This document shows, piece after piece, positions 1 through 64,000 of a DNA stretch of 64,000 nt. Within the stretch, counting starts at the first letter, position 1; every line of letters begins with the position of its first letter. A model generated the notes under the pieces. It saw only the letters and a program-made list of their open reading frames with translations, ran no database searches and was not told the origin of the DNA. A program made the position numbers and the translations under genes. The stretch covers positions 13,082,001 to 13,146,000 of the forward strand of contig OZ059899.1 of NCBI GenBank assembly GCA_964057225.1. Reading direction: 5' to 3'. Origin of the DNA: Auanema rhodensis. Its lineage: Eukaryota; Animalia; Nematoda.

Positions 1-208
1 GGATCGACGATCGTACTATGTTTTTTTCGGCATTCAAGCTTTGACTAAAATACAGCTTCAGACATTGACGGATGCGATCCTTGTCAAAAGCCAATTCAAG
101 GAAAATAGCGAAAAATGAACAAAAAAACATAAAATCAATAACGATGCAGAATGTTGTTAAGAAAATTGGTAAGCTAGTACGGATTATATAACAACGATAA
201 ATACGCAC

Positions 209-3200
209 CTGATGGATTAATCTTCCTTGGGCATTCAAATTTCCATCAAAGTTCTGCAATCTACCGACTTGCATCATATCATCACACGCCTTGGGAACGA
301 CATGCATAACCTGGATTTGACAGATTACAATAAGAAAATTAAAACTAAAAGTGAACCTCTAAAGCCTTTTTGAGAGTTGTAGTATTATCTTTAGCACGTT
401 CAGTAAACTTGAGAACATCCTTCAACAATAGCTGATATTTCATAATGCGTTGCACAGGTTTAATTAGAAGATCACATAGAGCAACTTTGTGTCCTAGCTT
501 AGCCTTTGTTTCCGCGAAGAACTAAACATATTAATTAAATGAACGTATAAATTAATTATTATAATTGTAATATCATATCAAACAAAAGTAAAGATCACAA
601 ACAATACTCACCACTTCAAACTCATCTTGTGAAACTAAATAATCTGATTTCGGTTTGTTCTGACAATATTTAACGTATAGAGTATGAAGACGTCGTTCCT
701 ATAATTTCAATTTTGAAAACACAGAAATAATTAAAAAAAACTGACAAATTTAACAAAAGCGGCCCCAGCAGCGTCATAGTTCTCAATGCATTTCTCAATT
801 TCCTTTAAGAAAGAGCTGGAAGAGAAAAATTCATCATAATACATGAATTTTTTGATTACTTTTTATGGAAATCCAAAATTTGAGCAATATTAGCAAAGAT
901 GATCTTATCTTTGCCTTGAAGTTCAGCAGGTAACTCCATTTGATTCAGGTTAGCAATATATCCTTCTACAACTGAAGTCAGATCTTTTACATAATCTTGC
1001 TCAGTTTCTACAAGTTCCATCAAAACATAGCTGCAATTTAGATAAAATGAACAATGGATACAGAAAAAAAAGCTGATTGAAGTTTTTCAAGCATTGCTTA
1101 TAAGTTTTAACAACTTACTGTCTCTTAAATCGGGCAATTTCCTCGGGAGTCTTCTCTTGCTTTTCCGAGCTTTCCTCTTCAACTGATTCCCGAGCGACAC
1201 TCTGCTCACTCTGGTCCTCATTCTGAAATAAAGCCAATGTAATTAGCTACTATTCTTCCAATTCCACACTACTAGACACTCCTAGTTTGTTTCTCTCAAG
1301 TTCATTCTCAGCTCTTTGCGGGAACAATAATGCTATTCTTTTCTTCAAGGGAGAAGGAATGCAAAAGAATGGAATAAAACTTGAGCAAATGTGGAATCAG
1401 AAAAGGCAGGAGGAGCAATTCGCAAGCAACGCGAAATCATTCTAGACTTTCAATACTTAATTACAGAAAAATGTAATCTATTTAGGAGGAGAAGAGAAAG
1501 GCGAAAGAACACATAAGTTAGTATTGCTTGTTGTCAAGGGGGAATTCTCAAATTCTGTGTTGCCTAACCAATTCAGAATGCCACATAAATAAAATTCAAA
1601 ATTTGAAAAACAGAAAAGCAAAAGAGATGGGATGAGAAAACGTGAGCAACTCTACAACATATCAAAATGTTCATGTTAATTCAAACTAAAAAAACAGCAT
1701 TTCCTTCTTAGCAAACCCATTTATGAGATCACGGAAATCATTTTTCTTCGTAAGAGAAAAACAAAAGTTTGTAAAACATGAGCGAAGACATTCTATAAAC
1801 GATGAAAAAGAAAAAAAAGGGGTTCGAATTAATGAAAGTCTAGTATGTCATTTTGAGAGACATCTGTTAAGCTGACCACATTCAGAGTAACAGTGCCTTA
1901 GAGTTTTCATTTAGTAAAATAAGTCTTCTTCATTTGATATATCGCACCAAAATATATGAGTTGTTTATGATATGCTTCAAAAAAACAGACAAAACCTGCT
2001 CAACGAAAGCAGTGGGTAGAAGAGAATGAATGAGTGAATACTGGAATTGGCAACATGATAGAGGCGTCATAGAGAAAGCCAACTGAACAACAATTCGCGC
2101 AGGAAAACATCTAAGAGAAGGAAAGAAAGAAAACGTACCAAGTGAGCAGAATCGTTGTGTGAAATCTCTTCCATGGGTGGTGGTAGTCCTGTAATAAAAC
2201 TCATATATGCAGGTAAAATAATGACCATGTAAGCAGGAATATAAATAGCTGCATATAAACATTCACCCACCTTCTAAAGTCTCGTCGTCTACCGAATTAA
2301 CAGCTGGTACACTACTAACAATAAGGGGAACCTAAAAAATCGTTATTTCTACACATTAATTAGTAAACTCACTGTTCCAGTTTGTTGATTATCACCCGCT
2401 GTAGGACACCCAGAGAGCACTGTGCAGGATGATGAGCTCTAAAATTGCGAATATAACAAAAAAATAAATCAAAAATTAGACATAGGCGGTTAAAGATTAG
2501 TGATTAAGACAAACATGAAATTAAGACAAATTCAGGTAATATTAGTTAGGGACATTTAGGACATAGCATAGAACATATGATCATTAGGAGAAATATCAAA
2601 ACAAAACGGCCATATTGGAAAAACAAAATCAAATAATATCCAGACGGGCAACTTTTATGTTGTAGAAAATCTGGCACTTGCAACCATAATTTTGCTATGA
2701 CATAGGATATGCGATTTCAAAAAATAAGAAAGTTATAAAAGCTTTGTAAGAATAGTCAATGAATAGAGGTTTCGAGATTGAGGCCAGAATTGATTGTTAG
2801 TTGCATGCATAGACTTATAAGTAAACGAATATCAAGCTTCGAAAACAACATGGGGTCTAAATGCTCTACCTGACTGTCTGAATTAGTAACAGTGTTCCCA
2901 GAAAAAGATGACGAAGGAATTGAAGCTGATTGTTGTTGCAGTTGTGATTGATTACTGAAGTTATTCGTCTGTATGGTGCTGCTTGCCGAAAGACGGTGCT
3001 GAGGCTCCTTAGCTGAGTTGGCGAAGATTCGTCTGGAATGCGTCGACGGTCGAATTAGTTAGGAGAGAAGAGGAATAGCCCCCAAGCCTAGTTTTAGAAG
3101 GAGAAATAGAGAGAAAAGAAAGAAAGAAAGACAGAATGAGAGACTCCGCCCTTCTCATCGGCAGCGGCCCGTCGTCTGTCCCGTGTGTATGCCGTCGACG

Positions 3201-6200
3201 TCGTCGTATGCATGTGTCCCCCGTCCCTCCTTCCTCTCTCAGCCTAGTTCGCTGTCGAAACCCTTCTCTGCTACTACTGCTTCTCATCCTTCTTTTCCTC
3301 TCTTGCCACCCGTGCCCATCCCATCTTTCTCCTACTCCTCCTTCTCTTCTTCCTATTAAGTATAGCTGGGCGGCCGCCTCTCTCCACCCGATGTGCTATC
3401 GATCAGCATTATCTGGCAGCACCAGCAGCCGAGCTAATCTCTTCACTCTCTCTCGTGCTCAAATGCTATTTATTAGCGATGGAGACGTTTTCAGGCTTTC
3501 CACAGCTGCTAATCATTCTCTCTCCTCTTATCTTCTTCATAATAGCAACATCACGAAAGTTGAATACATGTAGGCTATTTTGATAATTAGTACTACGCTT
3601 ACCAAAAAAAAATATGGGAAGTCAGCGTCTTATATGAGATGAAATTTAAGACAGTGAATAAAGAAAAAACAACAGAAATATAATACTTAACAAAATGGTA
3701 TTGCTAAAAAGATTAGGCTCGGAAATATAATGACCTCTTTATTACAAAGTCATTATGAGAACATTAAAAAAGCCCGAAAAATGTTATGAAACGGCTAAAT
3801 AATTCGATGCAGAAATTCATATTCTCCTTATGAGCATGAAGCAATTTAATTTAACGAGGATTAGAGAATATTGAACGATAGAAAGCTCAGAAATATTTGA
3901 AAATTAACTAAAAAATCTAAAAAATAAAATAATGTAAATATATTCATAACTTCCAGAAATGAGAAAACAAGAGAAAATTCAAGTTAAACTATGCAACCCA
4001 TCATGTTTTCACATTCAGAAAACGTCCAAAACTTAATCGATAGACCATTGAGCCAAAGCAAAAAAAGTCTAGCAAGGAAATTTTACTACCAGTTTTTATG
4101 CTATTCAAAGCACTTTGTAAGGGGACAACTTAAGCCAAAAGAAACATTAAAATTACCTTATTTTTAGCAAATTTTCTTTGCAACGAGGTAGTATATTCGC
4201 ACAAGGCATTGTGAAGTTTCGATAAACAAAAAACGATCAAACTTTCTTCACAATAGCGGTTCATAAGACAAACGGAGGAAACACAATCAGAAGAATAGGT
4301 CGATTTTCCGAAAATCGTGTACGTTGTTTCGATCGACGCAAATCGACGGGCATGATTTCAAACGAGTTCCTTGTAGTGAATCGCACAACTTGCCCAACAT
4401 TTGCATGAATCATCCACAGACATACATAGGCGAACAGTGATCAATTCAGCTAACGTCGTCAAGAAAAGAAACAAAAAAAGCAAACAGCAATAAAATTGAC
4501 CTGTCAGCAAAATGAAGAAAGTTAATAAAATTGGTTTAACGAATTTAGAAACATCATGAGTGAGAAATGTTTCGTTGGTATAGAACCAGGCCAAAATTTA
4601 CAATATTAAACATACTACTCCGAAAAACAACACTCAATATAAAGAAGCTAATGACACATGGCCGAAGTGAATTCAGAGAAATACCAAACTATGGATTATC
4701 TATAATTCATATGCATACTAACTGCATTATAACAAGAGAATACGATTGGTGGTATTCATAAACTAAACAGCCTGCAGGGAAAGATATAAGCAGTTACATA
4801 TTATTACATTTTTTTCAATACATAGAGATATGACATCTGGATAAAGGAAATCCCTGTTCATATTTCAGCATATGCAACGGTTGATTCTGGGAAGATTAGC
4901 TATGCAAAAATAGCCTTGTTATGGAAAAGCATTAGAAGTGCAAATAAACGATTGTGTTGGCGCAAGTGGATATGAGCTGTAGTAAAACTTATTATCTACA
5001 AGGCAACGAAATAAAGCGGAAGAAAGTTGGCAAATAGTTGGTCGAGGTGAGGGGAGCAGTGAGCTTAGCCAATTTCGATTGGGGCCATGCAAATCCGCAT
5101 GGAATATGAAAATGTGAGCGGAGCAGCAGAGCGGGAGTTTCGTCGACAGAGGCTTAGCAGCGGCACGGACTTAGTCATGGTCTTTTTTGATAGTTATTGG
5201 GAGAGCCAAAGAGCACAAAAAAGAGCAAAGGCTCCGTTAGGAAGGGAATCTCCTAGCTGCTGCTTCTCTGCCGTTCAGTTCGAAATTGCAAAGCAAACAA
5301 CTCAGACAACATGCAAATGGAAAACAATCAAATCGTCGCTATCCGTATAAAGCCTTCAAAGCGCACACCGAACAACAACAAAAAAAGAAATAAAGCTTAG
5401 AACATCTTCTAATTCAAACAACGTAATGTAATAGGAAGTCCGACAAGAGCAACAGAATTTGGAGCACTATATGAGTTTCATATACTCCCCGTCAACCGAG
5501 GCATGTAGCTTGCGTGGAAGTGACAAAACATGCTACTTAGGAAAAATATATATATATTCATTTATATATATTATACATATTAAAGGTGATTGATTAATCT
5601 ATAGCTAACAGTATGCCAATTTAAGCAACCTCTATGTAAATATGAAATGACTATCGGCAACGTGAATTATCAATACAAATATCGTCATTTTCCAACAATT
5701 TACAAAAAAATCAATTCCATTGAAAAAGAATTTCAATAGGTGAAAAATTTAAAAATATACGAATTGAATTTAAGACTGCGCAAGAATAAAAAATTGACAA
5801 AAAATCTTATACACAGATATAAGCAAAAAACATGAATAAGTGAAAAAGAAGTATACGAAATATAAGTAGAGGGTTGGTGGTTTGTTTGGAACACGAGTGG
5901 AGCAGGCTTGTGGTGCCAATATGGTGAGATCGATACTACTACCTGCCCCCGTTTCAAACCACTTTCCACTTTTTGAAGAAAATAAATAGGAGAAAACAAA
6001 TTATTAGCATCGGTATTTCACCCGTAAGAACTAAACTAGAATACAAAAACAGAAATCCTAAACTATTAACCTAGATTTCATTGTGACAATATTAAAGGCA
6101 ATTGTGAAGTTGAAGTATGTATAGTTATTCTCACAACTAATGCGCTAACAGTCGCTAGACACAATCTCTTGTTCAATAAATTATACTCCAATTCACTACA

Positions 6201-9200
6201 CTTTCCTCCTTCATAGTTATGGTATTCATTGAAATTCTCCCATTTTCCTACATTTTCCAAGTTCTCTCTCCCTTCTTCTCTCTCTATCATAAAGAATAAA
6301 ACTTATAGACAGCCCGCCGGCAAAGAGAAGCCACGGCAGGCAAACATTATGTTTCAAGTGCACGCAGCAGAGCACCACAACCACTGGTAACCCCACACAA
6401 CGTGTCAATTCAGTACCTGCGCCTTTCAATAATAGAACCAAAGTATTGATTATTTTTTAAAATCAAAGTGATAACTCATACACCTCCCTCACGACAAAAA
6501 AAGCTATAATTCCCCCATGTTCGATAATATTTCAATAGGATAAAACACGTACCTGAGAGATTTCCGCTTAGTAACAGAATTCGAAGAACCAGGCTCGGGA
6601 CGATCTGTCGAAGAAGATGGTTGATCTGAAAATTAGACATTCATAACTTTTTCTCAATAAAGTTTTTAAGTTTTCTGTGAACTACCTATGCTACTAGTAG
6701 GCCCTAAGGTAGTCTTTTTTGGAGCGCATATAGGTCCTACATTATCTAATGTTGGACTACCAGTTGGTGAGGTATCACAAGATGCCCTCGACGATGAAGA
6801 AAACCATCTTTTTTTAATTGCAAAAGACCAGCGTTGCCGCTTACTGCCCTCCCTAGGTGTTTTAGGAGATTCCTTAGGAGGGTCTTTCTCTTCAGGATCA
6901 ACAGTTCGCGAACGGCGCATCATCTCCTAATTAGATACGCATGAAGTGAAAAATCAAAGCCAGAAAATTGGTAAAGAGATAATACAAAGAATAACCAGAA
7001 TGGATCACAAAGAAAACTATTATTAAATAAAAGAGCATTTTATCGAAAATAAAATTAGTCACTGGTAATATTTCGAAATGTTCGATAAAATGTTCAAAAA
7101 ATAGTTGTAATAAGATGATGAAACCAAAGCGAAACACGACATAGAAGAACAACGAGAGAGAAATTGAAATTTTCTCATGTTTAGCTCGGAAAAAAATCAA
7201 AAGCAACTCGTCAGATAATCGTAGTATATGAATCTAGTTAATATAATTTCTTAAACATCGTATAAAGCTGAACGAAATATGTCGTCACGTGGCTATGGTG
7301 GCTCACACCGTATCAACTTCGGAGTCTGTTTGCAGAGTGCGCACAGTGTGCTGCCACTGAGACTAGCTAACTGGTGGCAGTGGCAGAAGCATTCACAGAC
7401 ACTTTCGTCCAACAGGAAAAATCTCAATCATTATACATAGTATGAAAATATGTACGCATAACCATATGAGAATCGCAAAAAGGTGGAAACTTATGAAAAA
7501 TATAACTACTGAGGTAAAAACAAGTTTCATGATCGGAAAAAAAGTTCGGGACAGATAAGAGAAAGACAAGTCGGCAGTTGAATAGTAGACAGCACGAATC
7601 CATCATTTATTAACTTCACTACGGATTCCAGCAATCACCACGACACGTAAGCTATATATACGCAGCATTTTTGAGGAAAGCACTCTCCATTGACCACCAA
7701 ATAAACGATCAATGAAATCGTGATGGTTGTTGGAAACCAAGCCATGTGTTGAACTGATGAATGCCGAAAAAAACTTATTTTTTAAACAAAACAATAGTTA
7801 TAGCTATTGAACAGTGATAAAAAAACTAAGAGCGATATTTCAATAGAAAGAAAATCATGATCATTTTAATTTTCAATGTAATTTTTGAATTTAAAATAAA
7901 AACAAGATGTAGATATCTACTTCTCATTCATGAACATAGGCAACAAAACAGCGCAAGTGTGCTCTGTAAAGAAAAATAAAACAGACGCTGTGGGAAGCAG
8001 AGCCACTCAAAGTGTAGATTCTCCAACAATCTTGATCGATAGATTGCGATCAAAGACCTATCAACTTGTTTGATGCAGGCAACGTTCACTCGACTGGTAA
8101 CATCCCATCTTTTATTACAAGAATGGAGAAAGATGTATAATAAATACAGCATGGAGAAGAAAATTAGCTAAACGACTGAAGGTGAAACCAATTTCCTTTG
8201 AAAATGTAAGAGCAAGAAAAATAGACTTGAGATAAATATTGGTTGTCCACCTTATATGAATGAGAAAAAAATAAATCAGGCGTGAAAATCAGGTGAGAAA
8301 TTATGCAGTTTAATGCAAATCTTGTGTCCACATCGAACTTAAAGAAGATGAAGTGGGCACATTTTGACAAATATATTCATGATTTCCCTTCACTTATGCT
8401 TCAAATAAGCTGAGCATTGACGAAACAGAAAGTTAATAAATGAGGATCTAACGTCATAAATGGTATATGAATTAGAAAAGGACTAAAACTAAAACGAATC
8501 AATCGTATTAACAATGCAACTATGTGTTCACACTAAGCCGTTGCTGGCTGCTTTCACAAGAGAAAATCCTCATACACATATAACCCAGCACCTAAATAAA
8601 TGCCAAGTCTGGATGCTCAAAATAGTACGTAGCTGTCAAAATTTGTCAAAATGCATATATATTAAAAAAAAAGTGCTCGCGCAATAATATTTATAATTCA
8701 TATGAGAAGCTCGATGCTATGAAAATAGCTTGGATAGCCATCAGCGTATTATATTAGTATAAAACTAAACATCAGTAAAAGAGCATTTTCAACTAGAAAA
8801 TAAAATATATGAAGTTAAAAAATATTCGATAAGTACACATCAAACACTTTGTATATGCGTCATGACTTTGTGATGAAGATCAGGCTTCACCAACAATTGC
8901 GTTATCTACAATTGCATTCTAAGCCAGATTGGAAACAACAAGCCACATAACACGAAGAATTGATGACGGCAAGCGGGCAAGTAAAGGGCATAAACGAAGA
9001 GATGGTTGAAATCAATTTTACTAAAAGACAGAAGTTAATAATACAGGTAGTAGAATGAATGGGACAGAGTAACAGGTCGTTTTTAACCGGAAGTCATATT
9101 AAATTTCATTTTAAAGTATGAAACAATGTTGATAATACGACAATTTGGCATTGACAAACTAACTTGCTAATGAGTAAATTTTGGAAACTCAATAATGCCA

Positions 9201-12200
9201 TCCCGTTTACTTCATTAACATTTCGAACGATGCTGAAGCATGATCTGGTGAAGAGAGCAATTTAGAACACGAGAAAAACGAACAATTGCCCAAAAAGTAT
9301 ATTTCTAGTATTTAAAATGATATATAGCGTGTAAAATAGACAGTAGAGGAGGATAGACTAAGTTGTTCGAGGTTAAAAAGGAATCGGATAGAATGCTGGC
9401 TCATTTCCGTTCTCTTCTTAGAATTGTTTGACATACAATGGAAAGAGTCGGAGGGTCATTATTCATAATACAGCTATGTAAAACCATAGGAAATGAGTAA
9501 GATTCGAGTAAAATTCCTAGAACATAACCATTAGCTGATTGGAATAAATGAAGAAAGCGGTGACAGTCCACTAATCAAATTGTGAAGAGTGAAAGCATGT
9601 TCAAAGCTGGAGAACATGAATCAAACTAACAATAAAGACCAATTTAAACGGTGTTAATTCGATGAATAGAAAACAGGAGCAATAAACAGTTTAACGGGAA
9701 GGAAGAATTTTTCACACTAAAAATAAGATTTTTGTGGCAAAAATAGCATTACTACAAGTGTACCATTGTCTACCAATAATACAAAAAAGCAATGTTTTTC
9801 TGGAAAAAAAAAGAGTCAGTAATTTAACGGAATTGAGACTACAGGCGTTGAGTGTTAACACCTAACATCCATTGCCAGTTGCTTATACATTTATTTTCAT
9901 ATAGTATCCAGAAAATATATGAAAAACTGAAAATGTCCAACTTAATTCTTTTTCGCCCTAGAGCGAAGGTTGCAATGAGTAAATAAATTTCTGGTTTTTA
10001 TAATGAGTTCATCAATTATTAATCAAATAATACTAGACACCAAGCCAAATTGGTGAAATACAAAGCGAATGTACTACGCGCAGATGAAAATCAGGCACCA
10101 GGAAGAGCAAGACAGGAGCGACTGGTAAAGTACTTTTTTATAAAGCTACTTGATGCAAGGTGCCACTTTGGAGCTACTAGTACGTTGTGAGAATTTTAGA
10201 TAATTATTCTCTGCTAGTTTTTCGCGACAATATAAAAAAATGTAAACTAACCAGGCAGCAGTATGCTTGAAGGCACTAGTCCTGTTCGAGCATGATTATC
10301 AACAACAAAGACTTGGATCCAGTCGGTGGTATCAGAAGGTTGTTGCTCTACTATCTGAAAATAACTTGTCAGTACTCCCATGCTCAAATGAGGCATATGT
10401 TATATTCTAAACTATCGGTCTACTATTATTTCTTGACAACGATGCAAATATTTAAAGTGGGCTTAAATCAATAGAACAAAGAATAGACAAACATTAACCG
10501 CAGCATCTGTCATGAAACCCCCCTCCTCCACTTCCAAACTACTAAAAATTCAGCGCAATCTAACTGTCGTCACTCCTTGTTTCTCTCTGTTTTTATACAT
10601 TGACAAAGTAGTAAGAATTTTAAGATGAAATGAACTTTCATAAAATATCTTTGATTTCATATTAGCAGAGATGGTGAGCTACATTTGCAAGTAATGAACT
10701 GTGAAGTAATCAATACCACCCGGTAATCCATCTTACAATACTTGCTACTTACGAATAACCGGCTAGTTAGATAAAATATTATACACAGATGAAAATGCTA
10801 CATTGCCGAGTCAAATATACTTGTTAAACAGCAGTCAAACGACGTGGAATGAGCCATGCGCTGAATGCCAAACTCATTCACATATGACAGCTTGACGATT
10901 TAAGCATGGGAGACATTTTTCTGTTTCTTGTTACAATCTTATTTGATAGCACGAAGAACGACTTCACCTCAACTTTTTCGCCTTTCACCACAGCCAGTTG
11001 TCCCTCAGTTGTTGGTTGGAAATCTGAGCTGATAATCCATTGATCGACACCTTGCTGAAATACAGAATAATTATATAATACGAAAAAAATACTCTGATAT
11101 TTGTAATTCCACAAAGAAAGTGAGAACGATCCCCTGGTATAATAGCGAATTCTTTCGTTGCTATATGATAAAACTAAAAATTTCTATTCTCCTAGAAATC
11201 TTCTTTTCGCTAATATCTCATGTGCCTCATATTCAAGTCTCGACAACAAAAAAATCGTATCTAATTAACTGCAATTGGAAGTAATCTAGAGGAAGAGAGA
11301 CCTTAATAGCCATGCCATTTCTTATTCAACGACTTCCTCGACCCGCCGATTAGTGAGAAATATCAATATCGAGGATCCAATAAATAGTCATCATAAAAAA
11401 ACCTATTTGCAATGAAATAAAATCAACCCCGAAAGTTGTAGAAGTTCAACATTCCATGTTTTCAATGAAATAGCGGTTTCGTTTCGAAACTCAAAAAAAA
11501 CACAAACCGAAGAATTTGCTCGCCGCTGTTTTAGAGTAGGATAAGGCGATTCAGAAGATCGGAAAGAAGATGCTAGCTTAGTTCTAGCACGAGAATACAA
11601 ACTACCAGTACGGTTTCGAATGGAACGCCAAGATTTAGAATAAGTTAGCATTATTATTGTTGGAAATCAGAACCCAAACGAAAGAGTGCCGGCTTAAGGT
11701 ACACAAATAGAAATACAACTTGTTTGAACTAGTATACATGTAGCAATAGAATGAGAGGCGGGCCATATAGGGCAGAATAAAATAACCACGCCTCCACCTC
11801 CATGACTGAACGACATCAGTCACCGCAACAGCATGTGAGTGACTTTAATATTTGTCAAATACTAAAAATATAATGCTAATCCCGCTAAATACGTCATCCA
11901 GCATTATAAAATAGCAGAAACACACCTTTTTAGGAGCTCTTCGGATTTTCACAAATATCAAAATAATTTAAACTCACTTTTTTATTAACACAGCAAACAT
12001 ATTTTTCAAGCATCCTGATAGATCAAACGCAAGAATAGAGCATGGAAAGAAGAAGCGCAGTAGATTGCAAAGATTTTAGGAGGAATAGCAACCGTTTATG
12101 GTCAATTGTTTGGTGGTACTGAATAAGTATAGAGAAGAAAATTCTCCTCCTCAAGAAAACCGGTTATAATAAAAAAAATAGAATTTGTTGAAAATACTAG

Positions 12201-15200
12201 TGAATCAGAAAATCGTCAACGGGTAGACAGCGAAGATTTCAAACTGTCCAAAACCGTTTTTGATAAGGTCCAAACAGTTAGCTGGAAGCTCGTATAACTA
12301 TATGGGACGATAACGGAGCACTTAATATGTAATAAGGGTAAAATTGGGAATTCTATACGACTTGGCCAACACGTGGTCGAGAAAGAGCCTCTGCAGCCGA
12401 CACAGAATGAACAGCCGCGTACCGCTGCTTGCTAGCTTCACTTCATTACACCGCTGAACAGGCACCTTCATCCAATGGATGCATGTTGTTAGCTCAGAAT
12501 GTTGACAATTTTAAAAAAGAGAAATGCCAAAAAAATAGATACCACAGGAAAAAAGGATAGTCAGTTTCAAAATCTATGAAGCCAATGCATGCTTAAGCCA
12601 TATTGTCAACAAAATGGAGTTTGTATACTTAATATAATCCATTCGAAAGTTAAGCTTGCTCTCCGAAATCAATGAAAGTTTTCAAAACAAACACTGGTAA
12701 TGAATTTGATACCTTTCCCGGAAACATGAAGATCGAAGTAATGAATTCACTAACCTCACAACTGTCTGTACTTTGAATAGATAATCGTTGATTATCTAAA
12801 GATAGTGATTCGGCATCGCGAGACAATCTATCACCAGACGATGAAGACACATTGGATCTAGTAGATACGGATCTAGCCGATGATGGAGCTGAGCTAAGAG
12901 CACTACTACTCTCAATACCCATTTTAAGACCTAGAAAAAATAATTTTAAAAAAAACTTGTTAAATCGTTTTAGTTTACCTAATGGAAGAAGTCCTTGAGT
13001 GAGCTCTCTTATTTTCTTGACCCACATAACTTTAGCTTGTTCAGTATTTGCGCGTAGGTCCGTTCTATTATCATTAGTAGCAATAGTTCCAACCCGTAAT
13101 CCAAATCTACATACATCCCCTTCTACGTGCTCAACCACGGAAACTTCACCTAGCTATAAAAACACATTTCAAAAAAAAAAATTTGCATATTTTACCGAAA
13201 TAGGCTTTCCTTTTGCAACATACCGTATGGCTTTTGATGGCATTTCTATCTTTTTTGCAAAAACTATTGCTAATTCAAACAAAAACACCTTAAAAACAGT
13301 TTATAAATCTAAAACAATAATAAAAAAACCTGTCTGTCTTTGCCTTTCTTAAAGTATGAGCGAGGTTCCCACACAGTTAAGAAATCCTGCATCACAAATG
13401 GCCCCAAAACGCCCAACTAAAAAAAATTGAAATATTAGAAAATATATTAAAGAAATTACTTTGTTCTTATCCAGGCAATTGAGATGAATTATATCGTTGA
13501 CTCGTCGAGGCACACTAAGTACAACGTCATATGCCTCTTTGATTTCATCCACATTTTCTGTACTTGTGCGCATTAATTGTTCCATCATTAACCGATATCT
13601 AAAACAGAAATTACGAAGAGCGTTATACTTTCCTAAGTACCGTGTAATTCTTTGTACAGGCTTGATAAGAAGCGATCCCAAATCGTTACTAATTTCCAAA
13701 CCATGGCGTTCGCGAATTCCCTTAAAAACTAGAAGCTTCAGGAAAAAAAAATATTAAACATACACCAAAAAAATGAACAGCGTCAGGAAGGGAAATAATA
13801 TTAGAATTTTGTTCTTTGTTAACACAGTAGTCTGTGTACAAGTCATTCAAATAATCTACCCATAAAATGAAAGAACATCCAACATCTTCTGGTTCATTTT
13901 CATACTTTGTCAATTCGCTAATGAATGTTCTAAAAAAAAAAATTAGCGTATATTACTAAAAATTGCTTACTCAGAATGGAATTTGTATATCATTTCGAGA
14001 TTACCGAAAATATCCCTGCGACGATCAGTTAGGGCAGATGGTAAAGTGGACGAAGTGGTTGCAGAGTCAAATTCCCTGAAAGAAAAAAGAATAACTGACT
14101 GAGTATCGTATATTATTACTTGATGTAAATATGAACACATCGACGGAGATCTTCAATATAATCTTTTTCAGATTTAATAAGTTCTTGCATTGGTTCCCTA
14201 AACAAATGAATGAGCAAGCCCATGGAATATCGAACATACATCATTTTCATTTTCTTCTCATCAGTTATTTTAACATGCTCTTTATCCATTCTTTCCTCCA
14301 CGCTGCTATCCGAATGGCGATTAAGAGAGAGTTCATTACGCTGAAATTGATGGAGATTCTACAAGGGAGTAGCAGAACAACGTACCGAAATTTTGCTTCC
14401 GCGCAGAGTAACTTCACAATCATTAACACGTTGAGAGAACTGTTCAAATTTCATTTTTAATTTTTCCATGATTTCAGAAAATTCTCCTTTATGCTCAATA
14501 GCATCTACCAGTAAGTTATTTCCCATACATAAAAGAGTTTGAATAGTAGCACGTTTTTCCTGAAAAAAAAAAGAATTCGGAAAAAAAACTTCAACCAACC
14601 TTAACCGTAATTTTATAATTAGAAAATAACTCTAAAGTAGCTGGATCGTTGGTGCTCTTCAACTTTCCCGAGAAATTTCGGAGTAATTGTTCTCCTTCTC
14701 CTTCGATCCAATCAAATATTTCGGTACATGAAGCATGATATAATACAAAATGGTGACATCTAAGAGAAACCCTTTTCTTTCGCATAACCAATTAATAATA
14801 CCTGTCCAAATGTCTCTTTTTTCTATTCCAGATTTCCATGATCTTAGATTGTCTCTCACGAACATGGCTTTTCATTTCGTTTATCATAGCTTCATTATCC
14901 GATCTAAAAAAAATCAATTTAAAAAATTGCAATTTTGTGTGCTCACTTAGTGGGATTGCTCATTGCATCTCTTTGGATATGTTTCAAATATGTCTCACTG
15001 TTCTTCAGAGCATAGGAACACCCTTTCAAAAACTTCTCCTTTAAAAACGAATTGATTTAAATTAATCATATGAAATATATGATAAACCTTGTATTCGGCA
15101 TGCTGGCTTATCAAATTAGCCAAGTAATTTGCTTTATCTTGAGCTGTATTCATACTACATTTTCTGCACCAGTCGTCCTGTAAGTCCCGTTGTATGAATA

Positions 15201-18200
15201 AACAAAATTTTAAATCTTATACTGACTATATGTTCCTCTTTGTCTAATTGCTTTAATAACGGTAGTAATATCTTATGATAAGTTTTAAAGCAAGCTACCG
15301 CTGCTAATAATAACTTATTCCTCTCCTCAGTTAAACCAACGAGCAAACGCCATTTGGAGATGACACGCTGAAAATAAAAGTTGAAAATTCAGAAATTTAT
15401 ACCAGAAAATATCACCTCATTCAAAGCTATTACTGAATTCCTTTCAATGCTTATTCGCCCAGATTGGTTTTCACGAATCAATTCGTTTGTAAACGTGAGG
15501 AAAGTTTCCAGTTCTTCGCTCTACAAAATAAACAAATGAAGAAAAAACTTGAAAAGTTACAGTATATTACCTTATATGAAGACACTCGAGCTCGGAAGCG
15601 TTTATGTTCTTCTAACATATTGACAGACTCGTCGTAATTTTTAGGAAATTGGTTGTTCTCATAGAGACAATCAATGGATTCATCGAAAAATTTGACTAAA
15701 GCATCAGTTCGAACAACAGCCTAGTATATTTATATATGGGTTCATATGAAACAGATATAGTAGTACCTCACGCAGGATCACGGCTCCATCGATTTTTACA
15801 GTGGCATCTTTAGCAACCTGAACAAAAACTAATTAACAAATTGTTTTAATGGTAGTATAACCTTCATAACTTGTTGTTCAGCATTCTCAAGCTGGCGGAG
15901 GCTATTCCTGATCATGTCAACAACGAGTTCTTCTCTCCCTTTAACAGTTATGTCATCAAATTGATTACCATGAATAAACTGAAGTAAAGATACAAAATTA
16001 ATCCAATTTAATGAGAAAATACCTGCAGAACTTCTCTCGCAAAAAGTTTTATACTTTTAATTGCTTCTTTAACTTTGTTGGTATTTTCTGCGTGAAAGGG
16101 CTGAACGATATGAGCATTGTTAGCGAAATTGGCATCATCAAGCATCGCCCTCATATCTCTTCTCCAGCTCTGAAAAAAAAACTCAGTGTGGAAAAAAGTG
16201 TTATCTTACTAAGATTTGCTCCAAAACATCCGCACAGTCTGCTAAAAAGTTAGCAAACTTTGCCCCTACTTCAAGAAGAGTTCTCTGAGGAATCCACATT
16301 TCCAACAATTTATGGTTAGATTTCTCTATTGAGTCCATTAAACGGGATACATGTAAAATTGTTTCAGAATAATCAAAATCAGGAGGTACATGTTGCCTTT
16401 GCAACTCTTTCACTAAGTCATTTCCTTCTCCCATTGTAGTTGCATAAGCCTAAACAACATTTTAAACTACACCGCATAAAATTCGAAATACCTGAGCGGT
16501 TCCATCACTTTCTAGTATCCATTGTTCTCTATTATCATTGCACTCCTTCACTGTACAAGCAACAGATCGATCATATTTTCTTTCCATAGTCGCATACCAA
16601 TCAAGAAGCTCATTATAATGAGTGTGAAACAATACAGACATATTCAGAAGTTTGTTTCTACAGAATAATGAAGAAATTTTAAGATAAAAGATGTTTCATA
16701 CCTAGCTTCAAGTCTTACGGTGAATCTTTGCACTCTCTCTTCTAGATCTCGCAAAATAACCCTCATGCGTTCTTGATCAACCACACCTATTAAACTTGTT
16801 GTCATTGACCGAGTTTTAAAAAAATACCAGAATTCACAATAACCACACCAGCATTGAATAGCTTTGTTGCGTTCAAAAAAGTATTTTCAGCAATTCTTCG
16901 AAAATGGTTATGGCTTCGTTGACAGTGTAGAGCTGATTCCCGAGATTCACCTAAATTGAAAAAAAATTAATTTGAATCTGACTATGTATACCTATTTTAA
17001 CATTTCTTCGTAAGTATGTATCTCCATGTTCATTGAGCCAGTCAATAACCAATTTTATGTCTGATTTGAATGCTATAAATGCCAGCAACGAATGTAATTT
17101 CATCTTAAATACAATAGCAACATATTGAAACAATGACAAATTATACCTTTCGAGTATTCCAAATATCATGAAGCTGTTTCTGAGATCGGGTGAGTTGGGT
17201 ATTCATATTTGTACACTGTGAAGCATCTGCATTACAGCCACGAAGAGCTTGAAGTAATTGACTAGATTGTGAAACCGCCTTAATAAAAAATCATATGACG
17301 TTTCAAAGGCAAAAAAATACTTCGCAATAAACAGTTTCCACTTGGTTCCAAAAGGCTAAATGCCTGTTAATTGCATCATCTAGCAGAGCTTGATCGTTAC
17401 CATCTACAGATTCTACATTAACACCAGGATTCTCCAACCATACCGGATATTGAGCAAAGTACTAACAAACATAATTGTTAGCAAATATATTGCTTTCAAA
17501 GCTTACTTGACTAGTACAACGAAAAAATGCTACTGCTGTCGTGAGGATCTTACGACGGCCTTCAAGTAAGGATTTAAACTGTTCCCAATCTCTACTTAAA
17601 CATAAGGATAGGCGTTCAACTTTACTACGATGTTGTGGGGTTGTTCCAGATAATAATCGGTTCGCTCTTGTGCATACTTGATTCACACTGACTTCATTAT
17701 TCTAAATAAAAAATAAGTCAAGCATTATAAATATAATAAGAACCCTGGCAGAAGTCTCAAATCCATCAAATTCTTGCAGTCTTTCAAGAGCTTCTCGTTC
17801 ATTAGCACCTATATCACTCATATGTTCACTAAGAACTTTACTGTGTGTTCTAATCCAAGTAACAGTCTGCAACGAGAAAAAAATATTAAAATTAATTTAC
17901 TGAAAATAACCCTATCAGCATCTTGTTCAAATAGTTTATAATCATGTATAGCACCTAATTCAGAATTTCGCTTTTCCCAAGAAGAAAAAACTTTTTCTCT
18001 GAAAAAAAAAAACCGTATAAGCATCAAGACAATAAATGGAAAATCCTCACTTCATAACTTGAAGAGAATGAACAAGATTTCGAACATTTACTTTAGCGGC
18101 TTCCAGATCTGGATTTTTAATTCCACATACCGGTTTATCAATACGTCCGATAATCTAAACAAAGCAGTACACAACAATAGATAAAAAAAATTGTCTCACC

Positions 18201-19921
18201 CTATCAGCCTCAGCTCTGATCCTATCCAATGGAATTGACTGGATCGCAGATCTGATCCGGTGATGTTGCTCCATAGATCTCTATATATTTTTCAATTAAA
18301 AAACAATTCAAATTATAATATACCATAGCAGAAGAAACATCCACTGGTTGCTCTCCATCGGTCATAGATGACTCATGAATTGACAAACCCCGAAGAATTT
18401 CAGTCATTTGCCATATCCATTTTTCAAGTTCCTGAGAAACAAGTACGTTAATTTAAAAACAGAACTGGAAAGTTTATACCAATCTTGTCTCAAGCCATTC
18501 ATCATGATCATAAGGGAAAGTCCCTCCGATTTCACGAGGAATTTGATGAAGCTCAATAAATTTGTTCAATTGATCAAAATTAATCATTTGCACTTCAAAA
18601 GACCAGGAGCCTATAAAATATTTCATCAATAAAGTCATATTATAAAGAAAAGTTACCGAGGGAAATTTGAGCCTTCTGTTTTTCCCAAAATTTCTCAGGT
18701 TTTATGATAAGAACACAATGAACAGTAAAGGTATCAGCTTCACCAAGATCCTCTATACCTTTCAACAAAGGTTTAACTGTACTCCAAGTTCTTTTTCCGC
18801 GCATATCAATAAGAACCAAAAAACCCTTTTGACGTGACCCATCTCTGTAAAAGTTTAAAATTTTTTAAATTTCAACTTTAAAATTCTTACTCTGTAACCT
18901 CGCTTAAATAAAGAAGAACGTTGCGAATACTTTCTGCACTGATGACTTGCTCCTAAATTTAATATATCAAGAGATATACCGCTTGATTCGCTTACGACAG
19001 ATGGAAAGAATAGAGCTGCCCTTCCATATCGGTCACGACAACCCGGTTGAAGTGCTATTCTATCTCGAAGAATATGAACAATATCATCGGCTTTAACAGC
19101 AGGGGCAGACTTAAAGGAAAAATTAACAGAGTTTCATAATCATATGCCCTTATTAAAATTATAAACATTCTATTATTCAACTGATTTCATGATCGTAATG
19201 CACAATCTTACTTGTTTTATTAAAGCTTGTATATGGACATATATGTGAGAACCATGTCAACAACAGCATGGCTTGCTTTAACCTTCAACTGAGATGCGAA
19301 CAAAACAGTTTCCCATCTGTCACTCATTAGCAATTCTTTTAACCAAAAGGCAAATACACTTTAACCAAAAGACGTTTCTTGATAGAAACTAAGAATACTC
19401 AAATCAGTGATCATTACAAATATGATATGTTAAAGAAAAAATAAATAGACTGACCGTTGTTGAAATCATATCGTGTCCATATCTGAAGTATTACAGAAAA
19501 GTCTCCAATGAAATATTACAATAAATTGCTAACTGCTAGCTCAACTAACGGAAATATGCTTAAAAGATTATAATAAATTCATAATAAATCTTAAAAAAAA
19601 ATTAAAAAATGAGAAATTTTAATATAAAGCATCATTGCATCCGTCGTTTTAAAGTTCTATAAAGCAGCTATCTACCAGCGGCTGTTCGTAAATTGTCACA
19701 AATACACTTTATCAACTACAAGAGCATACATTGCTTCAACATAGTTTCATAAAAAACGGAAACAAAAACGTTAATTAATAAATGAAAAAAAAGACAAAAA
19801 TAATAAAAAATAAAAAAATAATAAAAAATAAACAATCAATAATTCAGATGGGTTAACACCTATTATCAAGCTTCGGTTAAATTTCAATTTTTTGAACTGA
19901 CCGTTTGTTAAGAGTGACCAT
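209..19921 (-). CDS. unc-73: UNC-73/Trio Rho-family GEF (Sec14, spectrin repeats, DH1-PH1, SH3, DH2); multi-exon, 3' end lies beyond the left edge of the window
   Basis: Hand-spliced GT-AG exons stay in frame. N-terminus MVTLNKR|YGHDMISTT|[16 protein letters not shown] (exons 19902-19921, 19455-19482, 18996-19109); Sec14 region [14 protein letters not shown] and YDHDEWLE; DH1 [13 protein letters not shown] and [12 protein letters not shown]; PH1 [16 protein letters not shown]; SH3 exons 10968-11054 and about 10252-10354; DH2 [38 protein letters not shown] and [17 protein letters not shown] (exon 209-310). These match recalled UNC-73/Trio motifs. Confidence 0.97.
4157..4209 (-). other. unc-73: Candidate internal alternative first exon of unc-73 ([18 protein letters not shown])
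   Basis: 53-nt ATG-led exon ending AG|gtaatt in phase 2, which matches the phase-2 acceptor of exon 2870-3032 (RIFANSAKE). Confidence 0.55.
6686..6923 (-). other. unc-73: Candidate internal alternative first exon of unc-73 ([14 protein letters not shown]...TSSI)
   Basis: 238-nt open frame after an attag acceptor. It ends G|gtagtt in phase 1 and joins core exon 6553-6625 ([12 protein letters not shown]...KRKSLR) across a 60-nt intron. Confidence 0.65.
11508..11651 (-). other. unc-73: Candidate internal alternative first exon of unc-73 ([17 protein letters not shown]...RRANSS)
   Basis: 144-nt ATG-led exon with a phase-0 donor TCG|gtttgt that joins SH3 exon 10968-11054 in frame. GC-box-like motifs lie upstream at 11755-11795. 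Confidence 0.6.
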
Positions 19922-20178
19922 TGCTAAATAAAACACTGCTCCAATCATAAGACGCTATGAGAGAGAGAGAGCATGAGCTGAAGAAATAGTATATATAACC
20001 GAGAGAGTTAGAAAGATAGCAGAGACGCATAGTACAAAACTACGAGGAAGACGGTTTGAATATTTTCTTTTATTTCTTTTATTTATTTATATCCTGTATG
20101 TTATATTTCTAATTTGGTTATTTCAAATAAAACTTATATTTTGTTGTTATAATATTTTTAATTTACGAACTTTTAGAA
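19922..20178. promoter_or_regulatory. Putative bidirectional promoter between unc-73 and ned-8
   Basis: 257 bp separate the divergent ATGs (19921 minus, 20179 plus). Each ATG lies 2 nt after a TTTAG acceptor typical of SL trans-splicing. There is a short GA tract at about 19959-19971. Confidence 0.55.
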
Positions 20179-20558
20179 ATGCTGATTAAAGTGAAAACCC
20201 TCACCGGAAAGGAAATAGAACTTGATATTGAACCAAATGATAGAGTTGATAGAATAAAAGAAAAGGTAGTCATCATGTTACCGTTCCAACTTATATTTGT
20301 AATTTTCAGGTAGAAGAAAAAGAAGGAATTCCTCCACCTCAACAACGTTTGATTTTTGCTGGAAAACAAATGAATGATGACAAAACTGCTGCTGACTATA
20401 AGGTATGGATATATTCGTTTTTTGTTTTATACTAGTGAATAATAATTTAATTCCTATTTTTAAAAGTAAGTGATTATAAAATGTTTTATTGTCTTTAGGT
20501 GCAAGGTGGATCCGTTCTTCACTTAGTCCTTGCTTTACGTGGTGGAAAGCAATACTAG
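20179..20558 (+). CDS. ned-8: NEDD8 ubiquitin-like modifier, 79-aa precursor, 3 exons (20179-20265, 20310-20402, 20499-20558)
   Basis: [29 protein letters not shown]|[31 protein letters not shown]|[19 protein letters not shown]. Ala72 in LALRGG distinguishes NEDD8 from ubiquitin. Confidence 0.98.
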
Positions 20559-21117
20559 TTTCTTGAATCCATATTGACAGTTTTTAAATATTTATTTATT
20601 GTCATAGCAAGCACTTTTATAAATTGGGTTTATCCGTGTTAATCTTCTCTATACGGTTCTTACCACAATCTTTTCTTTTATGAGTGACTTGTCCTGTACA
20701 GTCTGTCTTATTTCTCGGTGTTACCTTTCCTGCTTTCAATATCGCCCTGTGTTAAAATAGTTATGTCGATAAAATTTTCAAGAGAAGACAACGATTCATT
20801 CTTAATAGTTAATTGATAGTTACATCCATATATTTCATATTTACAACGAAATTAAATTTTGCACATGTTATGGCCAAACAAATTGGAGCTTCATATATCA
20901 TGAGACTTCCCAAGGTATTATTAACTTTGATTCTGTTTTGGTCGATAAAGCTCAATTGCACAGTTTGAATATAACTTTAAATATTGCTTGAAAACTTGAA
21001 ATAAATTATGATAATGAAGTTTCGGATACGATAATAATTCCATTCGTCTTGTCCGGGAAAATGAGAATCTATGAACGATAACTGGCATCACGGTTTTACA
21101 ATAGTTGGCTTTGAAAA

Positions 21118-24100
21118 TTACCGGGCAGCCTTCTCTGGAAAAAATTCGATTATATAAATCGTTTTTGAAAAAGGATAGTTGATTCATTCTTATATTTGGT
21201 CCCCAGCTCTTTCTTATGTGAAAGTAGAATAAAATTTTTCTGGTGTGTCAAGAATGAGAAAAAGAATAGATTAGGTGGGTAATGATAGGTTGGGTGCCCT
21301 AGCCAATTCTGTTCAGCATCGTTTTTCTAATGCGATGGCGTCATACTAGCTTATATAGAACCTACTGATCAGATGTATTTTAATCACATAATGTTTTCCT
21401 TTTTAATCCAAATCGTTATATAACAATACAATGGGTAGTTTTCCAAAAGATTTTGCTGAGTGTTTTCATTTTGTACATAAACATTAAGTTTCGAAAAAAA
21501 GTTTGTAGTGAAATTTTTGATACTGACTACTATTTTATATTGATTGAAATATGTTAAAAAAAGAATATTCATAAACACTTACTGACTGGTGGCCGTTCGC
21601 CACTGTGCCATCTGAGGTGAGCTTTCAAGTGACTACTCTTGTTATAAACTTTTCCACAACCGCGGATATGACAACTGTGAATATTTCTCTTCTTCAAGGG
21701 TACATTGTTAATGCCTGAAACATTGATATAAAGTCTTGTTCATTTTGTTCAAGTAAGAAATTGATCTGATTTTCCAAATGTATAAAATTTTGAACGCCAA
21801 GGTGTGTGCTCATTGACCGTAATTGACATCAGGTAGGATGAGCTTAGAATAAGATTGACTTGTATTGTCGCATCAAGTGGCCTGATTGCGCAAAAATGGA
21901 CAAATCATAGAGGATACATTCAATTATTGTATTAGGAAATGCAGTTAGTTGAAACAACAGGACACATTGTAAGACAGGTGCCAGATTACATAAGTCTCAT
22001 GAAAACTATATATTTATATTTTCCTATATAGGCCATGCACGAGGTGAATGTTGTGAGACCGTTTAATCTGTAATGAGATATGTATGTTCAGTCTGCCGTT
22101 TACTGATTCGAACATGCAATTGAAGATACTTGCACCATTTCGCAGATGTTCACTTCGTCTGACAGAGTTCGGTTTAGGTTCCCAATACAATTTGGTCACC
22201 AACTGCATCATCGTCCTTGAGTTAGTTTGCTGTTACTCATCCTTTTCTTTGGGCTCAACCTTCTCTCTCATCCATAGTTCTCTTTTTCACCTTTCCTTCA
22301 AAACTCGAAAGGTGTTATCTAACACTAATATACAACCAGTCCATTAAGAGTGGCTCCGATAATTGTCTCTTGATCTCATCTACTCAGCTCATTTGACCCT
22401 AAACCGAAGTTCCCATATATGGTGCAATGGATATCCAGAAAGGTTGTGGATCTTCTGATAGCTCAGAGATAGGATCTCTCCGATATTCTTTCACTTTGAT
22501 GCTATTCTTTCAGTTCATATCCGAAAAAATAATAATAGCAGGTGGTCAGGATAAGCATGCATATCAGATTGTCTAAGCTATTGCTGACTAAAAAAACGGA
22601 AACTTGAGCAGGTTTATAAAACATATGGCACATATACTTTTCTCAAACATTGAATAAAGTTTTCAGGAAAAAAAAAACAATTATGTGAATATAATGTTTT
22701 TAACCAGATTTGGCTATCCAATATTTGAATATAAAATGTTATTGGAATAAGGATTCAAGCCGTTGGTAGTCTCACGAGAACTTCTCTTTCGAGTGTTGTC
22801 GAAAAATCTTACGGTTGTTCGGCTCTTGGAGATAACATCGTCAAGACAGACTCCCAGCGGCACATCACAAGAAGGAAATGCTCGATAGATAATCTTTGGC
22901 TTGACAATCTCTACAGTAGGCTATTCTTAATTTCTCGTTCTCTCTCAATCTATTTTTTGGCTATTTGAATATTCGACTAAAACATTTTCAAGACAGAAGG
23001 TATGAAATTCAGCATTGAATCGAACAGCAGATGAAGGATGAACAGCTTCAGTGAGAAAAAGAGAAAAGCCATGGGCAGATTTTTATGTGCTTCAATAATT
23101 GCTGGGTTTGGGATGATGGCCAACGGTTTTTCGTTAGTCTTGACGCCGGTTCAATGCTTTCTCACTCTGGTACAACACCCGTTATTCAGATTACTCTTAA
23201 GAAAAAAAACTATTTCGTCGCAATGGTTTTTTTCTTCTGGTTGTTGAATAAATTTCCAACCACATAGTTCTTTGGATATTGTTGAAGTATTGATATATTT
23301 TTGATATAAAAATTCGTCAAAATAAAAATAAATTATACCAATGCGTTCAGCTTCAGCACAATTAGGGCATTCACAATTTCCACGAGAGTTATATTTTGTA
23401 GCTGTCGGTATCGGATTTGGAGCTGATGTTGGAACCGTCTGACGCAATAAGCGGGGATTAATACTAAAATATATATTTTATGAGTTTAATTGCTCCCATA
23501 ACTGTGAATAGTGATAGAGAAATAAAATTATTCATACTTTGTGGATGCTGAAGTTACAGGTACCGCAGCAGCTTGAAGAATATTCAAAGGAGTTGCTAAG
23601 TAAGGAGGATAAGTTGCTGTTGCGGCGGTTTCGGGAGAATATGAAAATGCTGTGAAAGGAGATGTAGTATCCCACCTAAAATAAATAAAAAGAATCAAAT
23701 GTACTAAAAACACATTAGTAAAAAGTATTATAGAAATATAAAAGCACTAACCAGTTCGGCGAAGTTGTCCAAGTAGGATAAGCAGCATATGGCACATCTC
23801 CAGTTATCATAACACGATCCCCCTATAAGACATAACTCAGAATACAAAATAAAATATTGTTTAAATATTGATGAATAATCATTTATATGCTGTTAAAGGA
23901 TCAATTGTTGACATATGAACTCACATCTGATTTCAAACGGTTATATTGTTCCATCAACTTTCCCAAAGCCGTATTAGAATCATCCTAAATCAAGAAAAAA
24001 TCATAAATAGTAACATGTACTTTTCTAAATATATACTTAATACATATAATAGAATATCAAAGCTCATATTTAAGTTAAAAAAAGCTATTTCGGAAACAAT

Positions 24101-24247
24101 AATAAGAAAAACTAAAAGAATCAGGCGACTTACTTGAAGAGTCGTTGCAGCTATCGTTGTGAAGGGAGTCTGAGCTACCGATGCTGGTAACTGAGATGGT
24201 GATGAAGGTGAAGATGTAGTTTTTTCAGCTTTTATCAGGCTAGTCAT
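21118..24247 (-). CDS. sptf-1: Sp/Buttonhead-family transcription factor with a single C2H2 finger, about 218 aa, 7 exons
   Basis: Exons 24134-24247, 23925-23984, 23752-23822, 23538-23675, 23339-23463, 21583-21714 and 21118-21134 are phase-consistent. Buttonhead box RGNCECPNC; Sp-type finger [30 protein letters not shown]. The last exon (KKAAR*) is less certain; reading through the last donor gives SKCL*. Confidence 0.85.
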
Positions 24248-24338
24248 TTTGTGAGAAAATAATATCTTGCTCTGATGACTGACGATGCTCTTGACAGATC
24301 TCAAACGCAAGAATGAGCTGTATAGTCCGTTTTTCCTA

Positions 24339-24401
24339 GCCACGCCTTCTGTGAGGTAATATCGCATCACCCGTTATCGTAGTAATAGGTAGGGGGCGGA
24401 G
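24339..24401. promoter_or_regulatory. Sp/KLF-type GC and GT boxes upstream of the Sp-family gene
   Basis: GCCACGCCT (24339-24347) and GGGGGCGGAG (24392-24401) lie 90-155 bp upstream of the ATG at 24247 in an AT-rich context. Confidence 0.45.
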
Positions 24402-27400
24402 CATATGACAGTGGTACACAACCAACCAACCAGCAACGAATAGCCCAAAAAGAGAAGCCAGACTAAAAATATATGAAAAAAAAAAGAAAAAAAAAAAGAT
24501 AATTTTCAACATTTTCAAATTTTAGATTATTGCAATTGTTCGATTTTTTCGTATGAAATAGAATGAATACATATAATATACTATATTAATAGATATCAAG
24601 TCTAATATTAGAAATTTATAAAGATTTATAAATGATTTTGAAAACATTTAGAAGAGAAAAAACAAAAAAAAAGTTCTATTAGTACCTAGAAAAATTTATT
24701 TTACCTCAGCTAAGTTTAATTGTAACATGTCCTTGTCAAAAGTTTGAATTGCGTAATTTGGTTTTGATTGCATAGTGATGTATAGACTGCAGTTGACTGT
24801 TACTGTGGTGAATATGACATAGGAAATTCTTATTTTCTTCGAATAATATGCAGAATTTTCTTTCCTTTTTAATGAAATAACTTCTTGGAAATATATTTAT
24901 ATATGCATGTAACTCTTCATTACTAGAAAATATCATATCGATTTAGATTATTACATCAACTTGACTATAAAACTTTCCGAATAGAGACAGTCAAACTAAG
25001 CAACTACGCTATGCTCAGGCTTGTTTCACTAAACTGCCAATAGGCATATTAGATAATCTATACCTAAACTCATGCTGTTAAGTCTATTGTATGTAGATAT
25101 ATCCAGTTGAATAGACTGATCAGCGGGCTGACAGTAGGACTGTGCCATTGGTAAGTTGTCATGGGCTTGTCACAATGCCACTAGCATATGATGGATTATT
25201 GTAACCTTCTACGAAGTTCAATGCTGTACTTGAATGCAGATTAAGAGTGATTACAAGAAGTTGCATGTAGGAAACGGAAGTTTGACAAGCTTCTATTGTT
25301 TTCGATCTATTGTTTGGCGACAAGATTTCTCTAATGATCACCTGAAGCAAAAGAAGCACATGAAATTGGAAGTTGCATTGCATCTTCAGTCCGTTCTAAT
25401 TCCTTCATGGCTCATTGAACGATTCTGTCGGTATTTCGTCTCGCTAAGTACTTGCAGGTGTTCAACTAGTAATCATAGCATATATGAGCTAAATTTGAAA
25501 GACCATTTACAGTTTTCTTTGAAAAATTGTAATACACTATATAAAGAATGAAACGTAACGATACTAGCCTAGAAAATGACAACTCACAACATCATCAACA
25601 TTCGGTGAATGATCATATTCTCACAAAAAAGTAGGTTTAGTATGACTGTCTTGATCTTTGCATAGATATTCATGTGAAATCTTCTACCAACGAACTATTT
25701 TATTAGTTTCTTATTAATTAAGATATCCGATTTCATTACTGTTATAAATGAATGTATACGTTGTAAGAGGATAATGATGTCAAATGCTCTGTTTCCAAGA
25801 AGAAGTCCCTTCTAAGTGACCATACTTTGCAGTGAAACTAACCTATCATTTACAGACGACCCCCACTGTGTTCTGTGCTTTCTGTGTCTTCTTGAAGCCG
25901 CTGAACCGAGGAGTGAGGCTAACACAATTAGCAGACAATTGACACGTAACTGCGGGTGGGCTTGTTAACTTTTTTATATAATTTTTCAGATCATCTTAAT
26001 GACAGAATGTTTTCTATGCTAGAAAAACTGACAGTCACTTACGATTAGTGGAAGAGGAATGTTTTAACGATATTTTATAAAGCTCATCACTAGTAAAGCA
26101 ATGTGTATGTATTCCATGACAGGTGCTTCTCTATATAGTTTGTACTCAAGATTACAACAAAATAAAAAGCATAACATTGATGTTCATATTAGCGTCTTCT
26201 TCTCTAAAATTATAAGTTACACAATATTGTTGTTCAAATCTTCTTAAGCCGGAACAGCCACAAATAATTAGAACGAAACATAAGATTAGTCGGTTGATTT
26301 GCAAAAGATACAGATCTGTTTAAGCTGGCAACATCTGCTCCATACTTATTTTCTTTTGTGTTGTTATGATATCGTCGGTATATGAAGTAGTTGCCTCGTT
26401 TCATAATTGATTCAACAATACGCTTTATACAAACCTACTACTTAACGCAATATAATATTCCTCGAAAATTATAATTTACCTTGAGGTAAAGTATAGTGTA
26501 CGAGTCTAATGTATCAAAGAAAAGATAAATTTCAATAATACATATACTTCTAATACATTTATGAGCGAAAATAAACATAATATCAAAATTTTCGAACCAC
26601 TTTACAGAATAAATTGAATCAAAACTCACAAATAATTCAACACATTTCATGATAATCAGGCAGAAAAATTCACACTTGTAGAACGCTATAGCATTACTCA
26701 ATCTTTGGAAATAAATAAGAATTTCCCACCAAACCTGTCTAAAGTTTTCACACTAAGCATTCAAGACCATCCATACAGAAGCAGGGACACCGACTGTTCT
26801 ATCGGCATTCCTTTTTTTGATCTATGCATTCAACAATTGGCAGTAATTGTTCACACGAACTGCTAATCGATGTCGGTTCCTTTGCTCGTCATGTCCTCAC
26901 ACCTGTGACTGCGCAACCACTGCCAATCGGGTGCTCTGAAAAATGAGAATTTTGTCTTAAGGAATGTGATTTGTAAACAATATTGTTTTTAATTGTATTA
27001 TAATCGTTGCTAAACGTATGACAATTACAGGTATATTTTGTCGAGAGAATGATTAAACCTAAATTAGGACATCATACAGGAAATACACAACTTTTCCATT
27101 AGAGTATTAAGTAAACAAAATAAAACAAATTATATTGAAAAAGTAGCTTTGTGAATCTTACTTTAATTTCACAAATTCTGTTAAGCTGTGTCAGAAATAT
27201 GAAACGTATCGAATGATATATAAAAAACATTTCCCCAAAACTTCTTCGTCCTCAATGAATGATGGAAACATATCGCTGAAGAAATTTGATAATGAAGTCA
27301 CCTTATATTTTCTATTTAGATATGAAACATCTCTAGAGCCCTGTCCATACTCTACCCTAAGGCGAAAACGTTCATTTTATTACAATATCATATAATATGA

Positions 27401-27743
27401 TAACAGTAATCTTAGAATCAATTAAGATCTTTAAATTTCATAATACAACAGGCGTAAATGAACGTTTTTAACCGCGAAAATACGGTTAAATGCAGTTAGT
27501 CGTTAACCGTAATCATTATCACTATAGAAGTCGAAATTTTAACACTTCTTATCAAAGTTTTGAAATTCATGTACGGTATTCAGTTATACGCAATAGCAAA
27601 TAGCGCGCGAATATTTAAGATATTAAATTCATTCAAGCGATTCAAGAATTATCATATTTTGTACTAATTCACTGCTATAAAAGACTTTTTATACTCATGT
27701 TTTTGTTATATGACTATAAAATGTGGTTACAGAAGTGACCGTA

Positions 27744-30700
27744 ATGGGTTTCACTAGTGTGGTCATCGTAGATAGGGTAGAAGAAGAAACTAGAAACTTT
27801 GGGAAAAGGAATGAATATGCTGCTTTAGAAAATTTATATGAAGTTAACACTTTAGCTACTGTTGGAAGTATTTTGCGTTTTCAAGTGTTGTGTTTATTAT
27901 TCTTTTTAAGGTGATCAAGCTAATTCCGAAAATGAAAACCCCGAAGGTAATCTTCCAATTCCGACCGTTTTATCCTCTACAAATGGAAGTTATTTATGTA
28001 TTGCAATTGAAAGTGATATCAGTATTTTTAAATTCGATTATGAATTAACATATAACTGCTCTTATTCGTTAACTGGTGAGGAACAAATTATTCGACGAAT
28101 CAACTTTTGTTGTCTTACAGGATGTGCAGCTAAAGTTGTAACATGGATGGGTAATAGTCAGTACTTGGCTGTTTTTACTTCTGATTTTCAATTTCTTGTG
28201 ATCTCTGCCGAATTCGGCATTCCAATTTTTGCTCTGGTATTTCAAGAATAGTTTGGTTTCTTTCTATTTGTAATTACAGAACATTTCCGGAAGTTCTGGA
28301 TTATGTCGGCAGGCTACCGTACAGGTTCACGAGGTAAGTACTTGTGCACTTATATTTTTTCATGAACTACATCTTTAGCATGATGACCAATGTCTAGTAG
28401 CGATAAGTGCCTTGGATAATGGTGCTTCGAACACTATAATTAATTTTCCTAACTGGAAACTACTTCTTGATGCTACTGCAGATCAACTGCAAAATAATAC
28501 TGCTCAGGTTGGTTTTTTCCTCTGTAAATTTAAAAATTTCTTTTAGTTTTTCGAGAATGTCAGTGTTCAAACTGACAACTCTGGTCCATTTCTAAATCAA
28601 ATTGCTGTTGTTGACAATGGTTTTTTCGTGTTGGGTATTTCCGAGAAAACTGGCGATTCTTATATAAGTAACACTTCAACTGTTGATTATAATCTATTTA
28701 TGAAATCAAGCAAAGGTAAATTTTGAAAATATAAAAATTTAACCATTTTTTTTGAAAGATGTTCATGTCATCCAACAACAAGAGTCTTGCAATGGCCATT
28801 ATTTGGTCCAATTGCTTTCAAATGGTGAATTGATTGTTAAGGATATGTGGACACAATATACTGTTGCTAGGAAATCTGTCGCTTCTCCTAAGGTAAAACT
28901 AACAAGTAAATTTATGTTGATTACAAATGTTTTCAGGATGATCCAGAAACAAGCTTTACTAGTTTCCTTCTTATTGAGCAACCTCAAGTTGAATTCTCTC
29001 ATTCTCTCATCGGCCTTATTGTACAGTCACCTCGAGGAACATATGTATTGTTTTTTATACTTTACTTCGTTTACATGAATATTTTAGCTGGAAGTAAGGA
29101 CCCTGAAAACTTTGGAGCCTACATACTCCCTCTCTGTACGCCAAGGAACCGTTGTTTTACCAGTTTCCCAATCGTCTAATTATGAGAGAGTAATGATTTT
29201 GGTTGAGCCTTTTGCTACAGACAAAGAAAAGCAAGTTCACTATAACATATGTTTTAATCCTAATTAATTTATAGTATGTCCATAAACAATACTAAAATCC
29301 GTGAAATTTCTGAAGCACAACCTGAGAAACGCCTTGCTCGCTTGATTTCTCGTGGCCACCTAGATGAAGCTGAGAAGTTTGCTGTGCAATTTGGCCTGGA
29401 TGTTCAAGTATATTTCTAAATCATCTCGAAGAATATAATGAAAATTACAGAAAGTTCACATTTCTCGCATGGAACAACTTCTCGATGAAAGTGTTATGCA
29501 TGGTGCTGATGTATTTGATAGTCTTATTAAGAGCATGGATTCTGTAACTGATCACAATTTGGTAGGCATATATATTCTATCATTTTTGAACATGCCTAAT
29601 AGGTTGGAGAGCATTGTTATGCCGCTGCCTCTACATTCAAGGTGTATGATCACATTATTTCTATTTTGGATTATGCGAAGAAAAGAACTATTACCGGTAA
29701 ATAAAAAAGTCCAATAAAAAACTCCTTCATAACTGAGGTTTAGATGCCGAAACTGCCTGTAGACTTGATAGCATAGCTTATGTACTAGCAACATACAGAA
29801 TGGTTATGGGAATTGAAACAGCAGATTTTGGTGACGATTCGTTGTGGAGTAGATTTGTAGAAGGGACGGATGGTTCCGGTGACTGGTTTTCAATTTTCCT
29901 TGATTTTGTGAATTGCGGTTTGATACAAGTATATTTTATTTTATGTACGCGTGCAATGAGTTTATATTTCAGGAGGCTCGCATTGTTTGGAGAAGACATG
30001 GTAAAGCTATAACCGATGAATTGTTTTCTGTGACCAATGAAGGAGAGTTCCCACAAATTGATGATGTTATGACGGCAGTTCAGAAAACCGTTAATGGTAG
30101 CAGGTCAATCTTGGAAATTTTCACTGTCGATTTTACAGAACGTCTTGATGTATGGAAAGATATAGTGGAATTTTTGGAATTTGATTTCTTACCCCAAGGA
30201 TTAGGAGTCTGTTTGCCATCAGTATGATAGAATTAGTTTGTATTTTTAAAATGATTATTTTTTTTAGATTTTACCAACTCTTGTTGATATTTCTTTACGT
30301 TTGGTAGAATTTTTGGAAACCTATATGCCTAAAAATTTTCCGGAAAATGCTCTTCACGTTGCCTCTCTCATGGAAAGAGTTATTCAGAGATTAACTGAGA
30401 ATGAATATACTCCGGCTAAACAAGTGACCAAAATATATATTGCTTGCAATATACAGTTTTTTCAGGCTGAGCTAGCAATGGTTGGAATTGGTTTAAATGA
30501 AGGAAGATATTCAGAACTAACCGTGTGTGCTGCTAATCTTAAAGCAATCAAAAGATTAAGAGATGTGTATGATTGTTTCTTAAGCTATGCGACATACTGT
30601 GTTAGTTTTTCGGTTATATTGCTGATTACTATTTAAAATTCAGAGTTTAACACCAGAAACTATATGTTATCGTATATTGGCAAAAGCCATTGAGAATCCT

Positions 30701-33700
30701 AATCTTGTTAGCGTAAACGTGGCGAAGTATGCTAGACCTTACATGGATGAATTCAGACTGAATCCTGATCAAACGCTTTATCGTTATATTGAGGTATATT
30801 TTCTTTTTAACATTGTTTTATAAGATATTTTTAGGACGTTTCAACTCATTCGAAAGGAGTTGTTTCTGCTTCTAATCCTTGGGATGAACAATGCCTTTTA
30901 GTAAGCCAAACTATTGAGAAATACCCATTGAAATGCCGTGCTATCACCATGATTGCAAGAGGAGCTTTTCCTCCATGGAGTAAAAAGTTAAAAGAAGCTG
31001 TTCAATCCATGCTCGATAACCCAGCAACTGATCCGCAAATGTATGTTTTTCTTGAAAATTCTCAGATTACCTTGTTGTAGGGTCCAAGAATTACAAAACG
31101 AATGTCAGCGTGCTGATTTGGGCATGATTCTAAATTCTTATGGAGTTCAAATAGCACTGATGGCTTCAATTTTGTCAACTGAATACACTGTTAGCAAGTT
31201 TATTTGGTATATTTTCCAAGGTACGGAACGTCATCCTGATGATAACAAACGCTTGACTGATGCCCTGAAGGTATGTCAGATATGAATTCCTTCAATTTAA
31301 ATTTATAACATAGGTTGTACAAATATATACAGCTCTTAATGAATGTCCACCTTTGAATATCAAGTCTGTAAATATTTTTGTGCGATTCGCTCAGTACCTT
31401 CAAAGATATAGAGATGATAAGGTTCGTGTCTTCTTTGAACAGCATTGCATGTATTCTATTTATTTCAGTCTGTTATCAACTTTTTGGAGAATATCGAAGA
31501 GGAAAAATTCAAAGTTACTAAGGATGAAGTGATAGATAAGTTGATTGAAGTCTTATACTCAGAAATCGATGACACTATTGAGTTTTTGGATCAGGTTAAT
31601 CGGTATTTTTTTGTAATCTTTATATCGACGATTAAGGTCTCTATTGATGAAAGGGTAGCCAAGATGCATCTTATTCAAAGCTTGATTTTGAGATATAGAT
31701 TGAATGATAATACATATTCTGAATTGAATCATGATGTCAGTTGTCTCATCAAACTTCAGGTGTGTTTGCTTGACAAAGTTTTTAAAACTGTCTTAATTAA
31801 TTTAGACTAAGTACAAAATTTGGGCAATATTTGGACATCTACATGACTATATTTGGAGACGGAAAGCTTTAGAAACATTTGTTCTAAAATCTGAACGAAA
31901 TTTGGCTGAGGTTTGATATTTTAAAATAATTTGAAAAGTTGTTTTTTTTTCAGATTTATGCATTCTCAACTTGTCTCAATCTAACAAGAGATGAGGCATG
32001 TCAACTTACTATGACTATTGCTGCGGAAGCAAAGAATTTTTCTGGACTGATATGTATTATGAGGTTTTTTATTATTATTGCTGATCTCATTTTACTGTAT
32101 AGAGAGGCAATGCTTGCTGTTTCTCAACCAAGTCACGAATTAGCTGAGCTAACTGTGAAATGCTGCCGTTTTGTTCTTCATAACCTGAATGAGATCTGCC
32201 CACAAGATGCTGATCCCCAAGCCATTGATACGGTAAACCATCCCTATAATAATAAAAATAAATTTTTTCCTAGGCTGTCGACTTAGCAATCCAGACTAGA
32301 ATGATCTTAAGTGACTTATTTAGTTGCACTGATCATTGTATGACAAATCTTGAAAGCGTCATCATGGTATTTTGCTTCAAAGTTAAATCTTAGATTCATT
32401 AATTTCTTTTAGATGTCTACTTTCCTGGACTTGTTTGTTATGACTATTGACCAATGCTGGATTGAGGAACGTGCCAGTAAATCTACTTCGGTTGACGCAT
32501 CATGTTCTGAGTAAGCAATATTCTTCATTTTCATACTTGATGTTTTGAATTTTCAGGCGAGTCACTGGAATGTCTAAAAGAGTCGGTGTATATCAGTTAA
32601 GTAATGATGGGCCCCTTCTTGAAAAACTCGCAGCCGTACCCTTAATGTCGGCTGTTGCTTCTTCGGTAGTAGAAGATTTTAAGGGCATGACGTATAGATA
32701 TTTTCTTTTTTATAGTTTCTTCATTTCTTTTTTCAGCCCCGAGGAAGTAGAAAACTTTAAACAAACTGCTATGACACAATGGGACGAGTTGTTCACATTC
32801 TTAAGCCTACAAAATCAAGATCTCCTCGAGTTTTTCTTTAGAGTATTTGCAGTTTCTTTGGGTTTGGATACTGCTTTTGCATTGTCGATATTAAAATATT
32901 TTCAGAGAGCTGTTATGAAGTTCGAAATTCTTTGTCCTCGAATCTTAAAAATATTTCTCGTAATATTTGTGAGAGAATTCTTCAAATGCATCCATGTGAT
33001 CTATGGGGATCTGCAGCCCTAATTTCGAGTTTATCTATTACTGACGTTCATATGGTTCACAGAATTATAATTCTCAAATACTTTTTGACTTTTTTTAGCT
33101 TGTAATGGACCTCAGAAAGTGGGTAGCAACTCGCAAGTCACCTCAAACTATGATCAATGTCTTACGCGTAATGCAATTCATTGCTATTCACACTGAAACT
33201 AAGGATGTATATAACGCTCTGACGGTATTTTTATTTTTTCAATCTTAAAAATCAACTCATCTCAAGGATTCTTTCAAAAAAAGTTTGTGGGGCAAAAGAC
33301 TCGGAAAGCTCGGTGTATTCATCAATGTTGGACGAGAGCCTATTGATGTGGTTCTTCAGAAATATGCTGCTAAGCAAATTGATCCTGATCTTGTTTCAAA
33401 GTACCATTCTTAGTTTTATCTTTTTTTTTCAAAACTATTTTAAGGTATATCTCTGAGTTCTGTGGTGAATCTAGAGTGAATGAGGAACTTTTGAATTATG
33501 CTGTTGCTCTCATTGTTCAGTCATCAGATGAAAAAGAAAACGTTGAAAGAGCTATTTCATTGAGACAGTGCGCTGACGAAGCTATAAGAGTATGTCTCTG
33601 TTGTTTTAACCTTGTTCTAATCCTTCTCAGTTATCTGCCATGCCAACGAACGAAGCCCTGGAAAGATTACATAATCTTATGTATATTCTGTGCCCTTACA

Positions 33701-36508
33701 ATTATGAAGTTTTGCACTTTGTTATTTCAAGAATGTCGAATATGGTTCAAAACGGAGACGATCATGTAGTGTATGTGACATAATTTCTTGGAATCTTTTT
33801 AATTTTGCATTTGTTTTCAGATTTGTAGATGGTTGTCAGCGAATTCTCGAATTCTTAGTTGACACTTCAAGACAAAATACGGCTTGTAAAGCAGAAGTAA
33901 AATGGTACATGAATCATAGCAAAATTCTACAGAAAGCCAATAAAGAATTTGAAATTTCTAGTGGAAGAGTTAGTAAAATAACTTTACCTGAAATAACTAT
34001 AATTTCGTAGGAAAAGAAAGTGATTTCTTCTCATGGCTCTATGGTTCGACAGTGTTATGAAGAGTCGCCCGGGGCTTTGGATGCTTCTAGCTTGCTTCTT
34101 TCCCAGGATGATATTCAGTATGAAAGAGAAGATATTTTGATTTCTACTCTTCCTGCTCTGGTAGTTAAGTTAATATTACTTTAAGCATTTTCTATGTTAA
34201 GGCTCAAAAGCGACTGCCATTCCACCCATTCCTTTTACATGGACGCGAAGACATTGATAAGTATCTGTTCCCTATTATTGAAACAGAAATGTCTGTTTTA
34301 ACTGTTACTGTAAGCTATTTTAGTTTTCTTGTTATTATTGCTTCTTTTTAGGTTTGGCAAACTGTTGTGCGTTTAGTCAAATGGCTCAGAGCATCTAGAA
34401 GTTTACCTCGCTCGTTGCTTTTGTCATCTTCTGTTGTTAAGATGAGTAAGCAGTGCACTGACAAGGTTTCAATTGTTTTTCGTTCTAGAATTCTAAGATA
34501 TGTTTACAGGGAGATGATTTGTCTGACCAAGAAATTCATTTCATCCATAATTTATTAACAAATTCAGAGAGAGACACTGTAGTTACCTGCATCTCCAAAT
34601 GTTTCAAGAAGATTCCTTTGAGTATGTTGTTCTTATCAGATAAAGTTTCAATCTCTTTTATAGGTCAAACTAAAATTGAACTACTGAAGTTAGGAGTACT
34701 CGTTGCTAAAGGATGGTTGACAAACCCTGAAATAACTCCAGTAGATTTTATTAACTCTCACTGATTTAAGGCACGTATTTTAAGGCAATTGTTGATCTTG
34801 AAAGACTTGAGTTGGAGAATCACATACGTAGATTAACAGAAACTATATATAAATATAAGACTGAACTCCTTCTCAAGCGGGTAATATATATGCTATATTT
34901 CATTTATGTAAAAAAACTATTTCAGTCTGGATTATACGACTCCAAGACAGCTGAACTTGTAGAAAATGTGCCAGATTTAATCAACCATCTTTACTCTGAG
35001 GCTATTGTATGGTCGGATGAGAATGACATTAGTATGTTTTTGTTTGAAAAACTTTGACTAAAGTTTTATATTAGAATTCAAAACTGGACTTATCGACGAG
35101 TTGGCATCTGTAAATGACACTGTTGATTTACTTGCCCTTCAGTCTGATCTTATTATAAACTGGATACCTGAAGATGGTCTTTCAACCTCTGGATTTGCCG
35201 TTGATTTGAATGACGTATTTAGATTTTTTTTTGCTGCTCATAACTTTACTTTTAGACTATGGGAGGAATATCTATACCTAGTGCTATTTCTACAAGTTCA
35301 AGTACTGATGAAAACGATATATACTACCTTCCGTTCTTCGATCACACCATAACTAGGTTAATTTGAGATACTCATATGTAAAACTGTTCTATAATTGTTT
35401 AGAGTTGTTCATCTTATTGATTTGATTCGTCAGAAGAATCCAGAACATGCTAGGGCTATAATGTCAAAATTAATCAGTACTTACAAGAGAAAGAAGATGG
35501 TAATTGAGTTTTAATATTGATTTTATATATTCTAATTTAAGGATATTTCTGCGGTTACTGGAGGATATAAGACTCTCATACGTGTAACTTGTGTGCTCCT
35601 GCGTGCATTTTCGAACGAAGAATTAGAAACTGTCAAAAATAGCAGGGATAAGCTATAGTAATGCTGTTTTGAAGTTATCCATTATCAGTTTAATTAATTC
35701 AGCATGGACATTGAGAGATTACAATGTGGCAGATTATTGGAACTCGCACGTGAAGATATGACCGTGGATGCTCTTTATAAACAGGATATGCATCTTCTTG
35801 TTAAATCTTATATTCTTCCATCTAAACGTCAATCTCCCCAGGTTTGTAATATTTTGTTTGAAATCTACATATTCTTGGCACTTCAGCTCTGGCACCTTGC
35901 TGCCTGTTTGATCGTAGATCATGGAGTACTTGATCGCTCTCTTGTTGATACTCTTCTCAACAAGCTGTATTCTTCGAGGAAGAAGCAAGTCATGCTGTCT
36001 CTTCTCAAATACTGCAGGTGTGAGGAGATTTTTGAACTGTAATCATTAGAGATATTAATAGACAACAACCCAAGCTGTACGGTGTGAAAAACTTAGCTCT
36101 CTTCTGGGCACGATCGGCTGATCAAATTTTGGCTGATCTTGGTATTAAAGAATAATGCAATGTTTTGAAAAATGTCTGTTTAGATTCTAAGAATCCTGCC
36201 TATGGTGAGTTAATGAGAGACACAATTCTCTTCTGCATATCCTGCCCCGTGGAAGGAGGAAGACCATTTGATTCAACTCGATCCTCTCTTAAAGCTTTGG
36301 GATGCCCTATGGCTTCTCAACTCATATCAGTTATCCGATCTTTTAGTACTGTAAGTAACTTTTCGAAAAAACCATTATGACGTCTCACATGTTGCAGAAA
36401 ATTGACGCTCATCATCACACTTGTCAACCTAACGAACTTAATTTGAGATGGTGTGATGTTCAAAAAGCTTTAGCCGAGTCAACTGATGAAAATATGGCTG
36501 TGAATTAA
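27744..36508 (+). CDS. rod-1: ROD/KNTC1 kinetochore RZZ-complex subunit, about 52 exons, roughly 2200 aa
   Basis: One continuous frame when spliced. N-terminus EEETRNFG...LYEVNTLAT; EAQPEKRLARLISRGHLDEAEKFAVQFGLDVQ; NFPENAL; SLWGKRLGKLG; LCPYNYE; Rod C-terminal LPALAQKRLPFHPF. Stop at 36506-36508, AATAAA at 36580. Confidence 0.92.
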
Positions 36509-36748
36509 GGAAAATACTAACATAGGAGATTTTTAATGCACGAGGACTTTTTGATTTTATTCTCGTTTTATTCAATGTAAATAAACTGGTAAAATGCAAA
36601 CACGAATAAAAGTTTTATCGTTTGTCACTACTTTTGTTTTCACATAACAAACAGGATTATTTAGGATATAGCATAACTCGGTTAATAAGTTTATAAGTTT
36701 AAGTATGCATCTTGTCGTCTAATGTTTAATTCCAAACAAATATAAAAC

Positions 36749-37997
36749 TTATGGGTTGGGGATGAATTCACAGTCCACATTGCCACCACAAAGAATCACA
36801 CCTACTTTTTTGATGCCTAATGCCTTGGTATTACTTTTCATTAATCCAGCTAGTGGTACAGCAGATGCAGGTTCAACCCTTTGCTAAAATGAAAATTACC
36901 AGATTGTTAAAGAATTACACCTTTCTAACCTTTGTTCTTGTCCAAATAAGCTTGATTGCGTCCGCAATTTCGTTTTCGCTAACAGATATCACATTTTCCT
37001 GGCAGAATTGCTTCAAGATAGGAAAACAATATGAGCCAATTTTGTGAACACGAATTCCATCAGCAATTGTTTTCAAGGATTCTTGCCCACCATCGAAATT
37101 GCCTGTTTTCAGATATTGTCCGAGATGCTTACCATCTGGTTCAACAAGGAAAACTAAATACAGACACATGAGGCTTAAAATCATTGCAAATAAATACACA
37201 CAAACCTTTGACATTTGGAAACTTTTCCCCCATATACTTTGCAATTCCTGTAGCCATGCCACCCCCACCAACAGATAGGAATATAGCGTCCAAGTTAGGA
37301 AGTTGCTCCATTAGTTCAAGAGCAATAGTTCCCTAACATACAAACATTCAGTTTCAGTTAGAATTCTTTAACGAACTTGTCCATGAATAGTACTAGGAGA
37401 GTCAAACGGTGGTACAATGGCATAGTTCATTTTCTGAGCTAAGTTGTTGCATTCGTCTTCCCTGAATTTTTCGAAGTAACAGACAAGCATTAACTTTAAT
37501 TTCTAACCTAGCCTTCATAGAATTTTCACAAAGTACAATTTCAGCATCGTACTCCAGCATAGCATCAATCTTGGTTTGTGGGGTAGCGTTGGGAACAACC
37601 ACAAGACAAGGTAGTCCAACTTGCTTCGCAGCCCAAGCTAGTCCCTGACCATGATTACCTGATGAATGCGTGATCTATAAACATGAAATTTACATAAAAA
37701 GTGCGATAATAAACAGGAAAGAAAACACTAACAACTCCTTTCACATCCTTGTCTTCTTTTAATAATGTGACAGAATAACTTGCTCCACGAGACTTAAAGC
37801 TTCCTGTTTTTTGTAAATGTTCACATTTAAAAAACACTTCACAACCTATGAAATGGAGAATCAACCTCGAAAAGAACGTCAAAATACAAACCTGCTAACT
37901 TATCTATTTGTGAAGACGTAATAATAGGCGTCTTATGAATTAGCCCTGCAATTGAAGCATATGCATGCTCAATCCCTCTCAATGTTATCGCCATCAT
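36749..37997 (-). CDS. serr-1: Serine racemase (PLP fold type II)
   Basis: IHKTPIITS; FKCEHLQKTGSFKSRGA (PLP lysine); THSSGNHGQ (racemase-type second Ser); HGQGTIALE; VGGGGM; TIADG; VEPASA; VILCGGNVD. Stop at 36749-36751. Confidence 0.92.
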
Positions 37998-39202
37998 TAA
38001 GTTCTTTACCAAAAATAACAGTTTGACAAGAAAGAACAGCCCAATACATGATAATTTCTAGTTTCGTTTGGTTATCAATATCACATAAACTAATCTAATC
38101 AATCTAATTCTTTCGAATCTTCTTCTGATATTACTTGTGGTAATCGTAAAACATTCTCACTTCAATGTGACGTAAGGATAGATAAAAATGTTTTTCAAAA
38201 CAATTGTCAAAGAAGAATAACAAGAGATTAATAAATGCTTTATGCAAATCATTCAAATCGAAAAAAATTGTGTAATATACGAACAACATGATTAAGTTAG
38301 CAATGTTGCAGGAAAATTAATTTCAATTGAAAAAAAACGAATCGATTACAAATAAGCAATATTTGTTATTAAAATTTATTCGAATAAACTTAATTATTAT
38401 TACAATAAGATTGAACAAAAGGAAACAAAACATATAGAGAAGGCGGCATTGTCGCTTTCTATATTGTTCAAATCGACGCCATCACAATTGTACTGATAAG
38501 GTGAACAAAAGAAAACCAAAAGAAAACTTCGATTTAAAGTAAGAAGAAGAATGAAACACTTGGGAGAATATTTCACAACAAGGAAAAACTCCACAATGAA
38601 GGCCGTGATTCTTGGATGAGCAGCAAACTGTTCCAATCGCACACAGGAATGAGCTTTTGATTTGAAAGAATCACAGAAACAAAAGCTAAATGACTTAAAC
38701 GAATTCAGGAAAGGAATGTCAGGACCGGAGTTAAAGGAACATGAAGTGCTAAGTGAAGACATGCACAAGGTAAGTGGAGGTAGAACAAAAACTACCACCA
38801 AGTCCAAAATAAAACTGGCAACAGAAAAAAAACCAGAGAAGAAGATGATCTGAGAACTTCAAGATATTTTACAAGGAAAAGTCGACTACAGATAATGGTG
38901 AATATACAACAGAACGTTTTTACTATGTCTTCGTGCTAACAAGGTAAACAGACCCGGAACGAAGAGTGTGATTCGCTTGGTCAATGAACACTGGAGACAT
39001 ATTTTGGAAAACGATAGCTAAAACACAAATTGTACAAATTCCGAGACATTGAATCCGGAACTAAGGGAATAAATACAGCTGGGGTATAAAACTCTATTGT
39101 TAAAACCTCTTTTGGAATGAGTTTTCTTGGTAGAATACAATTTTGTTCTCTTTCCTAATTAATAAAAAAAAGTAAAAAGAAAAGGGTAAAACAGCTGAAC
39201 AG

Positions 39203-48682
<9,480 letters not shown>

Positions 48683-49222
48683 CTTCTGAAATAAAGTATA
48701 TCATAAAACTAAATTAAAGAAAGGGGAACGAAACAGAAAAATGTATATTAATGAATGAAATAAAGGAAAACACAGAGAACGTAAGGGAGTTAAAACCGAG
48801 GTAACTGCATCATTGTCCTGCATGAGAATGTTTACGAGATCAACGACTTTGTCATTTGAGAATGGTTGAAAGAAAGCTAGGGCGGAACATTGTTTAAGTT
48901 ATGCACCACAAGAGAGAATGAATAAACAAGATGATCCGCCTTTTTGCCAAATAGAATTAACAGATGTGCTAGAAAAAACCAAAGAAAAAGTTACTTGGCT
49001 AGGTTAGAGAGCAGTGTTTGTTGAATTGAGAAGAACAGTTCCATAATAATATATAAAATGACGAATACACTTAGCAGAGTTAGGTCCACTAGTAGGGTTG
49101 GCACAAATACAATTGGCACCGCTGTTCTTGCTATACTCAATACTCTACTTTGTGAAGTACCATCGTACAGAAAAATTCAAGTTCATATAAAGAAATGAGA
49201 AAATAATTCTATTAAAACTAAA

Positions 49223-49245
49223 ATATATATATATATATATATATA
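49223..49245. repeat. (AT)n microsatellite
   Basis: About 11 perfect AT units. Confidence 0.9.
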
Positions 49246-52200
49246 CATATTTGCATGTGTATGTGCCTATGCATGTGTGCTAACAAAACAAAATATATCT
49301 CTATGTCCCATGCAGTAAAAATGAATTCCTCTAAGGAAATTAGCTCATATTGAAAAAAAGACGAAAAGAAAGATATGGTCTTCTTCTTCATTATGAGATT
49401 AGCTAGAAACTCTTGTCATAAACTAACTAAGTTGTGAGAACAAGAAAACTGCAAAAACAAACCACAGTGTTGTTCGACAGTATAAAGAGTAGAACAGGGA
49501 GCTTTTGAGATATATTAATATGTGATGATAGCTCACAGAATAATAATAAATAATAGTAAAACTAACAGTATTAAGAAGTATTATAAACTATAATATAATA
49601 AGTAATGCTTTATTGATTAGTTGAGATCAACATTTATCAATAAACTACATTTAAAATATGTGCTCACTACGTATTATTGCTTTTATAAATTGTAACTAAT
49701 TCAAAAAAATGTTTTTTGTGTATTTTAAAAACGTTATATGCGCGAAATTGAAAATGGCCCAGAATGATTTGATTCTAGGTCCAACATTAGAGAAGATAAT
49801 ATAGATAAATTTGATATTAAAGAGTGGTTTGCGAAAAAAATGGATAATTCTAGTTAAAGCAGAACATAATCCTTTCAGCTGTGAAGCCGTAAGTACGAAA
49901 AGAAAAAGAGAGTACTACCAAAGGTAATTCAACGTTAGTTTTAACTAAAGTGAGATCAGATGATATTGAATAACAGAAAGTTTAGAAAATTTCGTTTACC
50001 CATTATTGAAGTAGTAAAAATGGTTACAATTTCGAGATACTCAGCTAAATAAAGTCAAGAATTACATAGAATTTTAATGTAGCAAAAAATGAGCTTGTAA
50101 TACTAGGAAAACAGACAGACAACAGAAAACATAGTGAGCAGGAGTATTGAGAAGCAAGAGGGCGAAAGTAAAATAAAAAAACAAACAACCATTCTATATT
50201 TTACGAGAAGAATAAATGAGTTTTTCACGTAGTTGCTCAGGTGAGCTCACGTATTCTAATAATAAATGGCAATGCAAGTGGCAATGCACGTGGCTGCCAT
50301 ATCAAGTGGTTGATGTTAGAAAAACAGATGAATGGTACTATGCAAGTGATATACAAAAGGAACCAGAGGAGAACAAGACTATATTATGAAATAGCTGGCA
50401 AGAAGATGTTGTACTTTGAGAATTGAAAAAAAAACAGAATATTTTCTTCTATTAGCAATTTAAAAGAAGAACGAGCAAAGATGAAGAGGGATGAAAACGC
50501 AATTTTAGTAACGCTTGGTTTAATGTGAAAGATCGACTTTTCTTTATTGAATTTGGAATCAAGGCACTTGCTTGTAAGGAAAAAAATTATATTTTCTAAT
50601 ATAATAAATTAGAAATAAATATAGAATACATAGTATTTTTTACTGATGAAAAACTAAAGATTCCGGAAGAAAATAGGAAACAGTGATTTCCGGCTGTTGA
50701 AACAATTCAAACAGGATATAGAAACTTTACTTCTCGTTTTTTTGTGAAATAAAGTGTGCAAGGATAGCAATTTTTTCGATTTTAAATAAAAAAACAGGAA
50801 AAACGATGGTGGATAAGGGTGACGCTTGGGAAACTGAATGTCATCATCTAGTTGAAGCTCAAAAATCGCAAGACCAAAAAAAGAATTCAGAAAATATTAT
50901 TTAGAAATGAAGGCGGCGAATCAAAACCCTTGTGTTACATTCAACAGGCAGTGTTTATGGAAAAGCTGAAATTGAGCTGTCACACTTCGGTATATTTACA
51001 TGTTTCCTCGAAATCATTCATTATTACGTATGCAATATACACGTCATCTGAAGATATACTTTAAACGGTCAAATACTTGCTGAAAAAGCAATAAACGCTT
51101 TGGAGCAGTGAAAATAAGGATAGAAAAAGCCCAACAGTAATCATGAAGTTGCAAGCAAAAGTAGGAAAAGTTCAGGCTTTAATGTTGGGAAGAAATATAT
51201 GAAAGTATTGCTAAATGAAAAACCATATAGTTGTTAATGGAAGGGCAAAGCTCCAAAAGAAATAAGAGCAAATGAGAGAGAGAGAGAGAAGCATTAGAGA
51301 AAGGAAAGCAAAAAAGAATAGTAGACAGGGAGAGAAGTGGAAAGAGAATGGTAGAGAGACCGCAGAGTAAATTGAAGAGAATGCTTCAGTCTAATGGATG
51401 CCATTGATGCCATATTTATATAGCATAAATAAGAGAAAAAGGAATAGATTTCGTGAATGAAAAACAAAAAATTATGTAAAGCCGTGTCATCTCAAGAGCA
51501 GTCGTATTGATCTTGCAAATGAAGATACAAATGAAATCCAGACTTAATACCTTCATTAAGCCCAAAGTTGAATGAATATTTCAGTAGAATATCGGCAAAC
51601 CTTTCTAGAAAAACGGCAAAACTTCAACAGTCTTGCATTAACGAGTACAATTATTTAGCGAAACAAGAGGATATAAAGGTGCAAGCTTTCAGTTTATAAG
51701 TTCAAGATTGAAAGATCGCCTAATACCCTTCATTACAAATGTTTTTTAGATTGAAAAGTATAAAACCTTCAAAAGTCAAACACGAAGCATTCAATTTAAG
51801 AGCGAAGTGGATTAAAAAGCCACATGGAAGATTGATTTCAAACTACGTTTGGACTTTTAAAAAATGAAAAAGTCAGAAACTGAATGGCATTTTGACACGA
51901 ATACATACACGATGTCTTCGTGAAATTGAATTGATTTCATGACGTAAATTCAACATGAAAGACGGTCTTAGAATCAAATTTCCAGAAGGAAAATAACGAC
52001 GAAAAGGATGGAAAGAAACATTATGATTGAAGAGAAAAGCCAAGGATGCAAGGACAAGTTGAAGGTGCCTTGTCGCCTGATAATAGCCATGTGAGTGTGG
52101 GAGGAGGAGGCAGGACTGAGAGCTATAAAAGGAGAGAGAGGGGGAAGAGAGAATAAGCTAGTCAGCCATCGATTTCCTGGAAATTCGCATATGTAACTGA

Positions 52201-53727
52201 GCTTAAGCCTGAAAAAGGCAAGTGGGAAAGGTTCTTCTAAATATGCCTTCTAATATGGAAATTGAGAATAGAAAACGGATATTATATACATTCTTTTACC
52301 AAAAAAGTAAAAAAGCACATAAAAGAGGAAAGCAAAAAATAGCTGGAAAAAGAAGTAAAGAAGAAAATAAGTAAAAAATGAATAAGAATGCCGATTTAGT
52401 TTGTTCGTTGTGTCATGAAAGAACAACGAAAATAAATTGTATTAGCAATACCAGTATCATGTCGAGTGAGTAATTATTGACAAACGACGACAGCCATGAA
52501 ATATCCATTGACTGCAGAGAAAAGACAAAAAAAGCGAAAAGAATTGTAAAGATTGTAAAATTAAGATCCCCACCTGCTCGTCTTTCTTAAGATTCTTACG
52601 AGTAATCTTCTTTTCGTGGATAACCACGATTTGTGCTGCAATTGTTCGAAACGTCTTCTGAACAAGAACTGATTATTCCCGAGAACAATTGGTTTTCGAA
52701 ATGAAAAAGAGAATACGAGAGAGCAAGAGTAATAGTGAAGATAGGATGAGAACAGACGAAAAGAAATGTAGAAAAGAAGAGAAATAGAGAAAGAAAGATA
52801 AAAGGAATGCGAGAGATAAATATAATCGAAGAGGCAATGAAAAGAGAGAGAGAGTTAGAGGGAAACGGAAATGGAAACACTTGTAAAAACACAATTGTTT
52901 CTAAATTCAAATATGGAAGAGTCTTTGAGTCTTTCAAGTAGCTGGGTGATTTAAGCTAATTTTAATTTCAAAAAAACTAAAAAAAGACTGATAGGATGTT
53001 AAGGTTATCAAATCCGTCGCTTTGAGACTAAAACAAGACAATACCTTTAAGATATTATGAGGACTGGCGGTCGTCATACTGGATATAAGTAATAATTCTG
53101 CGAAGGAATTATGGGAATTATGAAATATGTGTATCCATATTTATTATTTCATTTTTTTAACAAGAAAGTTTAGAAAAAAATAGGAAAATGCGTGTTGTAG
53201 AAGGGTTCATGAATATAAAATCGTGATATAAACAGGAACGAGCTATACTTAGAGAGGAGAATACTAATTGGGAAGTCCGACGCGAGAAAGAGAGAGGGGA
53301 AGAATTAGAGAGGGAATAAGATAAAGAGAGAGAGAGAAAGTGAAAAATTGCTTATAGAAACTTCATTTCTTTTTTACCTTTGTTTTGCTTTTTTTTCTAA
53401 AGAAGAAAGGTATATCTCTAGTATATTCATGTATCTTCCAAGTTTTTGAAATAGTTTATTCAGGAACTTTCTTAAAAGAGAGAAACATTCGTTTTTTTGC
53501 TTTAGAACGTCTTTGTAAATAGCTAGTTTGTGTTTGAAGCTTTGTTTATGACTTTTTTTGTGTTGAAACATTTTAGTCATAAATGAGTAAAACAGGGAGA
53601 GGTTTTCATTCTGGGCACTGCTTTCCCTTTTCTTTTTTGAATTTGTAGCTTCTCGTGTCAAAATCCACAGAAAAAGCCAAGGGTATCATTCGCTAAACCT
53701 GATGGCAAATGCAAAAACATTGGTGTT

Positions 53728-53734
53728 TATAAAA
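53728..53734 (+). promoter_or_regulatory. TATA box of the small secreted-protein gene
   Basis: TATAAAA about 90 bp upstream of the ATG at 53821. Confidence 0.55.
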
Positions 53735-53820
53735 GAAGCTTCGGTAACATCTTGTCACCGTTCGTCACACATCAGTACATTGAACGTCAGTCTCTGTGTC
53801 AACTGCTAACCGAATAAGTG

Positions 53821-54659
53821 ATGATGATCAGATTCTTCACAGTTCTTCTCTTCTGCGTGGCTTTGGCTTCCTGTCAGGTAATAAAATCTTCTGAACATCA
53901 TCATCATCATCATCATCATCATTAGCTACGGCTGTCTCCGCTTTCAATTTAAATTCTGAATCTACATATTTGCATAATATCAATTATTCAGATGAATATC
54001 ATGCAAGCTTTGGCTGTAAAACAACGAGCGCAATCCTGCATGTCTGCTTATCTTCCACCTCAATCTTATGGTGTTCAACAACAATTGGCTGTAAGATATT
54101 TGTTTTCCTATTTAAGCATTATTTGAAAAATTGTTGTGAGCGATATGCCGGCTAAAGGTTAAAAATTTTGTGGAAGAAAGCAGAATGTTGAAGGAGAATG
54201 ATGATATGACTAGCACACAGTTGTGAGCAAGAGGCTGGGATGGAGAGAGGAGTGGGGAGGAAGGGAGCAGAATGAAGACAGACTCAAAATCGTCAAAGCG
54301 ACTAAGACTGAAGCCAATGCTAATACTGATCTTTACAGCTTCAGATTTTAGTCCAATCTGTGTATAATCAGCGAAAAAATTCTGATTTTTATTCAAATGA
54401 AATATGAAAGTGTCTGTTTAATATATTCAAAGATAGTATAAGAGATTGAGAGAGAGACATGATTTCTCATCTGCTGTTATGAGCGTGCCAGTGTTCAAAC
54501 GACTTCAAGACCAAAAATGAGTTTAATTTTAAGTTTGTTTTCTTTCATTTTAAGCTTTAGATGTGCTTTGATATGAATTGTGGCCGTAATATTATCAACC
54601 AAGTAATGGTCATGTATCCAGCTCATGTTCCTATGCTTCGTCGATGTCTCGGCTATTGA
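53821..54659 (+). CDS. Small secreted four-cysteine protein of unknown family, 84 aa, 3 exons (53821-53877, 53992-54090, 54561-54659)
   Basis: MMIRFFTVLLFCVALASCQ|MNIMQALAVKQRAQSCMSAYLPPQSYGVQQQLA|MCFDMNCGRNIINQVMVMYPAHVPMLRRCLGY*. Both introns are phase 0 with good sites (CAG|gtaata..ttcag, GCT|gtaaga..tttag). Exon 1 looks like a signal peptide; there is a TATA box upstream and AATAAA at 54700. Confidence 0.8.
53896..53922. repeat. (CAT)9 microsatellite in intron 1 of the small gene
   Basis: Nine perfect CAT units. Confidence 0.9.
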
Positions 54660-54699
54660 GATTCAGCTATGGAACATGCTTAGAAGAGAATGGAATTTG

Positions 54700-54705
54700 A
54701 ATAAA
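54700..54705 (+). terminator. Polyadenylation signal of the small secreted-protein gene
   Basis: AATAAA 40 nt after the TGA stop. Confidence 0.55.
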
Positions 54706-56190
54706 ACAAATGCTCAATATGATGTATATCTCTCCAAATTCATTTAATATTCTTTTAAAAGAATTAAAATTTAATAACAATTAATATGCACATATATATT
54801 TATAAATATATATATATATATCTAACTATATGAATGTATAACACCTAACAAACCATCTATATGAAGATTATGTTGAAAATGTTTCAGTTTTAAGTAATAA
54901 AGAATATGAAATTCATCTTTAAATATTGTTTTTTTTCTGCATAATTAGCAATTACGAGCTCGAACGATTGTGGAAAAGTGAGTATATGATTGAAAACGAA
55001 CAAACAATAATTCTTGAAAAGCGGAAAAGTAAACGTGCAAATGCTCGATCTGACTGAATCTGAAAAGGTATATTCTCTGAAAGTACATAACAAGGTCAAG
55101 ATGTATTATATGATCGAAGTTATAGTATATGCTATGCATATGTATGAAAAACAGTTTATATACATATACATATGTATAAATGTCTTTGTAAGTTGTATAT
55201 TATTATCTGACCTATTAAGGCTAAAAATGGTAAAAAAACACATTTCGTTTCGTATGTTTCTTCTTAATGCTTTATGGATGATGTGCGACGACTACTGATG
55301 AACTACTGACTGCTATGACAAGGAAGTCAAGAATATACACGGTTACTGTTCCTTTAGGATTCATAGGTTTACGTGATGTGGTGCTGACTGATGAGATGAG
55401 ATGAAGCTGATGATGACGATGATGATGATGCACGTTGCTGCGGCTGCAAGCCATCTTTCCATGTCTATCTGCAGACTTTCATGGCTTTAGCTGTGCAGCT
55501 ATTAAACAGTTTTTCTTCTCGTCTATTTACATGATGACATCACGAATGTTTGGAGTGAGTCGTCTGAATCCATATATATATGCATACATCTTGTATGAAG
55601 AGCAACCAAAATTAGAAATTTTCTATAATCTTCATAGTTTCATACATACATGTATCAATGTATGTGGAAATAGTTGTAACAAAAGGTTTATTATTTGCAG
55701 AAAAAAAAAGAAAAAAGTGTATAAAACACAAATGAAAATGTGAAATAATGATAAGTTGATGAAGTGATATGATTACCACATCAAGTTAGTATCACAATTC
55801 ATAGACCAAGTTTCAAAAAAATTATTTAAAATAATTATTAAACTGATACAAAACATATTATATTATGTATAGAAGACGTGTAAGGCCACTGGAATATTCT
55901 TCTAAAACGAAGAAGTTTACCTGTTTTCTTCTCAAAACAAGTATTTATTTTTGAAAAAGTACTCAAAATGTTCGAGTATGAGGGAAAGAAAGAGGGAGGG
56001 ATGTTGTCATTAGCAATTAAAGAGTAGGAAGAGAGGGAGTAAGAGTTGGGAGGGGGGGGAGGGATTGATGATGTTTAACGAATTATATAAGAATATTGTG
56101 GTTATATATTAAGCAGATAAAGCCAGTTAGAGGTTGAGAAGGTTATGATGAATGTAAAAGCAGAATAAGAAGAATATGACATATATATAT

Positions 56191-56225
56191 AGAGAGAGAG
56201 AGAGATAGAAAGAGAGAGAGAGAGA
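56191..56225. repeat. Imperfect (GA)n microsatellite downstream of kcnl-2
   Basis: AGAG tracts preceded by (AT)n. Confidence 0.8.
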
Positions 56226-56592
56226 ACGAGGGAGAACTACAGTATTGAGACCCGTAAGATTATATGAGCAAAGCCATTTTATTAATGAAAATGGTAATAT
56301 GGCTTTGAAAATAAATGTTAATTTAATAAAATAATTATGAAAGGACAATACACAATATTTATAAATATATATATATAAATATAAATATATTTATATAGTA
56401 TATAAATTGAATCGATCAAAAATATAAGAAAGATGTATAGGGAACAGCAATGTTGTGGATGTGAATGAGATAGAATTCTTTAATGATTTGAGCAGATGAA
56501 AAGACTTTTTCCATTTTTTCTTATCAATACATGCACACTGATACAGCGATGTAAGATGTGGAACAGCTTCTTTAGCAGAGGTCTGAGATCGT

Positions 56593-59500
56593 CTAGTCAT
56601 CTGCTATAGTTCGTAATCTCATTCGATGCTGTGGACTGGCTTCTTCACTGGTCATACTATTACGACGACCTCTGAAAATTGATAATTAGAAAAGGTTAAA
56701 GTTCATATGCTTTAGATTTGATAAATTAAGGTTTACAATATACAAGGAGATGCGGGAAATGATGTTTCAAGTTGTAACTTGTTCAGACTGACCGTATAAG
56801 TTCTGCTAAGTTTCCTATTTCACGTGATATATCGGATAATTGATGTTCAATAGCAGTGATACGAAGAGATAAGCCTTCCTGAGTTGAATGAACATCGTGC
56901 ATCAGCTCATATGAACTAGAAGAAGTCTGAAAACAATCGAAAAAGGTTGATTCAAGTTCAAATATAATGAAATTACCTTGGCAACATCACCTAACGATAC
57001 TAAATTTTCTGTTAATTTTCGTTGATCTCTCTTAACTTTTCTAAGTCTGAAAAATATTTTTATGTATATAGTTAAAGTGATTTTTAAACATACTCATAGA
57101 TAGCCACCAAAAATTTTCGTTGATGTTGACGAATCTTAGATAAATCAGCTTTATCAACTAATTTACGATATTTATAAATAAGCCAGGTTTCTCGTAACAC
57201 ATTAGCAGCTGAGTGTTTTAACTGAAATTATTATTCAAATTTATAATTATTTCAATGAAAATGATTATTTTTTTTTTTGATATTGTTGCTAACCTGTTTT
57301 GTTAGTTGTGTGTCCATCATGAAGCTATGTACATGCTTCTCAGCTCGTGTTAATTCTAGTTTCCTTGTAATGACAGCTACAACCATGGAAGAAGTACACG
57401 TACCCTAGAATATCATTTATTTCATTTATAATTGTTCTCAATAATCTATTTTTACATATTCACATACATTTCTTAATATTTTGAAGAAAATTAAACTTGA
57501 CAACAACCTGTTAACTGATCATTTTCTTCATGCATTCATGGCTTACGTGACCTTTACAGCTCCCTAACGTGAACTTTTGCATTTTCATGCGTCATCAGTT
57601 CAAGTAGAATGTTCGTATGTAGTATGACGTAAGAGCATTTTGCATTCAAATTTCAATATTATTTGTCAAAATTTCCATATTTACTTTCGACTTTTAAACT
57701 TTATTAAAAGAAAACTTGTTTATATCTATATGTATATTTTGAATAAACTTAAAATTTATTTTATATTTTTTACTTAAAAATGAATTAAAACCAACCAAAA
57801 TACCGGTGATTACAGCCATCACACGTCCACATTGTGTATGTGGCACTATATCACCTGGAAAACAAATATTATTATTATTATTATTATTAATATATTTTAA
57901 AAATTAATTAACATACCATAACCGACGGATAAGAATGTAATTGCTACCAACCAGATTGAACTTCCGTAATCTAATTCACGTGTTCTTGGAACAGACATCT
58001 CTCTGCAAAATCAACACAAATGAAACAAGTACTTGTATTTGACTTCATAGAGTATTATATTTTGTAAAGGATTATCAAGCTTTTACAAACCTTTCACACA
58101 AACGCAAAATCCAGCCAGCTATTATCCAAAGTGAAGCGGTGAAGACGATAAGCATTTTTCCTGAAAAATGTTTGAAAGTTCTAAGTTTTTGTAAAGTTGG
58201 TAATGTACCTGGACATAATGTCATTAATGTTTTCAAGATAAATCTGGCATTGAAGTTGACACGATTGAGTCCGGCAATACTTCGACTGCTTGCATCGGTA
58301 AATAATCTAAAAATCATATTTCCCTGTTAAGAGATAGGTCTGAGGATACGAACCTAGAGTGAAGCAGCATGACACGACAAAGCCAATAAAGACGAAAGAA
58401 CATTGAAATGGAAAATAATACATTTAATGAATGTAAACTCTGAAAATAAAAACATTAATCAGCTTAATCTTTCAAGGAACAGGAGAGGAAAGCTTAGACA
58501 ATGTTGTTTGTGAGCTCAAGCTCAACATGAAATTAAAAAATTTTTCCAATTTTCAAAAGAGTTTTGGTTTGTTGTTCTAAACTTAAAATCAAATAGTAAA
58601 CATACATTATGTGTTTCTACACTACTGAATGTGCCAAGTTCAAGAGGTAATGGACAGACAGAGCATATGCAGACTTCAACCAGTATCTGTGAAACTCGAT
58701 TAGTTGTTAATGATACTCGCCAATCATCCGCAGCATTTGCATTCATAAACAACTGAAAATATAAGAATTTTTATGATTTGTTAAAGCTCAACAACATCAA
58801 ATTCGTATAATATATTGGAATTTTGTTTTGTTTTAATCTACTAAATGATAGTTGTTTTCAAATTTTTCGATGCATTACTTCTCATTATTGAAATGAAATG
58901 CTTAAATATTTACCTGAACATCAATTACATGAAAATATCCGACATAAACAATAAGTACAAGTGTTGAACCGAGAATACATGCTTTAAGAGCTAAACTCTC
59001 GAGTGAACCCTTAAATTATTGAAAATTTAGTTTGAAATTCGAAAAATACTGACCGCGTCAATAAGGTTGGTGGAACGTAGCTCGCTTTCCAACATCATTA
59101 AAACTGAAAATACACGAATAATTTGAAAACAAACGATAAGTTATAGCTATACGAATGATGATTACTATGCTGATTATCATTTGAAATAGAAGAAGCAAAA
59201 CACAAATTGAGCTTATTAACGAACTACTAACCTATTCCAAGAATGGCAAAGGTGAGTGCTCGGTCACATGTAATACGTCGCTTCTCATGAAGTTGCTCAC
59301 GTTTAATCAATCGACCACCACTAAAAAGTTTATAAAATTATTTAAAATATTATGTTTAGTTAGATATCTAATGAATTTATTTTTTTCAAAATAAAAATAA
59401 ACAGCTATTCATATCTATTGATCGTATTGTTGATTGACGTTCGTTTTCGTTCATCTGATGTCTTATACCCCCACGTCGGACGACGTCAATCGAAAGTCAA

Positions 59501-62263
59501 TCGTCAAAACGATATAAACAGATAAATTAATGAAAATAAAAGAAAAAACTCTTCTACTAGCTATAGTTTAGTTGATGTGAAATCAAGATATTATCATTGA
59601 AATCACAACAAGTTTATGAGAAGTATTGAAAAATGAAACATAAAAATGCTTGTATTGATTGATTTGTTTACTATTTGTTTTGAAAATAAAATATTAAAAA
59701 GACAAAAAGAAAACAGATTTTAGTTGTTTTTGTTTGGTTTGTGATACTGATCTACTACTTTTGAGAAGAAGAACACGAAATCTACATCTAATACCATCAT
59801 TATACTTCAAGTTTATCTTCATTTCTCGTCCTCATCATCATCAATTGTGAAGAGCTAAAACTTTTTAAAAAAAATTCAAATCAAAGAATTTTTAACTATT
59901 ATTGATTTCTTTAATTATAATTTTTATAAAATGTAAAATCAATAGATGATATGAGGATGAGAAATTTGAAGAATTTGCGCTGGGACGATAATAGGTTTAG
60001 AATGAAAATGGTTTAACAGCTAGATTGCCAACTAAAATTTACTAATTTAAGGAAAAAACCATTATACTATTCAAATAAAAAAATAAAAAAATGACTATAA
60101 TACAAATAGAAAAAAACATTATTTCTACATTATGTAATCTGATTTGTTTTAATAATTTCAAAACACAAAAACAAAACGAAAAACACGTAAAAATCAGAGA
60201 ACACGTCATGATTTTCCTAAAAAAATCAAGCGAGGTGCTTACCTTTCCAGAAAGTGTATATATCTAAATAGGATAAGCTAAATTATAAATCATAGAATAA
60301 AATGTTTTAATTTTTAATTTTCAGTTTTGTATATGATATTTCAAATCTTCAAAAAGTATGCTTTTCCTCTTTCTTCGTATCTATCTATCCTTTGCACGCA
60401 ACCCCCCTCCCCCCCTCCTGCTATCTCCGCTCTTTCCCTCTTTATGGTATTATGTGGCAAATTTTACTTTCATACTCCTTCGTCGTATTTTTTTTTTGCG
60501 AACAAACAAATAACATTTAGAATAAAACAAAAATATATTTATATATTTATATAGCTCCTTATGAGCTACATCATATCAACCTCAAACCAATTTATTCTTT
60601 CACCTTCTCTCAGAAAAACTGCTTCTCTCTCTCTTTCTCTCTCTCTCTATATATATATCTTTTACTTATATATATATATATACTGTTTTTCGATCTTAGT
60701 CTTGTTGTATGTTGGCAAACTAACATCATCATTTGTTTGTAATAAAAAGAAATATAAGATAAAAAGGGAAAAATAAAACTATTTGAGAAATAATAGGAAG
60801 AGCATTATCATCATTGTCATTTCACGTGCAAATTTTGAGCACTACACGTAAACAAAGAATAACAAAAACTAAAAAAAAGTTCGAAAGGTTGTTCAGATTT
60901 AGATGAAATCAGTGCAACAGAGTGCGTATGTGCATATGTATGTATAGGTGACTTTAGGGTTTGAAGGTTGTGGAAGTCGAGGTGTGGGAATCATATTGGC
61001 TTGTATTTGCAAATGATTTTCTGACAATTTCTCTAAGATATTTATATTTAATTAGAAAATCTATAAAATCTAAATTTAGATAGATAGATTGTATATTTAG
61101 ATATCTCTAACTAGATTGCTTTTGTTTTGAGTTTCTGAGTGTTGAGTTACCTATTATCCTCTTTTTCTTCCATAAGAGGAGTCTCTGAATCATCCACATT
61201 CTTCTGTCCTTCAATATCATTTGAATATGCTATGGAGACTGATTTGCGTGATGCTATTTCACCTGAAAATATCATAGAAAATTATTATATTCTGACAGTT
61301 CAATTGAAAAAGCTTTTCCAGGTCCGTCCCCTACTAACTTCTGCTTCCAGTTTTTCATATAACGTATTAGCTAGCAAACAAAAGACTTGACCTTTTTCAG
61401 TTCACTTTTACATACATTTAGCAACTTTAGAAAATTTCTGAACTTTTAACCAGAATTCCATATAAATCTAACGTATCCATCTCAACAACTGTTTTGCAGA
61501 AAAAAGTCAGAAGTATGTACTTTTCAGTTTACTATTGCTACTTTTTCGAAAAAAATATTTTAAAATAGAACGAACTCGGCCATGCGGATGGTCGTCTACC
61601 TTGTGGCATACTTCGTTTTCGATCGGAATTAATCCAACTAAGTCCTTGTGGTCCTAAAATTCGACGCAAAAGTGCCTGCTCTTTCGATGGGAGATACGCC
61701 ATACTCATCCGGCGAGTTCCGTTCATCATGTCATGTGTGGAGCAACATCGAGTTGCACCAGGACAAGCGGAACAGCCATCGGAACACCCGATGACTGCTC
61801 CATTGAACGGTATACGAAATGTGCTCTCACTGTTACTGCGTTGTTGAAGATTCTGCAAGCGATAACGTCCCGGATCTTTCTTGCGTGAGCTGCATCGTTG
61901 CGTTACGCTCAGTGTCTGAAGCGATGGAGCTAGCGGTGGAGCTGGTGATGATGACGATGGTAAGCATCTTGAACCACGTTCAAACATATGATATGAGCCT
62001 GATTGTGAAACACAGCTACTTTTAGCTGATGGCACTGGCGATGAAGAACTACACATTACATCGAAAGATAGTTGTTTCGGAGCAGCTTGAAGACGAGGAG
62101 CTCGTAGAATGCCTCTCGGAGTTGTATCTGCGGTTGTCGGAACTGACATAGTCATCAGATAGTGTTCGGGTGGATGATCCGGAGTTGTTGCAGCACTATG
62201 ACTTGCGCTAGCGCCGGCTGATGCAGCCGCAGTAGAACCAGCCTCATGTCCTGTGGCAGTCAT
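56593..62263 (-). CDS. kcnl-2: Small-conductance Ca2+-activated K+ (SK/KCNN) channel; further 5' exons may lie upstream
   Basis: Large Ser/Ala-rich exon 61600-62263; SNDIEGQK...TPLMEEK; [15 protein letters not shown]; [13 protein letters not shown]; [50 protein letters not shown]; pore ITFLSVGY|[11 protein letters not shown]; calmodulin-binding region [19 protein letters not shown]...[13 protein letters not shown]...HQRKFL. Stop at 56593-56595. Confidence 0.93.
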
Positions 62264-62383
62264 ACTTGTAGGCTAATGAGCAGAAGTTTGATTGGCAAGT
62301 TCAAATAAAGTATGCTGAAGAAATTAATAATATTATAATAAACCTTCAGAGACAGAAAGAAGTTGATAGATTGATAGTAAGAA

Positions 62384-62424
62384 AGAGAGAGAGAGAGAGA
62401 GAGAGATGGAGAGAGAGAGAGAGA
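62384..62424. repeat. (GA)n microsatellite upstream of the kcnl-2 ATG exon
   Basis: Two GA runs with one short interruption; a similar tract lies at about 62806-62836. Confidence 0.85.
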
Positions 62425-63270
62425 TAGAGGGAGGGAGAAAATTGTGAATAGAGAGGTATAAGGGTAAAAGAGAAAAATAAAAGGCATGTTGGGTACTAGG
62501 TAGGATATGAAGCGAAGAGCATCAGTCTGGAAGATTGTGAGTACTAAGACGTGTTTTCCAGGAAATCAATAGACGTCAATCCAAGCATTTAGGTGTATAT
62601 AATACATAGAGAGCTATAGAAAGTAGGGAAGATAGAAAGTAATATTGAATGAGAATACGTGAAACGTAAAAAACACCTTCAGAAGTTGATGAACACAAAC
62701 CGTCAATGTGAATACATAGAGCATGCTAGCTAAAGACAAATGAGTTGTTTACACTCATAGACATAGTTAGTAGCAGTAGACAGGGAGAGAAAGAAAAAGA
62801 GATGGAGAGAGAGAGAGAGAGAGATAGAAAGAGAGATATTGGAAAGAGAGAGGTTGGCGCATTTATAGACTATGCTCTCATACGGATAAAGCTTAAATAT
62901 TTTTCATTTAGAAAGATTAGGTGATTTTGAATATATTCTATATTATCCATTTGTAACAAGAAAGAAGAGTTAAAATTCTTTAATCCTACCAAACTGATCG
63001 TTATGTTCTCTCTCTCCCCCCTCCCCCCTCTCTCTCTCTCCCTCTCTCGCTTTGTCTTCATTCTCTTAATTCATATCGCTTTGTTGATCTGTAAGATGCT
63101 AGATGTGCTCATATTCAACAGCCGGTTATCAAAGTGATTGTGAAGTTATTTTAACTTCAGTCATGTTACTTGATTGACTTAACATCTGCTTTTATTATTT
63201 TTAAGTTGCTGATGTACATTACTAGGTTATTCAAGTTCAACATGTTCAAAAGCGACATAATAGAATGGAG

Positions 63271-63307
<37 letters not shown>

Positions 63308-63315
63308 TTCTCTCT
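63271..63315. repeat. (TC)n microsatellite
   Basis: About 13 perfect TC units followed by a degenerate extension. Confidence 0.85.
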
Positions 63316-64000
63316 ATAAGGTATGGGATGTATATATGTAATGCAGAGCTCTGTTATGAATATATATTTTTTTCCTGCTTGATACAAGAGTAATCGACAT
63401 AAACACACAAATAGATTGTGACAAAATGGCTTCCTAATCAACGAAGATGACTTTGAATTCATAAAGTCAGATTGCAGATGTGCATGAAGCTGCCAAAAAG
63501 AGAAAATGAAACTACATACATAATCTGTATGTGTGTATGTGTGTGTTTGAGTGTGTATGTGTGACCCGCATCTCATTCTTTAGAAGCTCTTTACGACGTG
63601 AATGGCTTCAGAAGTCATACATAAGCTTACAACTTCTTTTTCTATTTGAAGTTCTTCGTGAAACAAATAATCAAAAATCACTTTTAGATATTTGTAGTTT
63701 TGGTGGCAAATGTTCTTATGATATTCAATACCACATATCAACAAGATACGTGTATGTGTATGTATATCTGTAATATATGAGAATAAACTAGTCAAAGCTA
63801 ATAGAAGGATAGATAAGTGAGAAGGGAACGAACACCAAATACGAACTGAAATATCCAGGAAGACAAAGTAAATGAAATTTTTTTGGTTTTTATCTCATAA
63901 TAGAGAAGAATGAAGTAGATGATGACGACATTAATGCTCTTCATTCATACGTATACTGATTGGGATTTTGATGCGTTTTGAACACTGATAGTAAAAAATA

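Follow-up and report, generated by a model that had tools for sequence, protein, structure and literature searches.

Does the Auanema rhodensis DNA between a protein kinase gene and a potassium channel gene hold a gene for a small secreted protein, to which family would that protein belong, and what might it do? A sequence-only reading of the window (the whole stretch of 64,000 nucleotides analysed here, AT-rich at ~34% G+C) had proposed such a gene, in three exons, and had described its product as unassigned, cationic and Met-rich, the best novelty candidate in the window and perhaps an antimicrobial or inducible effector. We consider it probable that this is a real rhabditid gene, the orthologue of CAI4230072.1 of Auanema sp. 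JU1783 and a member of the C27B7.9 family, and that it encodes a secreted two-disulfide four-helix bundle whose most likely role is that of an extracellular ligand or binding partner.

A three-exon gene and its orthologue in Auanema sp. JU1783

The gene model (Table 1) runs from a TATA-like box through three exons to a poly(A) signal. Both introns have canonical GT-AG borders in phase 0, and the structure of the orthologue agrees with them, so that the complete three-exon gene stands as it had been drawn. The TATA box and the AATAAA are also present as reported, each being weak evidence individually: TATAAA at 53728 is the sole occurrence between 53500 and 53900 (chance ~0.05 per 100 nt), and for AATAAA the chance of an occurrence is ~0.2 per 100 nt in a window this rich in AT. 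The product of exon 1 combines a basic n-region (MMIR), a 12-residue hydrophobic core (mean Kyte-Doolittle 2.8) and a small-residue c-region (SC), followed by Gln; the signal peptide of the window gene was called on hydrophobicity only. Counted exon by exon, the mature chain has 66 residues with the Cys spacing C-x18-C-x4-C-x21-C, and it contains 8 Met, 5 Lys/Arg, 1 Asp and no Glu, which bears out the signal-peptide exon, the mature chain of ~66 aa and the composition given in the sequence-only reading. Intron 1 carries a (CAT)9 microsatellite (53896-53922); were this intron retained, nine consecutive His would follow the signal peptide.

Table 1. Features of the gene model, its neighbours and the second copy (window positions unless a contig or locus is named)
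Feature	Position	Strand	Remarks
Protein kinase gene	42004-48697	-	collinear with Auanema sp. JU1783 contig CALQYR020007456.1
TATA-like box TATAAAA	53728-53734	+	read directly; 93 nt upstream of the ATG at 53821
Exon 1, 19 codons: initiator ATG and signal peptide	53821-53877	+	donor CAG/gtaata
Intron 1, 114 nt, phase 0	53878-53991	+	GT...AG borders
Exon 2, 33 codons: helix 1, first Cys, Leu-Pro turn, helix 2 (helices predicted)	53992-54090	+	acceptor ttattcag/, donor GCT/gtaaga
Intron 2, 470 nt, phase 0	54091-54560	+	donor GCT/gtaaga, acceptor gctttag/
Exon 3, 32 codons (54561-54656) and TGA (54657-54659): Cys-x4-Cys, helices 3 and 4 (predicted), last Cys, C-terminal Gly-Tyr	54561-54659	+	acceptor gctttag/
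AATAAA poly(A) signal	54700-54705	+	starts 41 nt past the stop codon
SK-type calcium-activated potassium channel gene	56596-62266	-	collinear with CALQYR020007456.1
Paralogue	G000:C6:10841005-10841327 (= L003:1283-1605)		two exons
Paralogue, signal-peptide exon	L003:1283-1342		followed by a 44-nt phase-0 intron
Paralogue, mature-domain exon	L003:1387-1605		entire domain in one exon

The window exons were searched singly, not as one joined protein. Exon 2 aligned with residues 20-52 of CAI4230072.1, an 84-aa protein of Auanema sp. JU1783 (82% identity, E 4e-19), and exon 3 with residues 53-84 (78% identity, E 5e-20); the two alignments abut, with no gap and no overlap across the junction. The gene for CAI4230072.1 has exons of 57, 99 and 96 nt, and both of its introns lie at codons identical to those of the window gene. 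Because exons 2 and 3 match contiguous residues of the orthologue, and because exon lengths and intron positions agree, the arrangement is far beyond chance. Judged by these comparisons, the exons in the window are those of a real and complete three-exon gene, the splicing of which in A. rhodensis we infer from its orthologues.

The two Auanema proteins have in common their four-Cys spacing, an N-terminal Gln after ...SC and a C-terminal ...CLGY, and exon 1 in Auanema sp. JU1783 is likewise 57 nt long and ends ...SCQ/gt. They differ in other respects: the signal peptide of CAI4230072.1 has diverged (5/19 residues identical to the window protein, with the hydrophobic character kept), its introns measure 47 and 85 nt vs. 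114 and 470 nt in the window, and it has 6 Met and a net charge of +2, vs. 8 Met and +4. Upstream of the ATG, the orthologue has TATATAAAG inside the last ~50 nt. At the DNA level, conservation of the gene between the two species covers the two mature-peptide exons only (the exon 2 block spans 53985-54092); the introns and the promoter DNA around the TATA box are not conserved.

The surroundings are conserved as well. A 16-kb locus of Auanema sp. JU1783 is collinear with 42-62 kb of the window and holds the kinase (-), the small gene (+) and the SK channel (-) in the same arrangement, with identities of about 50-100% for the kinase and channel exons, which marks the two genomes as fairly close relatives. 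We compared codons with the Auanema sp. JU1783 gene, making the counts per exon and summing them afterwards. Exon 2 gave pN 0.08 and pS 0.77, exon 3 gave pN 0.14 and pS 0.77, and the summed dN/dS was ~0.06 with synonymous sites saturated. The mature-domain exons are under strong purifying selection.

A second copy and a family that reaches C. elegans

A search of the 181-Mb A. rhodensis genome with exon 3 returned one further locus, on contig C6 (E 0.005; the window itself lies on contig C7), and the genome holds only these two copies. Like the window gene, the paralogue encodes its signal peptide in a separate exon, which a phase-0 intron ends at roughly the same position, and its TATAAAA lies 89 nt upstream of the ATG. 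The first half of its mature exon matches exon 2 of the window gene and the second half matches exon 3, so this single exon reads straight through the point at which the window gene has its 470-nt intron. The encoded domain has the Cys spacing C-x20-C-x4-C-x21-C and the Leu-Pro, Cys-Gly and Tyr-Pro-x-x-Val-Pro motifs of the window protein; it differs from window-type proteins in its lack of the second intron, in its identity to them of 24-39%, in its net charge of +1 and in a three-residue C-terminal extension that ends in Gly-Phe. No annotated counterpart of the paralogue in other species was found by the word-index and HMMER protein searches.

For an exhaustive HMMER protein search we built a profile in which the paralogue exon and each of the two window exons formed a row of its own. 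It matched three full-length proteins of 84-91 aa, all of them unnamed products, from Auanema sp. JU1783 (CAI4230072.1; E 3e-24), C. auriculariae (E 6e-9) and Caenorhabditis sp. 36 (E 3e-5). A word-index protein search with the paralogue exon and with alignment A1 had given no match. That blank was a false one: exon 2 and CAI4230072.1 have more than 10 five-residue words in common, and HMMER found the protein. Once extended with the first matches, the profile reached C. japonica, C. nigoni, C. briggsae (CBG21719), C. remanei, C. brenneri, C. angaria and C. elegans, where the member is C27B7.9 (NP_001021334.1, CAE17700.1, Q7YTR9; locus L008:8001-8508); CAI4230072.1 matches the C27B7.9 protein at E 9e-20.

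The two introns of C27B7.9 fall at the same two alignment positions (...AY/KV... and ...LA/VC...), and its coding sequence is uninterrupted on L009, a contig built from the data of a public sequencing run, which we read as a spliced transcript. C27B7.9 and its Caenorhabditis orthologues consist, like the Auanema proteins, of a signal peptide and a mature domain, the latter here of ~67 aa. The identity between C27B7.9-type and Auanema-type proteins is only 33-40%; the former are markedly more basic (net +6 to +9), carry a Lys-Lys-Arg stretch in helix 1 and have a two-residue insertion after Leu-Pro. The neighbours of C27B7.9 also differ from those in the window, being a rap-1-like GTPase gene and an Ig/FN3 gene. 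Within Caenorhabditis the protein has changed little, the mature domain of C. elegans being 94% identical to that of C. briggsae and 85% identical to that of C. angaria; its conservation is well above that of most small secreted proteins.

We aligned 11 proteins with the paralogue exon and the two window exons, 14 rows in all (alignment A4). Columns R31, C35, L40, P41, C54, C59, V67, P72, P76, C81 and G83 are held in at least 90% of the rows, and the window exons carry all of these near-invariant residues. The family signature thus consists of four invariant Cys (C-x18..20-C-x4-C-x21-C), a near-invariant Arg in helix 1, Leu-Pro, a Val, two Pro and a C-terminal Gly-Tyr or Gly-Phe. In addition to this residue signature, the window gene has similarity over the whole mature domain, a signal-peptide exon and the two fixed phase-0 introns that go with C27B7.9-like genes. 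On these grounds we assign it as the orthologue of CAI4230072.1, in the C27B7.9 family, which is catalogued and without an assigned function.

Two parts of the sequence-only reading had to be revised in light of this family. Its protein is no longer unassigned, nor the best novelty candidate, given that orthologues are annotated in at least nine species of Caenorhabditis as well as in Auanema sp. JU1783, all of them functionally uncharacterised. Furthermore, cationic and Met-rich cannot serve as defining traits, since the mature-domain net charge ranges from +1 (C. auriculariae and the paralogue) through +2 (Auanema sp. JU1783) to +9 (C. elegans) and the Met count from 2 to 8; positive charge and Met-richness are not family traits. 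The family was seen in Auanema sp. JU1783, A. rhodensis and Caenorhabditis only; Auanema sp. JU1783 yielded one protein, as did every Caenorhabditis species, with no family expansion. As for expression, C27B7.9 is expressed and is listed among four genes that were rhythmic in all three analyses of a preprint (bioRxiv 10.1101/2024.07.06.602329), the text of which is the only mention of C27B7.9 that our literature search returned.

Predicted fold, known families and the insulin label

AlphaFold2 predicted four helices for the paralogue domain (mean pLDDT 87.9, pTM 0.71) and the same helices, after the signal peptide, for CAI4230072.1 (pLDDT 75.6). With good confidence, the mature domain is thus predicted to adopt a four-helix fold, in line with the helical protein that had been anticipated. 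When we compared the paralogue model with the PDB in Foldseek, no match fell below E 2, and VIA-align over 48,161 chains, together with a second look at the Foldseek list, returned generic helical bundles only (Z ≤7.5, a range that the tool itself calls common for helical models). Matches in the ESM Atlas scored <0.85, and the structural neighbours there were generic helical bacterial proteins. No Pfam family matched the window exons, the paralogue or any homologue, and the only scores were sub-threshold noise (DUF2664, KRBA1, Toddler). No known family or solved fold clearly matches the mature domain.

Two candidate relatives were examined and set aside. DUF2664 (PF10867) scored with exon 2 alone (13.6-14.2 bits, E 0.06-0.1; curated cut-off 22 bits), and with neither the 82%-identical orthologue nor the paralogue nor any other member; a DUF2664 search of the A. 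rhodensis genome gave no match, and as 14 control genomes were equally blank this does not demonstrate absence. The only PDB profile match was honeybee ASP1 (E 0.05), the alignment of which looks spurious because it extends through the signal peptide and pairs a conserved query Cys with a non-Cys residue.

Saposin-like proteins (caenopores) are small, secreted, disulfide-braced helical bundles of nematodes, with six Cys in three disulfides. The C27B7.9-like family, in contrast, has four Cys, with no SapB profile match and no saposin in the structure lists; defensin-like families and folds were equally absent from the Pfam, Foldseek and VIA results. The statement that the protein lacks the six-Cys patterns of saposins and insulins is therefore upheld.

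An insulin relationship calls for closer attention, as NCBI nr and UniRef name CAE17700.1/Q7YTR9 'INSulin related', whereas another source lists it as uncharacterised. Members of the ins family, like the C27B7.9-like proteins, are small, secreted, helical, disulfide-bonded nematode proteins. The insulin framework consists of a B-chain C-x11-C and an A-chain CC-x3-C-x8-C. That framework is absent here, where there are four Cys only, at spacings of 18-20, 4 and 21, and no Cys-Cys pair. None of the 14 rows of A4 matched the insulin profile HMMs (PF00049; Ins_beta, PF03488), even at E up to 10, and we rejected an insulin assignment for the window gene on the Cys framework and the profiles together. 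The Foldseek list and both VIA lists were also free of insulin, IGF and relaxin chains, although a missing match is no proof of a different fold.

The literature gives the same picture. Reviews dated 2024 and 2026 keep the number of insulin-like genes at 40 (ins-1 to ins-39 and daf-28); we found no paper that gives C27B7.9 an ins name and no papers on worm ins-40 to ins-44, and the source of 'INSulin related' could not be traced. One of the 40, ins-38, is located on chromosome II, and C27B7.9 lies on record BX284604. We take BX284604 to be C. elegans chromosome IV, and the two are thus different genes. Nothing tested supports the 'INSulin related' label for C27B7.9.

Possible role of the protein, and conserved DNA beside the gene

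We envisage that the 85-residue precursor would enter the ER by its N-terminal signal peptide, and that cleavage after ...ASC would leave an N-terminal Gln, which may cyclise. The four Cys would form two disulfides, in a pairing that we infer, and would thereby lock a compact four-helix bundle; the folded protein would then be secreted and might act, in the manner of a hormone or cytokine, as the ligand or partner of an equally conserved protein. We reasoned that a ligand or partner of a conserved protein is the most likely role given one protein per species, strong constraint and very well conserved surface residues, an argument that covers a narrow clade, since it draws on two Auanema species and Caenorhabditis. 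Taken by itself, the ligand or partner step, as read from these patterns of conservation, falls at or somewhat short of an even call, and it would fit better than an antimicrobial effector.

The latter would be a cationic helical peptide, induced from the TATA promoter, with the membranes of microbes as its target of damage. It would agree with a small, secreted, disulfide-stabilised and predicted helical protein, with a net charge that is positive in most members and with the TATA-like box; however, the charge is not conserved, each species has a single protein with no expansion of the family, no saposin-like or defensin-like match was obtained, and purifying selection is very strong, to the point of near-identity across Elegans-group species. 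Nematode antimicrobial families usually show the opposite of strong conservation. We accordingly regard an antimicrobial or immune effector as unlikely, and a fast-evolving effector role for the window protein is also unlikely; the antimicrobial or inducible effector of the sequence-only reading fits poorly with one protein per species, no expansion and a dN/dS of ~0.06. Alternatively, the helical bundle could be a small carrier that holds a hydrophobic ligand (a lipid or pheromone), in the way of insect chemosensory and odorant-binding proteins. Insect chemosensory proteins do appear low in the Foldseek list (probability ≤0.12), ASP1 gave its marginal profile match, and hydrophobic and Met residues abound in the interior; yet the ASP1 alignment looks spurious, the TM-scores are <0.4, the Cys frameworks differ from those of the insect proteins and a bundle of 66 residues would probably leave little room for a cavity, all of which makes a carrier quite unlikely.

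Two further readings are weaker again. A very divergent insulin-like peptide with DAF-2 as its receptor is suggested by the database name and by the small, secreted, helical and disulfide-bonded nature of the protein; the missing A-chain Cys-Cys pair and B-chain spacing, the blank Pfam and structure searches, and reviews that keep to 40 genes up to 2026 with no ins name for C27B7.9 in any paper found argue against it, and we consider it very unlikely. Finally, the locus could be no gene at all but three chance open frames with splice-like borders, given that every exon is short and that TATA and AATAAA are common in AT-rich DNA. Such a coincidence is hardly credible beside an orthologue with identical exon lengths and junctions, a paralogue, conserved synteny, a summed dN/dS of ~0.06 and a C. 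elegans contig read as a spliced transcript.

Returning to a secreted ligand, a bolder version would make the C27B7.9-like proteins an unrecognised class of nematode extracellular ligands, with their own two-disulfide four-helix fold, for which no solved counterpart exists, and a conserved receptor; in this class A. rhodensis would have two diverged ligands; this we regard as possible, if doubtful. Were the ligand role true, the family would provide a new signalling molecule for a well-mapped animal, and C27B7.9 makes the family directly testable in C. elegans. As it stands, the locus holds an ordinary conserved gene that was invisible to a mechanical ORF list, and what has been gained is one orthologue and one unannotated paralogue for a small family, restricted to nematodes, without a Pfam entry or a solved fold.

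The DNA that separates the small gene from the kinase gene's 5' end also contains four collinear non-coding blocks (window 50852-50883, 51203-51493, 52049-52292 and 52591-52675) that are 69-88% identical to the Auanema sp. JU1783 locus (L007:5834-7347), even though synonymous sites between both species are saturated. Rfam gave no match over window 50500-55200, and the blocks are without a long ORF; a role as regulatory elements is possible, as is one as untranslated exons.
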